DNA from: Gammaproteobacteria bacterium
Lineage (GTDB): Bacteria > Pseudomonadota > Gammaproteobacteria > Ga0077536
Length of the DNA: 64,000 nucleotides
Assembly: GCA_963662545.2 (NCBI GenBank)
Contig: CAXXLL010000003.1
Span: 1,984,001 to 2,048,000 of the forward strand
Direction of reading: 5' to 3'
The notes beneath the pieces are model-generated. The model saw only the letters and a list, made by a program, of their open reading frames with translations, had not been told where the DNA came from and did not search any database. The position numbers and the translations under genes were made by a program. Shown piece by piece: positions 1 to 64,000 of the stretch; positions within the stretch are counted from its first letter, which is position 1; every line of letters starts with the position of its first letter.

Positions 1-2738
1 GGTCAGTTGCACGTCGATGGTGCCGAGGTTAGTGAGCACGCGGGTGTCCAGCACCCGGTCGGTCGTTCCGGTCAAACTCAGCGAGCCGCCGGCGTTGATG
101 CGGGTTTCACCGGCGTCCTGCATGGTGCCGCCGGACCAGCTGCCGGCGCCGGTGACGGCGAGCAGACCGCTGCCGCCGGGTGTGCCGTCGGTGAACGTAA
201 ACGTGGACGTGGTGATGCTGCCGCTGACGCTTACCGCGCCGTTGTTGATGGCGAGCGCATTTAATGTCGCGGTATTGCCGAAGTCGATGGTGCCCCCGTT
301 GACGGTCACCGTGCCCGTTGCGGTGAAGCCCGCGGCGGCGTCGAAATTCGTGACGCCGTCGTCGATCGTGAGCGACCCGGCGCCGTTGACCGATGAGCCC
401 GCGGCGAAGGTGTTGGTCGAGCCGGGCGCGTTGATGCGGAGCGTGGTGCCCGAGGCGAGCGTAAAGCTGCCGGCATGTGTGCCGGCGGCCGCGAGTGTCA
501 GCGTACCGACGTCGAGCTCGACGACGGCATCGGCGTCGTCCGTCAACGCCGGCAGCGTGACGGCGGTCCCGCCCGTGATGCGCAGGATGCCTAGGTTGAG
601 CAGGCTCAAAGTCGGCGCGAAGGCAAGGTCATTCTGAATGTCGATGATGCGATCGGCGAGGTTAGTGAGCGTGCCGCTGCCAAGGATGTCGCCGCTCGCG
701 CCGGGCATCACCGTGAGGTTACCGGCATTGGTGAGCGCTGCGTTCAGGGTCTTGGTGCTCGTGCCTGTGATGTCGAACACCGCGCCGCCGGCGATGCCGG
801 TCTCGATCGCGAGCGTGCCGCCGCTCCAGTCGAAGTCGTTGACGACAGTGAGGCTGCCGCTGCCGGTCGCCGTGCCGCCCGTCAGCGTCAGCGTATCGAA
901 CAGGGTGTTGCCGTTGAAGGTCTGGGTGCCGGTGCCAACCGTTACGCTGCCCGCGCGGAAGTCGGCATCGATAGTGCGGTTGTCGGTAAAGCTGACTATC
1001 CCCGAGCCCAAGGTGCGCGCATCGAGCAGGCCGCCGCCGAGGTCGATATCCGCAGCAATCAGGATCCCGCCGCTGATGAGACCGTCGCTGTCGCTGTCGG
1101 CTTCGAGTACGAGGTTCAGCGTTTCACCGCCTTGCGCCGTGTCCGTAATCGGGCTGTTGATATTGATGTCGTTGTGCGCAGAGAAGGTTAGTGTATTGGT
1201 GCCGTTCGTGTCGTCGAGCGCGAGTGTCGCGTTCAGATTAATATTGCCGAGTTCGCTCCCGCCGGCAGACGTCGTCACCGTCACGTTCGCGCCGCCTGAC
1301 AGTGCCGCCTCAATCAGATCCACCCCGAGCGAGGCCCCGTCGCCCGTGCTCGGGAACGCGAACGGATCGCTCGTGTCGATATTCGTCGGCGGGCCGGAAC
1401 CCGCAACGATGTCGATGTCGTTCGGGTCGATGAGCCAGGTGCCGCCCGCACCCTCTGGCGCGGTCACGTCGGGCACCGAGGTGACGCTCAGGTTTTGCTT
1501 CGCCGAGGTCTCAATGAGACCGCCGTCGCCGCCTTTAGCGCCGCCGCGCGCGCTCAGGCGTCCGTGCACCGCCGCCGACTCGTCCGCCCACACGATGACC
1601 CGGCCGCCGTCGCCCTTGACGGTCGCATCGGCGGCGATGACGGCGTTCGCCCCGATCACCGTTTGCAGCGCATTCTTAAGCGTCGCGTCGGCGCCCTGGT
1701 AGCCGCCGCCGACGTGGACCGTGCCGCCGCCGCTGGCGCCGCTCGCGTCGAGCCGTCCTTCGACCACCGCCACGCGTTCACCCAGCACCTCGACGCGCCC
1801 GCCGCGCCGCGCGCCTCGACCATGCCGTCCACCCACGTCGTGCCTGCGGTACTCTCGATCCGCACGCTTCCGCCGGCCGCGCCTGAGGCCGACACCGAGC
1901 TGCCCGAGGCAAGCTCGAGGTTCTCGATCGCCGATAGAATGACCGTTCCGGCCTCGTCCACCGACAGGCTGTCCGCGCGCACCTCGCCCGCATGACGCAG
2001 CGTGCCCGCGAACACCTCCACCGCGCCGCCATTCGCGATCAGTTCGCCGAGATTGAGGACTTCATCCTCCGGCGCCTGTATCTCGAAGTGAAGACCGCTG
2101 CCGTCAAGGCTCGAAATCGTAATTTTGCGGCCCGCCGCGAGCAGCAATCGCCCGCCTTCCGACTCGATCACGCCGCTGTTCTCGATATTCGGGGCGAGGA
2201 GGTAGACATCGCCGTTGTTGCGCGTCTTGATGAAACCGCGGTTGACGATGGCGCCGCTGTCGGGGCTGCGCTCGAACTGCAGCTTGCCTTTTAAGAAATT
2301 TTCATCGGTGATGTTGAGGGTCGAGGCAACGAATCCAGCGGTATCGATGACCGCGCCGGAGCCGATGACGATACCGTTGGGATTGATCAGAAATACGCGG
2401 CCGTTCGAAGCGAGCAGGCCGAGAAGCTGCGACGGATCGACGCCGACCACCCGATTCAACACTGCGCTCGAGGGCGATTGCTGGATGAAGCGGGTGATCT
2501 CGCCCGCCCGAATAGAAAAATTCCGCCAGTTGATGATCGCGTTGGGCGTATTCGTAATGTTCAACACACCCGGCCCGGGCACGTGGAACGCCGCACGTCC
2601 ATGGACGACGCGCGCACCGCCCGGATTCGCGCCCGCGGTGCTCATGATCAGCGCACAGAGGCACAGACCGTGAGCAGCCTGACAGACCCATTTTCTGATG
2701 ATCGCTCCTCGTATCATCTTATCCTTGGTCGATCTCAA
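1..2738 (-). CDS. Large filamentous-haemagglutinin-type exoprotein (two-partner secretion domain), frameshifted near 1805, runs off the window's left edge
   Basis: ORF 1656..2738 has a signal peptide and TPS secretion-domain motifs (AIINW, SAVLNRV, NGRVFLINPNG). After ...MVEARG the homologous sequence continues in another frame (GGRVEVLGERV...GGTVHVGGGYQG...GDGGRVIVWAD...GGTWLIDP) and appears open to base 1. Confidence 0.85.
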
Positions 2739-3163
2739 CGGTCTGGTACCGCGTAGCTGTCCGATCCAGGACTAAGGTTGGCCGGTTGCGCCAAGTTGGT
2801 GTGACCGGCAACGCACGGTCGAATTTGTCCCTGAAACTCGGCGCGCGGTAATGCTATCTAATGAATCGTTTATACCATGTTGCGTATGCACATACGGTCG
2901 GATGGCCCCGCTGGGCGACCGGATTTCAGATAGATAAATGTTCATGAAAAGAAAAATAATGTTAATCCCAGGTAAATAGGTCGTATCGAGAGGATTCCTG
3001 AGCCACTCCGGCAGTCCCGCGTCGAACCTCCGGCATTGTGCGCGTTGCCGACCACCCCAAAGGGTCGGTTCCATACCGATGACGACTCGCTGCGTGGGCG
3101 TCTCGCTCAAGACATCGCGATTCGTGCCGTTACCATCGGTGGACCTAAAAAAGGTGGCAAGCG

Positions 3164-3565
3164 ATGCGCCGTTGGAATACGTCGATTCCGACGATTTTAC
3201 TCGTAGTTTTGACCGGCTGTGCGACGGTTCAGGATCTGCAGACCGAGCGGTTCGGCATCGTATCGAACGTATACCAGCAGACTGCGCCTGGTCTGTTCAT
3301 AGAGCACCAGTTCGTTGATCGGCCTGAATCGGTTTCTACGTGGGTACGCGTGGACCTGGTAGCATCCGCGACCGATGGCCGGACGGTGGCGACGGCCCTT
3401 GTCGTAATCGGTGAATCCGTCCAGCGGGGCGACGCAGTTCGGGTCCACCTAGCTTCTCGTAGCGCCCAGCCGAGCAGCGAGATTGTTTCGCCGAGAAATC
3501 GGGTCGTCGAAATTATTAACGAAGATTCCCCGGCTATTGCCGGAATCGGCATGCAGCTGTTCTAA
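3164..3565 (+). CDS. Hypothetical lipoprotein
   Basis: 133-aa ORF with a hydrophobic N-terminus and lipobox (VLTG/C). Confidence 0.6.
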   Translation: MRRWNTSIPTILLVVLTGCATVQDLQTERFGIVSNVYQQTAPGLFIEHQFVDRPESVSTWVRVDLVASATDGRTVATALVVIGESVQRGDAVRVHLASRSAQPSSEIVSPRNRVVEIINEDSPAIAGIGMQLF

Positions 3566-3631
3566 ATTTCTACAGCGCGGCTGCGCGGTTCCGAGCCCAT
3601 TCACTCGCCTGCTTTTGTTGATTGCGCCTTA

Positions 3632-3793
3632 GGAACCTTTGAATAAGTCATGGCCGATCTGCCTGGCCCATGAAATCGCGGAGCCTTACGTTACGAACCT
3701 TAGCCATAGTCCCCGCTATGGCCTGCGATTCGTGCCTTGATCTGCACCATTGCATGAACCATTCAGACGCACCATGACTTATTCAGAGGTTCC
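3632..3793. mobile_element. MITE (~162 bp) with IS5-like terminal inverted repeats
   Basis: GGAACCTTTGAATAAGTCATGG at 3632 and CCATGACTTATTCAGAGGTTCC ending at 3793 (21/22 match), with TTA on both flanks and no ORF. Confidence 0.75.
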
Positions 3794-3794
3794 C

Positions 3795-4517
3795 TTATTT
3801 TTCGGTGTTTCTGTAATCGTCGTAAATGGCGCGGGCCCATTTCAATAACGGACGATCGCAGTGGGCGGCGATGAAGCGGTCCACGGGTTCGGGCAGGGGC
3901 TCGGTAAAGCGCCAGCTCGGGGCGAGCAGGGCACTGACCGAGAGATCGGCGCGGCTGAACAGCGGGCCGGCGAGAAACTTGTGTTTTTCGAGGCGTTTTT
4001 CGATGTGATCAAATGCTGCCAGCATTTTTGCTTCGGCGGCTTTTGCGCCTTCCGCATCGATGTGGTAAAGGGCCCGCACGCGTTTGCGCACGGCGGGGAA
4101 AATGAGTTTGTACAGCGGGCCGGCCCACCACGGGCCGTCTTCAGTCAGCAGCGCGGATGCGAGCTTACGGTCCGGCAGAACGTGATAATAGAAAAACAGG
4201 CGCAAGGGTACGCCGACGTTGGCATCGGCGTAGCGCTCCCATTCGTGCGCCATGGAAGCGTCCGCGGTCGTGGTTGGCGTCAGCGGCGGATGCGACTGTT
4301 TCTTGTCGAGGTAGGTAATGATGGCGTCTGAGCCCTGTATGGGTTTGTCGTCGTCGATGAGCACGGGCACACTCGTTCCGGGCGCGATCTTCCGCAGAGC
4401 GGCAGCGTGCGGACCCGGCACGAGGTTCTTGATGCGGTAGTCGATACCCTTGTATTCGAGCGCCCAGCGCGCCTTCTCGCAAAAATGTGAGATCGGGAAC
4501 TGATACAGCGTCATCAT
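3795..4517 (-). CDS. Glutathione S-transferase family protein
   Basis: TLYQFPISHFCEKARWAL, VPVL..GSDAII and FSRADL motifs. GGAG precedes the ATG at 4517. Confidence 0.9.
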   Translation of the reverse strand: MMTLYQFPISHFCEKARWALEYKGIDYRIKNLVPGPHAAALRKIAPGTSVPVLIDDDKPIQGSDAIITYLDKKQSHPPLTPTTTADASMAHEWERYADANVGVPLRLFFYYHVLPDRKLASALLTEDGPWWAGPLYKLIFPAVRKRVRALYHIDAEGAKAAEAKMLAAFDHIEKRLEKHKFLAGPLFSRADLSVSALLAPSWRFTEPLPEPVDRFIAAHCDRPLLKWARAIYDDYRNTEK

Positions 4518-4581
4518 GGCCATGGCTCCGTGAATGGCTGGATGCACAATTGTTGAGGTCGAAGTATAAACTGCTACTCCT

Positions 4582-4630
4582 GGGGTCAGGTCTTTCATTG
4601 CCACATCGTGATGTGGCAATGAAAGACCCC
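4582..4630. repeat. GGGGTC-type REP-like palindrome
   Basis: GGTCTTTCATTGCCACAT-cgtg-ATGTGGCAATGAAAGACC is a perfect 18-bp stem. Related motifs occur at 14526-14541, 14985-14998, 44472-44507 and 44562-44580. Confidence 0.7.
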
Positions 4631-4700
4631 AAATTGCTGAAAGCGTCTAACTCGAATGGTAGCACCGAGAAATGGTGAAAACGCGGCGCGGTAACAAGCA

Positions 4701-5621
4701 TTGAAGAAGACTTTTATCATTTTCAGCGTCTTGATACTGCTGATCTTGGGCGCCTTGGCTGTGACCGTATCGATATACGATTTCGACCAATGGAAGGCGC
4801 CACTCGCTGCGCAGGTCAAGGCGGCAACTGGCTATGACATTACCATCGCCGGGGACATTAGCGTAAAGGGCTCTTATGTCCCTACCTTGGTCGTCAATGA
4901 TATTTCAATCGCGAATGTTGCCTGGGCGAGTCAAGAGAAATTCGTCGAGATTGCGCGAGTCGAGGTGCGACCGTCCATCGTGTCCATCTTGTTCGGATCG
5001 CTGATCGCCGAGGAGGTTTTATTCGACGGCGTTCGCGTCAATTTTGAAACCGACGGTGATGGCGGTGCGAACTGGCGGCAACAACGTGACGGCGCGGTGG
5101 CGGAGAATGCCCTGGACTTCGACATGAGCGCGGTGGCGCTCCGGAAACTTTCTGGTTTCGACATCAAGCTGCGGTTTCGTAGCGGTTGGGCGCAGATGGA
5201 GGATGTCTATCGCGTCAACGAGGTGACTGTCGCCACCAATGCACCGGCCAAACCGATTTCGATCGCGCTGTCCGGTGTCGTTCGAAATCACGCGCTCGAG
5301 ATCATCGGGACCATCGGGACGCTGGAAAGTTACGCGCAAAATAAATCGGCGTCGGTCGCATTGCAGGGCTCCTATGGCGGTGCGGAAATGACGCTGAGCG
5401 GCTCCATCAGTCAATCCAGAGTCTTCGCGGGCATCGATCTCGATTTTAAACTGCATGCGGAAACATTGAATGATTTCGGTCCGGTCACGCTCGGTACGAC
5501 AGGCGTATACGAGCTGCCAAAAGATCAGCCCGTTCGAATCGTCGCGCACGCGACGAGTACCGAGTTTGGTCCGCAGATCGAAAATTTCGAACTTCGCATT
5601 GGCAACCTGATTCTCAAATAG
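4701..5621 (+). CDS. AsmA family protein (N-terminal AsmA region only)
   Basis: N-terminal TM anchor followed by QVKAATGYDITIAGDI...IANVAWA...LETDGDGGANW-like AsmA pattern. Confidence 0.75.
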   Translation: MKKTFIIFSVLILLILGALAVTVSIYDFDQWKAPLAAQVKAATGYDITIAGDISVKGSYVPTLVVNDISIANVAWASQEKFVEIARVEVRPSIVSILFGSLIAEEVLFDGVRVNFETDGDGGANWRQQRDGAVAENALDFDMSAVALRKLSGFDIKLRFRSGWAQMEDVYRVNEVTVATNAPAKPISIALSGVVRNHALEIIGTIGTLESYAQNKSASVALQGSYGGAEMTLSGSISQSRVFAGIDLDFKLHAETLNDFGPVTLGTTGVYELPKDQPVRIVAHATSTEFGPQIENFELRIGNLILK

Positions 5622-5690
5622 AAGGACTAGTCGGGTAAGACCTGACCGCAATTCGCACGGTAGAATGAAACGGTAGGTTGGGGCGATGAC

Positions 5691-7247
5691 ATGACGGAGA
5701 CTCGGGAAGGGCGTGCGAGTGTTTGCGTGATCGGCGCCGGCATAGCTGGGCTGGTGACCGCCAAGGTCTTCGGTGAAGATGGTTTCGACGTTACCGTATT
5801 CGAGAAAGAATCGGCCCTCGGGGGGACATGGGCCGCTGCACGTAGTTACCCGGGTCTGCGCACTAACAACTGCAAATACACCTACGCGTTTTCCGATTTT
5901 CCATATCCGGAGTCCGTCGATGTATACCCGCAAGCCGATCAGGTGCGTAGATACCTCGAATCCTACGCCGATCATTTCGGTATCCGCTCGCGAATAAACT
6001 TCGACCGACACGTAAGCCGTATCGCGCGATCGAGCGCAGGCGGCGATCGATATGAAATAGTCCTACAACCGACCGGCGGCGGTGCGGAACAAAGCGCCGA
6101 ATTCGATTTCGTCGTCGTGTGTAACGGGGTATTCCATCTCCCCCACATGCCGACGATCGAGGGCATGTCCGACTTCGCCGGGCGGATCGTGGCCTCCTGC
6201 GACGTAACCGATGCTATCTACGAGCAAAGCAAGCACCCGATCGTCGTTGGTGGCGGCAAATCTGCGCTCGACTCCGCGACAGGCGCCGCGAAGCGCGGCC
6301 TGTCGCCCACTCTCGTGTTTCGGCATCCGCACTGGATCGCACCGCGTTTTCTTCCAGGCGGGATTCCCGGCGATTTCGTCATTTTGTTGCGGTTGACGGC
6401 ATCGACCTTGCGTTATCACGAACTACACGGCATCGATCGGTTTCTGCAGACGGTCGGGAAACCGCTGTCGGATTTGTGGTGGACGTTCGTTTCCTTCATT
6501 TTCCCTAAGATTTTAGGGATGCCACGGGAACTCACACCCGATCCGCTGCCGCATGATCTGGAAAGATTCGGGGTGGGCGGGGAATTTTTCGATGAATTCA
6601 ACGCCGGCCGCGCGAAGGCCGTCGCCGGTGAGATCAAGCGATTCAAGCAAAACAGCGTCGAATTGACGAACGGAAAAGAAATCCCGGCGGATCTCGTTAT
6701 CTTTGCAACGGGCTGGGAACAAGACATGTCGTTTCTGGCCGATGATCTCCGCGAAGAAATCGTGCACCAGGGCCGCTTTCGCCTCTACCGGCATCTGCTG
6801 CCGCCAACGGCACAGCGGATTGGATTTGTCGGCTATGCGTCCTCCGTGGCGGCGCAGCTCACCGCTGAGATAGGCGCGCATTGGCTTTCGCAGTGTTTCC
6901 TCGGTGCCTTGTCATTGCCTTCGGTCGAAGACATGGAACAAGAAATTGACCGCGTCCATGCCTGGGCAGCAGAAACCATGCCGAGCCGCCGCGCCGGTTA
7001 CTTCGTCGGCGCTTTTGTCCCGCAGTACGTCGATGACCTGGTGAGGGACATGGGACTTCCCACCAAACGCACCGGCAACTTCATCAAGGAATACCTGACA
7101 CCCTTTTTCGCATCACGCTTTTCGAACCTGGGTGAAGAGCGGCGCAGGAGCCGTGAAGGGCTGGCCGCATTGCCGCGCGGATTCTATTTCAGCGGCGTGC
7201 ATGCCGGTATCGCCGCCCTTGTGATCGTTCTCGTGCTGTGGTGGTAG
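5691..7247 (+). CDS. Flavin-containing monooxygenase (FMO-like)
   Basis: GAGIAG FAD motif, GGTW..YPGL, GGGKSA NADPH motif, FATG and a C-terminal TM helix. Confidence 0.9.
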   Translation: MTETREGRASVCVIGAGIAGLVTAKVFGEDGFDVTVFEKESALGGTWAAARSYPGLRTNNCKYTYAFSDFPYPESVDVYPQADQVRRYLESYADHFGIRSRINFDRHVSRIARSSAGGDRYEIVLQPTGGGAEQSAEFDFVVVCNGVFHLPHMPTIEGMSDFAGRIVASCDVTDAIYEQSKHPIVVGGGKSALDSATGAAKRGLSPTLVFRHPHWIAPRFLPGGIPGDFVILLRLTASTLRYHELHGIDRFLQTVGKPLSDLWWTFVSFIFPKILGMPRELTPDPLPHDLERFGVGGEFFDEFNAGRAKAVAGEIKRFKQNSVELTNGKEIPADLVIFATGWEQDMSFLADDLREEIVHQGRFRLYRHLLPPTAQRIGFVGYASSVAAQLTAEIGAHWLSQCFLGALSLPSVEDMEQEIDRVHAWAAETMPSRRAGYFVGAFVPQYVDDLVRDMGLPTKRTGNFIKEYLTPFFASRFSNLGEERRRSREGLAALPRGFYFSGVHAGIAALVIVLVLWW

Positions 7248-7284
7248 TGGGAATTTGCCCACCTGCGGGCGATTTCCTATGCGC

Positions 7285-7779
7285 TTAATGATCCACGTCG
7301 AATAATTCCCGGCCGATTTTTGCGGCCGATCGTCTGATGACATCCGCGATCTGCTGCGATGCGATATCGATCAGGACGATTTCGCCGTCTATTTCGGCGC
7401 GCTCGTAGCCGTTCCTGACAGGCGGCAGCCGGGTTTCCAGATCGTCCGGTAAGCGTTTCTTGGCAATTCCCGGGGGCATGTCACCGCCGCGTTCCAGCTT
7501 TTTCGCAATTCCCGGCGGCAGTCCCTTGGGATTGCCTTTACGCTTAGTTGATTTTTTGTGCCCCTTACCCGGCTTTGAATCGCCGTACCGATCGTCGTTG
7601 TGCTCCTTGTGACCGTCGGAGCCGTATTTGCTTTGATAATAATCAAGGATCAATTTGCGTTCGACTTCGGAAAATATCTCTTTGCCAAAATTCTTGAAAT
7701 CATCGACGACGGTTTCGGCGCAGGCTGCCGAAGTCAATAAGGAAAAAGTTATGAATAGTGCGGTTGTTACCGTTCTCAT
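7285..7779 (-). CDS. Secreted hypothetical protein with PPGIAKK repeats (RcnB-like group)
   Basis: Signal peptide from MRTVTTALF, two PPGIAKK motifs and LPDDLETRLPP. Confidence 0.7.
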   Translation of the reverse strand: MRTVTTALFITFSLLTSAACAETVVDDFKNFGKEIFSEVERKLILDYYQSKYGSDGHKEHNDDRYGDSKPGKGHKKSTKRKGNPKGLPPGIAKKLERGGDMPPGIAKKRLPDDLETRLPPVRNGYERAEIDGEIVLIDIASQQIADVIRRSAAKIGRELFDVDH

Positions 7780-7849
7780 GGGGCCACTCCAGAGTATGTA
7801 AGTCTTTTGATCGATTCGTTCTTCGGGCAACGCCCGGAGTTAAGTTCGA

Positions 7850-7898
7850 GACAAAGGCGCCTGAGGGATTACATTTTAGTCCCTCAGGCGCCTTTGTC
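7850..7898. terminator. Strong hairpin, possible bidirectional terminator
   Basis: GACAAAGGCGCCTGAGGGA / TCCCTCAGGCGCCTTTGTC is a 19-bp perfect inverted repeat. Confidence 0.5.
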
Positions 7899-8106
7899 GT
7901 CGACCGACAGAACATGGCCTGCTTTGCAGGGTTTAGAACTCGATCGAGTGATTTCGCTCTGCGAGAAGCCTCCATAAGCCAATTTGATGCCTGCATGAGG
8001 CCGTTAAGTCTCGGGAACAGGTCCTGGAAAGGCAAGCCGGGGGCGCTATGGACGGGGGGCGGTGGGCAATATCAGCCGGCTGCCGGACGGTTTACCCAGC
8101 TTCGAC

Positions 8107-8134
8107 TTGAAGCCGCCGGGCAGCTTCTTATAAT
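8107..8134 (+). promoter_or_regulatory. Sigma70-like promoter
   Basis: TTGAAG-16 nt-TATAAT, upstream of the rod RNA and the EF-G paralog. Confidence 0.6.
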
Positions 8135-8155
8135 CGAGAGAAATGAAACGATAAA

Positions 8156-8351
8156 GCGCCGGTAATCGCCCGTACGCCGTGGTGATGCGGCGGATTGAGA
8201 ACGGGCGTCAGCCCACGGACTGACCCTGGCCGCGCGCGAACGCTCAAGCCCCACCGGGACCGAGCCAAGCGGCGCCGGGCGGGATCCGAGAAATCCGCCG
8301 CGTCGAACCATGGTCACAACTACGGTATCCCTCAAGCGGTTCTGCCGGTGC
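8156..8351 (+). ncRNA. Candidate ~196-nt rod-shaped structured RNA / 5' leader
   Basis: Nested pairings: 8156-8164 with 8343-8351, CCGUA/UACGG, GCCGUGGU/ACCAUGGU, a 13-bp helix 8184-8196 with 8292-8304, CCUGGC/GCCGGG and GCUC/GAGC. There are many G-U wobbles on the + strand. Confidence 0.55.
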
Positions 8352-8374
8352 AATAACGACCGGGAGAGCCTCTT

Positions 8375-10426
8375 ATGCCTAGTTACACCACCAAGGACAT
8401 CCGCAACATCGCCCTAGTCGGCGCCGGCGGGACCGGCAAGACCATGTTGGTCGAGTCATTACTCGCTGCCGCCGGCGTCATCAAGCAGAAAGGCGAGATA
8501 TCGCGCAGGACGACGGTCTGTGATCATCTTCCCCAGGAGCAGGCGCACGAGCATTCCCTCGATTGTGCGATCGTCAGCTTCGACTACAAGGGCAAGCACC
8601 TCAACATCCTCGACACGCCGGGGTCGCCCGATTTCATCGGTCGCGCGCTCTCCGTGCTGCCGGCGGTCGAAACGGTAGCCGTCGTCGTGAACGCATCGTC
8701 CGGGCCCGATATGACGGCGCGGCGGATGATGGACTGGGCGCACGATCGGGGTCTCGACCGTATCGTGATCATCAATCGCATCGATGACGCGGAAAAAGAA
8801 CTCGAGAACTGCCTTGCCCGCATACAGGAAATGTTCGGTTCGAAATGCCTGCCGCTCAATCTTCCAGCACAGGGCGCCAGCGAAGTCCTCGACTGCTTCT
8901 TCAAACCCAACGGCGCGGATACCGATTTTTCGACCGTTGCGGCGGCCCATACCCAGCTAGTCGATCAAGTCGTGGAAGTCGACGACGAACTGATGGAACT
9001 TTATCTGGAACAGGGTGAGGACATTTCGCCCGATCAACTGCACGATCCATTCGAGAAAGCGCTGCGCGAAGATCATCTGGTGCCGGTGTGTTTTACTTCA
9101 GCCGAGACCGATGCTGGCGTCGAGCAGCTTCTGGAAGTGTTCTGCAAGTTGATGCCGAGTCCCGAAGAAGGCAACGCGCCGGATTTTTTCCGAGGCGACG
9201 ACGACAGTGGTGAACCGATCCATTTCGAGCCGGATCCCGACAAGCCCGTTCTCGCGCATACCTTTAAGGTCAATATCGATCCTTTCATCGGCCGCCTCGG
9301 TGCCTTTCGCATCCACCAGGGCACGATAAAGAAAGACAGCCAGCTCTGCATCGGCGACGCACGCCGACCGTTTCGTGTGAGCCATCTGCTCAAGCTGCGC
9401 GGCGCTGAAACCGCGGAAATCGATGCCGGCATTCCCGGCGACATCTGCGCGGTGGCCAAGGTCGACGAAATGGAGTTCAACGCGGTCCTCCACGACTCGC
9501 ATGATGAAGATTACATCCACATTCGCTCCGTGCAGTTGCCGACACCCATGCAGGGAGTTGCGTTGACCGCCAAGAGCCGCGGTCAGGAGCAGAAGTTGTC
9601 CGATGCCCTGAACAAGCTGAAAGCCGAAGATCCCAGCATCGTCATCGAACATAATCACGCGCAGAACCAGACGATCATGCGCGCCGTTGGCGACCTGCAT
9701 TTGCGGATACTGCTGGAAGGTCTGGCCGACCGCTTCAATGTCGAGGTCGAAACGACGCCGCCCAAGATCGCTTATCGCGAAACGATCCAGTCGAAGGCCG
9801 AAGGCCATCATCGTCACAAGAAACAGACGGGCGGCGCCGGGCAATTCGGCGAAGTATTTCTGCGGATTGCGCCGCTTTCACGCGGCGACGGATTTAAATT
9901 CAACAACAAGATTGTCGGCGGCGCAATTCCGCGTCAGTTCATTCCGGCGATCGAAAAGGGCATCAAGCAGGCAATGACGGAGGGCATCGTCGCCGGTTAT
10001 CCACTGGAAGACGTCGAGGTCACGGTTTACGACGGCAAGTTCCATGCAGTCGACTCGAAAGAAATCGCCTTCATTGCGGCGGGTAAGAAAGCATTCATCG
10101 AAGCCGTCAAAAAAGCGGGCCCGGTCGTGCTCGAGCCTATCGTCAACGTGGACATCGTCGCGCCGAGCACGAACGTAGGCGACATCACGGGCGATCTGTC
10201 GAGCAAGCGCGCCCGTATCAACGAGACCACGGCGTATGATGATGGTTTGAGCGGAATCAGCGCCTCGGTGCCGCTGGCCGAACTCGACGGCTACCAGTCA
10301 CACTTGCGGTCGATCACTGCGGGCGCAGGCACTTTCTCGCTGGAATTGAGCCACTACGACCCGGTACCGGCGAGAACACAAGCCGAACTCGCGGCTGAGT
10401 TTCGGCCCAGCGCAGGAGACGAATAG
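8375..10426 (+). CDS. fusA: Elongation factor G paralog (EF-G2/FusA-like)
   Basis: IRNIALVG..GTGKT, DTPG, IAYRETI, KKQTGGAGQFG, DGKFHAVDS and LEPI motifs over 683 aa. Switch I (RGIT absent) and G4 (NRID) are divergent. Confidence 0.92.
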   Translation: MPSYTTKDIRNIALVGAGGTGKTMLVESLLAAAGVIKQKGEISRRTTVCDHLPQEQAHEHSLDCAIVSFDYKGKHLNILDTPGSPDFIGRALSVLPAVETVAVVVNASSGPDMTARRMMDWAHDRGLDRIVIINRIDDAEKELENCLARIQEMFGSKCLPLNLPAQGASEVLDCFFKPNGADTDFSTVAAAHTQLVDQVVEVDDELMELYLEQGEDISPDQLHDPFEKALREDHLVPVCFTSAETDAGVEQLLEVFCKLMPSPEEGNAPDFFRGDDDSGEPIHFEPDPDKPVLAHTFKVNIDPFIGRLGAFRIHQGTIKKDSQLCIGDARRPFRVSHLLKLRGAETAEIDAGIPGDICAVAKVDEMEFNAVLHDSHDEDYIHIRSVQLPTPMQGVALTAKSRGQEQKLSDALNKLKAEDPSIVIEHNHAQNQTIMRAVGDLHLRILLEGLADRFNVEVETTPPKIAYRETIQSKAEGHHRHKKQTGGAGQFGEVFLRIAPLSRGDGFKFNNKIVGGAIPRQFIPAIEKGIKQAMTEGIVAGYPLEDVEVTVYDGKFHAVDSKEIAFIAAGKKAFIEAVKKAGPVVLEPIVNVDIVAPSTNVGDITGDLSSKRARINETTAYDDGLSGISASVPLAELDGYQSHLRSITAGAGTFSLELSHYDPVPARTQAELAAEFRPSAGDE

Positions 10427-10477
10427 CGCGTTTGCCGCGCCCTGATTTTCATTGCGACTTGCGCTTTTGGTATCACC

Positions 10478-10501
10478 ATTCGCCGGCAAGCGGGCTCCTA
10501 C
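10478..10501. repeat. GTAG-type REP element
   Basis: ATTCGCCGGCAAGCGGGCTCCTAC. Related copies at ~20472-20490, 22239-22258, 26323-26345, 26992-27015 and 51837-51858, all intergenic or just after stop codons. Confidence 0.75.
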
Positions 10502-10524
10502 GCCGGCTGGTGTTGGGGTCGTGA

Positions 10525-11691
10525 TCAGCGGGTCAGGGTCTGGTTGACGAGTTCGACCCAGTAGCTCGCGCCGAGCGCGATGATGTCGTCATTGAAATCG
10601 AAATGCGGGCTGTGCAGCAGGCAGCCGCCTTCACCGGGGCCATTGCCGATGAACGCGTAACAGCCGGGCTTCGCTTCGAGCATGTAGCCGAAGTCCTCCG
10701 ATCCCGTCACCTGCTCGACGTTCGAATTGACATTGTCCTCGCCGACCACGGCTTGCGCCACGGCCGCCGCTATTTGCGTTTCCGTTTCAGAATTGACGGT
10801 CGGCGGAAAACGTTGCTCATGCCACCATTCGAGTCTGCAGCGATGCGCTTCACACACACCCTCAGCAATTTGCTTCATGCGATTCGCGATCATGGTGCGC
10901 ACCTCGGGGCTGAAACAGCGTACGGTTCCGCGCAATACGACCTCTTCGGGGATCACGTTAAGGGCAGTGCCGGCGTGAAACTGGGTGACAGACACGACCG
11001 CCGGGTCGATCGGTTTCACATTCCGGGAAACGATGGTCTGCCAGGCTTGCACTAGTTGCGAACCTACGAGGATGGGATCGGCGACCAGATGCGGCATCGC
11101 TGCGTGACCGCCAAGCCCTATGATTTTCGCTTCGAAAATATCCATTGCCGCCATCGCGGGTCCCGAGCGCATCGCTATCTTGCCGACCTCCAGACCCGGC
11201 CAGTTGTGTAGCGCATAGACGGCCTCCATTGGAAAATTCTCGAACAAGCCGTCGTCCATCATCGCCTTGGCGCCGGCCTCTCCTTCCTCGGCCGGTTGGA
11301 AGATGAAATGAACGATGCCGTCGAAGTCCTGATGTTTTGCGAGGTATTCCGCGGCAGCGAGCAGCACGGTGGTGTGACCGTCGTGCCCGCACGCGTGCAT
11401 GACCCCGTCGTGGCGCGAGCGGTGCGGGAAGGCGTTCATTTCCTGTAAGGGCAGGGCATCCATGTCCGCCCGCAAGCCGATACTGCGATCGCTCTTGCCG
11501 GATTTGATGGTGCCGACCACGCCGGTTTTGCCCAGACCCCGTACGATCGGAATCCCAAACGAGGCGAGCTTTTCTGCGACGAAATCTGCCGTGCGGTTCT
11601 CTTTGTAGGCGAGTTCCGGATGCGCGTGGATATCGCGGCGCCAGGAGGTGTGTTCGTCGGCCCGGGCGACGATCTCTTCAACCAGTTTCAT
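10525..11691 (-). CDS. M20 amidohydrolase (hippurate hydrolase-like)
   Basis: RRDIHAHPEL, LRADMDALP, MHACGHDGH, FQPAEE, SEDF and LHSPHFDFND motifs. Confidence 0.95.
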   Translation of the reverse strand: MKLVEEIVARADEHTSWRRDIHAHPELAYKENRTADFVAEKLASFGIPIVRGLGKTGVVGTIKSGKSDRSIGLRADMDALPLQEMNAFPHRSRHDGVMHACGHDGHTTVLLAAAEYLAKHQDFDGIVHFIFQPAEEGEAGAKAMMDDGLFENFPMEAVYALHNWPGLEVGKIAMRSGPAMAAMDIFEAKIIGLGGHAAMPHLVADPILVGSQLVQAWQTIVSRNVKPIDPAVVSVTQFHAGTALNVIPEEVVLRGTVRCFSPEVRTMIANRMKQIAEGVCEAHRCRLEWWHEQRFPPTVNSETETQIAAAVAQAVVGEDNVNSNVEQVTGSEDFGYMLEAKPGCYAFIGNGPGEGGCLLHSPHFDFNDDIIALGASYWVELVNQTLTR

Positions 11692-11737
11692 GATCCAGGG
11701 TGCCTGGTTACACGAGTTTCGTCAGGCCGCCCGGCGT

Positions 11738-12673
11738 TCATTCAGCAAACTTCTGCTTGATGAATTCGCACTGCGCCGCGATCAGTTGCTGACCCTCGGG
11801 GACAAGCTTCGCCAGCAGCATGAAACCGTGAAAGACGCCGTTGAATCGCTGGTAGTCGACCTCGACGCCCGCAGCTTTGAGCTTTTCTGCATAGGCCTCG
11901 CCCTCGTCGCGCAGGGGATCGAATTCCGCAGTCGAGATTATAGCCGGCGGCAGCTTGCTGAGATCCTCGGCGTGCAGTGGCGAGAGCCTGGGGTCGCGCA
12001 CGTCCGTTCCCTTGGGGATGTAATGTTCCCAGAACCAGGTCATCTGCGGGCGGCCGAGCAGCGGGGCTGCGGCGTTTTCCTCGATGGACGGGCAAGACAT
12101 CGTGCCGTCCACCGCCGGATAGGTCAGGACCTGGAGCTGGAGTTCGGGACCACCCCGATCGCGGGCGAGCAGGGTTACGGCCGCCGCCAGATTTCCGCCC
12201 GCGCTGTCGCCGACCACGCCGATGCGCGAGCCATCTAGTCCAAGATCCGAAGCGTTGTTGGAGACCCAACAAAGCGCCGTATAACAATCTTCGACGGGTG
12301 CCGGAAAGGCGTATTCGGGGGCTTTGCGGTATTCCACGGCAAGCACCGCGCACTCGGCGCGGTTAGCTAGCGTGCGGCAGTAGCCGTCGTGGGTATCGAG
12401 GTTGAGGTAAACCCAGCCCCCGCCGTGAAAATGCACCATGACAGGCAGTGGTCCGCTCGTTGCGGGCGCGTAGAGTCGCGCCGGGATCTCACCCCCTTCG
12501 ACCGGGATACTGAGTTCTTCGACCCGCGCGCAGACTTCCTGGTCGTCGGGCTGGGTTTTGAACGCTTCGTTGAAATACGCTCGCGCTTCGGCGGCCGGCA
12601 TCGAATCGAGAGCTTTGAAGCCTTGCTCGGCGAGTGTCTCGAGCACGGCTTCGGATTCTGCGGATAAGGGCAT
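11738..12673 (-). CDS. Alpha/beta hydrolase, HSL-family esterase
   Basis: HGGGW, GDSAGG, DPLRDEG and HGF motifs. Confidence 0.95.
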   Translation of the reverse strand: MPLSAESEAVLETLAEQGFKALDSMPAAEARAYFNEAFKTQPDDQEVCARVEELSIPVEGGEIPARLYAPATSGPLPVMVHFHGGGWVYLNLDTHDGYCRTLANRAECAVLAVEYRKAPEYAFPAPVEDCYTALCWVSNNASDLGLDGSRIGVVGDSAGGNLAAAVTLLARDRGGPELQLQVLTYPAVDGTMSCPSIEENAAAPLLGRPQMTWFWEHYIPKGTDVRDPRLSPLHAEDLSKLPPAIISTAEFDPLRDEGEAYAEKLKAAGVEVDYQRFNGVFHGFMLLAKLVPEGQQLIAAQCEFIKQKFAE

Positions 12674-12760
12674 GGAGGATCTCCCGGATTTGAGTGGGTG
12701 ATTATAAGGGGGCAAAGTCGTTCAAACAAAGCACGCTTTAACTGAACGACTTCACTCTCT

Positions 12761-14494
12761 TCACTCGCGCCTGCTTGCGACCAGGGCGCGCAGCCGTTTG
12801 GCCACGGCTTGTCGTTGCGACCCTGCGGTTCGAAAATAATACCGTTCGAGGAAGTCAAGAATTTCCCGCGCATCTGCATAGCTTGTTTCTGCGATCTCTC
12901 GCTCAGCCTGGGCGAGTACATCTTCAATCGCGACGAAATCGACGTTTCTGTCATCGCGCAAGCGGTCCATGACCGCGTCGGAGTAAATCCAAATCTTCGC
13001 GCTCAAGTCGCGACCGAATCGGATAAGGTCGACGCGGCGGCGGCCGTCGGCGAGGAGCGGGGGCGTCTTTCTAAGAAAGATCATGTGGATCTCATGGCCA
13101 GTCAGCCAGGCCTCGTCGGCAGATTTTTCGTGGCCGACGAGGCCGCGTTCCGCAAGGGGCTGCTTGGCCAGCGAATACTGGGTGAGCCCGGTCATCTCGG
13201 CCAGGTAGGGCAAGGCGCTGTAGTACCCGAACACACACATGCCGCCCTGGAACATCGCGTTCAAGGGCGCGCCCCGGAGTGACGCGGATGCGATCGCACC
13301 GCGCTGCCGCCAGGTTTCGACATAATCCTCCGGATAGAACTCGCGTTCATTGGCAATACCGTTGATACGGTCGGCGTAATCGGGATAGATCTTCAACGGT
13401 AACGCAGCACCGAGTAGGCCGGCGAAGAAAACCGCGATGGCGATCCTGCGCCGTGGATCTGATACGAGTACGTCTTCGACGACGAGAAACAGAAATGGTA
13501 ACGCCGGGATCAGACGCCGCGCGTACATGAAATCTCCGCCGCTATGAATGACGTACAGTGTAAAACCGATGAAGGCGCTGCCGAAAATCACGCGGCTGCG
13601 GTCGGTCACCTTCATTCCTTTACGGGTGATGCTCCACGCCGCGAGAGCGGCCAGGGCGAGGACCGCCCAATTGCGTTTGAAGAAGAGATAGACGTAGAAC
13701 AAACCCTGGTCGTAATAGGGGTCCAGCGCCGACTTGGAATAGAACGCCGTCGGAAACAAGTCACCGTAATAGCTGAGCTTGAAAGCGACCAGGGCGGTGC
13801 CGATCAATAGGAGTGGGACTGCAATGCAGCCGAAATCCACCAGGCGATCGCTACGGGTCGTCCCCTCCCTGTTCGACCATGCGGCGAACACCGCAATCGC
13901 GGCGAATATGGCGCCATCCGGTCGCGTCATCGTCGCCAGGCCCAGCAGAACAGCGGCCGCGACCAAATGGCGGCGCGGCCGCTGACCTGCAGCGACGAGC
14001 AGCAATCCTGATGTCGAGAGCAGTGCGAAAAGGCTGGTTTCGAGTCCGCCCGTCGCCCACACCTGAAAGTCTTCGACTACCAGAACGAGTGCGGCGGCGA
14101 GCGGCAGGAAGCCAAGACCGGCATGCGATACGCGATGCCGGCTCCACGTGAACAGGGCACCGGCCAAGGCGAGCAAGCACCCGATGCCGAGGACCTGGGA
14201 AGCCACTTCGGGTGTAGCACCGGCTGCCATCGATGCCGCCATCAGAAGCGTCCATAACAGGTTGGTGTAGCCTTCCACGTATTCGCCGGCGTTGTAGACC
14301 AGTCCCAACCCGTCGACTAGATTTCGCGCGTAGCGGAAGGAAATGAAGCTGTCGTCGGCGAGCCACGCCAATTGTGCCGCGCGTGACGTGCAAACACCCG
14401 CGAACAGGATACAGGCGACGACAAGAAAGCGTTTACTGATGACTACGGGCGTGTCGAATTTTTGGGAGGAGTCAGAGTCATTCAGCGGAGGCAA
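12761..14494 (-). CDS. Multi-pass membrane GT-C-type glycosyltransferase-like protein
   Basis: DDSFISFRYARNL..G.GLVYN.GE.VEGYT, GLET, TRPDG and GGDFM..R motifs, with many TM helices. The start codon is uncertain. Confidence 0.75.
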   Translation of the reverse strand: MPPLNDSDSSQKFDTPVVISKRFLVVACILFAGVCTSRAAQLAWLADDSFISFRYARNLVDGLGLVYNAGEYVEGYTNLLWTLLMAASMAAGATPEVASQVLGIGCLLALAGALFTWSRHRVSHAGLGFLPLAAALVLVVEDFQVWATGGLETSLFALLSTSGLLLVAAGQRPRRHLVAAAVLLGLATMTRPDGAIFAAIAVFAAWSNREGTTRSDRLVDFGCIAVPLLLIGTALVAFKLSYYGDLFPTAFYSKSALDPYYDQGLFYVYLFFKRNWAVLALAALAAWSITRKGMKVTDRSRVIFGSAFIGFTLYVIHSGGDFMYARRLIPALPFLFLVVEDVLVSDPRRRIAIAVFFAGLLGAALPLKIYPDYADRINGIANEREFYPEDYVETWRQRGAIASASLRGAPLNAMFQGGMCVFGYYSALPYLAEMTGLTQYSLAKQPLAERGLVGHEKSADEAWLTGHEIHMIFLRKTPPLLADGRRRVDLIRFGRDLSAKIWIYSDAVMDRLRDDRNVDFVAIEDVLAQAEREIAETSYADAREILDFLERYYFRTAGSQRQAVAKRLRALVASRRE

Positions 14495-14954
14495 GCTTCA
14501 GGGAACCTCTGAATAATTTTAATTCTTTTACTCTCGACCCCTGCACCCGCGAACCGTGCTCGAGCCGTTCCTCTACGTGGCGAACCGCATCGTCCCATTG
14601 CTGCCGTTCTATATCGAGTATCTCCGTCTCGAGCGCGTCCAGTTTGTCACAGTCGATAGGCGCCCTCGCCAGGACACGAAAGATTTCTGAGACGAGGTCG
14701 CTGCGCCGCTCTTCCATCGCATTCGTGTGCGGATTGTCGACTAATTTCAGCGTATAGCTTTCCCGATCGCTCGGCGACCAGTTTTCCTGCTCTGACAGTT
14801 GATTGAGTGCGACTTGCAGACGCTCCTCACCCGAATCGTCAATGGCTTGCAAGGCATCGAAGACTTTTCCAGGGCGGTCCACGGAGCAAAAGCTATCGGC
14901 GACCGACAGCAGCGGTAGCCCCACAATGACGATGAAGACAAACCATCGATGCAT
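14478..14954 (-). CDS. Secreted hypothetical protein; C-terminus derived from repeat/IS-end DNA
   Basis: Signal peptide. The tail (VQGSRVK..LFRGSL) is read through a GGGGTC motif and an IS5-like end. Confidence 0.6.
   Translation of the reverse strand: MHRWFVFIVIVGLPLLSVADSFCSVDRPGKVFDALQAIDDSGEERLQVALNQLSEQENWSPSDRESYTLKLVDNPHTNAMEERRSDLVSEIFRVLARAPIDCDKLDALETEILDIERQQWDDAVRHVEERLEHGSRVQGSRVKELKLFRGSLKLASAE
14501..14516. mobile_element. Solo IS5-like terminal repeat
   Basis: GGGAACCTCTGAATAA matches the ends of the MITE at 3632-3793. Confidence 0.55.
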
Positions 14955-15058
14955 GCTTGAGCTCCTTTAAGGGGTACGCTGCAAGGGGTCAGAGTAATTC
15001 AGCTAATGCGCGTTTTAGCCGAATATTGCCGACCTCCTAGAGTTTATCGCGTTCGCAA

Positions 15059-15868
15059 TCAGGCGTCGAAAGCCTTGTCGATACGCTCGAATCTTCGCCG
15101 GATGAACTCACGTGATTCTTCGTGTGTCACGATATACAGCTTGTTGTTCTTGATCGCCTTGACGACTTTTGCGGCGACGCCTGCGACCGGCAGTACGCGG
15201 CCGCGCATTTTCTCGCGCTGGTCCGGCGGCACGTCGAGATCGCGCTCGGTGCCACCGAACTCGGCGGGCCGGTTGCGCGCGGAGTGATTGATGTTGGTGG
15301 CAACGACCATCGGACACAATACCGAAGCACCGATGTCGTGCTGTTTGACGTCTCGCACCAGGCATTCGGACAGGGCGACGACGCCGTATTTCGCGACGCA
15401 GTACACGCCGAGACCCTGGTTGGGGACGAGTCCGGCAAAAGACGCCGTGTTGACGATATGACCCCCCTGGTTTTGTTCGATCATGCGCGGGAGAAAGGTT
15501 TCGACGCCGTGAATGACGCCCCATAAATCGACTTTGATGACCCATTCCCAGTCCGCATGGGTCATCTCCTGAATGGGCCCGAACACGGCCACGCCTGCGT
15601 TATTGAACACGACGTGCGCCGCGCCAAAGTGTGAGAAGGTCTGATCGGCGAGGGCTTGTACGTCACCCAGTTCACCGACATCGGTTTTGACCCCGATCAC
15701 GTCCGCGCCGCGCTCGCTCAATTCGTGCGCGGCGTCGTCGAGCGCGCCCTGTTCGATGTCGGCCAGCACCAGCCGCATGCCCTCTGCGGCCAGCAAGCGC
15801 GCCGTTTCGAGTCCGATACCGCTGGCTCCGCCGGTGATAACAGCGACCTTTCCATTAAGTTCCTTCAT
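15059..15868 (-). CDS. Short-chain dehydrogenase/reductase
   Basis: TGGASGIG, NNAG and YCVAK motifs. Confidence 0.93.
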   Translation of the reverse strand: MKELNGKVAVITGGASGIGLETARLLAAEGMRLVLADIEQGALDDAAHELSERGADVIGVKTDVGELGDVQALADQTFSHFGAAHVVFNNAGVAVFGPIQEMTHADWEWVIKVDLWGVIHGVETFLPRMIEQNQGGHIVNTASFAGLVPNQGLGVYCVAKYGVVALSECLVRDVKQHDIGASVLCPMVVATNINHSARNRPAEFGGTERDLDVPPDQREKMRGRVLPVAGVAAKVVKAIKNNKLYIVTHEESREFIRRRFERIDKAFDA

Positions 15869-15876
15869 TTGATCCC

Positions 15877-16629
15877 CTAGTAATACCCAAACGCCGTCCA
15901 GCCGCCATCGATGACCATGGTTTCGCCGGTCATGTAGGCAGCATCGTCGCTTGCGACGTAGCATACGGCCTTGGCGATTTCCGCGCCCGTTCCGAGCCGC
16001 TTTTGCGGCGTGCGGCGTTCGAGATCTTCGATCGTCAGCTTGCCCTCCGCGGCCAGCTGATCGATCAGATCGGTCCGTACATAGCCCGGCACGACGCAAT
16101 TGACGCGTATACCATAACGCGCCCACTCGATGGCCATAACACGGGTCATGTGATCAACGGCGGCCTTGGACGTGCAATAGCCGAGCGTGGCGGGAAACGC
16201 GTTGCGCCCGAGTATCGATCCGATGTTGACGATGACGCCGCCATCGTGCGTTTTCATCTGTCGTGCGGCTGCCTGTGAGCACAGAAATACCGATTTGCAG
16301 TTAACGTCCATGTGCAGATCCCAGTTTTCCTCGCTCATCTCCAAGGTCAATTCCGGCCGCGAGATACCCGCGTTGTTCACGAGTATGTCGACCGGCCCGA
16401 GTTCGTTTTTGATATGCTGGAACGCCGCTGTAACTTCGGCGGCGATTTCTACACGGCAGCCCACGGCTATCGCGCGGCCGCCGTTTCCCTCGATCTCAGC
16501 CACCGTGCCGTTCGCATTCTCGGCACGGGTTGCAAGACAGGCCATCTGACCGCCGGCAGCGGCCAGTTCGAGCGCGATCGACCGTCCAAGACCGCGGCTG
16601 GCACCCGTTACGATGACGATTTTGTCCAT
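15877..16629 (-). CDS. Short-chain dehydrogenase/reductase (FabG-like)
   Basis: TGASRGLG, NNAG, YCTSK and IDGG motifs. Confidence 0.93.
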   Translation of the reverse strand: MDKIVIVTGASRGLGRSIALELAAAGGQMACLATRAENANGTVAEIEGNGGRAIAVGCRVEIAAEVTAAFQHIKNELGPVDILVNNAGISRPELTLEMSEENWDLHMDVNCKSVFLCSQAAARQMKTHDGGVIVNIGSILGRNAFPATLGYCTSKAAVDHMTRVMAIEWARYGIRVNCVVPGYVRTDLIDQLAAEGKLTIEDLERRTPQKRLGTGAEIAKAVCYVASDDAAYMTGETMVIDGGWTAFGYY

Positions 16630-16651
16630 TATTCCGACATATACGCGCGGG

Positions 16652-17383
16652 TCAGTAGGTCCACACCTCGGTATACGGCCTGATTTCCATCTCATTGCTC
16701 CAGGCCGATTTCGGCTGCTGATGTGCCCACCAATAAGTTTCGGCAACGTCGTCGGTATTGGACGTTTCTTCGACCTTGAATTTGTCGCCCATGTATTCGC
16801 GAAGCATCGGAACGTCCAGCGCGCAGTCGAGCCGGAAGTGCACGATATGTACCCCTTTGTTCGAATAGGCCTTGGCCAGGCTCTGCGACAGTGCGCGCAG
16901 GCCGAACTTGCCGATGGCGTAGACTGGATTGGTGCCCGAGCCGCGCAAGGCCGCGGTCGCACTGGAAAAGAGAACGCTGCCGTGTCCTTTCTCAATCATG
17001 GCCGGCAACACCGACTTGGCGGCGGCAAAGGCGCCGATGACTTCCAGGCGAAAGATCTCTTCGAGCTCCGCGTAGCTCATCTCCAGCGGATCGCGCGGCG
17101 CGTAGCCACCGCGGGCGTTGTAGATCAGGACTTCGACTTCGCCCATGTCGGCAGCGATCTTCGCAAACGCCTCTTCGACGGTTTCGGGCTGGCCCGCATC
17201 CGCTGCGAAATATTGGACGTTTGCCGAGGAGTTTGCGGCGGCGGCGGCGCTCGCGGCGGCGCTGCTGCCCTTCTCCGAGCGTGATACGAGCGCGATATCA
17301 AAATTCTGACTCGCGAACTTGGCGGCCAGCGAGCGTCCGAGGCCTTCACCGGCGCCGACGATTGCGCATACTGCTTGGGTCAT
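16652..17383 (-). CDS. Short-chain dehydrogenase/reductase
   Basis: VGAGEGLG, YNA, SATAALRG, KFGLRALSQS and QPKSAWS motifs. Confidence 0.9.
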   Translation of the reverse strand: MTQAVCAIVGAGEGLGRSLAAKFASQNFDIALVSRSEKGSSAAASAAAAANSSANVQYFAADAGQPETVEEAFAKIAADMGEVEVLIYNARGGYAPRDPLEMSYAELEEIFRLEVIGAFAAAKSVLPAMIEKGHGSVLFSSATAALRGSGTNPVYAIGKFGLRALSQSLAKAYSNKGVHIVHFRLDCALDVPMLREYMGDKFKVEETSNTDDVAETYWWAHQQPKSAWSNEMEIRPYTEVWTY

Positions 17384-18696
17384 TGTTTTCCTCCGGGTGT
17401 TTGCGAATGAGTTGATGGTGCTCCCTCGAGTACGCCGGCCACGCCGGCTCGTCGTGCGAGGAAGATTGCAGTCACGAGTCCGATGATAGCGATGCCGGCG
17501 AGTAGCATGAAGTAGTGTTGGTGTCCGCCGAGCCCGGGAGTGGCGTCCAGCAGACGGCCGGCAATCGCCGCGAAAAAGATATCGGGTGTATAGCCGACCA
17601 GCGAAATCAGGCCGACTGCCGCACCCGTTAGGTGATCCGGCACGCGGGTTTCCTCGAGCAGCGCGAAGTAGACGCCGCGAAGAGCGAACACGCCACAAAA
17701 GGTAACGAACAGGTTGGCGTATACGACGGCAAGAAGCTGACCGTCCGGCAACAGCATGCTGAGCGCGCTGTAGCTGCCGGCGAGTACCGCGAAGAGTCCC
17801 AAGATCAGCCGCGACACACCGATCCGGTCGGCCATAAGCCCGGCGAGTACAGCGGCGACGGGGCGGATGTAGGCGCTGTTCGCGGTGAATCCCGCCGCTT
17901 CGGCTTCACTCATGTCGAGGATTTCGAAGGCATACAGTGCATAGTTGTCCAGGCCCTTGTAACCGCAGTACGCACAGACGACGATTGCGGCCTGAAGCCA
18001 GACGACGGGCAGTGCCAATACCTCGCGCAGGTCAGACAAGCCACGGATCCTCTTAGCGTCAGCTGCGCCCGACGAATCTGGCACGAACCACCACACGAGG
18101 GCCGCGGCGCCGAGGGTTGCGATGGAGTAAAAGCCGATTACGGCGCGAAGCGCCTCGCGTCGGTCGGCATCGGTAAGCTCAAAAGCAGCGCCCGGGAGAA
18201 ACTGGCTCAAGCACCAGACCGCGGCCGTTGCGAACATGGCGGCCACGAGTCCCCGGCCGCCGTCGAGGATCCCGAATGCACGGCCCTGGGCGAGCGCGCC
18301 GCCCCACTGCCGCGTGGCCCGGATCATGGCCGCCCAGAACAGGAGGATGGTCGTCACACCCCAATATCCGTACAGCAGCGACATCGCGGTGATGCCAGGC
18401 AAGCTCGTCATGTAAAAGCCGCCGGCAGCCGTCGCTATGAGCGAGGCGGTCATCAGCTTGCGTGCGGAAAAGCGGTCGGCGATGGCACCCCCGGGAAAAT
18501 ACGCCAGCATCGCCGTGATCCCGTACACCGCGAAGACGTCCCCCAGATTGGCGTTGCTGAAATCGAAGGTTTCCAACACCGTTGGCCGGAAGTAACGCGG
18601 CACGTGGAACGGCAGGCTGAAGATCATCTCGCCCGCCAGCACGAGCGCGAACATGACGAAGAATTTGGGACGGGTGTTGGCGGCCGGATCCGACAT
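17380..18696 (-). CDS. MFS transporter
   Basis: About 12 TM helices with GGAIADRF and GLMADRIG MFS motifs. Its stop overlaps the next start. Confidence 0.9.
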   Translation of the reverse strand: MSDPAANTRPKFFVMFALVLAGEMIFSLPFHVPRYFRPTVLETFDFSNANLGDVFAVYGITAMLAYFPGGAIADRFSARKLMTASLIATAAGGFYMTSLPGITAMSLLYGYWGVTTILLFWAAMIRATRQWGGALAQGRAFGILDGGRGLVAAMFATAAVWCLSQFLPGAAFELTDADRREALRAVIGFYSIATLGAAALVWWFVPDSSGAADAKRIRGLSDLREVLALPVVWLQAAIVVCAYCGYKGLDNYALYAFEILDMSEAEAAGFTANSAYIRPVAAVLAGLMADRIGVSRLILGLFAVLAGSYSALSMLLPDGQLLAVVYANLFVTFCGVFALRGVYFALLEETRVPDHLTGAAVGLISLVGYTPDIFFAAIAGRLLDATPGLGGHQHYFMLLAGIAIIGLVTAIFLARRAGVAGVLEGAPSTHSQTPGGKQ

Positions 18697-18835
18697 GAGC
18701 GCGACAGTATACGCAAGCCCGCCCGCCGGCTTCACGCTCGTCCCCGAGAAACCAGCCGCTGAGCGGGAAATAACGTTTTGCTTAGCGCGGCGGTTCTCTA
18801 TACTGAGCGTACGCGGCGAACCTGGAGAACAAACC

Positions 18836-20467
18836 ATGCCAGAGTGGTATACAAAAAAGACCCTAGGATCACTGGCCGATACCATGGCCGAACGCTTTGG
18901 CGAGCGGGAGGCATTGGTATACAACGAGGAGCGCTACACCTTCAGTGAGGTGTTGGAACGCATCAATGAGGTGGCGAGGGGCCTGATTCAACTCGGCATA
19001 GAGCCCGGCGACCACGTCGCGCTATGGATGGTAAACCGGCCGGAATGGATCTTCGCCATGTATGCCCTTGCGAAGATCGGTGCCGTACAGGTGCCGGTCA
19101 ACACGCGTTTCCGCACCCATGATCTCGCCTACCTGCTGAAGCAGTCCGACGCGCGCTACCTCATCGTGCAGGACGTGTCCGGACCTGTGAACTACCTCGA
19201 AATGGTGCGGGAGGTGGTAAAGCTACCGGCTTCCGGAGTACGCGTGGAGGATGCTGATTATCCCGAAATGCGAACGATCGTGATGCTCGGAGCCGAACCG
19301 CATGCGGGCTCAGTCGATTGGCAGGCGATGCTGGACACCGCCGGCGGGGTCGACGACGAAACCCTTGACGCGCGGGCCGCAGCGGTCGACCCGGACGATC
19401 CCGTCTTTATCATGTACACCTCCGGAACCACCGGCTTTCCCAAGGGCGTCGTGCACAACCACATCATGCTGCGCCTGATCGAAGAGCGTGCATTCCGACT
19501 GGCGATGACCGAGCACGATACGATCCTGAATTATTTGCCCTTGTTCCATCTGTTTTCCTACTCCGAGGTCGCGCTGATGTCGATGCTTACCGGCGCGCGG
19601 CAGATACTCGTCGAGACTTTCAATCCCGATGAATGTATCAAGCTGGTCGAAAGCGAACGGGTGTCCGTCCTGCACGGTTTCGAGACGCATTTGAAGGATC
19701 TCATCGACGCGCAGGAGCGGCACCACTGCGACATTTCCAGCCTGCGCATGGGGCTATTCGCCGCCGGTATGCAGAGCGGCGTGCCGATTGTCCGCAAGGC
19801 GGTTGAAGCGCTCGCCCCGCTCGTCACGGTGACGGCCTACGGCATGAGCGAAATGGGCGCAGCGACCACCGTGGGGTCACTGGGTGATACGGTGGAGCAG
19901 CGCGCGGAGAGCTCGGGCTACCTCGCGCCCGGTTTTGAATTCAAGGTGGTCGATCCCGAAACCGGTGAGGAGCAGCCGGTCGGCGAGCCGGGGGAGATCG
20001 TGTTCCGGGGCTACGGCATGATGATGGGGTACTACAAAAAGCCCACCGAAACCGCCGAATGCTACGACGCTGACGGTTGGTTTCATACCGGCGACACCGG
20101 CGTCGTCCGCGCCGACGGATACCTTCGTTTTCTCGGCCGCTACAAGGACATGCTCAAGGTCGGCGGCGAAAACGTCGATCCGATGGAAGTGGAGGGCCTG
20201 CTGTTGACCGTGGCAGGCGTGCAGCAGGTCGCCGTGGTCGCCTACCCCGATCAACGCCTCACCGACGTGCCGATCGCCTATGTGCAGAAAGTCGAAGGCA
20301 GCGACCTTACCGAGGCCGATGTCATCGGCGCATGCAAAGGTAAGGTCGCGAGCTTCAAGATCCCGCGCCACGTCATTTTCATCGACGAATTTCCGATGAC
20401 CGCCTCCGGGAAGATCCGCAAAGTCGAGTTGCGGGAAGACGCTACGCAGCGTTTGGGGCGCAACTGA
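18836..20467 (+). CDS. Acyl-CoA synthetase (AMP-forming)
   Basis: YTSGTTGFPKG, YGMSE, WFHTGD, GRYKDM and SGKI motifs. Confidence 0.95.
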   Translation: MPEWYTKKTLGSLADTMAERFGEREALVYNEERYTFSEVLERINEVARGLIQLGIEPGDHVALWMVNRPEWIFAMYALAKIGAVQVPVNTRFRTHDLAYLLKQSDARYLIVQDVSGPVNYLEMVREVVKLPASGVRVEDADYPEMRTIVMLGAEPHAGSVDWQAMLDTAGGVDDETLDARAAAVDPDDPVFIMYTSGTTGFPKGVVHNHIMLRLIEERAFRLAMTEHDTILNYLPLFHLFSYSEVALMSMLTGARQILVETFNPDECIKLVESERVSVLHGFETHLKDLIDAQERHHCDISSLRMGLFAAGMQSGVPIVRKAVEALAPLVTVTAYGMSEMGAATTVGSLGDTVEQRAESSGYLAPGFEFKVVDPETGEEQPVGEPGEIVFRGYGMMMGYYKKPTETAECYDADGWFHTGDTGVVRADGYLRFLGRYKDMLKVGGENVDPMEVEGLLLTVAGVQQVAVVAYPDQRLTDVPIAYVQKVEGSDLTEADVIGACKGKVASFKIPRHVIFIDEFPMTASGKIRKVELREDATQRLGRN

Positions 20468-20579
20468 GAGCGGCGGCAAGCGGGCTCCCGCAATCCGCAC
20501 TCAGAAAATCCGCGCTAGCCGTAGGCATGCGCCTGCCGCGAAAAGAACAAAAGGCCATTGGTAGCTTCTAGGAAACTTA

Positions 20580-21443
20580 ATGAGTCTTTCACTGAAAAAC
20601 TTGCACGCCCACTTCGTTGCTGAAGCCGGTCCCATCGACTTGCGGCAGGTCGCCGACGAGGACGCGCTGGCGGAGATCCGTAGCGCATTGGACGAGCATG
20701 CGGTGCTGGTGTTTCACGAGCAGCCGTTCAGCGCGCAGGAACAAATGGCATTCGCACAGCGGCTGGACGGTGAACTTCATACCAAGACCGGCATCAGCGC
20801 GCTCCAGAAGAATCGCTTCGGCACCGAAGCCATTGCCGATATTTCTAATGTCGACGAGAGCGGCGTGATCATCGCACCCGATGACCGCCGGCGGATTTAC
20901 AACCTGGCGAACCGACTGTGGCACACCGACGCTTCTTTCCAGGATCCTGGCGGTCGATATTCCATGCTTTCAGCGAAGCTCATACCGCCGGTTGCCGCCG
21001 ATATGGAATTCGCCGACATGCGCGCTGCTTACGATGCACTCGATGACGAGATGAAGGCGAGATTGGAAGGCTTGAGCGTCCACCATTCAATAGCCTATTC
21101 GCGCGAGATACTCGGTTTCGAGTTCTCAGAAGATGAAACCGCGGCACTCAAGGGCGCATGCCATCCGTTGATCCGCAGTTTGCCGCGCAGCGGCCGAAAG
21201 TCTCTTTACGTGGCTTCCCACGCGACGAAGATCATCGACTGGCCGGTTCCCGAGGGACGCTTGTTGTTGAGGGATCTAATTGAGCACGCCACCCAGCGCG
21301 AATTCGTTTACCGCCACGCATGGCAAGTGGACGATTTCGTGATCTGGGACAACCGGGCCACCATGCATCGAGGGCTCGCCTTTGACGACACGAAGTATCG
21401 TCGTGAACTGCGCCGGGTCACCACTCTCGACATCAACGCTTGA
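20580..21443 (+). CDS. TauD/TfdA family Fe(II)/2-oxoglutarate dioxygenase
   Basis: WHTD, FADMRAAYDAL and WDNRATMH motifs. Confidence 0.95.
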   Translation: MSLSLKNLHAHFVAEAGPIDLRQVADEDALAEIRSALDEHAVLVFHEQPFSAQEQMAFAQRLDGELHTKTGISALQKNRFGTEAIADISNVDESGVIIAPDDRRRIYNLANRLWHTDASFQDPGGRYSMLSAKLIPPVAADMEFADMRAAYDALDDEMKARLEGLSVHHSIAYSREILGFEFSEDETAALKGACHPLIRSLPRSGRKSLYVASHATKIIDWPVPEGRLLLRDLIEHATQREFVYRHAWQVDDFVIWDNRATMHRGLAFDDTKYRRELRRVTTLDINA

Positions 21444-21456
21444 TAGAGTATCCCCA

Positions 21457-22212
21457 ATGGGCAGGTTGACCGACAGACGGGCGTTGATTACCGGCAGCAG
21501 TTCCGGGATCGGTGCAGGGCTTGCGCTTGCATTCGCCGATGAAGGCGCGCGCGTCGCAATCAATTATCCCGACGGCTCTCAGCGCGAAAACGCTTTAGCG
21601 CTGGTCGAAGCCATTGAAGCTCGGGGCGGACGCGCGGACGCGATCATGGCGGACGTTTCCCGCGAGGATCAGGTCGATGAGCTGATCGAACGCACCGTGG
21701 AACAACTGGGCGGCATCGACATTCTCGTCAATAACGCGGGCATTGTGCACACGGCGCCGGTCGAAGAGATCCCGGTCGACGTGTGGGACCGGCTGCTGGC
21801 GGTGCACCTGAGAAGCGTGTTCCTGACGACGCGTCGCGTGCTTCCGCTCATGTACACCCAGGACTCGGGCAGGATCATCAACACTGCGTCACAGCTTGCC
21901 TACAAGGGCGCCCCAGGGCTCACGCATTACACGGCCGCTAAAGGAGCGATCATTTCTTTCACGCGCTCGCTCGCGCTCGAGATCGGTACACGCAATATCA
22001 CCGCCAACTGCGTGGCGCCCGGCGCTACGAACACCCCCATCCTGGACGAAGTCCCCGACGAGCTGCTGGAGATGATCCGGGAATCGATCCCCAAGAAGCG
22101 CATCGCAGAGGTCGATGACATCGTTCCGGCGTACGTGTTCCTCGCATCCGATGAGTCGCGACACTTCCATGGCCAGTGCCTGAGCCCGAACGGGGGCGAT
22201 GTGTTTCTCTGA
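21457..22212 (+). CDS. Short-chain dehydrogenase/reductase
   Basis: TGSSSGIG, NNAG, YTAAK and SPNGG motifs. Confidence 0.93.
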   Translation: MGRLTDRRALITGSSSGIGAGLALAFADEGARVAINYPDGSQRENALALVEAIEARGGRADAIMADVSREDQVDELIERTVEQLGGIDILVNNAGIVHTAPVEEIPVDVWDRLLAVHLRSVFLTTRRVLPLMYTQDSGRIINTASQLAYKGAPGLTHYTAAKGAIISFTRSLALEIGTRNITANCVAPGATNTPILDEVPDELLEMIRESIPKKRIAEVDDIVPAYVFLASDESRHFHGQCLSPNGGDVFL

Positions 22213-22320
22213 ATCGGCGGCCTCGAAATCCGGTATCAATTCGCCCGCAAGCGGGCCCTTCGATCAGAATGACGTGTACCGTTTCGAGCAATAAAACGTG
22301 CTGTCATTCGAAACGCCTAT

Positions 22321-23652
22321 TCAGCCATCGACAACGCCGCACCAGCGCATAGCGGCGACGGCGAGCCCTTTTGTTGCCTGGATCAATTCCTCGACGTCGA
22401 CGTGTTCGTCGACGGAATGGGCTACGAAGACGGAGCCCGGTCCGTAGATTACGCTCGGGATCCCCTGCGCATTGAGCCATGAAGCGTCGCAGACGGCGCA
22501 GAAACCATGAATTCGACCTTCTGATGAACCGACGTGGCCGGGATGCTGGCGGACGGCACTATCCGCCGCGAGCATCGTTTCCACCACCGGATGGTCGACG
22601 TCCGTCTGCGCCGGCGGCCAGTGCAGTTTCCACTCGAAGCTTGGCGGATTGCTTTTGAGCCAGGGGTCGAGCTGCGATGCCGCGAGCACGTACTCCTCAA
22701 TCTCGTGGCGCACCCGTTCCACGCTTTCCTGCGGCGGATACCAGATTGCGTACTCTATGGTGCAGAACTCCGAGAACAGGAAAGGCACCAGGATCCCTTC
22801 CGGTCCCCCCGTGATCACGCCGGGATGGATCGTAAAATGTCCGGGCTTGAACAAGGGGTGCGCTTTGCTCTGGCCCCACTGTTCTTCCAGTCGCTGCAAG
22901 GCCTGCAGCAGTATCACGCCTTTCTCGATGGCATTGACGCCGACTTCCGCGCCGAGTCCCCCGGCACGGACGAGTTCGCAGCGCATCGAACTGTGGCTGG
23001 CCTTGCCGCGCACTGTGAGCGCCATCCACAGGAGTCCCGGGGTAATCGGCACAACGTTAAGGCTGCCTGGCGGTGCGGTGGGCTCGGTCACGATGCCGGC
23101 ATCGGCACGGTGACCGCGGTGGACTACATTGGTCGTGCCGATCTCGTGATCCATCGTCTCCTCGCCGAGTACGCTCTGTAAGAGCAGATCGCCTTCAAGC
23201 TTGATCCCGCAGTCGACGATGGCCTTGGCCGCCCAGAATTGTGCCGTAAGGCCGCCTTTCATATCGCAGGTACCGCGGCCCCAGATGCGTCCTTCCTCGA
23301 TCGCGCCCGAGAGTGGACTGTTGTAGCGCCAACGTTCGGGCTGCGTGATCGGTACCGTGTCGACGTGACCATTCAATGCCAGGGATTGGCCGCCGCCCTG
23401 GCCTTTGAGTGTACCGACCAGATTGTGCCGGCGCGGCGCCGCTTCCCACAGATCGATCTCGCAGCCGATAGATTCGAAAAGCTCCGCCAGACGTTCATTA
23501 CAATCCGTCTCGCCGCCCAGCACTTCGTCGCCGTCGATACCCGGATAATTCGGGTTGACGCTTTGCTTGCGCACGAGTTCCGCGCAGGTCTCCGTGATTT
23601 TTTCCCTGTTCTTTTCTAGATAATCGAGAACTGACTGTTCATGGGTATTCAT
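22321..23652 (-). CDS. ArgE/DapE family M20 deacylase
   Basis: NGHVDTV, GRGTCDMKGG, GEE, EPT and AHSVDE motifs. Confidence 0.92.
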   Translation of the reverse strand: MNTHEQSVLDYLEKNREKITETCAELVRKQSVNPNYPGIDGDEVLGGETDCNERLAELFESIGCEIDLWEAAPRRHNLVGTLKGQGGGQSLALNGHVDTVPITQPERWRYNSPLSGAIEEGRIWGRGTCDMKGGLTAQFWAAKAIVDCGIKLEGDLLLQSVLGEETMDHEIGTTNVVHRGHRADAGIVTEPTAPPGSLNVVPITPGLLWMALTVRGKASHSSMRCELVRAGGLGAEVGVNAIEKGVILLQALQRLEEQWGQSKAHPLFKPGHFTIHPGVITGGPEGILVPFLFSEFCTIEYAIWYPPQESVERVRHEIEEYVLAASQLDPWLKSNPPSFEWKLHWPPAQTDVDHPVVETMLAADSAVRQHPGHVGSSEGRIHGFCAVCDASWLNAQGIPSVIYGPGSVFVAHSVDEHVDVEELIQATKGLAVAAMRWCGVVDG

Positions 23653-23724
23653 TAGATTCTCCTCACCTCGCGGTTCCAGGGGGGTAGGCGCGTCGGTTCG
23701 ACGCTCGCATTATGTGCCTATGGG

Positions 23725-24864
23725 CTAGTCACTCAAAGCTTCCTCGAGGCGTTCGTATGCGCGTAGAAAATCTTCCTGGAATTCCTGCATCACCGATCGT
23801 ACGGATTGTGTTTGATTCATAAGCCCGACGCCCTGTCCGACCCAGTAGGTCGCGAGTTTCCGCGCGCCCTCGTGTCCGCTTTGCGCGAGCTTGTCGACTT
23901 TTTCTAGCGGCGGCGCCGTCAGAAAGGATTGCAGCGGCATCGGCAGCGGCGTCGGGCTGCCCGGCATTTCCCAGGCCTCGGTCCAGGGCGAACTCAGCTG
24001 GCGCGACGGTTTACCGGTGCGGCTGCGCGAGCGCACCGTGTCGCGTGAAGTCGCACGCAACATCTTTTCTTTTACCACGGGGTTTGTTTCAGCTTCGCTC
24101 GTCGTCAGCCAGACCGAGCCCGTCCATGCGCCCGCCGCCCCCATCGCCATTGCGGCTGCCATCTGCCGGCCGGTAACGATACCGCCGGCTGCCAGGACGG
24201 GCGTATTGGCATAGGGTTTAATCGCCTCGACGACTTCGGGTATCAAGACCATCGTCGACACCTCGCCACAATGTCCGCCCGCCTCGCTGCCGGCAGCGAC
24301 GAGGATATCGACGCCGGCCTCGATCTGCCGCAGCGCGTGTTCCTTCGCGCCGACCAGGGCCGCGACCGCTACGCCGTGATGCTTGCCGAGGTCTAGCATG
24401 CTTTTAGGCGGCACACCGAGCGCGTTCGCGATCAACTTGATCGGGTGAGAAAAAGCGACGTCCAGCTGTGCCTTCGCGCCGGATTCCATCATGTTTTTCC
24501 CGATATGGACGATCCCTCGCCGGGCTGCATCCATATCACCGATATCGATGCCATGCCGGCTCAGGATCTGTTCCGTGAACGCCTTGTGCTCGTCCGGTAT
24601 CGCGGCCAGCAAGCGCTCGCCGTCGAACTGCCGGTCCTTGCCTTCGATCTTCTCGGGCACGATCAAATCCACACCGTAAGGCATGCCGTCGACATGCGCG
24701 TCGATCCAGGCAAGCTCTTCTTCCAAGCGTTGCGGCGGCAGGGACACGGCGCCGAACACCCCCATGCCGCCAGCGCGGGAGACCTCGGCGACGACGTCGC
24801 GGCAGTGGCTGAAGGCAAGCAGCGGAAACTCGATACCGAGCAGGTCGCAGATGGGTGATTTCAT
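23725..24864 (-). CDS. Nitronate monooxygenase family flavoprotein
   Basis: AFSHCRDVV, EAGGHCG, LAAGGI and GQGVG motifs. Confidence 0.92.
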   Translation of the reverse strand: MKSPICDLLGIEFPLLAFSHCRDVVAEVSRAGGMGVFGAVSLPPQRLEEELAWIDAHVDGMPYGVDLIVPEKIEGKDRQFDGERLLAAIPDEHKAFTEQILSRHGIDIGDMDAARRGIVHIGKNMMESGAKAQLDVAFSHPIKLIANALGVPPKSMLDLGKHHGVAVAALVGAKEHALRQIEAGVDILVAAGSEAGGHCGEVSTMVLIPEVVEAIKPYANTPVLAAGGIVTGRQMAAAMAMGAAGAWTGSVWLTTSEAETNPVVKEKMLRATSRDTVRSRSRTGKPSRQLSSPWTEAWEMPGSPTPLPMPLQSFLTAPPLEKVDKLAQSGHEGARKLATYWVGQGVGLMNQTQSVRSVMQEFQEDFLRAYERLEEALSD

Positions 24865-25083
24865 GATGCTCTCCAGCCTATCTCGATTTGAGTCGAATGT
24901 TGCCGGGACCGCACGCGGAGCGGGTCATAATCATCTTAAACGACGGTGGGTGTTTGGAAAGCGGCGGTCGTCGCTAACTGTAATCCAGGCGGTCGCTATC
25001 GTCACAAATTATCGATTGCCCGGTACCAGTGAGAAGGAATGCTCGACCGGCCACTGCATTTCAAACGCTCAACGAGAATCGAC

Positions 25084-26238
25084 CTAATCGTCAGCCACAC
25101 CATATTCATTCTCAAGCGAACGCGCGATCACCACGTTCTGGATTTCCGTCGTACCGTCGACGTACTGCGCCATTTTCGCCGCCGCCAGGTGCCGCGCCAG
25201 CGGGTAATCACGCGACAGGCCGGCCGCGCCCATGGTCTGCATGCACTGTGCGATGTGGTCGAAGGCGACGCGCGTGGCGTACTTCTTGGCGTGCGCGGCG
25301 GCGAGCGTCGCGTCTTCACCCGCATCGATCATCGCCGCGGCGGCCTGAGTCAAAAGGCGCGCGGCTTCGAGGTCGGTCGCCGCGTCCGCGAGCATCCACT
25401 GGATCCCCTGGAATGCGCCGATGGCCTGCCCGAACGCGCGGCGCCGGCCCGTATAGGCGACGGCCTCGGCCAGGGATTGTTGCAACATGCCGCAGCACAT
25501 CGCGGCCACGGCGACGCGCGCGAAATCGATGCCCTGCATGGCGGCCCGGAAGGCCAGGCCCGGTGCGATCATGAGATTCGATCCGGGCACGCGGCAATCG
25601 TCGAAATCGATGCCGGTAGTACCGAGGGCGTGACTGCCGAGGAGCGCGTACGGTGCGTGTCGCGTCACGCCCGGAGACTCGGCCTCGATCAGAAAGCACG
25701 CGATCCCCTTGGCGCCCGCTCCCGGCTCGGTCTGTGCGTAGACGCTCAATAGATCCGCGTGCACGCCGTTAGTAATCCAGGCCTTGCGGCCGTTAATGAT
25801 CCAATCGGTTCCGGACTTTTCCGCGCGCGTGGTGATCGCCGATGCATCGCTGCCGACGTCGGGCTCGGTGAGCAGGAAGGCGCCGACGTTTTCGCCGCGC
25901 ATCATTCGCGCGAGCTGTGCCTCGATGAGATGCGCCGGAGCGTTGTTCGCAATGCTGCCCGCGAGGTTGTTGTGCACTAAAAGTGCAAAGGCCGATTCCA
26001 TGGACGTATGCGCCAATGTCTCGGCGACCCGCGTTACAGCCGCGGCCGACAGACCAAGCCCATCGAGCTCGCGCGGTACGACGAGCTTGCACAGACCGAG
26101 TTTCGCGGCATCGGTGAAGAACGAATCGGGTACCCGGCCGGCGGTATCCCAGGCTTCGGCATTGGGTGCCACCGTTTCCGCGCCGAAGCGGGCGGCGGCC
26201 TCGACGATTTCCTGTTCGCTGGCGTCCAAGTCACGCAT
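25084..26238 (-). CDS. Acyl-CoA dehydrogenase
   Basis: LTEPDVGSDA, NGRKAWITN, RRAFG and DGTTEIQ motifs. Confidence 0.93.
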   Translation of the reverse strand: MRDLDASEQEIVEAAARFGAETVAPNAEAWDTAGRVPDSFFTDAAKLGLCKLVVPRELDGLGLSAAAVTRVAETLAHTSMESAFALLVHNNLAGSIANNAPAHLIEAQLARMMRGENVGAFLLTEPDVGSDASAITTRAEKSGTDWIINGRKAWITNGVHADLLSVYAQTEPGAGAKGIACFLIEAESPGVTRHAPYALLGSHALGTTGIDFDDCRVPGSNLMIAPGLAFRAAMQGIDFARVAVAAMCCGMLQQSLAEAVAYTGRRRAFGQAIGAFQGIQWMLADAATDLEAARLLTQAAAAMIDAGEDATLAAAHAKKYATRVAFDHIAQCMQTMGAAGLSRDYPLARHLAAAKMAQYVDGTTEIQNVVIARSLENEYGVADD

Positions 26239-26411
26239 TGGCTGGCTTAATTTGCCCGGATCGTCGGCTAAAAGCTTGTTTGAAAATATCGAACGCGATT
26301 TGCTTCGCAAGCAAGCGGGTTCCTATGGCTGCCTTCTGGCAGGCGTTCGTTTGCGCGCGAATGGTGCTCGAGTGTGCAACCGATATCGTCCTGTGATTCA
26401 AAACGCCCGGT

Positions 26412-26948
26412 TCAAGCCCCGTCACGCTCCATTTGGACGGAGAGACCGGCATTGAAGCGCTTGAAATTTCTAACGTAACGTTCGGCCTGGTTTCTGATCT
26501 CCTGCACTTGTTCTTCGTTCAATTGGCGGACGACCTTGCCCGGTGACCCCACCACCAGGCTGTTGTCCGGGATTTCCTTGCCTTCGGTGATGAGTGCGTT
26601 GGCGCCAATCAGGCAGTTTTTACCGATGCGCGCGCCGTTTAATATCACCGCGTTGATGCCGATCAGGGTGTTGTCACCGACACTGCAGCCATGCACCACC
26701 GCCTTGTGTCCGACGGTGCAGTAATCGCCGATGGTCAGTGGGAATCCGAGGTCGGTGTGCAGGACGCAGCATTCCTGGACGTTCGAGTTCTCGCCGATGG
26801 TAATCAATTCGTTGTCGCCGCGCAGGACCGCGCCGAACCAGACGCCGACGTTGCTTTTGAGGCGTACGAGGCCGATCACGCTCGCGCTGTCCGCGATGAA
26901 ATGATCGCCCTCGGCGGCGACACGCTGATCTTCCAGTTGGTAGATCAC
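26412..26948 (-). CDS. Gamma-carbonic anhydrase family hexapeptide-repeat protein
   Basis: VLRGDNE, NVQ..VLH and VGH...HGC His ligands. Confidence 0.93.
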
Positions 26949-27019
26949 CTTGTTTTCTCCGAATCTCCGGGATCGTGCGGTTTTACCGACGATTCGCCCG
27001 CAAGCGGGCTCCTACGCGT

Positions 27020-27724
27020 TCATTCGAGATGAATGTTGACGCGGCGGTTGTGCTTACCTTTCTTTTCGACTTTTCCGATGCGAACCTCGCCGATCTCACC
27101 AGTGCGGGCCACGTGGGTGCCGCCGCAGGGTTGCAGGTCGACCTCGCTGACCTCGACCAGCCGGACCCGGTCTTGCCCCATAGGCGGCTTGACCGACATG
27201 GTGCGGACGAGGTCCATATTATTTTCCATCTCCGCGTCCGTGATCCAGCGGTAAGCGACGGAGCGGTCGTCGGCGATCAACTGTGAGAGCGCCTGTTGTA
27301 CCGCTTCTTTGTCGAGAGGCTCGCTCATATCGAAATCGAGCCGGCCCTTGACCTGGCTGATGGAACCGCCGGTCACATCGTAGGGGATCAGGGCGCAGAG
27401 GAGATGCAGGCAGGTGTGCGTGCGCATGTGCTTGTAGCGATAGTCCCAATCGATGCTCGCCGTCACACGGTCGTCAACGGCGGGCATCGCTTGGCCGGCC
27501 GCGGGGATGTGCAGCAGTTCGCCGGCTTCATTCTTGCGCGTATCGATGATCGTGATCGCATCGTCGTCGCTCAAGGTAATGCTGCCCCGGTCTCCGGGCT
27601 GCCCGCCGCCTTCGGGGTAGAACACCGTCTGGTTGAGCACGATGCCGTCGTCGTTTACCGCCAGGATCTGGGCCTCGGTGGTCCGGGCGTAAGCGTCGTC
27701 GCGGAAGATCTCGATGGTCATCAC
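27020..27724 (-). CDS. Alanyl-tRNA editing protein (AlaX)
   Basis: FYPEGGGQPGD, HTCLH and CGGTH zinc motifs. Confidence 0.93.
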   Translation of the reverse strand: MMTIEIFRDDAYARTTEAQILAVNDDGIVLNQTVFYPEGGGQPGDRGSITLSDDDAITIIDTRKNEAGELLHIPAAGQAMPAVDDRVTASIDWDYRYKHMRTHTCLHLLCALIPYDVTGGSISQVKGRLDFDMSEPLDKEAVQQALSQLIADDRSVAYRWITDAEMENNMDLVRTMSVKPPMGQDRVRLVEVSEVDLQPCGGTHVARTGEIGEVRIGKVEKKGKHNRRVNIHLE

Positions 27725-27730
27725 CTGACC

Positions 27731-29141
27731 CTAGATCGGCGGTCGTGCCTCGTGCCATTCCGTGGCCGCTTCATAGGCCGCCGCCGCGCGGATAATACCG
27801 GCCTCGTCGCCGTGGCGGCCGATGAACTGCATCGCGAGCGGTAAGCCGTCATCCGTGAAGCCGTTAGGCAGGGTGAGGCTCGGGTTGCCGGCGAAGTCGG
27901 TCGGCGCGGCGAACCGGACCAGCGGCGCGATGTCCTCGACCGGTGCGACCTGCTGCGGAGGAAACTCCGACTGCGGCATCGGGGGCGAGGGCGCTGCGGG
28001 GCACACCATGACGTCGATATCGGTCAGCAGTTCGTCGAGCAGCGCGCGGGTCGTCTGGCGCTGTCGCTGCGCGCGAGCATATTCTTCAGCACTCACCTTT
28101 GCGCCGTGGTCGAGTAGCGAGCGGAACACGGGTCCGTAATCGTCGGCGCGCTTGGGGTAGAAATTCTTGTGCCCCAGCAAGGCATCGACACTGCAGGTCG
28201 CCATCCAGTGATCGGCGGCGTCGGCGAGCTCGGGCGAAGTCAGCTCGACGATTTCAGCGCCGAGCTTCGCCATTAGATCGACGGCGGCGAATAGGGCGTC
28301 CGACATCAGGGGATCGGTATCGGTGGTGGAATACGCGCGATCGATTCCAATCCGCATGCCTTTAAATGCCCTTGTCGAGCACCTGTGAGTAATCACAGAA
28401 CGGATCGGTACGCGTCGAGCCGTCGCGCGGATCGCGGCCTTCGAGCACTTGCAGCATGGCGGCGGCGTCGCCGACGGTGCGTGCCATCGGCCCGATGTGA
28501 TCGAGGGTATCGGACAGGGGAAAGACCCCGTAACGGCTTACCTTGCCGAAGGTCGCCTTGATACCGACCACGCCGCAGGCGGCGGATGGAAAGCGGATGG
28601 ATCCGCCGGTATCCGTTCCCAGACTGGCAAAGCAGAGGGAGGCGGCGGTGGCCGCGCCCGAGCCGCTCGAAGACACGCCCGACCAGTAATCGAGGTTCCA
28701 CGGATTGGCGGGTGGCTCGAAATCCGGATGGTAGCCGTAGAGCGCGAACTCGGTCAGATTCAGTTTGCCCAGGATCACCGCGCCGGCCGCGTTCAGGCGC
28801 TCAACCACGGCGGCGTCGTAATCCGGTTTGAAGTCCTTGAGGATCACTGATGCACAGGTGGTCGGAATGCCCCGGGTGTTGACAAGATCCTTGAGGGCAA
28901 TGGGCATGCCGTGCAGCGGACCGCGGTAGGTCCCCTGGATGATCTCCGCTGCGGCGCGCGTGGCCTGTTCCATGGCGAGATCAGTCGTCACCAGGAGATA
29001 GCTATGCAGCTTGCCGTCGATCTCAGCGATTCGAGCGAGCATCGCCTCGGTCAGCTCGACCGGCGATATTTCCTTGTTCTCGATACGTCCGGCGACGTCG
29101 AGGAGGGTGGATGTACAGAGTTCGTTCACCGCCATCATCAT
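27731..29141 (-). pseudogene. Amidase-signature family amidase split by a +1 frameshift at ~28363
   Basis: The N-half has GPLHG..KD, SSSGS and GTDTGGSIR; the C-half has G.PSL...GLP. GGC ATT TAA AGG CAT becomes GIKGM if one T is removed. Confidence 0.85.
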
Positions 29142-29236
29142 GCCCCCTTCATGAATTGAACGCGTGTCCGGAAAAAATTTGGTCGAGCGCCCTCGCGTTC
29201 AAACAGGTGCTAGTGCCCCTTTCAAGTCTGCTGCGG

Positions 29237-29500
29237 TCAGCCCGTCGGTTTCAGACGAAATGTGTAGAAGTAAATATTGGATTTATCGTATACCGTTGGC
29301 TCATAGCGATCATCTTCCGCGAGGTATTGACAGGTTTCGACCGTACCGTCGCGGACCATTCGTTCAAGAATGACTCGCACTTCGCGCGCCGAGGTCTCAA
29401 GCCCCCTTCCGGCGGCACGCGTCACGATTTCCGCGCTCAGGGGTTCGAAACCGATGATGCCTTCGGTGAGCCGCTCCGTGATCCAGTTGGCGATTAGCAT
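29237..29500 (-). CDS. Hypothetical protein (87 aa)
   Basis: Co-oriented ORF between the selenoprotein and amidase genes, with plausible composition. Confidence 0.5.
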   Translation of the reverse strand: MLIANWITERLTEGIIGFEPLSAEIVTRAAGRGLETSAREVRVILERMVRDGTVETCQYLAEDDRYEPTVYDKSNIYFYTFRLKPTG

Positions 29501-29542
29501 ATCGTCTCAAGCCGGCCTGGTTCGTATGCCGGGGCCGATTCC

Positions 29543-29761
29543 TCAGGCACCGGGTAAAGCGTCGATCTCGGCGTCCGTCGGAAATCTGCCGAGGGCTTTC
29601 TTGGAGAATACGAGCTTGCCTTCGAGCGTGATCTCGAACACGCCGTTAGCACCCTTGATCAGGTGAACGTCGTGATCACCGAGCGCGTTGATCCTGTCTC
29701 TCGCACGGAGAGCGTTAGGCTCGTAGTTTCAAACCGCACAATATTCGATTTCGATTTTCAT
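29543..29761 (-). CDS. Rdx family (SelW/SelT/SelH-like) selenoprotein, 72 aa, Sec at codon 11
   Basis: Translates as MKIEIEYCAVUNYEPNALRA...IKGANGVFEITLEGKLVFSKKALGRFP. GGAGG RBS, in-frame TGA at 29729-29731 in a CxxU motif, and a G.FE...SK...RFP family tail. Not in the ORF track. Confidence 0.88.
29690..29722 (-). promoter_or_regulatory. Candidate bacterial SECIS element
   Basis: GAGCCUAACG-CUCUC-CGUGC-GAGAG-ACAGGAUC hairpin. The G-containing apical loop begins 21 nt after the UGA. Confidence 0.65.
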
Positions 29762-30001
29762 GAAGCTTCGCCCTCCGGCGGCCATTGGCTCGTGATTGGA
29801 TCCATGATGCTAGTCCCGGCGGATCAAGTCCACTCCGAATGGCGGATCGATGAACGACACGCCGACGCTTGTTGAACAAACCGGAATTCCCAAGGATGTC
29901 TTGCTTTGCAAGCGGGCGTACCGAGCCACGCTTCTTCCCTTCCCAAGAGGGGTCCCCAGCCGCTATATTTGTCATCTCCGAGTTAACGAGAGTTGAGACC
30001 G

Positions 30002-30466
30002 ATGAATGATTCCGAAAAGCTGCAATGGTTATACGACGTCGAGAAGATCAAGCAACTCAAGCATCGATATTGCGCCTATTGCGACGAGAGCTACGATCCG
30101 GACGGCATCGTATCGCTGTTCGTGGAGGATGGTGTCTGGGATGGTGGACTCTTTGGTTGCTATGAAGGACGCGATGCGATTCACGGATTCTTCAGCGGCG
30201 CATCAAAGCTCATCAGCTTTGCCAATCATTACGTCACCAATCCAGTGATCGAGATCGACGGCGATACGGCGACGGGGAAATGGGACCTCTGGCAGCCGAT
30301 GGTTAGCGAACCGCAATCCCAGGCCTGTTGGCTGATGGCGAAATATCGAGATACCTATGTGAAACACGATAACGGCGAGTGGTTGTTTCAGCGACTCGTC
30401 GTTGACGCCAAGGCGTTGTCACCCTATGAAGAGGGATTCGCGAAGAAGCGGTTCATGGAAACCTAG
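30002..30466 (+). CDS. SnoaL-like / NTF2 family protein
   Basis: IKQLKHRYC..D, LF.EDG.WD, GRDAI, H...NP.I..DGD.ATGKW and Y.D.Y...GEW.F motifs. Confidence 0.88.
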   Translation: MNDSEKLQWLYDVEKIKQLKHRYCAYCDESYDPDGIVSLFVEDGVWDGGLFGCYEGRDAIHGFFSGASKLISFANHYVTNPVIEIDGDTATGKWDLWQPMVSEPQSQACWLMAKYRDTYVKHDNGEWLFQRLVVDAKALSPYEEGFAKKRFMET

Positions 30467-30511
30467 CGCTCGTCGTCGTAGAAGCTCGCTCGCGGGGCAA
30501 GCAAATAAAGT

Positions 30512-31747
30512 TCAACTCGAAATCAACCGCAATCGCAGCGCGTTCAAAAGACTGATCACGCTGTATTGCCGGACGCGCTCGCGATCGCCCGGTAGGCGGA
30601 CCTGCTCGACTATGACCTCGTCGTTGACGGCAATACCGAGATAGGTTGTACCGGGCGCATCCTGTTTCGAATCACCGAGGTCATGCTGGCCGGTGGTCGA
30701 CAGACCGACATCGGTGCCGAATGCGTTGCGTACCGCCGCCGCCAGGGTACCGGCGGCTTCCGCCGTGCCGATGGTCGAGGCCGGGACGCCCAGGATTGCC
30801 TGTCGCGCGGTGCCCGCGGCCGGAACAACGCTCCCGCGAAATACCTCTCCTGCGCCGTCGATAGCCGACAGTCGCGCGCTCGCGATTCCACCGCTCGTGA
30901 TCTCGGCCAAGGCCAGGCTTTGGCCTCGCGATCGCAGGATATCGAGCACGACCGATTCCATCGTTTGTTCGTCGATGCCGAAAACGCAGTTTCCGAGTAC
31001 GCTGCGCACGCGCGCTTCCTCCTCGGCAATGAGCTTAGCCACTGCCTCTTCGTCATCGGCCTTCGCCGTGATGCGTACCTTGATGCCTTCGATGCCGCTC
31101 GCCTGGAAAGCGAGCGTCGGATTCCCGGATTCGTCGAGCGCGGTGATGCGCTCGGACAGGAGTTCCGCAAGGCGCGACTCGCTGTGTCCCCAGGTTCTGA
31201 GTACGCGGCTTTTGATCACGGCGCTCAGGCCTGCGCGCCGTTTCAGATCCGCCAAGATGGTCCCTCTCATCATGATCCGCATTTCGTGAGGCACACCGGG
31301 GACGGCATAGATCACTTTGTCGCCCATCGGGCAGACGAGCCCCGGCGCCGTGCCCGGCTGCTCCGGGATCGCGCTCGCGCCTTCGGGTACATCCGCCTGG
31401 CGCAGGTTATTGGCCGGCATGCTGCGGCCCCGGGATTCGAAGATCTGACGGATACGATCGGCGATCACGGGCTGGTGGACGAGCTGCACCCCCATGACTT
31501 CGCAAATCGCTTCGCGTGTGATGTCGTCCTGGGTCGGTCCGAGACCGCCGCAAGTGATCACCGCATCACTGCGGGCCAGCGCCTGGCGGATACTCTCGAC
31601 CATGCGCTCCAGGTTGTCGCCGACTTTTGTCTGGTAATGGGAATCGATACCGGCTAAGGCCAGTTCGGCCCCGATCCAGGACGAATTGGTATCGGTGATC
31701 TGGCCGAGCAGAAGTTCGGTACCGATCGCGACCACTTCACAGCGCAT
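30512..31747 (-). CDS. cinA: Competence/damage-inducible protein CinA
   Basis: IGTELLLGQITDTN, GGLGPTQDD, GTAPG and PGVP.E motifs, plus a C-terminal PncC-like domain. Confidence 0.93.
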   Translation of the reverse strand: MRCEVVAIGTELLLGQITDTNSSWIGAELALAGIDSHYQTKVGDNLERMVESIRQALARSDAVITCGGLGPTQDDITREAICEVMGVQLVHQPVIADRIRQIFESRGRSMPANNLRQADVPEGASAIPEQPGTAPGLVCPMGDKVIYAVPGVPHEMRIMMRGTILADLKRRAGLSAVIKSRVLRTWGHSESRLAELLSERITALDESGNPTLAFQASGIEGIKVRITAKADDEEAVAKLIAEEEARVRSVLGNCVFGIDEQTMESVVLDILRSRGQSLALAEITSGGIASARLSAIDGAGEVFRGSVVPAAGTARQAILGVPASTIGTAEAAGTLAAAVRNAFGTDVGLSTTGQHDLGDSKQDAPGTTYLGIAVNDEVIVEQVRLPGDRERVRQYSVISLLNALRLRLISS

Positions 31748-31913
31748 GCGCTCATTTCCTTTTTCGTGCTCCGCCGGACGGGTCAGTTTAACGGTTCGGC
31801 CAGACGCTTGCCTCTGGGATTATGGGCGCGAACGAGACCTCTTCGGGTGAACGAATGGCGCTGTATCGATTCCAATCACAACAGGGACTGATGCTCTCCG
31901 TATACTGACCGAC

Positions 31914-32669
31914 ATGAAGCACCGCCATCATCCGTTCCTGATCTTAAGCTTTGTCATTGCGATCGGGATCTCAGCAAGCGTCCATGGTCAGCCATTTCAA
32001 TATCAATGGCGCGTCTCGGAAATCGCCGCTGCCGATGCCGATGTCGTCCAACTCGGTACCAAGCGCGGCAAGGCCATTCATACCGTGCGAACGGATCAAA
32101 TGCGTCTGCTGTACGCCGTTAAAACGGGCATTGAGGAAGCAGCCGAACTCAAAGTGATCCTCATCATCGTCGACGGCGATCTGCCGAACGCGTTCGCCGG
32201 GAAGGGGCAGCGCAGCGAAAACGTTGTTGGTATCAGTTTTGGGATGCTCGAAATCCTGGGTAGGGATCCGCACGCCGCGGCGGCGCTGATAGGCCACGAG
32301 ATAGCGCACCTCAAACTCGAACACGGGGAAAGCCAGCAAGCCAAGACCGCCACAGCCGGTATTCTGAGCGTCATCGGCGGCGTGGTCTTGAGTGGCCTCG
32401 GCGTTTCCGGAGGGCAGACGATTTCCAGCCTCACCTTCGCCGCAATTCAGTCCGGCTACAGTCGGGATAACGAACGGGAGGCGGATTATCTGGGCACGAT
32501 ATGGGCGGTGGAGGCGGGCTTCGAAGCAGACGGTGGGGCGCGCCTGCACGAAGCGATGAACCGGATACCGGGCGCATCTTCGACCTCATTTTTTTCGACC
32601 CATCCGTCGGGGCCCGAACGCGTCGCAACTTTGCGCGCACTGGCGGCGCGCTTGTCGCGCCTGCCGTGA
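31914..32669 (+). CDS. M48 family metallopeptidase
   Basis: PNAFA, HEIAH, YSRDNEREAD and STHP motifs, with a signal peptide. Confidence 0.9.
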   Translation: MKHRHHPFLILSFVIAIGISASVHGQPFQYQWRVSEIAAADADVVQLGTKRGKAIHTVRTDQMRLLYAVKTGIEEAAELKVILIIVDGDLPNAFAGKGQRSENVVGISFGMLEILGRDPHAAAALIGHEIAHLKLEHGESQQAKTATAGILSVIGGVVLSGLGVSGGQTISSLTFAAIQSGYSRDNEREADYLGTIWAVEAGFEADGGARLHEAMNRIPGASSTSFFSTHPSGPERVATLRALAARLSRLP

Positions 32670-32687
32670 TTCGTTGGAAGAGCGCGC

Positions 32688-33863
32688 TTAATCTTTAACG
32701 GTAAACTCAAAAGGCCATTGATGCAGCGACTCGCCACCGCCCGTCGTGACGCGGTTCAAGTCGCCGACGAAAATGCCCGCCGTGATATCCGGCGAGCACG
32801 GGCTGGGCTCAATCATAATGAGTTGGTTCTCCTCGAATGGCACATCGAGCTCCGCGGTCCACACCTTCGATCCGGGCAGGTCGGCGAAGGGCGGGATGAT
32901 GCGCTGGCCCCAGCCGTGGATCGTCGGGCATTGCACTGAATAGCCCAGGTCGAGAAATTTCTGCGATACTTTGAGCACGTCGCGCGCGGTGTTGCCCGGT
33001 ACCAGGACTTCCTGTACCCCGTAGTAAACCTCTTGCGCCCGATCGAAAAAATCGCGGTAGCGCTGCGGGGGTTTACCCAGCGCGAGCGGCCTCGCGATCT
33101 GTCCCGCATATCCGTGATAAGCGCCGCTGATCTCGGTCATGATGATGTCGCCTTTGTGCACGGTCCGCCCGGACGGCAGGCCGAAAGGATACGGGCAGCT
33201 CGGGTTCTCCATCGGGGTCGACCCGATCCAGGAAAAATAGAACACGCCGTTGGGTTGCGAAAGATAGGCCTGGTGTATCGCAGCATAGATCTGGCTGTCG
33301 GTCTTGCCCGGCTCGGCAGCCTCGATATAGGCCGCAACGCCGAGATCACTGTACGCCGCGCCTTTGCGAAACCACTCGAGTTCCTCCTCACTCGGAATTT
33401 TCATCAAGGCGTGCATGGCGAAAGTAAAATTCTCCAAGGAATCTTCGCCGAATGCCGCCGCAAACTCCTCGTAATGACCGTGGGGAATGGAACTCGTGAT
33501 GACATCCTCGCCCACGAGGCCGATTTTTCCCTCGTCGCCTCCATTTTCTCTGATGCAGGCGATCGGGCCATCGGGTCCGAGCGACCAGCGCACGTCGTCC
33601 ACGTTCGAGATCGCACGTCCACCCGGGATAAACGAATAGATCAACATGAACAGCGTCGGCTCACCCTTGAGCGGAAACACGAGATAGGCCGGTAGATAGG
33701 AGATCAGGTTGCTGAGGTAATGGAGGTTTTTCTGGTTGCCGACGCTGTAACTGCCCGCATAGATCACCAGGCATGAAACACCCTGCCGTTCCATCTCCGC
33801 CCTGATCGCGCGGTGACGCCGGTCATATTCCTCCTCGGAGAACCTAGGATAATGGGGCCGCAT
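32688..33863 (-). CDS. M24 (creatinase / Xaa-Pro peptidase-like) family protein
   Basis: FSEEEYDRR N-domain, GY.GQIAR, HGWG and MIEP motifs. Confidence 0.8.
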   Translation of the reverse strand: MRPHYPRFSEEEYDRRHRAIRAEMERQGVSCLVIYAGSYSVGNQKNLHYLSNLISYLPAYLVFPLKGEPTLFMLIYSFIPGGRAISNVDDVRWSLGPDGPIACIRENGGDEGKIGLVGEDVITSSIPHGHYEEFAAAFGEDSLENFTFAMHALMKIPSEEELEWFRKGAAYSDLGVAAYIEAAEPGKTDSQIYAAIHQAYLSQPNGVFYFSWIGSTPMENPSCPYPFGLPSGRTVHKGDIIMTEISGAYHGYAGQIARPLALGKPPQRYRDFFDRAQEVYYGVQEVLVPGNTARDVLKVSQKFLDLGYSVQCPTIHGWGQRIIPPFADLPGSKVWTAELDVPFEENQLIMIEPSPCSPDITAGIFVGDLNRVTTGGGESLHQWPFEFTVKD

Positions 33864-34238
33864 CGCGGCCTGTATGCGTTCAAGACCGGCTTCGGGATCC
33901 GGCCTCCGTTAGCGCCGGTTCGGCCCGCGCGTGACGTACCATTGTGACATCAACGCTTCAGTCCAATAAGGGGCACCCACGATTCAATTCGCGATAAGCG
34001 CTTGAAATCGACGGTTCTGCGGAGTCACGGATAGTGGGCGCAGTGCTTTGCAATCAAGTACCTTAGCCGTAGAAACTTGTACTCGATCTATCAGAATCAA
34101 ACTCTGGGTTAAACCCGACCTGGCGCATACCTGTTTCACATACTCACTGGACTTGGCTGTTGAGCTTTCAACTCCGAGGTCTGCTTCGGGGAAGAGAGCG
34201 ATCATGCCTTGCTGCAACGCAATAGGCCGCTTCCGGCC

Positions 34239-34397
34239 GAGGCTGTGTAAAAAGTCCGAAATTCCGGCGCGCCGCGAAAAATTTCCCCACTCTTAGTGCA
34301 CTAAGCAGACGAATAAGGGACCGTCCTGCCAGGATTGATCGAATTTGATCGCGGTCTTCCCACTTTTCAAAATTGAAAATAGTTTTTACACAGCCTC
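34239..34397. mobile_element. MITE (~160 bp) with IS1182-like ends
   Basis: GAGGCTGTGTAAAAA ... TTTTTACACAGCCTC is a perfect 15-bp terminal inverted repeat; no ORF. Confidence 0.75.
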
Positions 34398-34670
34398 GAC
34401 CCTGTGACCCATAACGTCGGTGCAAACATAGCTGTGGATGCGGTAGCCGGGGATGGCCGCTTACGAGGGCATTGCAGACGTAATCTAGAGCTGTGCTGCC
34501 GCGATCAGGCCGCTGTCGACCCCATGAAGCGGACATCCGCACCGCGACTTGATACAGCCTCTCAATTCGGCTAAAAAGGCTAGTTATTCTTCTATACTCG
34601 TGGACATCTTTTCAGGTGTGGCGCTATCCTCGATAGTGCTTTGTTGTCAATCGAATATGAGGAATTCAAC

Positions 34671-35840
34671 ATGGCTGCGAACTTAAAAGACAACACGTCG
34701 AAAATCAGCTATGACCCCGCAGAGCTCGGGTATAGCGTGGTGAACGACGCACCCGAGGTGAACAAAACTCATAAATCCGGTGAGGTCTACTTCTCGGAAG
34801 AGATCATGCAACGGGAGATCGAAGAGATCTTCATGAAGGAGTGGTTACTTGTTGGTCGCGCGGAAGAAGTTGAAAACCCAGGCGACTATTTCACGCATCG
34901 CGTTGCCAACGAGCCCGTGGTCGTCGTCAAAGAACAGAACGGCAATATTCAAACGTTTGCGAACGTATGTCGGCATCGAGGTGTTCAGGTCGCGTGGAAT
35001 TCGGGCAATACAAAATACTTTTCCTGCCCCTATCATGGTTGGACATACGATACGAGCGGCAAGCTGGTCAATGCGAAGTTCATGGAGAAAGCTAAAAACT
35101 TCAAGAAGGAGAATTGCAGGCTGCCACGCATCAGAACGGAGCTATGGGAAGGTTTTATTTTCATCAATTTCGATGCGGAGGCGAGGCCTCTGATGGAAAA
35201 TCTCGAAAAATGGGATTTTCCGAGAATCTACGAACCCTACCAGATGGGGCGATTGAAACTTGCCAACAAATTTCAGATGGAGCTTTCCTGTAACTGGAAG
35301 TTTCTGAATGAAAACCTCACCGACATTTATCATATTGCGGTACTGCACACCGACACGTTCGGTCCACATCAACCGCTCGAAGGATACCGTTATCAGGTTT
35401 TCGACGGCGGGTATCACGGCAGGTTCGTGGGCGGCACTTTAGTCCCAGATGGCAAATCCCTGTTTGGTCCAATTCCCTGGCTGCCCGAGGAATTGCATAG
35501 CGGCGGCTTCTCCAGCCACATCCCGCCGCATGTGTCCTGGTTCCCGAGATTCGATTACGTCTCGGTGAACACGAACTGGCCGCTAACGGTCGATACGAGC
35601 CTGTCCATTACCTATCAGTTGTTCCCCCCGGAGCATTTCGATCAGCCCGATTTCCGGGAGAAGGCGCAGCAGTATGAAGATTTCTACAAAGCATTCATGA
35701 ATGAAGATACGGATATGATCAAAGCGTTGCAGATGGGGATAAAATCGCGCTATTACGAACCCGGCCCGGTATCTCCGTTCGAAGCTGGCGGCGTCATGAG
35801 CACGATAAAACACAGTGTGGACGATCTGGGACATGGCTGA
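34671..35840 (+). CDS. Rieske non-heme iron oxygenase, alpha subunit
   Basis: CRH...CPYH Rieske motif, NWK...EN..DIYH....H mononuclear iron motif and a GAGG RBS. Confidence 0.95.
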   Translation: MAANLKDNTSKISYDPAELGYSVVNDAPEVNKTHKSGEVYFSEEIMQREIEEIFMKEWLLVGRAEEVENPGDYFTHRVANEPVVVVKEQNGNIQTFANVCRHRGVQVAWNSGNTKYFSCPYHGWTYDTSGKLVNAKFMEKAKNFKKENCRLPRIRTELWEGFIFINFDAEARPLMENLEKWDFPRIYEPYQMGRLKLANKFQMELSCNWKFLNENLTDIYHIAVLHTDTFGPHQPLEGYRYQVFDGGYHGRFVGGTLVPDGKSLFGPIPWLPEELHSGGFSSHIPPHVSWFPRFDYVSVNTNWPLTVDTSLSITYQLFPPEHFDQPDFREKAQQYEDFYKAFMNEDTDMIKALQMGIKSRYYEPGPVSPFEAGGVMSTIKHSVDDLGHG

Positions 35841-35879
35841 AACCAAGTATTGCCGGGCAAGCGGTAACGGAGCTAGGCG

Positions 35880-36926
35880 ATGAGTAATGGTGGCGATGTA
35901 GGTCCTGATCTCGCCCGCGCAGCGTTGCTGTTAGTGCGCGACATGATGTGCATCGTCGAAGGCGAGCACGTGCTGATCACGGCGGACATCAACACCGAGA
36001 AACGCGCCGTCGACGCCTTGGTCAATGCGTCCTACAGCTTAGGCACAAGAGTCGCCAGTATGACGCTGGCGCCGCCCTTGCCGTTTCAAGGCGGCCTCGC
36101 GAATCCCTATATGCCGGATCCCGTCACAGCAGCCGCGCAGAATTGTGATGCCTGGATCGATCTATGCATGCCCTACATCGCCGGCGCCGCGGTCTACGAC
36201 ACGGCGATGAAAAATGGCCGCACCCGCTATTTTTTAGCGGCCGACATCGGCGCGGGGGGCATCATCCGCATTTTCAGCAAGGCCGATCTGGACCAGGTGT
36301 TCGTGGTCTCCGACTTATTCAATGCACTGCTCGCTGAATCGGCCGGCAAACAATGCCGCTTCACCACGCCCTTGGGCACCGATGTCAGCTTCCAACTCGC
36401 CGATCCCGAGGGTCTGGCCATCGAGCGCGCGACCAAGCCGGGCGGCTACTTCGTCCCGGGCACCGTCATGGTGATCCCCGAGCTCGATACGGTAAAGGGC
36501 ACGGTGATCTGCGAGTCGACGTTCCATGAGTACTACACTGCGCTGGAAGAACCCTACCGGTTCGAAGTGGACGGCAAGATTCAATCGGTCAGCGGCGGCG
36601 GTACCGAATTGAAAGCCATCGACCGTTCACTCAAACGTGCGGGTAACGGTGAATATGGCAATATCGTCCACTTTACCTGCGGCTATCATCCGGCCGCCCG
36701 GTTTACCGGCAAGTCATTCATCGAAGATCAGCGGGTCATCGGCTGCAATGCGGTCGGCCTGGGCCTGCCGCAGTGGGTGGAAGGCGGCGGCGAAAATCAC
36801 CCGGATTGCGTCATGAAGGAGCAGTCGTTTTGGATCGGCGACGAACAGATCATCGACCGTGGTGTGATCGTGGCGCCGCCCGATCTGGCCGAGGCCACCC
36901 AGAAACTACAGCCCGTTTACGGCTAG
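35880..36926 (+). CDS. M29-fold protein resembling 2,5-dihydroxypyridine 5,6-dioxygenase (NicX-like)
   Basis: GEHVLI.AD N-terminus, TPLGTD, and VHF.CG.HP.AR...NHPD (His...His-x-Asp). Operon context with maleate isomerase. Confidence 0.6.
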   Translation: MSNGGDVGPDLARAALLLVRDMMCIVEGEHVLITADINTEKRAVDALVNASYSLGTRVASMTLAPPLPFQGGLANPYMPDPVTAAAQNCDAWIDLCMPYIAGAAVYDTAMKNGRTRYFLAADIGAGGIIRIFSKADLDQVFVVSDLFNALLAESAGKQCRFTTPLGTDVSFQLADPEGLAIERATKPGGYFVPGTVMVIPELDTVKGTVICESTFHEYYTALEEPYRFEVDGKIQSVSGGGTELKAIDRSLKRAGNGEYGNIVHFTCGYHPAARFTGKSFIEDQRVIGCNAVGLGLPQWVEGGGENHPDCVMKEQSFWIGDEQIIDRGVIVAPPDLAEATQKLQPVYG

Positions 36927-36983
36927 CGCCAATCGTGTGCGTCCAAAGGATGCGGACGTACTCGCAGATTGCGGAGCACGTGA

Positions 36984-37988
36984 ATGAACGATGATTCCTA
37001 TCAAACCTTTCATGCCGGCGACGTCACCTTGGAGTCGGGCGCGACCTTATCTGATGCCCGGATTGCCTATCGATCATTCGGCACGCTCAATGCGGCCAAA
37101 GACAATGCGATCATTATGCCGACGCATTACGGCGGCACGCATGAACACAGTCTTTATCTAACCGGGGAAGGGCGTGCGCTCGATCCTGACAAGTATTTCA
37201 TCGTCATCGTTAATCTCATCGGCAATGGGGTCTCCTCCTCGCCGAGTCATGGCCTAGGCGCGGACTTTCCGCTCGTGACGATCGCCGACAATGTCCGGCT
37301 GCAACACCGCTTGCTGACTGAAGAATACGGTGTCACCAAGCTGGCATTGGCAGTGGGGTTCTCCATGGGGGCCGTGCAGGCCTACCACTGGGCGGCCTTG
37401 TTTCCGGATTTTGTCGAGCGTGCCGGGGCGATCTGCGGTTCTGCGAGGATATCGCGCCACAACGTCGTGTTTCTCGAAGGAATGCGCGGTATTTTGACTG
37501 CCGATCCGGCATGGCAGGGCGGCCGCTACGAATCGCAGCCGCTAGTGGGCATAAGGGCGATGGCGCGCGCCTGGGCGGCGTGGCCGCCGTCGGCGCATTT
37601 TTATCGGCACGCGCTGTACGAAAAGCTCGGATACACTTCCCTTGACGATTTTCTCGACCGCTATTGGGAAGCCACCTTCTGTAGCATCGATGCGAATAAT
37701 TTGCTGGCGCAAATCGCAACCTGGCAGTCGGCGGATATCAGCAATAACGAGAGCCATCAAGGTGATTTCGAGCGGGCCCTGGCTTCGATCAAGGCCAAAA
37801 TCTTCGTCATGCCGTGCGTCAACGATGCGTATTTTCCACCGGAAGACAGCGAGATCGAAGTCAGCCACATGACGAACGCGGAATATCGACCCATTCACTC
37901 GCAGTGGGGACACTGGGCCGGCTCCGGGCGCAATCCCGAGGACACCGCGTTCATCGACGACCAAATCACAGAACTACTAGCACAATAG
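36984..37988 (+). CDS. Alpha/beta hydrolase, homoserine O-acetyltransferase-like
   Basis: GTLNAAKDNA, GNGVSSSPS, GFSMG nucleophile elbow, D.YFPP and GH motifs. Confidence 0.85.
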   Translation: MNDDSYQTFHAGDVTLESGATLSDARIAYRSFGTLNAAKDNAIIMPTHYGGTHEHSLYLTGEGRALDPDKYFIVIVNLIGNGVSSSPSHGLGADFPLVTIADNVRLQHRLLTEEYGVTKLALAVGFSMGAVQAYHWAALFPDFVERAGAICGSARISRHNVVFLEGMRGILTADPAWQGGRYESQPLVGIRAMARAWAAWPPSAHFYRHALYEKLGYTSLDDFLDRYWEATFCSIDANNLLAQIATWQSADISNNESHQGDFERALASIKAKIFVMPCVNDAYFPPEDSEIEVSHMTNAEYRPIHSQWGHWAGSGRNPEDTAFIDDQITELLAQ

Positions 37989-37997
37989 ATCAAGCTT

Positions 37998-39299
37998 ATG
38001 GATCTCACTATATTGACGGCGACGGAGGCTGCGGCGCTGATCGCGAAAAAGGAGGTGAGCTCGGTCGAACTGACACGCGCATGCCTCGACCGCATCGAAC
38101 TGCGTAATCCCGATGTGTGCGCTTTCTGTCATCTAGATCCGGAATTCTCGCTGGCCGAGGCTGCCAAAGCAGACGGTGAACCGCCGCGATCACCATTGCA
38201 TGGGGTGCCGTTCGCGGTCAAGGACGTCATCGACACCAAGGATTTTCCGACCGAACTCGGCACGCCGATCCACGCGGGGCGCAGGCCGACCGAGGACGCG
38301 AATTGCGTCAGCCTGATGCGCGACGCCGGCGCTGTGCTGTTGGGTAAGGTGGTTTCGACCGAGTACGCGCTTTACAAGCCGAACGAGACGCGCCATCCGA
38401 TGAACCTCGAACACACCCCCGGCGGTTCTTCGAGCGGCACCGGGGCCGCGGTCTGCGATCGCATGGTGCCGATCGCCTTCGGAAACCAGACAGCGGGATC
38501 GCTGATACGTCCGGCGGCGTTTTGCGGTGTCTACGGTTTGAAACCGACCCACGGGACGACCGACGGCACCGGCATCCTGCCGCTGCAGCTCTATTTCGAC
38601 ACGCTCGGCTACATGGCGCGCTCGATCGCCGATCTCCAGGCGTTCTACGGTGTGGTGTCGACACAGAATCAGACGATGTAGTGGCCGCAGGGCAAACGGC
38701 CGCGGATCGGCCTGTGCAGGACCTGGCAATGGGAATTCGCTGAACCCGAATCCCGTGACATCCTCGAGGCGGCTGCCGAGCAGTTCGGGACGCTCGGCGC
38801 CGACGTCGAGACCTTCGAATTACCCGCGGCGTACGCCGACCTCGTCGCAGTTCATCGCCGTATCCTCTACAAGGGCATTGCGAAATCACTCGATGCCGAC
38901 TACCAGACAGCCCGCGATCAAATGAGCGAGAAAGTCCTGGAGATCATCGAGGAAGGGCGGGCCACGACCGAGGAACAGTATGTCGAGGCCCATGCGCACG
39001 CCGATCAATGCCGTGATTCGGTGAACGAATGCTTCGGCGAGTTCGATGCGGTGATCGCGCCGAGTGCGCCGGGGGAGGCCCCGCCTGGCATGGCGACCGG
39101 TGATCCGATCTTCCAGGTGAGCTGGACCCTGCTCGGGGTGCCGTGCCTGAACCTGCCCGTTGGTTTCGGTCCGCATGCTCTGCCGCTCGGTGTTCAGTTG
39201 ATCGGCCGCCGTCACGACGATGCGCGGGTGCTGGCGCTCGGCCAACGCCTCATGCGGGAATTTCAGCCGCTCGAAGCCCGGCAGGTGGCCAATGTCTAA
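37998..39299 (+). pseudogene. Amidase-signature family amidase with an in-frame TAG at 38679-38681
   Basis: PLHGVP..VKD, GGSSSG and GNQTAGS..RPA motifs. After the TAG the same frame continues (WPQGKRPRIG...) into ORF 38922..39299 (LGVP.LNLP...GVQL). Confidence 0.85.
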
Positions 39300-39606
39300 T
39301 ATCACGCCGTTCGGCCGGGACGAACTGGAGCCCGGCGACATCCGGCAGGTGGAGATCGAAGGCCGCGACGCAATCGCCATCTACAACCTGGACGTCGAGT
39401 ATTTCGCGACGGATGACACCTGCACTCACGGTGCCGCATCGCTGTCGGAGGGCGAAATCGACGGCGAGGAGGTGATCTGCCCGTTTCACTTGGGCTCGTT
39501 TAATATCCGCTCCGGCGAGGCTGTCGTCGAGCCCTATGTCAAAGCGGTGCGAACCTACCCGGTGCGGATCGAGGACGGCATGCTCTACGTCGAGATCGAC
39601 CCATGA
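39292..39606 (+). CDS. Rieske-type ferredoxin
   Basis: CTH...CPFH motif, 104 aa. Confidence 0.93.
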   Translation: MSNITPFGRDELEPGDIRQVEIEGRDAIAIYNLDVEYFATDDTCTHGAASLSEGEIDGEEVICPFHLGSFNIRSGEAVVEPYVKAVRTYPVRIEDGMLYVEIDP

Positions 39607-40364
39607 GCGACCGACGGGTCTTCCGCATCGGGCAAATCGTTCCCAGTTCCAATACGACGATGGAAACGGAGGTGCCGGCGATGCTGCAGCGTGCCGCCGT
39701 GCCGGCGTCGGTGGGGTTCAGTTTTCATTCGAGCCGCGCGCCGATGAAAACAGTGGCTAAAGACGAACTTAGCGCGATGAACGGACACATGGTCCGCTGC
39801 GCGCGCGAACTGACCGATGCGCGCATGGACGTGATCGCCTCCGCCTGTCTAGTGGCCATTATGTGTCACGGACCGGGCTACCATCGCGAGACCGAGCGTT
39901 CGCTCCGCGCCGTGTGCCGCGAAGACGCGCCCGAGACGGCGATAGTGACCAGCGCAGGTGCGCTCATCGACGCCTTGAAGGCGCTCGGCGCGAACAAGAT
40001 TGCCGTCATCACGCCGTACATGAAAAGTTTGACGGAACTCGTAACCTGCTATATCGAGAGCGAAGGCATTGAAGTACTCGACGCCATCTCGCTCGAGATC
40101 CCGAATAACCTCGACGTCGGCGCGCGCGACCCCCTGGCCCTGGTGGCAACGGTCAAGCAACTCTCGACCGCAAACGCCGACGCAGTGGTGTTATCGGCCT
40201 GTGTGCAGATGCCGTCCCTGGCCGCGCTCGACATCGTGCAGCAAACGCTCGACGTCCCGGTCTTATCGACCGCCGCAGCCACGGTATTCGAGATCCTGCG
40301 TGCGTTGAAACTGCCGACCGAAGTGCCGGCGGCCGGCGATTTACTGAGCGGCCGCTATGGCTGA
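39603..40364 (+). CDS. maiA: Maleate cis-trans isomerase (Asp/Glu racemase family)
   Basis: RIGQIVPSSNTTMETE, FHSSR, ACLVA and SACVQMPSL (both catalytic Cys). Confidence 0.9.
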   Translation: MSDRRVFRIGQIVPSSNTTMETEVPAMLQRAAVPASVGFSFHSSRAPMKTVAKDELSAMNGHMVRCARELTDARMDVIASACLVAIMCHGPGYHRETERSLRAVCREDAPETAIVTSAGALIDALKALGANKIAVITPYMKSLTELVTCYIESEGIEVLDAISLEIPNNLDVGARDPLALVATVKQLSTANADAVVLSACVQMPSLAALDIVQQTLDVPVLSTAAATVFEILRALKLPTEVPAAGDLLSGRYG

Positions 40365-40590
40365 AACCCTTTACTCGGCGGTCGATTCCGTGACTGCTCA
40401 TTGAAACCGTTCGAGGTGGCACGTGCCTCGATCCCAGGCATGTGCCGGGTAAGGGCTTGCTGGCCGACGACGCCTCGTTTAATCCGGTCGAAGATTTCCG
40501 TTAGCACGGAGCATTGCATTGGAAAATCAAATGGAATAAGGAATCCAGACAGAGGCAACATCTTTCTTGGTGAATGAGAGGAGCGCGAAT

Positions 40591-41031
40591 ATGACTATTT
40601 CACGCAAAGCACTGTGTGTTCTCTATGGACTGATAGGGATCGTGGCTCTGGTTGGCACCTGGGGCAACATATTGGAGTATCTACACGCCGGTTTTGTCGG
40701 CGCGACGATCCACTTTTGGAAAGAAACCCTCGTCAATCCTGCAAGTCGATTCATTACCGTGGATATTCTGTTTCTCGGTCTTACCGTGATCGTCTGGGCC
40801 GTACTGGAGGCACGTCGGCTTGAAATGCTCGGCGTATGGCTTTATGTGGTGTTCGGGTTACTCACCGCGATCAGCTTCACGATTCCCTTATTCATGATCC
40901 ATCGTGAACTGATATTGGCAGATCGCGATGCTTCACAAACTGTGGGAACGCTCGGCGTTGCCGACATGCTCGGCCTCTCAGTGTTAGGACTGGCGTTCAC
41001 AGCTTACTTGGTGCTTACACTAACCCTTTGA
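40591..41031 (+). CDS. Small membrane protein (DUF2834-like)
   Basis: Four TM segments with the NPASRFITVDI...E.RRL...PLF..RE pattern. Confidence 0.65.
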   Translation: MTISRKALCVLYGLIGIVALVGTWGNILEYLHAGFVGATIHFWKETLVNPASRFITVDILFLGLTVIVWAVLEARRLEMLGVWLYVVFGLLTAISFTIPLFMIHRELILADRDASQTVGTLGVADMLGLSVLGLAFTAYLVLTLTL

Positions 41032-41469
41032 GGCCCCGGCCAGAATCGTGCCCAGCACGCTGCCTCGCTGAACATCATGGCGAAAACGGGATTACGAGAA
41101 CTAATGGGAGCGCGGGTTCTACGGGGCGGGTTTGTAGATCCAAGGGGGTTTGACCGGCGCGTGTCAAGGCCTTGATTTGACTGACCACAGCATTTTGGCC
41201 GAAACCGGTACCACCGATACGGGCATTTGGGCTAAGGGTTGCGCGAAAAGACGGGGTATGTATTGAACGGAAACCGCCGTATGCGGGACATACCTCGGGA
41301 CTGAAATCGGGCCTTTACCCGCGGTCTTGGATGACAGTGCTAGATGGGCTATCTTCTGCGCCGCTAGCAGAGGCTCAACGCCGCAATTGGAGGGGTCCAA
41401 GACAGAGAACTCGCGGACGGGTCAGTTAAATAATTTATACCTATATCCGATTAGAAAGGCAGGGAATAT

Positions 41470-41576
41470 ATGCATATTAGAAAATACGATTTCGACTACA
41501 GCCGGCGCCACTTCATGGAGAAAGTGGCCAAAGGGACGGGCAGTGCCGGCGTTCTGTCAGCCTTATGGCCGCTAAT
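41470..41576 (+). pseudogene. N-terminal fragment of a Tat-exported protein, cut by an IS3 end
   Basis: MHIRKYDFDYSRRHFMEKVAKGTGSAGVLSALWPL has a twin-arginine signal and abuts TGGTTCGGCCCC. Confidence 0.6.
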
Positions 41577-41607
41577 TGGTTCGGCCCCAGAATTTCGGAC
41601 CAGTTGA

Positions 41608-42471
41608 TTAGGTCTTCACTGCCTGCCTTTCAAAGTCTACCGGACTGGAATAGTCCAGGTAGCCATGACGCCGACATCGGTTGTAGAAACGCTCGATGTA
41701 GTCGAACACATCAGCCTTGGCGTCCTCTCGAGAAGCGTAAGTGCGTCGGCGAATGCGCTCGCGCTTGAGTAGCGCGAAAAAGCTTTCGACCGGTGCATTG
41801 TCGTAACAACTACCACGACCACTCATACTGCATTCGATCCCGTAACGCGCCAGTAGCGCTCGGAAGTCATCGCTGGTGTATTGCGGTCCACGGTCGGAAT
41901 GATGGAGCAACGGGGCGCTCGGCTGACGTTGCCCCAGCGCCATCTTCATCGCGTCCACCACCCGGTGTCGGCCGGTCCGCCGGTCCATCGACCAGCCCAC
42001 AATGCGTCGCGAATAGAGGTCCATCACTACCGCCAGGTACAGCCATCCCTGGCGTGTCGAGAGGTAGGTAATATCCGACGCCCAGCGCGCGTTGACCCGG
42101 CTGGCCTTGAAGTCCTGGTTGAGCAAGTTCGCTGCAACCGGGTAGCTCGGCGGGCGCTCAGCAAGCCGGCGAAATCGGCGCTTCGGACAACCTTTGAGTC
42201 CGGCATCGTGTATCAAGCGGGCCACTTTGTGCCGTCCGCAAGGCTCACCGAGCTCGGCCAGTTCGCGTTGCACCTTGCGTGCGCCGTAGACACCGCCACT
42301 CTCCAGGTGCAGGCCTCGGATCAGGGGTAACAGACGCCGGTCCCGGCGCTGTCTCGCACTCTCGCCACGACCGCACCAGTCGTAGTAACCGCTACGCGAG
42401 ACACGCAACAACCCGCACATCATCCTGACCGAGTGCTGGCGCCGCCGCCGGTGGATACAGCCGTATCTCAC
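41608..42471 (-). CDS. IS3 transposase OrfB (DDE integrase core)
   Basis: WASDITY, YLAVVMDLYSR, HHSDRG.QY and DNAPVESFF motifs. Confidence 0.95.
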   Translation of the reverse strand: MRYGCIHRRRRQHSVRMMCGLLRVSRSGYYDWCGRGESARQRRDRRLLPLIRGLHLESGGVYGARKVQRELAELGEPCGRHKVARLIHDAGLKGCPKRRFRRLAERPPSYPVAANLLNQDFKASRVNARWASDITYLSTRQGWLYLAVVMDLYSRRIVGWSMDRRTGRHRVVDAMKMALGQRQPSAPLLHHSDRGPQYTSDDFRALLARYGIECSMSGRGSCYDNAPVESFFALLKRERIRRRTYASREDAKADVFDYIERFYNRCRRHGYLDYSSPVDFERQAVKT

Positions 42472-42690
42472 TTCGACTCCCTGGCAAAGTACCTCGCCGC
42501 TTCTTTTAAAAAATCACGCTCCTCTGTGACCTTGCTCAGTTCGCGCTTGAGTCGCGTCATCTCCTCGTCGCGGCTCTTGCCGTGGCCTGGGAACGCAGCC
42601 TTCTCCCCGTGCTCACTTACCAAATCCTGCCACCGCCGAAGCTGTCGCGTACTGATCCCAAGCTCCTCGCACACCAGAGCACCCGTCACC
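42468..42690 (-). pseudogene. IS3 OrfA, 5'-truncated
   Basis: ELGIS..QLRRW...LKRELSKVTEERDFLKEAARYFA; the N-terminus is replaced by repeats. Confidence 0.85.
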
Positions 42691-42982
42691 CGGAATCGGG
42701 TGCCGGAGTTGACTTAATTGACTAGAACGAGAATCGGATGTCGGAATTGACTTAATTGACTAAGTAAGCGGAATCGAAGCGGAATCGGGTGCCGGAGTTG
42801 ACTTAATTGACTAGAACGAGAATCGGATGTCGGAATTGACTTAATTGACTAAGTGCGCCGGGCCGCTGTCGGGACCGTGAAAACGCGCGGCACCGTGTAA
42901 AACGTGGTTTGCCCCCTAGGATACTAGGATAGGCGGCGCCAATACGGCGGTAAGTTAGTCAAATAAGTCAACTCCGGCACCG
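42691..42982. repeat. REP-like array: four direct units plus one inverted unit
   Basis: Unit G(G/A)TG(C/T)CGGA(G/A)TTGACTTAATTGACTA. A 75-nt block repeats at 42691 and 42780 (period 89), with an inverted unit at ~42955-42982. Confidence 0.85.
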
Positions 42983-43157
42983 TTTATTCCACCGCGGTGC
43001 GGACGTTCGCGGCATAAGCGGTTTTCCTCTGCCGAAGCGTTGAATTAAGGTCACCGCGCCGAGGTGCACGTTCTGCGCCTGCGCGGCAATTGGCGCGTGT
43101 AAGATCAGATTGAAACCGGAGCGCGGATCTGTAAGAACGAGTCCGAGTTTCTACACC

Positions 43158-44070
43158 TTAGCAGTCTTCCCAATACGGGCACCCACTCCATAGTTCAGCC
43201 AGGAAATCGATGAATGCCCGAATTCGCCGCGGTAAATTACGCGTGTTCGGGTAGATTGCGTAGACCGACAGATCGATCCACTTGTAACGAGTCAGCACCG
43301 GTTCCAGCAGACCTGCCTTTACCGCCTCGTAGCAGATGAACTTTGGCTGGAGGATCACCCCGCGGCCCGCTATTGCTGCATCGCGCAGAAAATCGCCGTT
43401 GTTTGCCTGCAGGATCGCCGGCACGCGGACGCTGCCGGAGCGGCCGTTCGCGGTGTGATAGCGCCAGGTGGTCGATGTGCGATTGGAATAGTGCATGCCG
43501 TGATGCGCGGCAAGGTCGTCGGGCGTCTTCGGTTTCCCGTGGCTCTTCCAGTAGTCAGGGCTCGCCGAGACCAGGCCCGTAATGGGCGCCAGGCGCCGGG
43601 CGCCGGGCAATCATGCGCGAGTCACTGAGCGTTGCAATGCGGACCGCGAGGTCGATGCCTTCTTCGATGATGTCGATCTGTCGGTCGTTGAATTCGATGT
43701 CGAATTGAATATCGGGGTGATTCTCGAGGAACGCATTGATGGCCGGACCTAAGTGCTGGGTGCCGAATACCGTCGGCGCGGCCAGGCGGATCCGGCCCGT
43801 CAGCGCGGCTTCGGCTGACGCTACGTTCGCCTCCACCTCGTTCAACTCCGCCAGCAGGCGGGTGCATTCGCCGTAAAAGCGCTGCCCCGCATCGGTCAGC
43901 GTCATGCGTCGCGTGGTGCGGTTGATGAGCTGGACACCGAGGCGAACTTCGAGGTCTGACAAGCGCCGGCTGACGGCCGACTTCGCGACGTGGCTTTGAT
44001 CGGCCGCGCGGGTGATGCTGCCCGCATCGATGACGCGCACGAAATTCCGCATTTCTTCGAATCGGTCCAT
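43158..44070 (-). pseudogene. LysR family regulator frameshifted by a 7-bp tandem duplication
   Basis: HTH (GSITRAA...KSAVSRRLSDLE.RLGVQLINRTTR). GCCGGGC is duplicated at 43595-43608; removing one copy gives MIARRLAPI in frame. Confidence 0.9.
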
Positions 44071-44089
44071 TGTTCTCTATAACAGAACA
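44071..44089. promoter_or_regulatory. Putative LysR binding site
   Basis: TGTTCT-ctataac-AGAACA dyad containing T-N11-A, immediately upstream of the lysR start. Confidence 0.5.
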
Positions 44090-44179
44090 ATAATTTGATT
44101 ATTTGATTATTTATCAATGAATCGTTTTTGTCGATACTTGCCTGCAACTTGAACGGAAACTCTTTCAGAGGAAATGAAA

Positions 44180-44287
44180 ATGGCAAACCGAATCATCAAT
44201 ACACCCGTAATGAACATTGGCTTGAAGGTGCTCGGCCTGGTCGTAGCGATCCAGTTAGTGGTGGCGACCACACCGGGGCTCGTCTGA
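44180..44287 (+). CDS. Small hydrophobic peptide (35 aa), divergent from lysR
   Basis: AGAGG RBS; MANRIINTPVMNIGLKVLGLVVAIQLVVATTPGLV. Confidence 0.4.
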   Translation: MANRIINTPVMNIGLKVLGLVVAIQLVVATTPGLV

Positions 44288-44308
44288 GTAGTCGGCCTCT
44301 TGCCCTAA

Positions 44309-44469
44309 CAGGTTGTTGAAAAACGATGTCCCTATCGTTTTTCAACTCGCAAGACGAAAACGCGGTTTCCGTCTTGCTCCATCAATCAAGCACATAGCGT
44401 GCTCGATTGATGCCGGCACATCCCTGTGCCGGGCACAGGCTGTCGAAAAACGAGTTTTTCAACAGCCTG
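44309..44469. mobile_element. MITE (~161 bp)
   Basis: CAGGTTGTTGAAAAAC ... GTTTTTCAACAGCCTG terminal inverted repeats with (C)TAA flanks and an internal GGCACATCCCTGTGCC hairpin. Confidence 0.75.
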
Positions 44470-45049
44470 CTAAAGGACTGACCCCGTGAGAATGAGGTCA
44501 GTCCTTTCAACGATACTCCGAGCAGTCCGTCCTCGACCCTAAATCACTGCCCCGCCACGATGGGGTCGAGTCTTTCATTGATATAGCGTTAATGATCCGT
44601 ATCAATTTTTGACTCCTTACCTTTTCGCGTCCATCGCGATCGGGTGCTATGTTCGACTCCGGCATCTATTCTTTCAGCGTCGGGCCTGAAATATGCGGCC
44701 CGGTAAATACCGTCGGTCGTACATGCAGCTAGCCCGCCTACCAGCGAATACTACGACCTCACTACCCACAAAGCCGTTTCGTCTTCCCGTATCGCCAAAC
44801 ACCGCGCTATTTGCTCCTGTCCGTCACGTTGTTTCTAAACAACGCGCGGCGTTTACAATACAGTCTGTGAATCATACGAATTTGCTAATACTGCGTAACA
44901 AATCATATAGTTTTTTGAAAAACTCGTGGCTGATATCGTCAGATCTAAATCTGTCGATAAGATGACACGGCCACCACGCCGATAGTATCGATGGACAGGT
45001 AAGCCATCGCTTAGACTAAACACCCGATGATTATTGAAACGGGAGCTTC

Positions 45050-46510
45050 ATGCTAAACAATCCCATCACACTTCCGATGTGGCAAATCACAATACCGGTG
45101 ATTCTGTCGGTATTTTTCATGTTGGAAAAGCTCCTCATTCCCAGTGTGCGATGGATGATCCGGCGCAAGGTGAATCGCGTGCTCACCGAGATCAGCGAGC
45201 ATCTCCAAATCGAGATAAGACCTTTCCAATTGACAAAACGCAAAGTTCTAATCGACCGCCTGATATTTGACTCGAAGGTCATCGAAGGAATGGAGGCGCA
45301 TGTAAAGCTGAACAAGATGCCACGCGAAGTCGCCCAGCAGGAGGTCCTTCAATATGCACGTGAAATCGTCCCGGCCTTTAACGCCTATGTCTATTATCGT
45401 TGGATCTATCGAATGTGTCGGTACGCGTGCCGTCAGCTGTACCGTATCCGTGTCGGGGTTGCCGATGAAAATGAAATTCGATCGATCGATCGAAACGCGA
45501 CAGTTGTATTTGTAATTAACCATCGCAGCAATATCGACTACATGTTGGTCGCGTATCTCGCATCCAAGCAGACAACGCTGTCTTATGCCGCCGGTGAATG
45601 GGCTAAGGTATTTCTACTGCAGTCATTGATACGAGCAATGGGTGCTTTCTTCGTACGGCGCGACTCGCGAAATCCCCTCTATCGGCGCGTTCTTGAGAGA
45701 TACGTTCATATGGCTACGAGAGAAGGCGTCTGCCAAGCGGTGTTTCCAGAAGGCGGTCTTACGAAGACGGGTGCGCTCGCACCACCCAAACTTGGATTTA
45801 TCGATTACATGCTGCGTGGATTTGACGTTGAGAAGGATCGCGACATCGTTTTCGTGCCGGTTGGTATTAACTACGATAAGGTGCTTGAAGATAATATCCA
45901 GATTAACGCTGCGAAAGGTATTCCAATAAGTCGCTCACTTTGGAAATGGGGGAAGGTCATCTTTCGATTTGTCGTGGCGAATTTTTCTATTCCCCAAGCT
46001 CAACGACACGATTTATTCGGCTACGCAAGTGTAAATTTCGGCCGCGTCATTTCGGTGAAAATGTTCGCGCAGGAGCAAGGGATCAACTTCATAAGCTTGG
46101 ACAAGGACACGAGGTTTAGATATACCGCGATCCTAGGTGAAAAGTTGATGAATGGTATCGGCTACGTCACTCCAATTTTGCCGGTGCCGCTTATCGCGCA
46201 AGCGTTCAAGAAAACCGCAGAAAACTCGCTGTCTGAATTGGAAGTCATTTCAAAAGTCCATGATCTAATAGATGCATTGATCAGCTACGGCGCACCGATA
46301 AACAATGCCGAGAAGCCAGCGAAAAAGACCCTCCAAAAGGCGCTCGCTTTAATGACTCACTATTCAATGCTTGAACTCAGAGATGATCGCTACCATGCGG
46401 TTGATACTTCATCGGAACTACTCTCTTACTATGCGAACTCAATCGCTCATTGGTTTGAACAAATCGAGCATATAGATCCGAGACCGCAAAGTATCGGAGA
46501 AGCAGCGTAA
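45050..46510 (+). CDS. Glycerol-3-phosphate acyltransferase-like protein (PlsB/PlsC domain)
   Basis: NHRSNID, GAFFVRR, FPEG and VPVGINYD motifs; lower GC than neighbours. Confidence 0.88.
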   Translation: MLNNPITLPMWQITIPVILSVFFMLEKLLIPSVRWMIRRKVNRVLTEISEHLQIEIRPFQLTKRKVLIDRLIFDSKVIEGMEAHVKLNKMPREVAQQEVLQYAREIVPAFNAYVYYRWIYRMCRYACRQLYRIRVGVADENEIRSIDRNATVVFVINHRSNIDYMLVAYLASKQTTLSYAAGEWAKVFLLQSLIRAMGAFFVRRDSRNPLYRRVLERYVHMATREGVCQAVFPEGGLTKTGALAPPKLGFIDYMLRGFDVEKDRDIVFVPVGINYDKVLEDNIQINAAKGIPISRSLWKWGKVIFRFVVANFSIPQAQRHDLFGYASVNFGRVISVKMFAQEQGINFISLDKDTRFRYTAILGEKLMNGIGYVTPILPVPLIAQAFKKTAENSLSELEVISKVHDLIDALISYGAPINNAEKPAKKTLQKALALMTHYSMLELRDDRYHAVDTSSELLSYYANSIAHWFEQIEHIDPRPQSIGEAA

Positions 46511-46535
46511 TCGTATTACCCGTCGTCATTCTCCC

Positions 46536-46558
46536 TAGAACCTATCTCGAAATTATTC
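46536..46558. mobile_element. Solo IS terminal repeat
   Basis: TAGAACCTATCTCGAAATTATTC matches (21/23) one arm of the palindrome at 56265-56318. Confidence 0.5.
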
Positions 46559-46621
46559 GGGTTCTGATTATACCCGGCGTGAATGTGAGGCTTTAGGGCG
46601 CTTGGTGTTCTGATCAGTTTC

Positions 46622-47518
46622 TCAAGGCGCCAGGCGCGAGCGCAATGTTTCCTTCATCCAGTCCACCAATGTACGCAGCCTGGGCGACATCAAACGCGCG
46701 TCAGGATAGACGAGGTTGACCGGAAGCGCCGGCGTTTCGAATGCTTCGAGCACGAGCTTAAGCCCGCCGTGGTCAAGAAGCGGTTCAACCTGATAGTGAA
46801 GAAACGATCCGAATCCGAGGCCGGCGGCGCAGGCGTCGACGGCCGCCGCTGCCTGATTGCAAACGAAACGGCTCCTCACCGAAACCCCGAAGCGATGGCC
46901 TTTTGCTTCGAAGAACCAATTCGAACCCGCCGTGAGCCCCCGGAATACGACACAAGAGTGCCCTTCGAGTTCGTCCGGATGCTGCGGGACGCCGACTTCC
47001 TCCAGATAATCTGAACTTGCTACGACCACGCGGCGCATTCGACCGACGGGGATCGCGATCATTGACGAATCCCCCAAGGTCCCTATACGAACGCCGAGAT
47101 CGAGGCCCTCCTCGACGAGATTGACCACCCGATCAAGCAACAGTAGCTCCAGACGAACGTGAACGTAGCGGCTCACGAAATCCGCAAGGGCCGGCATCAC
47201 GTGCCGCTGACCGAACAACACGGGCGCGGTCATTCGAATTTCGCCGCGCGGTTCCCCGCCGTCCGCGGCGATGGCCCGCTCGGCTTCGTCAATATCGGCG
47301 AGGATGCGGCGGCAACGGTCGAGATAGACGCGTCCTTCTTCGGTCAAGGTCATGCGTCGCGTGGTGCGGGTGAGTAGGCGGGTTCCGAGTTCCCCTTCGA
47401 GTGTTGCGAGCGTGCGCACGATCGTCGGGGGCGCTCGATCGAGGGAGGTGGCCGCTGCCGTCAGGCTACCGTGCTCGACGATCTCGACGAACACCTTCAT
47501 GGCGGCGAGCTTGTCCAT
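46622..47518 (-). CDS. LysR family transcriptional regulator
   Basis: N-terminal HTH, LLTRTTR.MTLTEEG and DLGVRIG motifs. Confidence 0.95.
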   Translation of the reverse strand: MDKLAAMKVFVEIVEHGSLTAAATSLDRAPPTIVRTLATLEGELGTRLLTRTTRRMTLTEEGRVYLDRCRRILADIDEAERAIAADGGEPRGEIRMTAPVLFGQRHVMPALADFVSRYVHVRLELLLLDRVVNLVEEGLDLGVRIGTLGDSSMIAIPVGRMRRVVVASSDYLEEVGVPQHPDELEGHSCVVFRGLTAGSNWFFEAKGHRFGVSVRSRFVCNQAAAAVDACAAGLGFGSFLHYQVEPLLDHGGLKLVLEAFETPALPVNLVYPDARLMSPRLRTLVDWMKETLRSRLAP

Positions 47519-47665
47519 GATGTCCTATTATTCAGTAAAGCTGATAAAAGATGTTAAATAGATGCTATTTATTCATTTAATTGTCCAGTGTAAGTTCGTT
47601 TTTGAGGTCGTCAGGTGGCTCTCCACGAGCGGTATTACTCTAGATGGACGACCCGGAGGCAAATC

Positions 47666-49363
47666 ATGACTGATGCAAACCAGGGTCGGAACGCAGACAC
47701 CCAAATCGCTAACGACGAATCACCGTTTCACGAAGGCGAGAGACAGGTCCAGCAACGCATGGGGGTTCGCGACGACATCGAGCCGTGGGCCCGCAAGGTC
47801 GTGCGATCGGTCTTATCGGAGCAGCATCGAAATTTTTATGCCGGCTTGCCGTTTCTGGTCGCTGCGGCGCGGGACGCGCGCGGACAGCCGTGGGCGACTT
47901 TACTGGTCGGGGCGCCCGGCTTCGCGCATTCACCGGAGCCCGGTCGTCTCGCCATCGAGGCACAGACCGTCGCCGGTGATGCCTTGAATCACGCACTGGT
48001 CGACGGCACCGAACTCGGCATTCTCGGGATTGAGCTATCGACCCGGCGGCGCAATCGCGTTAACGGGCGCGTACGCCTGAGCGACGGACGACGGTTGGAT
48101 CTCGCCGTCGAGCAGGCGTTCGGCAATTGCCCGCAATACATTCATCCCCGCGAGTGGACCTTCGTCGACGCCCCGCGGCACGCAGCGCCGCACCCGCGTC
48201 GCGCGACCTTGAGTGCGGACAACGTCACCTGGATCGAGGATGCCGACACGATGTTCATCGCATCCGGGCATAGCGGCGAGGGTGAATCCCCATCGTTCGG
48301 CATGGATGCATCCCATCGCGGGGGCGAACCGGGTTTCGTACGCGTCCTCAGCGACACGACCCTCGTATTTCCAGATTACGCGGGCAACAACCACTACAAC
48401 ACCATTGGCAATCTGACGATGGATCCAAGAGTGGGTCTGCTGTTCGTTGATTTTCAAACCGGCGGCATGCTGCAGCTTACCGGTCGCGCGACGATCGAAT
48501 GGGATTCGGCGCGTATCGCAGAATTTCCCGGCGCGCAGCGGTTGGTGGCAATTGCGATCGAAGAAGTAATCGAACTTCCAGCTGCAATACTGCTGCGCTG
48601 GACTGCTGACAGTGGCGCAGTGCGAACGCTGCGGCTAGTCGAGAAAACCGAGGAAAGCGAGGAAATCACTTCTTTTACGTTCGAAGCGCGTGACGGCGGC
48701 GTCCTCGCAGACTTCGAACCGGGGCAGCACCTCCCGATTGAACTTCGGCTGGCCGGAAGAGCGACGCCGGAGCGTCGCACCTATTCTCTGTCGAATGGCC
48801 CGAGTCGCGGGCGCTATCGCATCTCGGTCAAACGCGAATCCCATGGCCTGGTATCGCGCGCGCTGCATGATGGTCTGGAAGTCGGGGATTTTATCGATGC
48901 GCAGCTGCCGGCCGGCGATTTCGTTCTAGAAAATACCGGACGACGCGTCGTGCTCGTCAGCGCCGGGGTCGGTGTCACACCGATGTTGAGCATGTTTCAT
49001 GCGCTTCTTGAAGCCCGCGATCCGCGGCCCGTTTCGTTTTTCCACGCTGCGCGCGACCGCCGGCACCATGTGTTTGCCGACGAGGTACGGTCCTTGGCCA
49101 ATCAGGGTCAGGACGTCTCCGTGCACGTTTCCTTTAGCCGCCCGGGCCCGGATGATCGACAAGGGCTTGATTACGACACGGCAGGCCGCCTGGATGCCGA
49201 GCGCGTGTCGGCAGAACTGCCGAGTCTCGATGCTGAGTATTATCTCTGTGGTCCAGTCGCCTTCATGGCCGCCATGCAGGATGGTCTCGAAGCGCTGGGT
49301 GTAGCCGGCGAGCGCATTCACAGCGAAACATTCGGCCCGGCGACGACCGTCGCGCGGGCATGA
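47666..49363 (+). CDS. Pyridoxamine 5'-phosphate oxidase-like domains fused to an FAD/NAD-binding ferredoxin-reductase domain
   Basis: PFHEGE, RRRNRVNG, GNCPQYI, DASHRGG, DYAGN, then RTYSLS, GVGVTP, CGP and ETFG. Confidence 0.9.
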   Translation: MTDANQGRNADTQIANDESPFHEGERQVQQRMGVRDDIEPWARKVVRSVLSEQHRNFYAGLPFLVAAARDARGQPWATLLVGAPGFAHSPEPGRLAIEAQTVAGDALNHALVDGTELGILGIELSTRRRNRVNGRVRLSDGRRLDLAVEQAFGNCPQYIHPREWTFVDAPRHAAPHPRRATLSADNVTWIEDADTMFIASGHSGEGESPSFGMDASHRGGEPGFVRVLSDTTLVFPDYAGNNHYNTIGNLTMDPRVGLLFVDFQTGGMLQLTGRATIEWDSARIAEFPGAQRLVAIAIEEVIELPAAILLRWTADSGAVRTLRLVEKTEESEEITSFTFEARDGGVLADFEPGQHLPIELRLAGRATPERRTYSLSNGPSRGRYRISVKRESHGLVSRALHDGLEVGDFIDAQLPAGDFVLENTGRRVVLVSAGVGVTPMLSMFHALLEARDPRPVSFFHAARDRRHHVFADEVRSLANQGQDVSVHVSFSRPGPDDRQGLDYDTAGRLDAERVSAELPSLDAEYYLCGPVAFMAAMQDGLEALGVAGERIHSETFGPATTVARA

Positions 49364-49552
49364 TTAGGAAAGGGTGTGGAAATCTTTTGCTCCTAATCTT
49401 AAGACCAAGGCGTAGGATAAGATGCCAGATCTGTTTTTCGAAATACGGGACACTCTTATTCATCAACTGGTCGCCATGGTCTTTGCCGAGTTGCTGAACT
49501 AAGGGTCTGTATCTGAGCTCAATTGAAAAGTGAGGTAGCGACACGCGGCGAT

Positions 49553-50198
49553 ATGAGTGCGAGCACTGACGGCTGGATGGAAAGTTCGGACGTACTGTCG
49601 TTGTTTCCCACGCTCGTCTGGAAGATCTTACTCGCGGCCGAGGTCCGCCAGGATATCGATACCTCGGTCCGCGAAGTGCTCGAGCTTGTGCGCCGCGGAT
49701 CAACTGCGCTAGAGCACGGTGAGGCCTGGCAGTCCGAACGAAATCTGCACGAGTTGCCGGGGCTCGCAGGCCTGGTTGCATGTATCGATCGCGCGAGCCG
49801 CAGCGCGATGCGCTCCCTGAGAATCAACTACGACGCTTTTGAGATCACCGGATGCTGGGCGAATATCAGCGCGCCCGGCGCATCGCACGGCATGCACAGC
49901 CACCCGAACAATTTTCTGAGCGGCGTCTACTATCTGCAAACGCGCGCGGGTGCGGATACCGTCAACTTTCACGATCCAAGATCTCAGTCCGGCATCATCA
50001 GGCCCCCGGGTGACGGAATTGACACGGGAAAACACCGATCAGGTAGTCGTGAGCGTGAACGACGGTACGTTGCTTATCTTTCCATCCTATCTGCAACACT
50101 CCGTCGAACCGAACGGGAGCGAAGAACCCCGGATAAGCGTGAGCTTCAATATTATGTTTTCGGCTTTCGCGGAAAATCTAAGTAAGCCCTTGTGGTAG
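49553..50198 (+). pseudogene. Putative 2OG-Fe(II) oxygenase, +1 frameshift at ~50008
   Basis: LFPT, WAN...HSHPN..LSGVYY and DPR motifs. FPSYLQHSV..N.....RISVSFN lies in a second frame after CCCCCGGG. Confidence 0.85.
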
Positions 50199-50238
50199 CC
50201 GCGAAACGATCGCCGTCGAATCCTTGGATCTGTCGTTG

Positions 50239-51822
50239 ATGGCAGGTTCCGGCGCCAATGCGGCGATCGAAACCGCTTTGCGCTATCACGAAGCCACCAA
50301 GCACAGCGAAGCAAGCCTTCGCGGCGACGCGTTTAGCCTGGATTGGGCAAACCAGCCGCGACCGTTCAAGATCTATCGAGACCTCGAGTCGGTAACCCTG
50401 CCCGCGGATGCGCTATCTCCAGAGTCGGACGCGCCGCCGGCGCTGGAGACGCTGGCCGTGACGGCGGACGATATTCGGGCAGAAGGCACGCGCGAGTGCG
50501 TGCCAAACCTCGGGATCCTCGCACGAGTACTGCATCTAAGCGCGGGCATCACCAAGCGCAAGTCGACTGCGGGCGGTGATATGTATTTTCGCGCGTATCC
50601 GAATACGGGTGGCCTTTATCACATCGATGTCTATCTGGTTGCCGGGGATCTGCCGGATCTGCCGGCCGGGGTCTATCATTTCGGGCCGCACGACTTTTCC
50701 CTGCACCGCTTGCGTGCCGGCGATTATCGTGCGGTGCTGCTCGAAGCATCGGGCGACCACGCGCGTCTAGCATGCGCGCCGGTGATCGCGATCAGCGTCT
50801 CGACTTATTGGCGAAACGCCTGGAAGTACCGAACGCGTACCTATCGTCATTGCTTCTGGGATGCAGGAACGCTTCACGCGAACCTGATCGCGGTCGCCGG
50901 CGTCGAGGGGTTGTCGCCGATGACCGTGCTCGGCTTCGCCGATTCGACTGTTGCGCGGCTACTCGCGCTGGATCCCAAGCGCGAAGCGGCGCTAACCCTT
51001 ACAGCGCTAGGACACAGTACGTCCGCGGCACCCGCTGCGCCGCCGTTGTCCGAGCTTGCGCTCGAGACCCTGCCGCAATCAGGTTCCGAAATAGACTATC
51101 CGATGATCGGCGAGATGCACGTCGCTTCCTCGTTGTCGAGCGGGGCCGAGGCCGCCGCCTGGCGCGGCGGTATGCCGGCGCCGGAAGCCGACGCCGGCCA
51201 GGGTGAAGTGCATGCGCTCGAACCGACGCCGGCGGGCGACCTGCCCGCTCTTTCATTCGCCGAGCTCGTTCGAAAACGCGGCTCGACCCGTGTTTTCGAT
51301 CGCGCCCGCGCGGTCTCCTTCGAGGCATTGTCCACGGTCCTCGATCGCGCGACGCGGCCCATCCCGGCCGATATGCTCGAGCCGCCGGGGACGACGCTGC
51401 TCGAGCTGTACCTCATCGTGAATGCGGTAGACGGCATGCAGCCCGGCAGTTACTACTACCGGCGCCGCGAGGCTGCGCTCGAATTGCTGCAGGAAGGAAA
51501 CTTTCGCGACGCCGCGGGCCGGCTCGATCTCGGCCAGGACCTGGCGGCCGATGCGGCGGTAAATGTTTACACGCTGTGCGCGTTGCCCGCAATACTCGAA
51601 CGCTTCGGCAATCGGGGTTACCGGGCGGCACAGCTGGAGGGGGGGATCATCGGGGGCCGCCTGTACCTCGGCGCCTACGCACAGGGCTTCGGCGCCACCG
51701 GATTGACGTTCTTCGACGACGAAGTGATCGAGTTTTTTTCGCCGCACGCAAGCGGCAAAAGCGTTATGTTCCTGGTCGCGCTGGGCTATCCCGATCGTGT
51801 CGCACTCGGGCTCGGTCGCTGA
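50239..51822 (+). CDS. SagB/ThcOx-like tandem nitroreductase-domain protein
   Basis: YHEATKH, LDWANQP, RAYP..GGLY, WKYR.R.YR...WDAG, a second RRxS.R domain and TFFDDEV. Confidence 0.88.
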   Translation: MAGSGANAAIETALRYHEATKHSEASLRGDAFSLDWANQPRPFKIYRDLESVTLPADALSPESDAPPALETLAVTADDIRAEGTRECVPNLGILARVLHLSAGITKRKSTAGGDMYFRAYPNTGGLYHIDVYLVAGDLPDLPAGVYHFGPHDFSLHRLRAGDYRAVLLEASGDHARLACAPVIAISVSTYWRNAWKYRTRTYRHCFWDAGTLHANLIAVAGVEGLSPMTVLGFADSTVARLLALDPKREAALTLTALGHSTSAAPAAPPLSELALETLPQSGSEIDYPMIGEMHVASSLSSGAEAAAWRGGMPAPEADAGQGEVHALEPTPAGDLPALSFAELVRKRGSTRVFDRARAVSFEALSTVLDRATRPIPADMLEPPGTTLLELYLIVNAVDGMQPGSYYYRRREAALELLQEGNFRDAAGRLDLGQDLAADAAVNVYTLCALPAILERFGNRGYRAAQLEGGIIGGRLYLGAYAQGFGATGLTFFDDEVIEFFSPHASGKSVMFLVALGYPDRVALGLGR

Positions 51823-51864
51823 GGCCTAAGGGTAATTAGGAGTCGCTTTGCCGGCGACCACAAT

Positions 51865-53217
51865 TTATCTTCGCCGCCGTGTCGCGCTCAAGCGCGTGCC
51901 GTCGTGCGGCCCGATGGCGATGCCACGCCGCGCGGGTTTCGAGACCGCGCCGGCGGGCCGTTCCATTTTCAGTACGGAGAACAGAGTCGCCAGCACGACT
52001 TTCATTTCATAGAGTGCGAGGGCCTGGCCCAGACAGGCGCGGTTGCCGCCGCCGAAGGGGTTCCATTCGTGCGGCGCAAACTTGCGCTCGAGAAAGCGCT
52101 CGGGTCGGAACAGGCGCGGTTCGGGGTAGAGATCTTCGCGCATGTGCAGTACATGAATCGACGGGCACAATACGATGCCCGCGGGGAAAGTGAAGCCGCC
52201 GGTTGAAAAGCTGTCCTTTAGAACGCGCACCACGAAGGGAATGATGCTGCGGATCCGCAGGCTTTCGCGGATCGCGGCATCCAGGTATTCGAGCGAGGCC
52301 ATGTGCTCGGGTTTTGGCAGGTCTTTTCCGCAGACGTCTTCGAGCTCACTTTCAATGCGTTCGACGACATCGGCGCGCGGCAGGATCTGTTCGAACGCCC
52401 AGGAGAGCGACAGAGCGGTCGTGTCATGGCCGGCGGCGAGCACGGTCACGATGGCGTCGCGGAGTTCCAGATCGGTCATCGAGCTGCCGTCGTCGTAGCG
52501 CATGCCGAAGAGATCGGTCAACAGGCATGCCGGGCGTTGGTCCGGCGGCACCGCACGCTGTTGCGCGATCACTTTGTATAACAAGGAGTCGAACTTGCGC
52601 CGCATACGGTAGAACGGGAGCACCCGCGAATCCTGGTACTTGTCCAGCGGAAACAGGTTCCACATGAACAGCGCCAGCGGATGACGCACGTGGGCGAGCA
52701 AGCGCGCCATGGTTGTCTCCAGTTGTTCGAACTCCTCGAGCGGCTCCCTGCCGAGTGCCGCGCGCAGGATGACGCGCAGGGTCACGGTCTGCATCGCCTT
52801 GTCGGCGCGGACAATACCGGCATCGGCCCACTTGTCGGCGACAGCTAGCGCCTCAAGACGCATGGCATCGAAAAAAGTGCGCATGCGCTCGCCCTTGAGC
52901 GGCGGCAGCATGACCTTGCGCTGGCGCACGTGGGCTTCGTCGTCGAGGACGAGGACGGAGCTTGCGCCTACTACCGACGACAAAAGGGCATTGCCCTCGC
53001 CCGCGTGAAGTACGGCGGGGTCGCCGCGGAAGACCGCCCGGATATCATCCGGCCGCGTGAGCTGCACGAGCGTGCCGAAACCCGCGAGCCGGATGGTAAA
53101 AGTCTCGCCGTACTTCGCGCAGTCTTCCAGGTATTCGACAGGGGTGAAGGAATAACGCAAAAGCTGACGGAACGGGCTTTCGGGCGGGCCCGGCGGTAGG
53201 GTAATGGGAGTAGTCAT
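51865..53217 (-). CDS. Cytochrome P450
   Basis: AGHDTT, ESLR, PERF and FGGGNRACLG heme motif. Confidence 0.97.
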   Translation of the reverse strand: MTTPITLPPGPPESPFRQLLRYSFTPVEYLEDCAKYGETFTIRLAGFGTLVQLTRPDDIRAVFRGDPAVLHAGEGNALLSSVVGASSVLVLDDEAHVRQRKVMLPPLKGERMRTFFDAMRLEALAVADKWADAGIVRADKAMQTVTLRVILRAALGREPLEEFEQLETTMARLLAHVRHPLALFMWNLFPLDKYQDSRVLPFYRMRRKFDSLLYKVIAQQRAVPPDQRPACLLTDLFGMRYDDGSSMTDLELRDAIVTVLAAGHDTTALSLSWAFEQILPRADVVERIESELEDVCGKDLPKPEHMASLEYLDAAIRESLRIRSIIPFVVRVLKDSFSTGGFTFPAGIVLCPSIHVLHMREDLYPEPRLFRPERFLERKFAPHEWNPFGGGNRACLGQALALYEMKVVLATLFSVLKMERPAGAVSKPARRGIAIGPHDGTRLSATRRRR

Positions 53218-53382
53218 AGAATTAACTTGGACCCATCGCCAACGCCGGTCAAGGCAAAGTCTCGCCGTACTCGGTTAGAACAATCTTTTCCGCCCGTTCG
53301 GCGACGCCACTCGGCCGGCACGGATGCGTATACTTTCGACACCATCACTGCCGATGGAACCCGATGAGGCGCAGGTTTTCAT

Positions 53383-54342
53383 ATGCACATCACGATTGTC
53401 GGCGCGGGTGCGCTCGGCACCATCCTTGGCGCGCATCTCGGTGCGGCCGGTCATGACGTCACGATCGTGGCGCGCGGGCAACGCGGAAAGGACGTAAGGG
53501 AAAACGGTTTACGCGTTCGCGGCCTGATGGAGCTGGATTACCGTTGCCGCGTAGCCGAGCCCAATGCCACCGCCGCGACCGATCTGCTGATCTATGCGGT
53601 CAAGACCTACCACATGGCCGAAGCAACGGCCGCGCTGTCAACCGTGTCGCCAAAGGCCGTGTTCTCCGTCGCCAACGGGGTCATGAAAAACGAACAACTA
53701 GCGGCCGTCCATGGGGGTGATGTCGTACTTGGCTGCATGGCTAACTTGAGCGGCGAGCTGCTCGAATCGGGCGTGGTCGTGTTCACGCGCAACGTGCGCC
53801 TGTCCATTGGCAGCTTGGACCGTGGGGCGGAGCCAAGCGCGAACGCCATCGCCCGCATGATCGACGACGCCGGTATCCATACCGAGGCAGCGCCGAATAT
53901 CGAAACGGTCGAGTGGTCCAAGTTCGTCGGCTGGGTGGCGCTCTTCTCACTGTCACTGATGGCGCGGACAAACACGGGTGTCACCCTCGAGAATCCGCGC
54001 TTCGCGACGCTTGGCGTCCGGCTGATCCGTGAGATGGCCCGCATTGCGGCGGCGAGGAATATCGAGCTTGTCGATCAGTCGCCGGTTCCTGTCGCCGCGA
54101 TCGCGTCCGGGCTGGAGGCCGCGGCGATCGAACGACTGCGACAGATCGGTCGGGATCTCACGTTATCCGCCCCAGGCCACCGCATGTCTTCACTGCAGGA
54201 TCTCGAAGCGGGTCGCACTCTCGAAGTCGAAGAAACCCTGGGCTACGCGGTCGCGGAAGGGCGGCGCCTCGAGATCGCCGCGCCGGTGCTCGAGCTGTGC
54301 TACGAATTCGCTGCCGGGTTGAATAGCCTGCCGCGTTATTAA
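53383..54342 (+). CDS. panE: Ketopantoate reductase family protein
   Basis: GAGALG, AVK, NG, WSK and SSLQDLEAGR.LE motifs. Confidence 0.85.
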   Translation: MHITIVGAGALGTILGAHLGAAGHDVTIVARGQRGKDVRENGLRVRGLMELDYRCRVAEPNATAATDLLIYAVKTYHMAEATAALSTVSPKAVFSVANGVMKNEQLAAVHGGDVVLGCMANLSGELLESGVVVFTRNVRLSIGSLDRGAEPSANAIARMIDDAGIHTEAAPNIETVEWSKFVGWVALFSLSLMARTNTGVTLENPRFATLGVRLIREMARIAAARNIELVDQSPVPVAAIASGLEAAAIERLRQIGRDLTLSAPGHRMSSLQDLEAGRTLEVEETLGYAVAEGRRLEIAAPVLELCYEFAAGLNSLPRY

Positions 54343-54443
54343 CGTGGTCGTTAAGCGTTTCTTACATGATCGCATTGACAGTGCCACAATGCGGTCAAGC
54401 GGAAGCACATTCGCCGGTTCATACGGTCGAGGAGAACTGAACC

Positions 54444-56237
54444 ATGCCCAGCTACCAGGCCCCCGTCGCCGATACCGAATTCATTTTGAACGAGGTGATC
54501 CGCCTTTCGGATTACGCTCACCTACCCGGTTTTGACGAGGCGACGCCCGACCTGGTCTCGGCGATTCTCACCGAGGGCGCGAAGTTCGTGGAAGAAGTGC
54601 TGCAACCCTTGAACCAGATTGGCGACGAAGTCGGCTGCACGCGCAACGACGATGGTAGCGTGACCACACCCGCGGGCTTCAAGCAAGCCTACGACCAATT
54701 TTGCGAGGGCGGCTGGCAGAGTTTGTCGCTCGATACTGAATTCGGCGGCCAGGGTCTGCCGCATGTGATCGGCAACGCGTTCGAGGAATACCTGATTTCG
54801 GCGAATATGGCCTTTGCCATGTATGGGGGGCTGACCTTGGGGGCGATGGGCGCGATCAAAGCCGTGGGGTCACCAGAGCAAAAGAGCACCTACCTGCCCA
54901 AGATGGCGACCGGCAAGTGGTCCGGCACCATGAACCTGACCGAGTCGCATTGCGGGACCGATCTGGGCCTGCTGCGCACACGCGCCGAACCGCAAGCGGA
55001 CGGCAGCTTTCTTATCACGGGGACCAAGATATTCATCTCTGCAGGCGAGCACGACTTGAGCGAGAACATCATCCACCTGGTGCTCGCGAAGATGTCCGAC
55101 TCGCCGGATACCATGCGGGGGATTTCGCTGTTTATCGTACCTAAGTTTCTCATCAACGAAGACGGCAGCGTCGGTGATCGCAATGCCGTTACCTGTGGTT
55201 CGATCGAAGAGAAGATGGGGATCCACGGCAATTCGACCTGCGTGCTGAATTACGACGGCGCGGTAGGCTATCTCATCGGCGAAAAAGAAAAGGGCATGCG
55301 TGCGATGTTCATCATGATGAACTCAGCGCGCCTGGGCGTTGGGCTGCAGGGTTTGTCCATCTCGGAGGTGGCGACCCAGAACGCGGCCATTTACGCGCGC
55401 GATCGCATTCAGGGTCGCGCCTTGACGGGACCCAAGAATAGCGACGACAAGGCCGATCCCATCATCGTGCATCCAGACGTGCGGCGCATGCTGATGAACG
55501 CCCGGGCGTTTAACGAAGGCGCTCGGGCGTTGGCGTTGTGGGGCGCACTGTTGGTCGATTTGGCGCATAAGGCCGAGACTGTCGAAGCGCGTCAGGAAGC
55601 CGACGACGTAGTCGGCCTCCTGACGCCCGTGATCAAGGGCTACTTCACGGACAAGGGCTACGAAAACGCGACCAACGCCCAGCAATGCTTCGGCGGCCAC
55701 GGGTATATCCGCGAGTGGGGGATGGAGCAGTTCGTGCGCGACGCGCGCATCGCGATGATCTACGAAGGCACAAACGGTATTCAGGCGCTCGACCTGGTCG
55801 GCCGCAAGCTCGCGCGCAACGGAGGCCGCGCGCTGCGTACGTACACCAAGCACCTCGGCGATTTCATCAATGAGCATCAGGACGACGAGGTACTCGGCCC
55901 GATGGTTGCCGGACTCAAGCTTGCGCTAGAAGACCTGCAGGGCGCGACGACCTGGTTCATGAAGAACGCCATGACGAAGCCCGATAACGCCGGAGCCGGC
56001 TCCGTGCCCTATTTGCATCTGATGGGCCTGGTCGCGTTCGGTCACATGTGGTGTTGGATGGCTAAGGCGGCCGTTGCGGGACTGGCCAGCGGCGAAGACG
56101 ACAGTACGTTCTACGAAAACAAACTCACGACCGCGCGCTATTTCTTTTCGCACATGCTGCCCGAGACTTCGGTGCACCGGGCGCGCGTGGAAGCGGGTGC
56201 GGACAACATCAGGTCGCTGGCCGCGGAGGCGTTTTAG
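54444..56237 (+). CDS. Acyl-CoA dehydrogenase (~600-aa DmdC-like group)
   Basis: [33 protein letters not shown] and [12 protein letters not shown] motifs. Confidence 0.93.
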
Positions 56238-56264
56238 ACCTCGAATATGGGATGATGCAGGAGC

Positions 56265-56318
56265 TAAATCCTATTTCAAAATTATTCGCGTACGTGAATA
56301 ATTTTGAGATGGGTTCTA
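56265..56318. repeat. Palindrome of two abutted IS-like ends (minimal MITE)
   Basis: TAAATCCTATTTCAAAATTATTC-gcgtacgt-GAATAATTTTGAGATGGGTTCTA. Confidence 0.6.
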
Positions 56319-56343
56319 ACTAAATCATAAGGAGAGCGGGAAC

Positions 56344-58032
56344 ATGGCAACCGTCGATGGCGGCGTTTTGATAGGCCGGATTCTAAAAGAGCAAAACATC
56401 AAGTACCTGTTTTCCGTGAATGGAGGACACATCTTTCCGATCCTCGCGAATATCCGCGAGAACGACGTGAAGCTCATCCACATGCGCCACGAGCAGTCGA
56501 CGGCCTATGCCGCGGATGCGTATGCGCGCGTAACGGGAACGCCCGGCGTGTGTGCGGTCACCGCGGGCTGCGGACTCACCAATGCCGTCACGGGCCTGTG
56601 TTGTGCGGGCTTGACGAACAGCTCGGTGGTCTGTCTTTCCGGCCAGCATCCAACCACCGAGGACTTAATCGGTTCATTTCAGGAGGCCTATGGATCCGAG
56701 GTCTTGGGATCGTTCGCGAAATTCACGAAGCGGGTGCTCGACTGGTCGACCATCGAGGTCGATCTACGCCAGGCTTTCCGTGAAGCGAAAAATCCTCCGC
56801 AGGGGGTCTCGCTGCTCGAGATCCCGACCAACATTCTTTATCAGTCCGGGGAAGAGGAAAAACAGCGGCCGGGGGCGAAGATTTACGAGCCGGACGCACT
56901 GCGTTCACAGGGTGATCCGCGCAGCATCGAGCGGGCTGTCGAGCTCTTGTTCAAGGCAGAGCGTCCGCTGATCGCGGGCGGCGACGGCATCTTCTGGTCT
57001 GACGCGGCGGCCGAACTCAAGGAACTCGCGGAACTCACCCACACCCCGGTCTATTGCCGGCGCGCAGGGCAGGGCGCCTTGGATGAAGCGCATGCGCTCG
57101 CCGTCCGAGGTGCTTGGAAGAAGCCCTTTACGGGACAGGCCGACCTCGTGCTCGCCATTGGTTTCCGCTTCTGGAGCGGCGAGAAATTCGGGCAGCCGCC
57201 CACCTGGACAGACAAGGCGACTTACATCCAGGTTGACACCGATCCGCATCGGGTCGGCTGGCATGTTCCGGCTGAGATCGGCATCGTCGGCGATCCCAAA
57301 CTCGTGCTGCGCCAGTTCATCGACAAGATCAAGGAGATGAAGCTCGACTTTGATTCGAAGGGCGAGAGCCCGTGGATGAAGCAGATGGCGGAAGTGCGCC
57401 AGAATTACGAAAAGATGATCGCCGAGCGAGCACAGAAAACCCACGACGAAGTTCCCATCCATCCGGATCGGCTGACCAAGGATCTCATTTCGGTGATCGA
57501 CGACGACGCCACCCTGGTCGTCGACAGCTTTACCTTGAGCGGTTACACCAGCCAGTGGTTCACCGCCCACCGCATGGGTCAGATCGTCGACGCCGGGCCG
57601 CTCGCACCCGTCGGGCATGGTGTCGGCATGGGCATCGGCGTGCAGTTGGCGCGCCCGGGCAAGCAGGTCGTGGTGGTTTCGGGTGACGGCGGCCTCGGCA
57701 TCGGGGGCATGGATCTCGAGACCGCGGCCAAGTATGAGCTGCCGATGGTGACGCTGTTGTGGAACAACAGCTCCTGGGGCCCGGGTTTCGAAGCCATGCC
57801 GCTCTTAAAAGGGCGCACGGATCCTTTCGATATGATTTCCGACATTCGCTACGACAAGGTGTTCGAGCCCATGGGTCTATATACGGAACACGTGGAGACG
57901 CCGGATCAGATCATACCCGCGCTGGAGCGGGCGTTTGCGTCAGGCAAAACCTCACTGATCAACGTCGTCGGCGACAAGCGCTACGGTCATCCGTCGCTCG
58001 GCGGCAACCTGCTGGGCTCGACGCAGTTGTAA
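56344..58032 (+). CDS. Thiamine diphosphate-dependent enzyme (acetolactate synthase / 2-hydroxyacyl-CoA lyase-like)
   Basis: GGHI, RHEQ and GDGG...NN motifs. Confidence 0.92.
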   Translation: MATVDGGVLIGRILKEQNIKYLFSVNGGHIFPILANIRENDVKLIHMRHEQSTAYAADAYARVTGTPGVCAVTAGCGLTNAVTGLCCAGLTNSSVVCLSGQHPTTEDLIGSFQEAYGSEVLGSFAKFTKRVLDWSTIEVDLRQAFREAKNPPQGVSLLEIPTNILYQSGEEEKQRPGAKIYEPDALRSQGDPRSIERAVELLFKAERPLIAGGDGIFWSDAAAELKELAELTHTPVYCRRAGQGALDEAHALAVRGAWKKPFTGQADLVLAIGFRFWSGEKFGQPPTWTDKATYIQVDTDPHRVGWHVPAEIGIVGDPKLVLRQFIDKIKEMKLDFDSKGESPWMKQMAEVRQNYEKMIAERAQKTHDEVPIHPDRLTKDLISVIDDDATLVVDSFTLSGYTSQWFTAHRMGQIVDAGPLAPVGHGVGMGIGVQLARPGKQVVVVSGDGGLGIGGMDLETAAKYELPMVTLLWNNSSWGPGFEAMPLLKGRTDPFDMISDIRYDKVFEPMGLYTEHVETPDQIIPALERAFASGKTSLINVVGDKRYGHPSLGGNLLGSTQL

Positions 58033-58061
58033 GCGTCAGCGGCGCAGAAGGAACGCGATAA

Positions 58062-58440
58062 TCAGAAAGTGATCTGAATCTCGCCGCGCACGGCGAAAGG
58101 CGCCCCCGGTGTCAAGCGCAGCGCGTCCGATTGGCTGCCCTGGATGAAGGATTCGTCGGTGAGATTCTCGAACCGCATCTGAAATTCGAGATGCCGAGAG
58201 TACTCCCATTGGACGAAGGCATCGGCGCGCACGTAGTCGTCGAGGCGGAGGGCGAGTTCGTCGGGGTTGAGACTCGCCTGCCGTCCGCCAACATAGTTGA
58301 CCGCCAGGCCAAGCTTGAGGTCTTGTGGACGCCGCAACGATGCAGTGTACGTCGTCAGCAGGCCGCCTTGATGACGCGGGGCATTCAGCGCGCGCGTGCC
58401 ATCCGGGATGAAGGGGTCGTTAGTGATCTCGGTGTCGTTT
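58062..58440 (-). pseudogene. C-terminal fragment of a TonB-dependent receptor
   Basis: N.PRH...LGLAVNYVG.R...Y...D...ENLTD...PGAP....I..F with a terminal Phe; no N-terminus. Confidence 0.75.
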
Positions 58441-58474
58441 AGAATTCAATCGTTATGGTCATAGTTTTACACCG

Positions 58475-60070
58475 ATGAAAGATCTCGACACCATTGTCGT
58501 TGGCGCCGGCTTTACCGGCCTTTATGCACTCTACCGACTGCGCGAAAACGGTCTCGAGGTTCGCGCGTTCGAAGCGGGAGAGGGCGTTGGTGGCACCTGG
58601 TACTGGAACCGCTATCCCGGCGCGCGTACCGACTCGCCCAGCTACATGTACCAGTTCTGGTTTTCTGACGACCTGTTACGGGAGTGGGACTGGAGCGAAC
58701 GGTTCCCGGCACAAGAAGAAACCGAACGGTATCTCAACTTCGTCGCCGACAAGTTCGATCTGCGAAAAGACATTCAGTTTAATACGCGAGTCGTTGCGGC
58801 GGCCTTCGATGAGACGGCCGGCCGCTGGACTATCACCACCGCAGACGGTGAGCAGTGCTCGGCGAAATTTTTGGTGATGGGTACCGGGGTGTTGACCAAG
58901 ATTGCCTTGCCGGAGATACCCGGGCGCGATGATTTCGGAGGCGTTTCGTACCACACGGCAGCCTGGCCGAAAGCGCCGGTCGACTTCAGCGGCAAACGCG
59001 TAGGTGTATTCGGCACGGGTGCAACGGGGATTCAGGTGATCCAGACGATCGCAAGTGAGGTTGGTCACCTCACCGTATTTCAGCGAACGCCGACCTACAC
59101 CATACCGATTCGCAACCCAAAATATGATGACGCCGAGCGCGAAAAGCTGCGCGCCCGCTACCCTGAACTCAAACAGCGCGTGCACGAGACGTTTGCGGGC
59201 TTCGATTTCACGTTTGATCCGCGGAGTATTTTCGAGGTCTCAGAGAAAGAACGGCGGAAGGTGATGGAGGCGTTGTGGGAGGACGGTTCCTTGAGCTTTT
59301 GGGTCGGGTCTTTCGCCGATGTTCTGACGGATCAGGCCGCCAATGACATCTTCTCCGAATTCGTGCGGGAAAAGATCCGCGCCCGCATTAACGATCCGGA
59401 AGTGGCTCGTAGGCTGCTCCCGACGGGATACAGCTTTGGTACCCGCCGCGTGCCCCTGGAGAATCATTACTACGAAGCCTTCAATCGTGCCAATGTGACA
59501 TTGGTGGACTTGCGTGAGACAGCCATCGAAAAAATCACTCCGCATGGCGTAACAACGACCGCCGGCGAACATGAGCTCGACATCCTGGTCTACGCGACCG
59601 GCTTCGACGCCGCCACCGGTGCGCTGACGCAAATAGACATCTTTGGGCGCGACGGCAAGATCCTTCGGGACGTGTGGGCCGAAGACATCCGCAGTTTCAT
59701 GGGCCTGCAGGTTCATGGTTACCCGAATATGTTCATGGTCAATGGACCTTTGTCACCGGCCGCGGCTTTCTGCAACGTTCCGACCTGCATTCAGCAACAA
59801 GTCGACTGGATTTCGGACTGCATTGCGTACGTCCGGCAGCAAAAGCATCAATCGATCGAGCCCAGCGCCGAGGCGGAAGCACAATGGGTCGAACACAGCG
59901 ATGAACTGGCCAATCAAACGCTCTTTCCCACGACCAATTCGTGGTACATGGGCGCCAATATCGAGGGTAAAAACCGCCGGCTGCTGGCGTACGTCGGCGG
60001 CGTTAATGTGTACCGCGGGCTTTGCGACGAAGTCAAAGCCAATAAATACGAGGCGTTCGAACTCGTTTAA
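58475..60070 (+). CDS. Baeyer-Villiger monooxygenase
   Basis: GAGFTG, GGTWYWNRYPG, FGGVSYHTAAWP fingerprint and GTGATG. Confidence 0.95.
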   Translation: MKDLDTIVVGAGFTGLYALYRLRENGLEVRAFEAGEGVGGTWYWNRYPGARTDSPSYMYQFWFSDDLLREWDWSERFPAQEETERYLNFVADKFDLRKDIQFNTRVVAAAFDETAGRWTITTADGEQCSAKFLVMGTGVLTKIALPEIPGRDDFGGVSYHTAAWPKAPVDFSGKRVGVFGTGATGIQVIQTIASEVGHLTVFQRTPTYTIPIRNPKYDDAEREKLRARYPELKQRVHETFAGFDFTFDPRSIFEVSEKERRKVMEALWEDGSLSFWVGSFADVLTDQAANDIFSEFVREKIRARINDPEVARRLLPTGYSFGTRRVPLENHYYEAFNRANVTLVDLRETAIEKITPHGVTTTAGEHELDILVYATGFDAATGALTQIDIFGRDGKILRDVWAEDIRSFMGLQVHGYPNMFMVNGPLSPAAAFCNVPTCIQQQVDWISDCIAYVRQQKHQSIEPSAEAEAQWVEHSDELANQTLFPTTNSWYMGANIEGKNRRLLAYVGGVNVYRGLCDEVKANKYEAFELV

Positions 60071-60159
60071 TTGAAAAACTAGAAGGTTTGCCTGCCAGGG
60101 TGCGTGGGCCCCAGGCAACCATCCCTTTTGAACGTCTTCGGCTCGCAGCGCGCCCGAGA

Positions 60160-60344
60160 CTAGCGCGCCCGCCGACGCTCGTGTGTGGGTACGAGCCGAT
60201 CAACGATCCCAACGGCCGCATCGGCCTTGGCTGCGAAAGAATCGTCGACCAATCGCCCGCCGCGTTTTTGGATCTCGCCGTCGATGATCACGGTGTCGAC
60301 ATCCTCGGCAGTTGCGGGCAGCACGATCGACGTCACCGGATCGA
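60160..60344 (-). pseudogene. C-terminal remnant of a metal-dependent amidohydrolase
   Basis: DPVTSIV..A...DVDTVIIDG..KRGG.LV, cut at the oriIS copy. Confidence 0.6.
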
Positions 60345-60501
60345 AGGTATAAGCCGAATAAACGCCCTTTTCCGCAAATCCGTCGAGTACCGCCAGGTCA
60401 TCCAACAGTCGTCAACCTGCGCTTCGAGGCGGTGTTGGCCGGAATTGCGCCTCGGAGTCAGCAGGAATCCCGCATTTCAGGGCGATTTTCGAGGTGTTCC
60501 G
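60345..60501 (-). mobile_element. Second copy of the IS91/ISCR oriIS end
   Basis: 157 bp with 5 mismatches to 62274-62430; ends GGGCGTTTATTCGGCTTATAC on the - strand. Confidence 0.85.
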
Positions 60502-60616
60502 GCGTCGATATAGCCCATGTCCCCTTTATCGAAACCTGCCTCCGTCCGGCTCTTGATCTAGACCGCTTGTACATTGATTTTAATCCGCTCACGCAGCGAT
60601 TATTCTTTAACTCAAC

Positions 60617-61681
60617 TTAATTGGTTAATGGTTGAGAATTGTCTTTCTGAACAACTCCCACCTCTCCTCTCCAGCCACTTGTTCTTAGCCATGTTTCAAA
60701 CGTGCTGAGATCTGGATGGAGGTCGCGCAGCATGTTTATATCGCGAGAAAGACCAAAACGTTCAATGAAACTGAACATATTCGATAGCGCCGGGGTCTCA
60801 GGTTGATTTATCGCTTTGTATTCTGACAGTGTGTAGGGCTCAAATACCGCGTCTATGCCGGTTACACTTTGGAAGATCTTGCCAATCTCTTGAATGGGTA
60901 GAGAATCTGAAATAATCCGCAATGTCCGCCCTCTCCACTGCTGTTCGTGGTTGAGAATTTGTGCTGCAAACCACCCAATATCGTTGAGGGTCACCATCGG
61001 CCATAGAGCCGAGCCGATAGGTACCCTAAGTAATAGGCGTGGCTTATCTCGTACGACTTCAAGGCGAACCGCTGCTCTATCCCCGCCACCTCGAAACATT
61101 CGGCCAGCTTTAAAATTTTCCATATAAGGCGCCGTCACAAATATCGTTACATGCTCGGCATACCATCTAACCGACTGCCTCTGCTCATTTATAAATTGCT
61201 CTACGCGCGCTTTAGCGTCGAAGTGAGGAGCCGGGAATAATCCACCGGAAGGGCTATCCGTAGCATCCAGTGAGCTGAAGACGAAATGTTCAACACCTTC
61301 TTGACGCGCGAGTTCCAATATCAGCTTTCCCTGTTGTACGTCGGTGTCCTCAGCCATTCGATAAAGCGGCCAAGGATCCGTGCCCAGCTTGCCGTGATGT
61401 GCCCAAACATCTTGAAGGCATGACCAAAAGTTTGTATTGCAAAAGATCGAATGCGCACCACCAATAGCAGCTCTGAGGCTTGCTTCGTTGTCAACATTGC
61501 CCTTTTCGAGCTTCACCTTGCCGCGCCCCAACTTTTGCAATTTGCGACACTCGCTACCTGATGGGTTGCGCGTAAAAATACGTATTTGCTTAAACGTATT
61601 TTTTGATTTCAGCAGGTTCTTGATTACGTGCTGGCCCATTGCTCCCGAGCCGCCGATAACAAGCAGTGTTCGCTCAATCAA
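60617..61681 (-). CDS. NmrA/HSCARG family NAD(P)-binding protein
   Basis: GGSGAMG, QGK, HFVFSS, HFDAK, YMENF and DIG motifs; low GC. Confidence 0.88.
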   Translation of the reverse strand: MIERTLLVIGGSGAMGQHVIKNLLKSKNTFKQIRIFTRNPSGSECRKLQKLGRGKVKLEKGNVDNEASLRAAIGGAHSIFCNTNFWSCLQDVWAHHGKLGTDPWPLYRMAEDTDVQQGKLILELARQEGVEHFVFSSLDATDSPSGGLFPAPHFDAKARVEQFINEQRQSVRWYAEHVTIFVTAPYMENFKAGRMFRGGGDRAAVRLEVVRDKPRLLLRVPIGSALWPMVTLNDIGWFAAQILNHEQQWRGRTLRIISDSLPIQEIGKIFQSVTGIDAVFEPYTLSEYKAINQPETPALSNMFSFIERFGLSRDINMLRDLHPDLSTFETWLRTSGWRGEVGVVQKDNSQPLTN

Positions 61682-61759
61682 GAATTGCTTCCTTTGTGAA
61701 TTCCAACAGTTGCGATTGGGTTTATTGCCAAGATAGCGGTGAACGATCGCTATCTCTCA

Positions 61760-62140
61760 CTACCTATCCGTCACAATCTTACGATATGTGCGTTTCGACA
61801 CAATTTCATTCGTGTCATTGAACGTAAAAATGTCGATTGCATGCACATCGAGTTTCTTGGCGGCGCATTGAACGTGAATTTCGTGGATGATGCTGTCATC
61901 GCACGAATACGCTCGGATCGTTTTGTATGAAATGCCTGGATTGGATCGGAAGGTATCGTTTATCGCATTGCGTACTGCGACAATACCTTCATATTTAGCT
62001 CCGGCCGGAGCGGGACCAACGGCGAATTCCCATATTGGGTGTTTCGCCATCAGAGCAAGCGCAGCCTCTGTGTCGTTATCGTCGAATGCCTGCACGAATT
62101 TCGAAGCCAGCATTTCCCTTCTAGCTTTTTTGGATTTCAT
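61760..62140 (-). CDS. SnoaL-like / NTF2 family protein
   Basis: FVQAFD..D, G..AVR and DIFTF...IVSK.TY pattern; low GC. Confidence 0.75.
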   Translation of the reverse strand: MKSKKARREMLASKFVQAFDDNDTEAALALMAKHPIWEFAVGPAPAGAKYEGIVAVRNAINDTFRSNPGISYKTIRAYSCDDSIIHEIHVQCAAKKLDVHAIDIFTFNDTNEIVSKRTYRKIVTDR

Positions 62141-62682
62141 ATATCTCGCTCTCCACCCTCGCTCTCCACTCGAAACCGAAACTAATTCTCAGACTTGCAC
62201 GCTCCGGATTTAATTTTCAAGCTCGGACAATAATCCCAGTTGCCGGAGTTGACTGGCTGAAATGAACCTCGCTAGGTATAAGCCGAATAAACGCCCTTTT
62301 CTGCAAATCCGTCGAGTATCGCCAGGTCATCCAACAATCGTCAACCTGCGCTGCGAGGCGGTGTTGGCCGGAATTGCGCCTCGGAGTCAGCAGGAATCCC
62401 GCATTTCAGGGCGATTTTCGAGATGTTCCGACCGTTGGCACGATAGCGACCGTGCCGCGTCGCTGGGTATCGCAGCCTCGGAGTAGCATGTGGGGATGCC
62501 CGTGTATCAGGCGAACAAGCTGGCCTGGGGCGGCGCCCGACACGGGGGAAAATGCCGGGCGGCGCCGGCAGCGTCTTTACGGTCGAGGTGGGTGAGGATC
62601 TTCTCGATGACCACCGGATCCTCGATGCAGGCGATGATCTTGACGCGGCCGCCGCAAGTCCTACAGGTCTCGATGTCGATGT

Positions 62683-62729
62683 GGCCTACAGGGATGTAGG
62701 TCAGGGGCGTGAGCAGGACGCGGAAGCTT
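62683..62729 (+). repeat. 47-nt GGA-hairpin insertion (family C)
   Basis: CCTACAGGGATGTAGG hairpin plus CAGGACG and CGGAAG. Removal restores RVFNIDI. Confidence 0.8.
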
Positions 62730-62761
62730 TGAATACCCGCTTCAAGCGCTGCGCCCAGGTC

Positions 62762-62812
62762 GCCGCTCTTGCGCATCCCTGCGCCCGCGGCATTAGTGCA
62801 TCCCTGCACGTC
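62762..62812 (-). repeat. 51-nt twin GGA-hairpin insertion (family A)
   Basis: GTGCAGGGATGCAC and GCGCAGGGATGCGC hairpins. Removal restores AMTWAQ. Confidence 0.88.
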
Positions 62813-62941
62813 ATGGCTGCCCGGCGTTCGGCGGGCGTTGTGTCTTCAGGCACATCCGACGCGCCGGCCTTGCTGCCCTTGCCGCGCTTGGCCGGCGTCA
62901 CCTGCGCACGATGCGCGCTGTTGGGGGCGAACACGCCGTGA

Positions 62942-63013
62942 CAAATTTATCTGGAATAAATTTGGACAACCGAAGGTTGCCCGAAGGGTGAGGAACAGGG
63001 ATGTTCCTCATCC
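62942..63013 (+). repeat. 72-nt four-hairpin insertion (family B)
   Basis: Removal restores TRFHGV. It carries the in-frame TAA that ends ORF 62947..63990. Confidence 0.88.
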
Positions 63014-63369
63014 AATCGCGTCAGGTTGACCCTGGGCTTGGGCACCAGGGCGACCAGGCGGGCGATAAAATCCAACGGCTCGAAGATGACGTGCGTGGTG
63101 CCATCTCGGTACGGCGTCTTGAGTTGGTAACGCACGTTGCCGTTGGTCGTGAGCGACAGCCGCTTTTCCGACACCGCCGGCCTTGCAATATAGCGGCACA
63201 AACGTTCCAGCTTCTTGCGTTCATCGGCCCTGGCCGCGACCCCCGCATGCAGCGAGAAGCCAGCCACCGTGCCCACCGAGTTAGCGAACGGCTCATTGCA
63301 ACTCGGCAGGGTCTGCAGCGTGAACACCTTGCGCCCTTGGCTAGCGGCCCCACCGCGATGCGGTACGTG

Positions 63370-63421
63370 GCCGCTCCAGCGCATCCCTGCGCTCCGCGGC
63401 ATTCGTGCTTCCCTGCACATC
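63370..63421 (-). repeat. 52-nt twin GGA-hairpin insertion (family A)
   Basis: GTGCAGGGAAGCAC and GCGCAGGGATGCGC hairpins. Removal restores HSITYRIAVG. Confidence 0.85.
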
Positions 63422-63523
63422 ATCGAGTGGCCAAAGAGCTCATCCAGCGGCCCCGCTTCCCTGGCCTCCCCGGACAGATAGCGGTTCTCGGTATCACGTT
63501 CCAGCAGCCCTTGACGCTCCAGA

Positions 63524-63595
63524 CAAATTCGCCAGGAGCGAATTTGGACGCACGCCGTGCGCCCGCAGGGGGCGCGCCAAGGATGGCGCGCATCC
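63524..63595 (+). repeat. 72-nt four-hairpin insertion (family B)
   Basis: Removal restores GRFLERQG. Same architecture as 62942-63013 with different stem sequences. Confidence 0.88.
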
Positions 63596-63730
63596 AAACG
63601 CCCGACGCGGTGCGCGATGGTGTGCGTCAATTGGGTGAGTTCGGTACTCGTCGGCGCCTTCAACCAGCGAAACCGCGTGCTCGATCCATTGGCGGCATCG
63701 ACATAGACACCATCCAAAAAAATCATGTGG

Positions 63731-63781
63731 GCCGCTGCTGCGCATCCCTGCGCCCGCGGCATTAGTGCATCCATGCACGTC
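63731..63781 (-). repeat. 51-nt twin GGA-hairpin insertion (family A)
   Basis: Near-identical to 62762-62812. Removal restores the HUH motif H-F-H. Confidence 0.88.
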
Positions 63782-64000
63782 AAGTGAAGATTTAGATTGA
63801 GCGCACTCCCAAATCGTTGGATCAGCGTGACCGCGCCAGTGCGAGCCGCGGTGCAGGAAAAGCCCGCCTTTTTGATCAAGTGCGTGGCAATGCAGCGGTA
63901 AACGATGCCGAGCACCTGGCCCATGATCGCCGGACGGCTGGCAAACAAAAAACGTAATGGATACGGAAAACTCAATACCCATTGGCGCACCGGCTGCGCG

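Follow-up and report, generated by a model that had tools for sequence, protein, structure and literature searches.

The window, by which we mean the whole stretch of 64,000 nucleotides analysed here, ends inside a broken transposase gene that is interrupted by several short inserts (Table 1). The gene extends about 450 nt beyond the window end, up to G000:C3:2048452 (G000 being this genome), and can be aligned to amino acids 1-496 of an intact paralogue of 500 aa (G000:C3:2499002-2500501), which carries none of the inserts. This paralogue contains the domains PF04986 (Y2_Tnp, 9.2e-37) and PF14319 (Zn_Tnp_IS91, 4.2e-19), and its HUH motif H-F-H is whole, whereas in the window copy the motif is split by an insert of the type that we call A. 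The nearest plasmid relatives, annotated as 'IS91-like element ISVsa3 family transposase', are 75-77% identical at the nucleotide level. Their alignment consists of four pieces that lie between the inserts and together make up 53-55% of the query, and since the matches are confined to these pieces, the plasmid copies seem to be free of inserts. In intact copies of this genome and of the genomes G004, G023 and G058 the homology ends about 205-240 nt 3' of the stop codon with the motif ...TTTAT(T/G)CTNCCTATAC; the form ...TTTATKCTNCCTATAC stands at the homology end in four genomes and is also found in the window. We take this motif to be the oriIS of the ISCR literature. With both domains, the HUH motif and an oriIS-like 3' end, the host gene belongs to the IS91/ISCR group, and judged by sequence it is of the ISCR type (ISVsa3/ISCR2-like).

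Table 1. Features of the interrupted transposase gene; positions are those of the window unless a contig is named, and cds positions are those of the intact paralogue
Feature	Position	Strand	Basis and remarks
ISCR-type IS91-family transposase gene relic	62507..64000	-	PF04986 Y2_Tnp, E 4.5e-25
oriIS-like 3' end of the ISCR relic	62276..62296	-	minus strand reads ...TTTATTCGGCTTATAC
Insert I1, 47 nt	62683..62729	-	cds nt 1318, RVF-N-IDI; gap against the intact paralogue
Insert A, 51 nt, two tandem hairpin units	62762..62812	-	cds nt 1284, A-M-TW; R2 82.4 bits
Insert B, 72 nt, three hairpins	62942..63013	-	cds nt 1157, TR-F-HG; R1 92.7 bits; in-frame TAA
2-nt insertion, window copy only	63336..63345	-	alignment with four paralogues; frame restored 27 nt downstream of the 52-nt insert
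Insert A, 52-nt variant	63370..63421	-	cds nt 803, HS-I-TY; R2 74.7 bits
Insert B, 72 nt	63524..63595	-	cds nt 698, GR-F-LER; R1 88.4 bits; in frame, stop-free
Insert A, 51 nt	63731..63781	-	cds nt 569, splits the HUH motif H-F-H; R2 79.8 bits
Two further inserts of the same gene, past the window end	C3:2048129-2048180 (52 nt), C3:2048039-2048085 (47 nt)		

A sequence-only reading of the window had described six inserts of three families in this gene. Their coordinates are correct: alignment to the intact paralogue leaves gaps of 47, 51, 72, 52, 72 and 51 nt, the ends given by the covariance models agree (R1 being the model of the B type and R2 that of the A type), and the residues at the junctions are those it had proposed. 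Two of its statements have to be corrected. The six are not the whole set, as the gene continues past the window end and contains eight inserts; furthermore, the number of families is at least four or five rather than three, with one loop hairpin common to all of them. The segments are not normal transposase sequence, as the homologue without them demonstrates. Other paralogues provide clean empty sites without any target duplication, for example ttca-acatcg and tcgat-cacgta (here and below a hyphen marks the junction). The five inserts of 51-72 nt do lie in codon phase 2 after TT or AT, as had been noted, but this is no general rule, because inserts of other copies lie in phases 0 and 1. In a full-sensitivity scan of the 64 kb, A and B types were found inside this gene only. 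Contigs from four public runs span the inserts with zero differences; note that the best of these runs may be the source sample of the genome itself. Thus, we confirm a broken ISCR-type gene with eight hairpin-forming mobile inserts, six of which lie inside the window.

The individual sites differ in how they are occupied elsewhere. I1 terminates in the hairpin CCTA-CATCCCTG-TAGG, contains an in-frame TGA and shifts the frame; all of its seven copies in the genome lie at cds nt 1318 of ISCR-like loci, and the empty sites read ttca-acatcg. At site 1284 the same 51-mer occurs in paralogues with dS > 0.7, and site 1157 is occupied in at least nine paralogues and also in other genera. Site 803 is empty in the close paralogue C3:2491859, which has near-identical flanks, and filled in C3:1468181. 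The B insert at site 698 is a separate subtype, in which all three stems are altered with respect to the other B insert of the window by compensatory changes. Finally, site 569, inside the HUH motif, is occupied by A or B in other paralogues, in other genera and in metagenome contigs.

Every insert family found here contains a hairpin with the loop CAGGGATG/CATCCCTG. There are 69 hairpins with this loop in the genome, compared to about 2-3 per shuffled-loop control, so their abundance exceeds chance. The stems themselves are under constraint. For the B type, 97.5% of 400 cells are paired and 13 of the 25 pairs are altered on both sides, and the observed covariation was attained in none of 500 shuffles; in the A family, GTGCA/TGCAC and GTGAA/TTCAC form a compensatory pair. 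The elements are 47-76 nt long, with 47, 52, 73, 75 and 76 nt among the lengths that are not divisible by three, and in-frame stops are frequent. An unpaired tag, GATG or GACG, lies 5' of the stem; A elements start with GACG, and they have GC-rich stems of 5 bp and no CCA tail. Each family has 12-30 copies in this genome, mainly intragenic. A junctions are at T-C in 43 of 73 cases and B junctions at TT-TCA, GT-TCA or AT-TCA in 33 of 62, where TT-TCA corresponds to a position 3' of TGA on the opposite strand. A motif this short does not by itself explain a preference for ISCR, because the genome contains about 46,500 TTCA words.

The element ends are not mutual inverted repeats and a comparison of empty and filled sites reveals no duplication, which sets the elements apart from classical MITEs. 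The best Rfam match in the region 61500-64000 was ncS037, with 24.9 bits (E = 0.24) as against a gathering score of 112. We found no earlier description of the elements in Rfam or in the openly accessible article texts searched, and the same texts yielded no report of such inserts in ISCR or IS91 elements. Apparently, this is a widespread and undescribed family of repeats. Several other identities were considered. Integron attC sites form one long imperfect palindrome whose ends pair (RYYYAAC ... GTTRRRY); the elements lack the RYYYAAC/GTTRRRY cores, and an attC identity was rejected because their ends do not pair with each other. A common recombination core TTTG at both junctions is contradicted by the observed junctions. 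Insertion into the loops of pre-existing hairpins is weakly indicated at best (21 of 73 junctions compared to 16.2 +/- 2.7 in the controls; P = 0.005 for the folding energy of the restored site). Base-pairing of the variable stems with the target flanks had been suggested by two matches of 5-6 nt seen by eye (CAACC and GCGCAC) and was dropped, because in other copies the matches showed no covariation with the target.

The distribution of the elements within the genome is very uneven. There are 38 ISCR-like loci, which sum up to 20.5 kb or 0.37% of the DNA, and these loci hold 22 of the 30 B matches (E < 1e-5) and 11 of the 12 A matches. Compared with a generous neutral-space model, the enrichment has P values of about 1e-22 for B and 1e-13 for A, for copies that are not independent, since there are segmental duplicates within this genome and, in some metagenome contigs, identical flanks. 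Only one of the 38 loci is intact, and the loci that bear inserts are truncated fragments for the most part. When the eight inserts are conceptually excised from the window copy, the 2-nt insertion is the sole lesion that remains in 496 codons. Over all relics we count 35 micro-inserts as against 10 frame changes and 2 stops; the rate of insertion into ISCR copies is high. In a second IS91 group of this genome, with copies of 406 aa, the frames are open and stop-free, and the preference is restricted to the ISCR subgroup of the IS91 family.

The sequence-only reading had spoken of a dedicated class of miniature structured mobile elements. Precise insertion without target duplication, together with the conserved structure, bears out the latter part of this claim, and there is a strong recurrent preference for a gene family of HUH rolling-circle transposases, with a hot spot inside the HUH motif itself. 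The word dedicated, on the other hand, goes too far: in Gammaproteobacteria the relatives of A lie mostly outside ISCR-like genes, and related hairpin families are intergenic in this genome. One A copy lies inside a RAYT-like Y1 pseudogene, the only hint of a wider range of HUH targets.

Among genomes of the same family, tblastn places 20 of the 26 B matches examined (E <= 1e-9) in ISCR-like genes, and 21 if the locus L084, recognised by eye, is included; for A matches the figure is 16 of 25, with four more by eye. Note that the order-level search yielded the same 81 genomes as the family-level search and contributed extra loci only. A metagenome sample that was seeded on the element contained 62 B copies; 33 of these were located in ISCR-like genes, without exception in one orientation, with hot spots at about aa 369-377, 381-387, 190, 73 and 88. 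In a broad sample of A copies from Gammaproteobacteria, 8 of 81 were in ISCR-like genes by tblastn (11 including three by eye). The genes that recur near these 81 copies are ISCR alone (5 loci), the remainder being housekeeping genes. In G058, a full-length and otherwise intact ISCR gene with an oriIS-like end carries a single B insert. Judging from its sequence, this would be an insertion into a live ISCR copy, not only into relics.

ISCR-type genes that are already diverged have been entered repeatedly and independently at a few hot spots, which encode conserved motifs. The window copy and the copy at C3:2758962 have a dS of 1.34, and at the same three sites they share B (69/71), A (51/51) and I1 (46/47). 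Metagenome B copies at one site are 89-97% identical, with flanking third codon positions at 27-81% (<= 0.67 in 41 of 45 pairs). Inserts that are 96-100% identical at identical sites despite saturated synonymous divergence therefore indicate repeated, site-preferring insertion. An alternative would be that each site was hit once, long ago, and that the insert has since been passed on within the ISCR lineage and carried further by trans transposition, gene conversion or horizontal transfer, the similarity being due to structural constraint. It is true that the same subtype may occupy the same site across genera, as does the GTGAA/TTCAC subtype of A at aa 89-91 in many taxa, that several metagenome contigs have identical flanks, and that covariation shows the structure to be truly constrained. 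However, constraint cannot keep 72 nt nearly invariant, because the family tolerates complete replacement of its stems. Moreover, close paralogues differ in presence and absence at site 803, and one site may be held by different families (A or B at 569, A or N2 at 803/805, A or a 39-49-nt type at 1284-1292). The junctions at site 569 are shifted by 1 nt between genomes, and the paralogue comparison shows no homogenisation of the flanks adjoining the inserts. We consider a single ancient insertion per site unlikely.

Our main reading, to which we assign a probability of roughly 0.55, is that the inserts are REP/PATE-like non-autonomous elements which move as single-stranded DNA and inactivate ISCR, their preferred target, which they probably enter in its rolling-circle single-strand form. 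Insertion is precise and takes place at very short targets, T-C for A and TT-TCA for B; an HUH-type enzyme would act on the single strand in trans, as is presumed for IS200/IS605 derivatives and REPs. ISCR would be preferred since one of its strands becomes accessible in single-stranded form when the element transposes by rolling circle; alternatively, the preference could be due to the ISCR transposase acting in cis. To our knowledge the rolling-circle mechanism of ISCR has never been directly shown, and we have assumed its direction, and hence the displaced strand, from the literature. Each insertion puts a stop codon or a frameshift into the transposase gene or divides its HUH motif, and ISCR copies are thereby inactivated. 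Within ISCR genes, A and N2 copies are found in either orientation, and at sites 1099 and 1328 the divergent B-like copies are reversed, so a pure one-strand model is incomplete.

No mobilising enzyme was found among seven Y1_Tnp/RAYT-like genes of the genome or among the neighbours of the 81 A copies. Within 1.5 kb, none of the seven Y1_Tnp matches is flanked by hairpins with the loop motif; one motif lies at C2:805545, by the matched stretch. A RAYT/Y1 link was rejected on these grounds. The ISCR ends can be dismissed as a source of the elements as well: in intact copies, neither the upstream sequence nor that on the oriIS side resembles them.

Could the inserts be tolerated or removed, like introns, by excision from single-stranded DNA, RNA processing or ribosomal bypass, leaving the ISCR genes functional or regulated? 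Their boundaries are exact, excision restores the frame, the coding sequence on either side is often free of lesions (for example L320 at aa 173-497, L307, L334 and G058), and variants with the same flanks and inserts occur in several metagenome contigs. The lengths in the window copy also add up in part to whole codons (52 + 47 = 99 nt, 52 + 2 = 54 nt), in cases too few to tell from chance. Nevertheless, lengths of 47, 52, 73, 75 and 76 nt and many in-frame stops stand against this idea, precise excision of all inserts leaves the window copy frameshifted owing to the +2 indel, and most insert-bearing loci are fragments. The low dN/dS between copies is accounted for by divergence that preceded the insertions. 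Some contig joints pass over 47 nt (62681 to 62729) or 76-79 nt (from 62940 to 63017/63020); these were rejected as evidence of excision, because their shorter side is 23-33 nt and they may stem from empty-site paralogues. We know of no machinery in bacteria that removes such inserts, and find the idea improbable. Passive accumulation, in which generic REP-like repeats insert anywhere and persist as neutral DNA in dead IS copies, would fit the relics that make up most carriers and the intergenic relatives of the elements. This explanation is disfavoured, and very improbable in our view: the copies crowd into 0.37% of the genome while the intergenic portion is much greater, diverged copies are hit at exactly the same sites, the G058 insert lies in an otherwise intact gene, the ISCR-borne metagenome B copies are uniformly oriented, and the rest of the window has neither A nor B copies.

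One may also think of a dedicated mechanism of the host or of a competitor, in which hairpin cassettes disable ISCR as a defence against a gene-capturing transposon. The net outcome is indeed inactivation, with a single intact locus left, the hot spots lie within catalytic or conserved motifs, HUH included, and the orientation is specific. We still hold it to be quite unlikely, given that neither the surroundings of the Y1 genes nor those of the 81 A copies revealed an associated gene, that many genomes have related elements as ordinary intergenic repeats, and that selfish spread accounts for the same facts. More tentative than the single-strand reading, and doubtful, is a wider proposal: the micro-elements may be specialised hyperparasites of ISCR, or a defence recruited against it, which an HUH enzyme (possibly the ISCR transposase in cis) would insert strand-specifically into the single-stranded intermediate at conserved-motif hot spots, killing ISCR or switching it off reversibly. 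In that case, the pattern of their orientations would be a first footprint, left in nature, of the single-stranded ISCR intermediate.

The capture and movement of many antibiotic-resistance genes is attributed to ISCR elements. A tiny family that repeatedly and strand-specifically breaks their transposase genes would amount to a natural inactivator of ISCR, and the pattern of orientations could reveal which ISCR strand becomes single-stranded. It would also be an example of targeting, in which a very short structured DNA locates a specific gene family with almost no sequence information in the target. For Gammaproteobacteria it adds a widespread, uncatalogued family of structured repeats, one that confuses gene calling because the transposase genes are split into several ORFs.

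How do the elements relate to known systems? REPs, and REPINs with their RAYT genes, are single imperfect palindromes of 20-40 nt that carry GTAG as their 5' tag, usually lie outside genes and reach high copy numbers, and the RAYT gene is flanked by its cognate repeats. Like REP/BIMEs and the REPINs that go with RAYT (TnpA_REP, HUH Y1), our elements are short, hairpin-forming, non-autonomous repeats with an unpaired tag 5' of the stem and no target duplication; related families are intergenic, and single-strand HUH chemistry is presumed for both. They depart from them in palindrome, tag and copy number as well as in RAYT flanking: the tag is GATG or GACG instead of GTAG, there are two or three hairpins instead of single palindromes or inverted dimers, copies are few and flank no RAYT gene, and one gene family is preferred, within its coding sequence.

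According to Di Nocera et al. 2013 (PMC3733652), the CGTC families have stems of 8-9 bp that start with AT pairs, a loop of 4-5 nt and a CCA tail, and they are located in many unrelated genes and translated. Our elements share with the CGTC repeats, and with the Rickettsia palindromic elements (RPE), the nature of small palindromes inside protein-coding genes without a dedicated transposase, and the GACG start of the A type is the complement of CGTC. The A type has the GACG tag yet GC-rich 5-bp stems and no CCA tail, and our elements differ in their common stops and in having ISCR transposase genes as targets.

The inserts resemble IS200/IS605 elements and PATEs in part: no terminal inverted repeats and no duplication, hairpins at both ends, a strand-specific orientation for B (33 of 33 within ISCR), and insertion 3' of a word of 3-4 nt (TGA on the bottom strand for B), the B junctions of the TT-TCA type being 33 of 62. 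On the other hand, they measure 47-76 nt only, A occurs in both orientations, and the hairpins reach right up to the junctions rather than lie subterminally, a geometry unlike that of IS608-type ends. A cognate Y1 element with the same ends was found neither near the Y1 genes nor near the 81 A copies, the one RAYT-like pseudogene being itself interrupted. Bypassed inserts such as T4 gene 60 and the yeast mitochondrial 'byps' also form hairpins, are about 50 nt long and lie inside open reading frames; here matching take-off and landing codons are absent and there is no sign of bypass. ISCR/IS91 (ISCR2 being ISVsa3) enters the comparison as the host of the inserts. The specific pairing of an IS with a small palindromic repeat has a counterpart in IS1397, ISPpu9 and other insertion sequences with REPs as their target, reportedly described by Tobes and Pareja in 2006. 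There the IS enters the repeat, whereas here the roles are reversed and the repeat enters the IS gene.

The hairpin micro-inserts in question (types A, B, I1 and N2) lie in ISCR-type (IS91-family) transposase genes, of which the source genome, G000, holds 38 loci related to the window transposase. One of the 38 is intact (C3:2499002-2500501, 500 aa, with Zn_Tnp_IS91 and Y2_Tnp domains), and the sites below are numbered by its coding nucleotides. When the window copy was compared with this paralogue by nucleotide alignment, the intact copy showed eight clean gaps. Six of these fall exactly where the sequence-only reading had placed its inserts, and the junction residues that it named were right, including the insert at site 569, which divides the HUH motif (H-F/H, the slash marking the junction).

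Features of the window transposase gene and its inserts
Feature	Position	Strand or length	Basis
IS91-family transposase relic	62507-64000	minus strand	PF04986
oriIS-like end (...TTTATTCGGCTTATAC)	62276-62296		the same motif marks, in four genomes, where homology downstream of intact copies stops
Insert	62683-62729	47 nt	alignment gap
Insert	62762-62812	51 nt	alignment gap
Insert	62942-63013	72 nt	alignment gap
Insert	63370-63421	52 nt	alignment gap
Insert	63524-63595	72 nt	alignment gap
Insert	63731-63781	51 nt	alignment gap
Two further inserts	just beyond window end	52 and 47 nt	alignment gap

We read the pre-insertion sequence from paralogues with empty sites: ttca/acatcg at site 1318, tcgat/cacgta at 803, gccat/gacctgg at 1284, and CTT/TC(A) for the B type. 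The elements have no terminal inverted repeats, and filled sites compared with empty paralogous ones show no target duplication, in agreement with the sequence-only reading. The inserts are true insertions, precise and duplication-free. Across the 38 loci we counted 40 inserts no shorter than 40 nt, distributed over about 13 sites; one extra B copy in G000 was recovered later by pattern and model. The junction is T/C in 43 of 73 A-type copies from many taxa, and TT/TCA, GT/TCA or AT/TCA in 33 of 62 metagenome B-type copies. Words of this kind are much too frequent to specify the target: TTCA alone occurs about 46,500 times in G000.

The window spans C3:1984001-2048000 of G000, and the relic continues for about 450 nt past its end. 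Its nearest annotated plasmid relatives are 'IS91-like element ISVsa3 family transposase' genes, which are ISCR2-type and 75-77% identical in nucleotides. They match the relic in four pieces that cover 53-55% of the query, the pattern expected of copies without inserts. ISCR-like relics cluster at C3:2.69-2.77 Mb, C3:2.47-2.50 Mb and C2:0.66-0.74 Mb; one cluster contains a threefold repeat spaced by about 7.5 kb (C3:2694276, 2701945 and 2709704), and the intact copy sits in another, adjoining an IS240-type DDE transposase. The sequences on either side of the window relic, 427 nt directly beyond the window end and 131 nt at 62300-62430, each have a counterpart of about 96% identity inside the window at a distance of a few kb (58011-58437 and 60371-60501), which suggests a local duplication around the relic.

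The loop motif CAGGGATG, or its complement, is common to all four types. Read on the coding strand, the 51-52-nt A type is built from two tandem units, each with a GGGA loop on a 5-bp stem and then a GCSGC tail; the second of its hairpins sits inside a GCCGC/GCGGC stem. The B type (72-76 nt) has three hairpins, I1 (47 nt) a hairpin at its end and N2 (47-48 nt, found outside the window) one at its start. Hairpins with the loop motif and a stem of at least 3 bp number 69 in G000; six controls with shuffled loops gave about 2-3 each. In 16 distinct B copies, taken from G000 and four further genomes, pairing holds in 97.5% of 400 cells and both sides change in 13 of 25 pairs; none of 500 shuffles reached the observed level of covariation, which was lost when partners were slid. 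The two B copies of the window differ in a compensatory manner in all three stems. Rfam gave no family match to the inserts (best E-value 0.24). The loop motif also occurs elsewhere. An intergenic multi-hairpin repeat at 44312-44470 of the window, in the gap separating an ORF that ends at 44070 from one that starts at 45050, includes the hairpin CCGGCA-CATCCCTG-TGCCGG and has about 10 similar copies in G000. Apparent tRNA genes (agctcagttgg motif) are immediately preceded by two hairpins CGC-CAGGGATG-GCG, at C2:471938 and 472133.

Next, we asked where the copies lie. With covariance models of the B type (R1, E < 1e-5) and the A type (R2), 22 of 30 and 11 of 12 matches in G000, respectively, fall within the 38 ISCR-like loci, which total 20.5 kb or 0.37% of the genome; note that these counts are not independent, as G000 has segmental duplicates. 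The twelfth A match still bears the ISCR flank of site 1284, and every one of the seven I1 copies occupies site 1318 in an ISCR-like locus. Eight N2 copies, in contrast, look intergenic, as do several B-like copies of divergent sequence. When the 64-kb window was scanned at full sensitivity, A and B turned up only in the ISCR relic gene, in agreement with the earlier impression that its ordinary genes are free of inserts. Among 81 genomes (18 genera) of the same family, B is present in 31, from 11 genera (E <= 1e-6). Judged by tblastn, which misses short flanks, 20 of 26 examined B matches outside G000 (E <= 1e-9; four more lie outside this set) are in or against ISCR-like coding sequence, as are 16 of 25 examined A matches in ISCR-like genes; one (L084) and four more, respectively, were added by eye. 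One genome, G090, carries 43 copies of an A-like module inside an intergenic repeat of about 130 nt on many contigs (e.g. L143 and L147), which has the look of a composite derivative that multiplied in a burst within a single genome; one copy adjoins the start of a MutL-like gene.

Two broader samples were seeded on the elements and not on the transposase, with patterns that favour canonical subtypes. In species-representative genomes, a degenerate 24-nt A core matched at least 118 stretches, spread over many orders of Gammaproteobacteria; Acidiferrobacterales, Thiohalomonas, Steroidobacter, Erwinia and Serratia are among the taxa. Of 81 occurrences, tblastn placed only 8 within ISCR-like genes and inspection by eye 11, and the IS91 zinc-binding domain was the sole recurrent protein family among their neighbours. 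A B pattern over metagenome contigs, some of which may come from the same organism, gave 62 complete elements, 33 of them in ISCR-like genes and all 33 in the same orientation. Their hot spots lie around aa 369-377, 381-387 and 190, the last being the HUH site; positions around aa 73, 88 and 167-177 are hit less often. The remaining B copies are intergenic, e.g. near rpsI or upstream of an AbiEi/AbiEii pair. The latter is one of two copies on contig L324 (3191-3262 and 6217-6288), about 3 kb apart with identical flanks, and this flank recurs in at least seven other contigs. The superfamily is therefore a general repeat family of Gammaproteobacteria, while the B subfamilies, plus A and I1 in this bacterial family, go mainly to ISCR genes. 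The proposal of a dedicated class targeting rolling-circle elements is not borne out in that form, most copies of the A sample being outside ISCR-like genes; a strong, recurrent preference for the ISCR genes is. Two further loci were seen. In an Acidiferrobacteraceae MAG (L207, ~3445-3495) an A-type element lies within a RAYT-like (Y1) pseudogene, directly after the R-Y codon pair preceding an NP-R-A motif; this is the one example of a hit on a second type of HUH transposase, in an ORF below Pfam significance. At G000:C2:1461900-1462900 (~580-530, minus strand) an IS200-like Y1 ORF loses its likeness to IS200 after MPDH, inside the HUH motif, and a perfect hairpin with a 15-bp stem (CAAATCAGGTACCGCC...), recalling the B-type terminal hairpin, starts at the break, the single boundary defined.

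Passive survival of inserts in dead DNA is contradicted by the enrichment in ISCR-type genes, the exact recurrence of sites and the orientation bias, and also by the hit on an intact gene. In G058 a gene of full length, with an oriIS-like end and 81% identity to the intact paralogue, is undamaged apart from a single B insert carrying a stop; live ISCR copies are also hit. One ancient insertion per site, subsequently inherited, is contradicted as well. The G000 paralogues have dS of 0.75-2.2 and dN/dS of about 0.15-0.25, so they diverged while functional genes. The window copy and C3:2758962 (dS 1.34) have three inserts in common at the same three sites, identical at 69/71 (B), 51/51 (A) and 46/47 (I1) positions. 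Metagenome B elements at one site are 89-97% identical, whereas flanking third codon positions are 27-81% identical (at most 0.67 in all but 4 of 45 pairs). Since the family tolerates full stem replacement, constraint alone cannot hold 72 nt near-invariant. Furthermore, close paralogues differ at site 803, filled versus empty, and families are mixed at single sites, 569 being occupied by A or B, 803/805 by A or N2, and 1284-1292 by A or by a type of 39-49 nt; junctions at 569 shift by one nucleotide between genomes. On the other hand, some cross-taxon cases may be co-inherited, e.g. the GTGAA subtype at aa 89-91. Judging from these comparisons, the elements have entered ISCR-type genes repeatedly and independently.

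The inserts may also be removable, like introns, as the often clean flanks and the recurrence of some variants in several contigs would allow; their lengths, their stops and a compensating indel speak against it. After conceptual excision the window copy retains one lesion in 496 codons, a 2-nt insertion (63336-63345) that compensates the 52-nt insert at site 803 (52 + 2 = 54 nt). The two N-terminal inserts (C3:2048039-2048180) are together frame-neutral (52 + 47 = 99 nt), and in G011 the frame is regained downstream of a 73-nt insert; such paired lengths are too few to judge. The insertion rate appears high: 11 insert-bearing loci contain 35 micro-inserts, compared with 10 changes of frame and 2 stops. 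A dedicated host defence against ISCR appears unlikely, as the surroundings of the Y1 genes and of the 81 A copies yielded no gene for it.

Insertion into ISCR-type genes is precise, duplication-free, repeated and both site- and strand-preferring, and each insertion breaks its gene. We infer that the elements move as single-stranded DNA via an HUH-type enzyme supplied in trans, because they have hairpins at both ends, no inverted repeats or duplications, very short target words and a uniform orientation. The target word lies 5' of one end. For B, read on the bottom strand, it is TGA and resembles the opposite end of the element (...CATCA or CATGA); relative to the transposase gene, this strand is antisense. 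Should ISCR elements replicate from oriIS, which lies downstream of the gene, in the direction of terIS, the TGA-bearing strand would be the displaced one. Alternatively, the ISCR transposase itself might act in cis on DNA near its own gene. Against a simple model, A and N2 occur in both orientations within ISCR-type genes, and at sites 1099 and 1328 B-like copies of divergent sequence have the opposite orientation. We found no mobilising enzyme among the Y1 genes of G000 or the neighbours of the 81 A copies, i.e. none near the elements as the sequence-only reading had envisaged, and the ISCR ends bear no resemblance to the elements.

Among the nearest known kinds are REP/REPIN-RAYT systems, from which the elements differ in having no GTAG tag and no flanking RAYT, and hairpin-only IS200/IS605 derivatives, for which no cognate Y1 element was found. 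They also depart from the stem and tail pattern of CGTC-tagged repeats and RPEs, as described in PMC3733652. These are, for each kind, the defining features that the comparison covered. No earlier description was found in Rfam or in the literature searched, which comprised main texts outside subscription journals. What appears to be new here is that small hairpin repeats, a known kind in themselves, have an unusual and conserved specificity for ISCR transposase genes.

Follow-up and report, generated by a model that had tools for sequence, protein, structure and literature searches.

The two 72-nt inserts that interrupt a transposase gene near the end of the window (the whole 64,000-nt stretch of DNA analysed here) are probably copies of a small (~66–90 nt), non-coding, non-autonomous mobile DNA element that is defined by its fold rather than by its sequence. 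The inserts behave as mobile DNA: they are seen as filled and empty sites, nested in one another and repeated in tandem arrays. The family is widespread in Gammaproteobacteria, with confirmed loci that are nearly all gammaproteobacterial, and is essentially undescribed, being almost absent from the literature and from Rfam. We read the element as structure-defined mobile DNA, neither an intron nor a dedicated RNA gene. The mobile-DNA reading is preferred because its stems are nearly all Watson–Crick, G·T mismatches are no commoner than A·C mismatches, it occurs in both orientations within genes, and one copy is nested in another.

The two window copies are seen on the plus strand:

62942..63013, plus strand: copy A, a 72-nt four-hairpin micro-element with AT-rich stems (covariance-model match of 89.2 bits)
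63524..63595, plus strand: copy B, a 72-nt four-hairpin micro-element with GC-rich stems (covariance-model match of 84.4 bits)

A shared four-hairpin fold had been proposed for these inserts by the sequence-only reading, and the sequences at both places bear it out. The copies are identical at 46 of 72 positions, and their 25 stem pairs are Watson–Crick throughout in copy A and in 24 cases in copy B. Both sides of the pair differ between the copies in 10 of these 25, one side differs in 1 and 14 are the same, and 17 of the 22 unpaired positions are identical; when the partners of the 11 differing pairs are permuted, p = 0.0005. The one detail that did not hold concerns hairpin 4, which is paired in both copies but has a G·A as its outermost pair in copy B, as is already apparent from the stem lengths of 8 and 7 in that reading. 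Folding the plus strand gives −29.3 kcal/mol for copy A (z −5.30, equalled by 0 of 200 shuffles) and −37.8 kcal/mol for copy B (z −3.25, equalled by 1 of 200), and the minus strands also fold more stably than shuffles (z −5.84 and −4.55, respectively).

Both copies lie in a gene that is crowded with inserts, whose neighbouring features are as follows:

62507..64000, minus strand, continuing past the window end: the host gene, an IS91-family (Y2 HUH, ISCR-like) transposase, assigned from plasmid matches, alignments and a Y2_Tnp match at C3:2047016-2047729
62274..62300, minus strand: 3' (oriIS-like) end of the IS91-family element, where similarity to other copies begins
62682..62728, plus strand: 47-nt micro-insert with an ACA-GGGA-TGT hairpin on the plus strand, which shifts the transposase frame
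62762..62812, minus strand: 51-nt two-hairpin micro-insert with boundaries ambiguous by 2–3 nt; a contig of another run has a 51-nt skip from 62758 to 62810
63370..63421, minus strand: 52-nt two-hairpin micro-insert; together with a +2-nt change that lies ~30 nt downstream it adds 54 nt
63731..63781, minus strand: two-hairpin micro-insert of 51 nt, likewise at a TT| codon position; its minus-strand loops are GGGA/TGGA

Plasmid records annotated 'IS91 family transposase' are 75–77% identical to the host gene at the nucleotide level, over a length ~350 nt short of the query. Inserts were placed by alignment to an intact IS91-family transposase gene, against which 62400–64000 shows six clean gaps of 51, 72, 52, 72, 51 and 47 nt; two more micro-inserts lie just beyond the window end, for a total of 8. 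Aligned with two intact IS91-family genes, copies A and B each open a gap of exactly 72 nt, which falls after the second base of a codon (CGA TT|T CAC and CGT TT|T CTG in the window). The suggestion that both occupy a TT|T phenylalanine codon is thus right as to position, and the TTT at copy B is a deduction, the intact relatives having TAT there. One copy had been said to carry an in-frame stop, and it does: the minus-strand open reading frame ends at 62947, within copy A, where the sense strand of the transposase reads TAA. Copy B stays open over its 24 codons. The stop in copy A and the 47-nt insert together break this copy of the host gene.

The exact placement of both inserts within a codon, at lengths that are multiples of three, might suggest tiny introns or translational-bypass ('byp'-like) gaps across which transposase would still be made, and with the six inserts of 62400–64000 removed the frame is indeed open to the usual stop except for one +2-nt change. 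For that change to restore the frame, the 52-nt insert must be kept: 52 + 2 makes 54, implying that the frame was once repaired with the insert retained, which argues against removal at the RNA level. The 47-nt insert is no multiple of three, and identical elements occur in intergenic DNA, beside tRNA genes and in both orientations. IS91 genes are the only credible coding hosts, a spanning-ORF test (noisy in this GC-rich genome) having found no other among the 68 copies of the genome. No ribozyme or intron family matched at E <= 10 in an Rfam scan of 60000–64000, and bypassing would need a matching pair of take-off and landing codons in frame on either side of the insert, which is not present. 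We regard removal or bypassing of the inserts as extremely improbable.

Structure-defined mobile DNA accounts better for what is seen when copies of the gene are compared. Among DNA contigs of other runs, the empty site of copy A, GTGA|AATCG, is read straight through at one contig end, and two further contigs, one from the same run as that contig end and one from a second run, are a net 72 nt shorter in this region. Forms lacking the 51-nt insert or the 47-nt insert also exist, the latter as a skip from 62681 to 62729 in contigs of two other runs, and a four-hairpin element is found at an extra site, after window position 63083. A full-length paralogue at C3:2499029-2500498 carries none of the 8 inserts. 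Empty sites of this kind could also be paralogues that were never filled; mobility is read here from the comparison of copies.

Within the genome, four-hairpin inserts occupy six positions in transposase genes (reference nt 566, 695/696, 1102, 1115, 1160 and 1325), in both orientations. At reference nt 566, different IS91 copies hold different insert classes. Elsewhere, a 75-nt copy is nested in another copy, of which an uninterrupted paralogue is present in the genome, and a 66-nt subfamily forms exact head-to-tail arrays of 2–3 units at the tips of ~280-nt palindromic repeats. Many of the genome's copies are near-identical and sit at one IS91 site, reference nt 1160, as would be expected if the inserts were old parts of the IS91 lineage, copied only along with the insertion sequence and never independently mobile. 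We hold this to be very improbable. Sites, orientations and, at a single nucleotide, element classes differ between IS91 copies, and elements lie far from any IS91 as well as in genomes without one; in our reading, the nesting, the insert positions and the IS91-free carrier genomes already contradict it.

Insertion events with a known empty site, together with the tRNA cases described below, define a target of (G/C)A|A on the strand of the element that carries the GGA loops. Immediately to the left of the insert comes GA or CA (GTGA, CAGA, TCGA, TTGA, TGCA and TTCA), with only two bases shared; the right flank begins with A, and no base is duplicated at insertion. An antisense insertion thereby yields TT|T or TT|C in the gene. 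The element begins CAAAWT and ends ATCC, GTA or ATA, and has no terminal inverted repeats.

Simple pattern searches had recovered ~24 copies with several stem variants. The covariance-model search suggested by the sequence-only reading was carried out, and it uncovered a large family: a model built from 20 distinct copies of this genome has 68 matches there at E <= 1 and detects the element in 26 of 41 related genomes, which come from numerous families within the class. Searching named genomes with an IUPAC pattern of hairpin 1 gave 58 loci, of which the model confirms 52; the pattern loci include Steroidobacteraceae MAGs, Paraglaciecola, Psychromonas, Brenneria alni, Dyella, Nitrococcus and Methylomonas. 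Five of the six unconfirmed loci lie outside Gammaproteobacteria, and the sixth is on an unclassified 'uncultured bacterium' contig. Viral contigs gave one pattern match, and 5,426 E. coli genomes queried with a copy from an enterobacterial MAG gave none.

Sites that harbour the element are IS91-family transposase genes, duplicated tRNA 3' ends (where it takes the T-loop position), the tips of longer palindromic repeats, and other copies of the element. The tRNA setting recurs here and in other genera: a genuine tRNA gene is followed downstream by a partial tRNA 3' end whose T-loop position is taken by the element, with junctions of the form GGTTCGA|...|ATCC and the element always in the orientation of the tRNA. 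Three small genomes have a single strong match each, and two of these matches are tRNA-linked. In one unit, a tRNA-Ser-like 5' part is joined to a tRNA-Arg-like 3' end. A subfamily linked to tRNA-Arg, tRNA-Ser and tRNA-Gln in this genome keeps the architecture with no GGA in the loops of hairpins 1 and 4. A target of 2–3 bases fits poorly with this recurrent use of the tRNA T-loop.

The anatomy of the element follows a fixed order of parts. Hairpin 1 is flush with the 5' end and bears a YNGGA loop (50 of 60 distinct copies of this genome, a count to be read with the fact that the own-genome and pattern-derived sets were gathered with queries already containing GGA in hairpin 1). A GGAC or GAAC linker leads to hairpin 2, which is variable and usually has a GNA triloop, and then to hairpin 3, CCC-GNA-GGG, which is nearly invariant and has a GNA loop in 42 of 60 distinct own-genome copies. 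C-A(N)GGA(Y)-G forms the apex of hairpin 4, and a tail of 3–6 nt closes the element; C-A(N)GGA(N)-G stands at this apex in 47 of 60 distinct own copies and in 46 of 62 copies from other genomes.

Pairing is retained across this diversity. Pairing holds in 90.4% of cells across the 20 distinct own-genome copies (73.5% in shuffles), with both sides altered at 14 of the 25 pairs. These copies have a covariation score of 0.462, against 0.154 when shuffled (reached by 0 of 500 shuffles) and 0.03–0.14 with the partners slid. The 64 distinct copies from other genomes score 0.552 against 0.153 and show two-sided change at 21 of 25 pairs, in an alignment that was fitted to the model. The sequence-only reading took covariation between its two copies as evidence for selection on structure. 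Both alignments support this well in so far as it sets structure above an encoded peptide; the evidence goes as far as structure and does not single out an RNA.

The kind of change seen in the stems bears on this distinction. A functional RNA is expected to tolerate G·U on one strand, and one-sided changes of the G-C to G-U type are rare here. G·T and A·C mismatches are equally frequent and number 5 and 5 among 500 cells in one set and 25 and 20 among 1513 cells in the other. The loops of hairpins 2 and 3 are GNA triloops closed by C-G, a motif of stable DNA hairpins according to the passages of the literature consulted (PMC3201870, PMC13037366). Watson–Crick purity, GNA loops and mixed orientation point to a fold selected in DNA, or to palindromes being homogenised as DNA, and are compatible with an RNA role. 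Strong compensatory covariation is by itself no proof of a functional RNA in this case.

The loops of hairpins 1 and 4 nevertheless invite an RNA interpretation, in that both are (N)GGA loops that match the CsrA-binding consensus in sequence. The SELEX consensus is given in its source as RUACARGGAUGU, where neither ACA nor GGA varies and the loop of a hairpin is the favoured place for GGA (PMC4347634), and copy A agrees with it at 11 of 12 positions. The selected entity might then be an RNA, a portable CsrA/RsmA-binding module in which the two GGA-loop hairpins of each unit would suit one CsrA dimer and which could, in any transcript that includes it (tRNA operons, 3' UTRs, arrays), serve as a decoy or for regulation. 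We consider this possible, though clearly the less probable account. Several observations agree with it besides the loops of hairpins 4 and 1. Every other class of micro-insert in the IS91 genes likewise has two (N)GGA-loop hairpins, and hairpins capped by CA-NGGA-YG number 90 in the genome, against 6–26 for six permuted control motifs (of 101 hairpins that were inspected, 53 fall within further repeat families). A single csrA gene is present in the genome, with an element between csrA and tRNA-Ser; no CsrB match was found in this genome, and its PrrB_RsmZ match stays below threshold. The tRNA-linked copies are co-oriented with the tRNA, and a sub-threshold Rfam relative, AaHKsRNA22, was defined from Aggregatibacter RNA-seq (PMC5909427, main text). 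Against an RNA module stand the stems without G·U tolerance, the occurrence of both orientations within transposase mRNA, the lack of GGA in the loops of hairpins 1 and 4 of the tRNA-Arg/Ser/Gln-linked subfamily, and the use of GGA-containing hairpin 1 queries to collect the own-genome and pattern sets.

An RNA module and DNA mobility can hold together; the conserved loops may serve a transposase, CsrA or both, and a pure DNA model leaves the match of the loops to the consensus of an RNA-binding protein as a coincidence. A wider proposal, which we put forward tentatively, is that a guild of gammaproteobacterial micro-transposons (among them the four-hairpin, the 51-nt twin-hairpin and the 47–49-nt classes) might constitute portable CsrA/RsmA-binding cassettes with two GGA-loop hairpins per unit, which would rewire or titrate the Csr/Rsm regulon through tRNA operons, UTRs, insertion sequences and arrays. 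A CA-NGGA-YG hairpin precedes the start codon in three resident IS91 copies and in an E. coli plasmid copy, which hints that CsrA control and the element guild are linked.

For the mobile-DNA reading that we prefer, we envisage that a protein supplied in trans makes or moves copies of the element. This protein would recognise the hairpins, chiefly CA-NGGA-YG and CCC-GNA-GGG, as HUH-type enzymes do, on DNA that is single-stranded or extruded. Lineages would last only while their stems stay paired, perhaps aided by repair within palindromes, and double compensatory changes would be the outcome.

A search for the mobilising gene by adjacency, end likeness and co-occurrence among Y1 and Y2 HUH genes found no candidate. 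A Y1/RAYT enzyme was rejected: the seven Y1 HUH genes of this genome are not adjacent to the element and are flanked by other repeats, with one of the seven Y1_Tnp loci having an element within 6 kb, ~2.4 kb off. Co-occurrence is weak, with Y1_Tnp in 19 of 26 element-positive and 6 of 15 element-negative relatives, and Y1_Tnp was not found in two element-carrying genomes that are one contig each and 100% complete. IS200/IS605-type elements usually show a replication-strand bias. For this element, no clear bias of that kind is seen in a hand tally of loci outside IS91 copies (~13 versus 19). The IS91 transposase was likewise rejected by end likeness, the oriIS-type ends of three resident IS91 copies, GTTTAT-N8-TATAC, being unlike the termini of the element.

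Co-occurrence is stronger for the IS91 family, with Y2_Tnp matches in 16 of 26 element-positive and 0 of 15 element-negative relatives; put the other way, the element is present in 16 of 16 relatives with Y2_Tnp and in 10 of 25 without it. Micro-elements that were non-autonomous partners of IS91-family rolling-circle transposases would explain the pile-up of inserts in IS91 genes (8 in one gene), head-to-tail arrays through read-through, and 3' flanks dragged along, as in the junction of a tRNA-Ser 5' part with a tRNA-Arg-like 3' end, which is what 3' transduction would give. We think such a partnership unlikely. Ten element-positive genomes have no IS91-family match, some of them with 6–12 copies of the element, and the termini of the element differ from the resident oriIS-type ends. 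The association itself is inflated because IS91 copies carry the element along: of the 11 best loci in relatives, 5 lie inside IS91-like genes.

Set against described families, structure-defined mobile DNA of this kind has several partial counterparts. The sequence-only reading allowed that a covariance model might match an already described family, and this was touched weakly by RF02902 (AaHKsRNA22), the nearest family in Rfam, of which no member scores up to its threshold. Its scores for sibling copies are 33.2 and 31.0 bits, below the gathering score of 39.8, and none of the 8 matches in this genome passes; the window copies themselves have no Rfam match at E <= 10, and the scan of 60000–64000 returned only chance-level matches, with ncS037 (E 0.38) as the best. 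RF02902 has the same order of parts as the element (an ACAAAA-stem, GAAC, a variable hairpin, GCCCC-NNA-GGGGC, GA, a hairpin and GAGUA), and this shared order suggests that it is a member of a wider family that is transcribed in Aggregatibacter. It differs in that its best score is below gathering and the window copies are unmatched. The main text of its source paper gives no function or mobility for sRNA 22 (PMC5909427).

TwoAYGGAY (RF01731) and the CsrB/RsmX/Y/Z sponge RNAs also present A(N)GGA(Y) loops on hairpins, a shape bound by CsrA/RsmA, whereas the element has two further hairpins and sits in genes. The entry for TwoAYGGAY in its source names human gut, Gammaproteobacteria and Clostridiales (PMC2864571). 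RF01731 (cut-off 43 bits) has no match in the genome at E <= 1 or in 60000–64000 at E <= 10, a weak blank, the control having matched no control genome; CsrB and PrrB_RsmZ have no match at threshold in this genome.

REP/REPIN sequences with their RAYT genes resemble the element in behaviour: they are short, abundant, non-coding hairpins in which pairing is kept while sequence varies, with no target duplication, and both they and the element are presumably moved in trans by an enzyme acting on single-stranded DNA. A REP/REPIN is told by a 20–40-nt imperfect palindrome with a GTAG or CGTC tag. The element, by contrast, has neither tag, has four hairpins with conserved loops in place of one imperfect palindrome, and occurs inside genes. 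The GTAG-tagged REPs of this genome form a separate, unrelated family that flanks a RAYT gene at C3:129518, and the element flanks no RAYT.

Elements derived from IS200/IS605 (PATEs, and the ends of IS608 and ISDra2) share asymmetric hairpin ends, a lack of inverted terminal repeats, a lack of target duplication and a short fixed sequence adjoining. They differ in that no Y1 gene has matching ends here, Y1_Tnp is missing from some carriers, the target is only GA|A and no clear strand bias is seen. IS200/IS605-type insertion falls 3' of a fixed tetra- or pentanucleotide, and the left flanks of the element share two bases only. The element lacks the marks of a classical MITE, having no terminal inverted repeats and no base duplicated relative to the empty site.

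Rickettsia palindromic elements are small hairpin repeats that insert within protein-coding genes, in many cases keeping the frame. The enterobacterial RU-1/ERIC, RU-2/YPAL and RU-3 repeats do the same, as described in the parts of their sources consulted (PMC2759123, PMC2229807). Going by their descriptions, the Rickettsia and enterobacterial repeats are set apart from the element by being 100–170 bp long and of inverted-repeat (MITE-like) build, and no likeness to it in sequence or fold is apparent. The literature searched yielded no description of a four-hairpin element, of micro-elements that target the T-loop or of mobile CsrA-site repeats.

If the mobile-DNA reading is true, the element would be among the smallest mobile elements known (~72 nt) and would be kept by its fold over its sequence. 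It would offer a natural system in which to study how hairpin shape defines a transposable unit, which enzyme moves it, and the preference for T-loops and rolling-circle transposase genes. The match of its loops to the CsrA consensus connects selfish DNA with a global post-transcriptional regulator in a way that can be tested. Lacking the testable defining features of each known group, the element nonetheless resembles REP/REPIN sequences, IS200/IS605-derived elements and intragenic repeats in how it behaves.

Within the source genome (G000, with contigs C2 and C3), the four-hairpin element recurs as part of a larger unit, one to three copies of which lie downstream of real tRNA genes (Pro, Ser, Arg and Gln) at the following loci:

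L127, C3:142300-143000, tRNA-linked units
L128, C3:5500-6100, tRNA-linked units
L009, C3:2377950-2378650, tRNA-linked units
L135 and L137, tRNA-linked units

The unit opens with a long hairpin, part of which is complementary to the tRNA 3' end, continues through a pseudo T-stem and the four-hairpin element, which occupies the T-loop position, and closes with a repeat of that 3' end. From unit to unit the hairpins vary with pairing kept, and in one unit a 5' part resembling tRNA-Ser is fused to a 3' end resembling tRNA-Arg. A degenerate tRNA-linked unit lies ~130 nt or less past csrA and is followed by tRNA-Ser(gct), with a four-hairpin element inserted into it between the two genes:

L132, C3:2531306-2534464, csrA locus, sole csrA gene of the genome

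The CA-NGGA-YG hairpin, the apex type of hairpin 4 with its likeness to the CsrA-binding consensus, is shared by no fewer than three other repeat families, dispersed or tandem, and 53 of the 101 such hairpins examined in G000 fall outside both the four-hairpin element and IS91 genes. A 66-nt subfamily of the element, in one to three exact tandem units, sits at the tip of a ~280-nt palindromic repeat with 22-nt terminal inverted repeats.

C2:392181, C2:1034218 and C3:1556539, further CA-NGGA-YG repeat families (examples)
C3:857718-858192 and C3:1299333-1299488, further CA-NGGA-YG repeat families (examples)
L123-L126, e.g. C2:2145700-2146500, ~280-nt palindromic repeat, ~14 loci

A conserved GCA-AGGA-YGC hairpin stands 5' of the IS91-family transposase start codon in three copies here and one E. 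coli plasmid copy, its loop holding the Shine-Dalgarno sequence; this start looks like one that CsrA could repress.

L131, ~2104-2135, minus strand, hairpin before start codon
C2, ~725385-725420, hairpin before start codon
C3, ~2048440-2048470 and ~2500499-2500530, hairpin before start codon

A direct repeat in the window includes one end of its IS91-family element:

60345-60501 and 62274-62430, 157-nt direct repeat, 97% identical

The second copy makes up the oriIS-side end of this element, so the first, 1.9 kb away, looks like a solo end fragment. At 63330-63421, inside the transposase gene, a +2 nt change ~30 nt downstream of the 52-nt micro-insert restores the reading frame (52 + 2 = 54), which suggests that the gene remained under selection even after that insertion.

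The genome also houses a RAYT-like Y1 gene flanked by classical GTAG-tagged REP palindromes, one of which gives up to ~54 BLAST matches:

C3:129290-130694, RAYT-like Y1 gene with REP palindromes

The arrangement is that of an ordinary REP/RAYT system and has no relation to the four-hairpin element.
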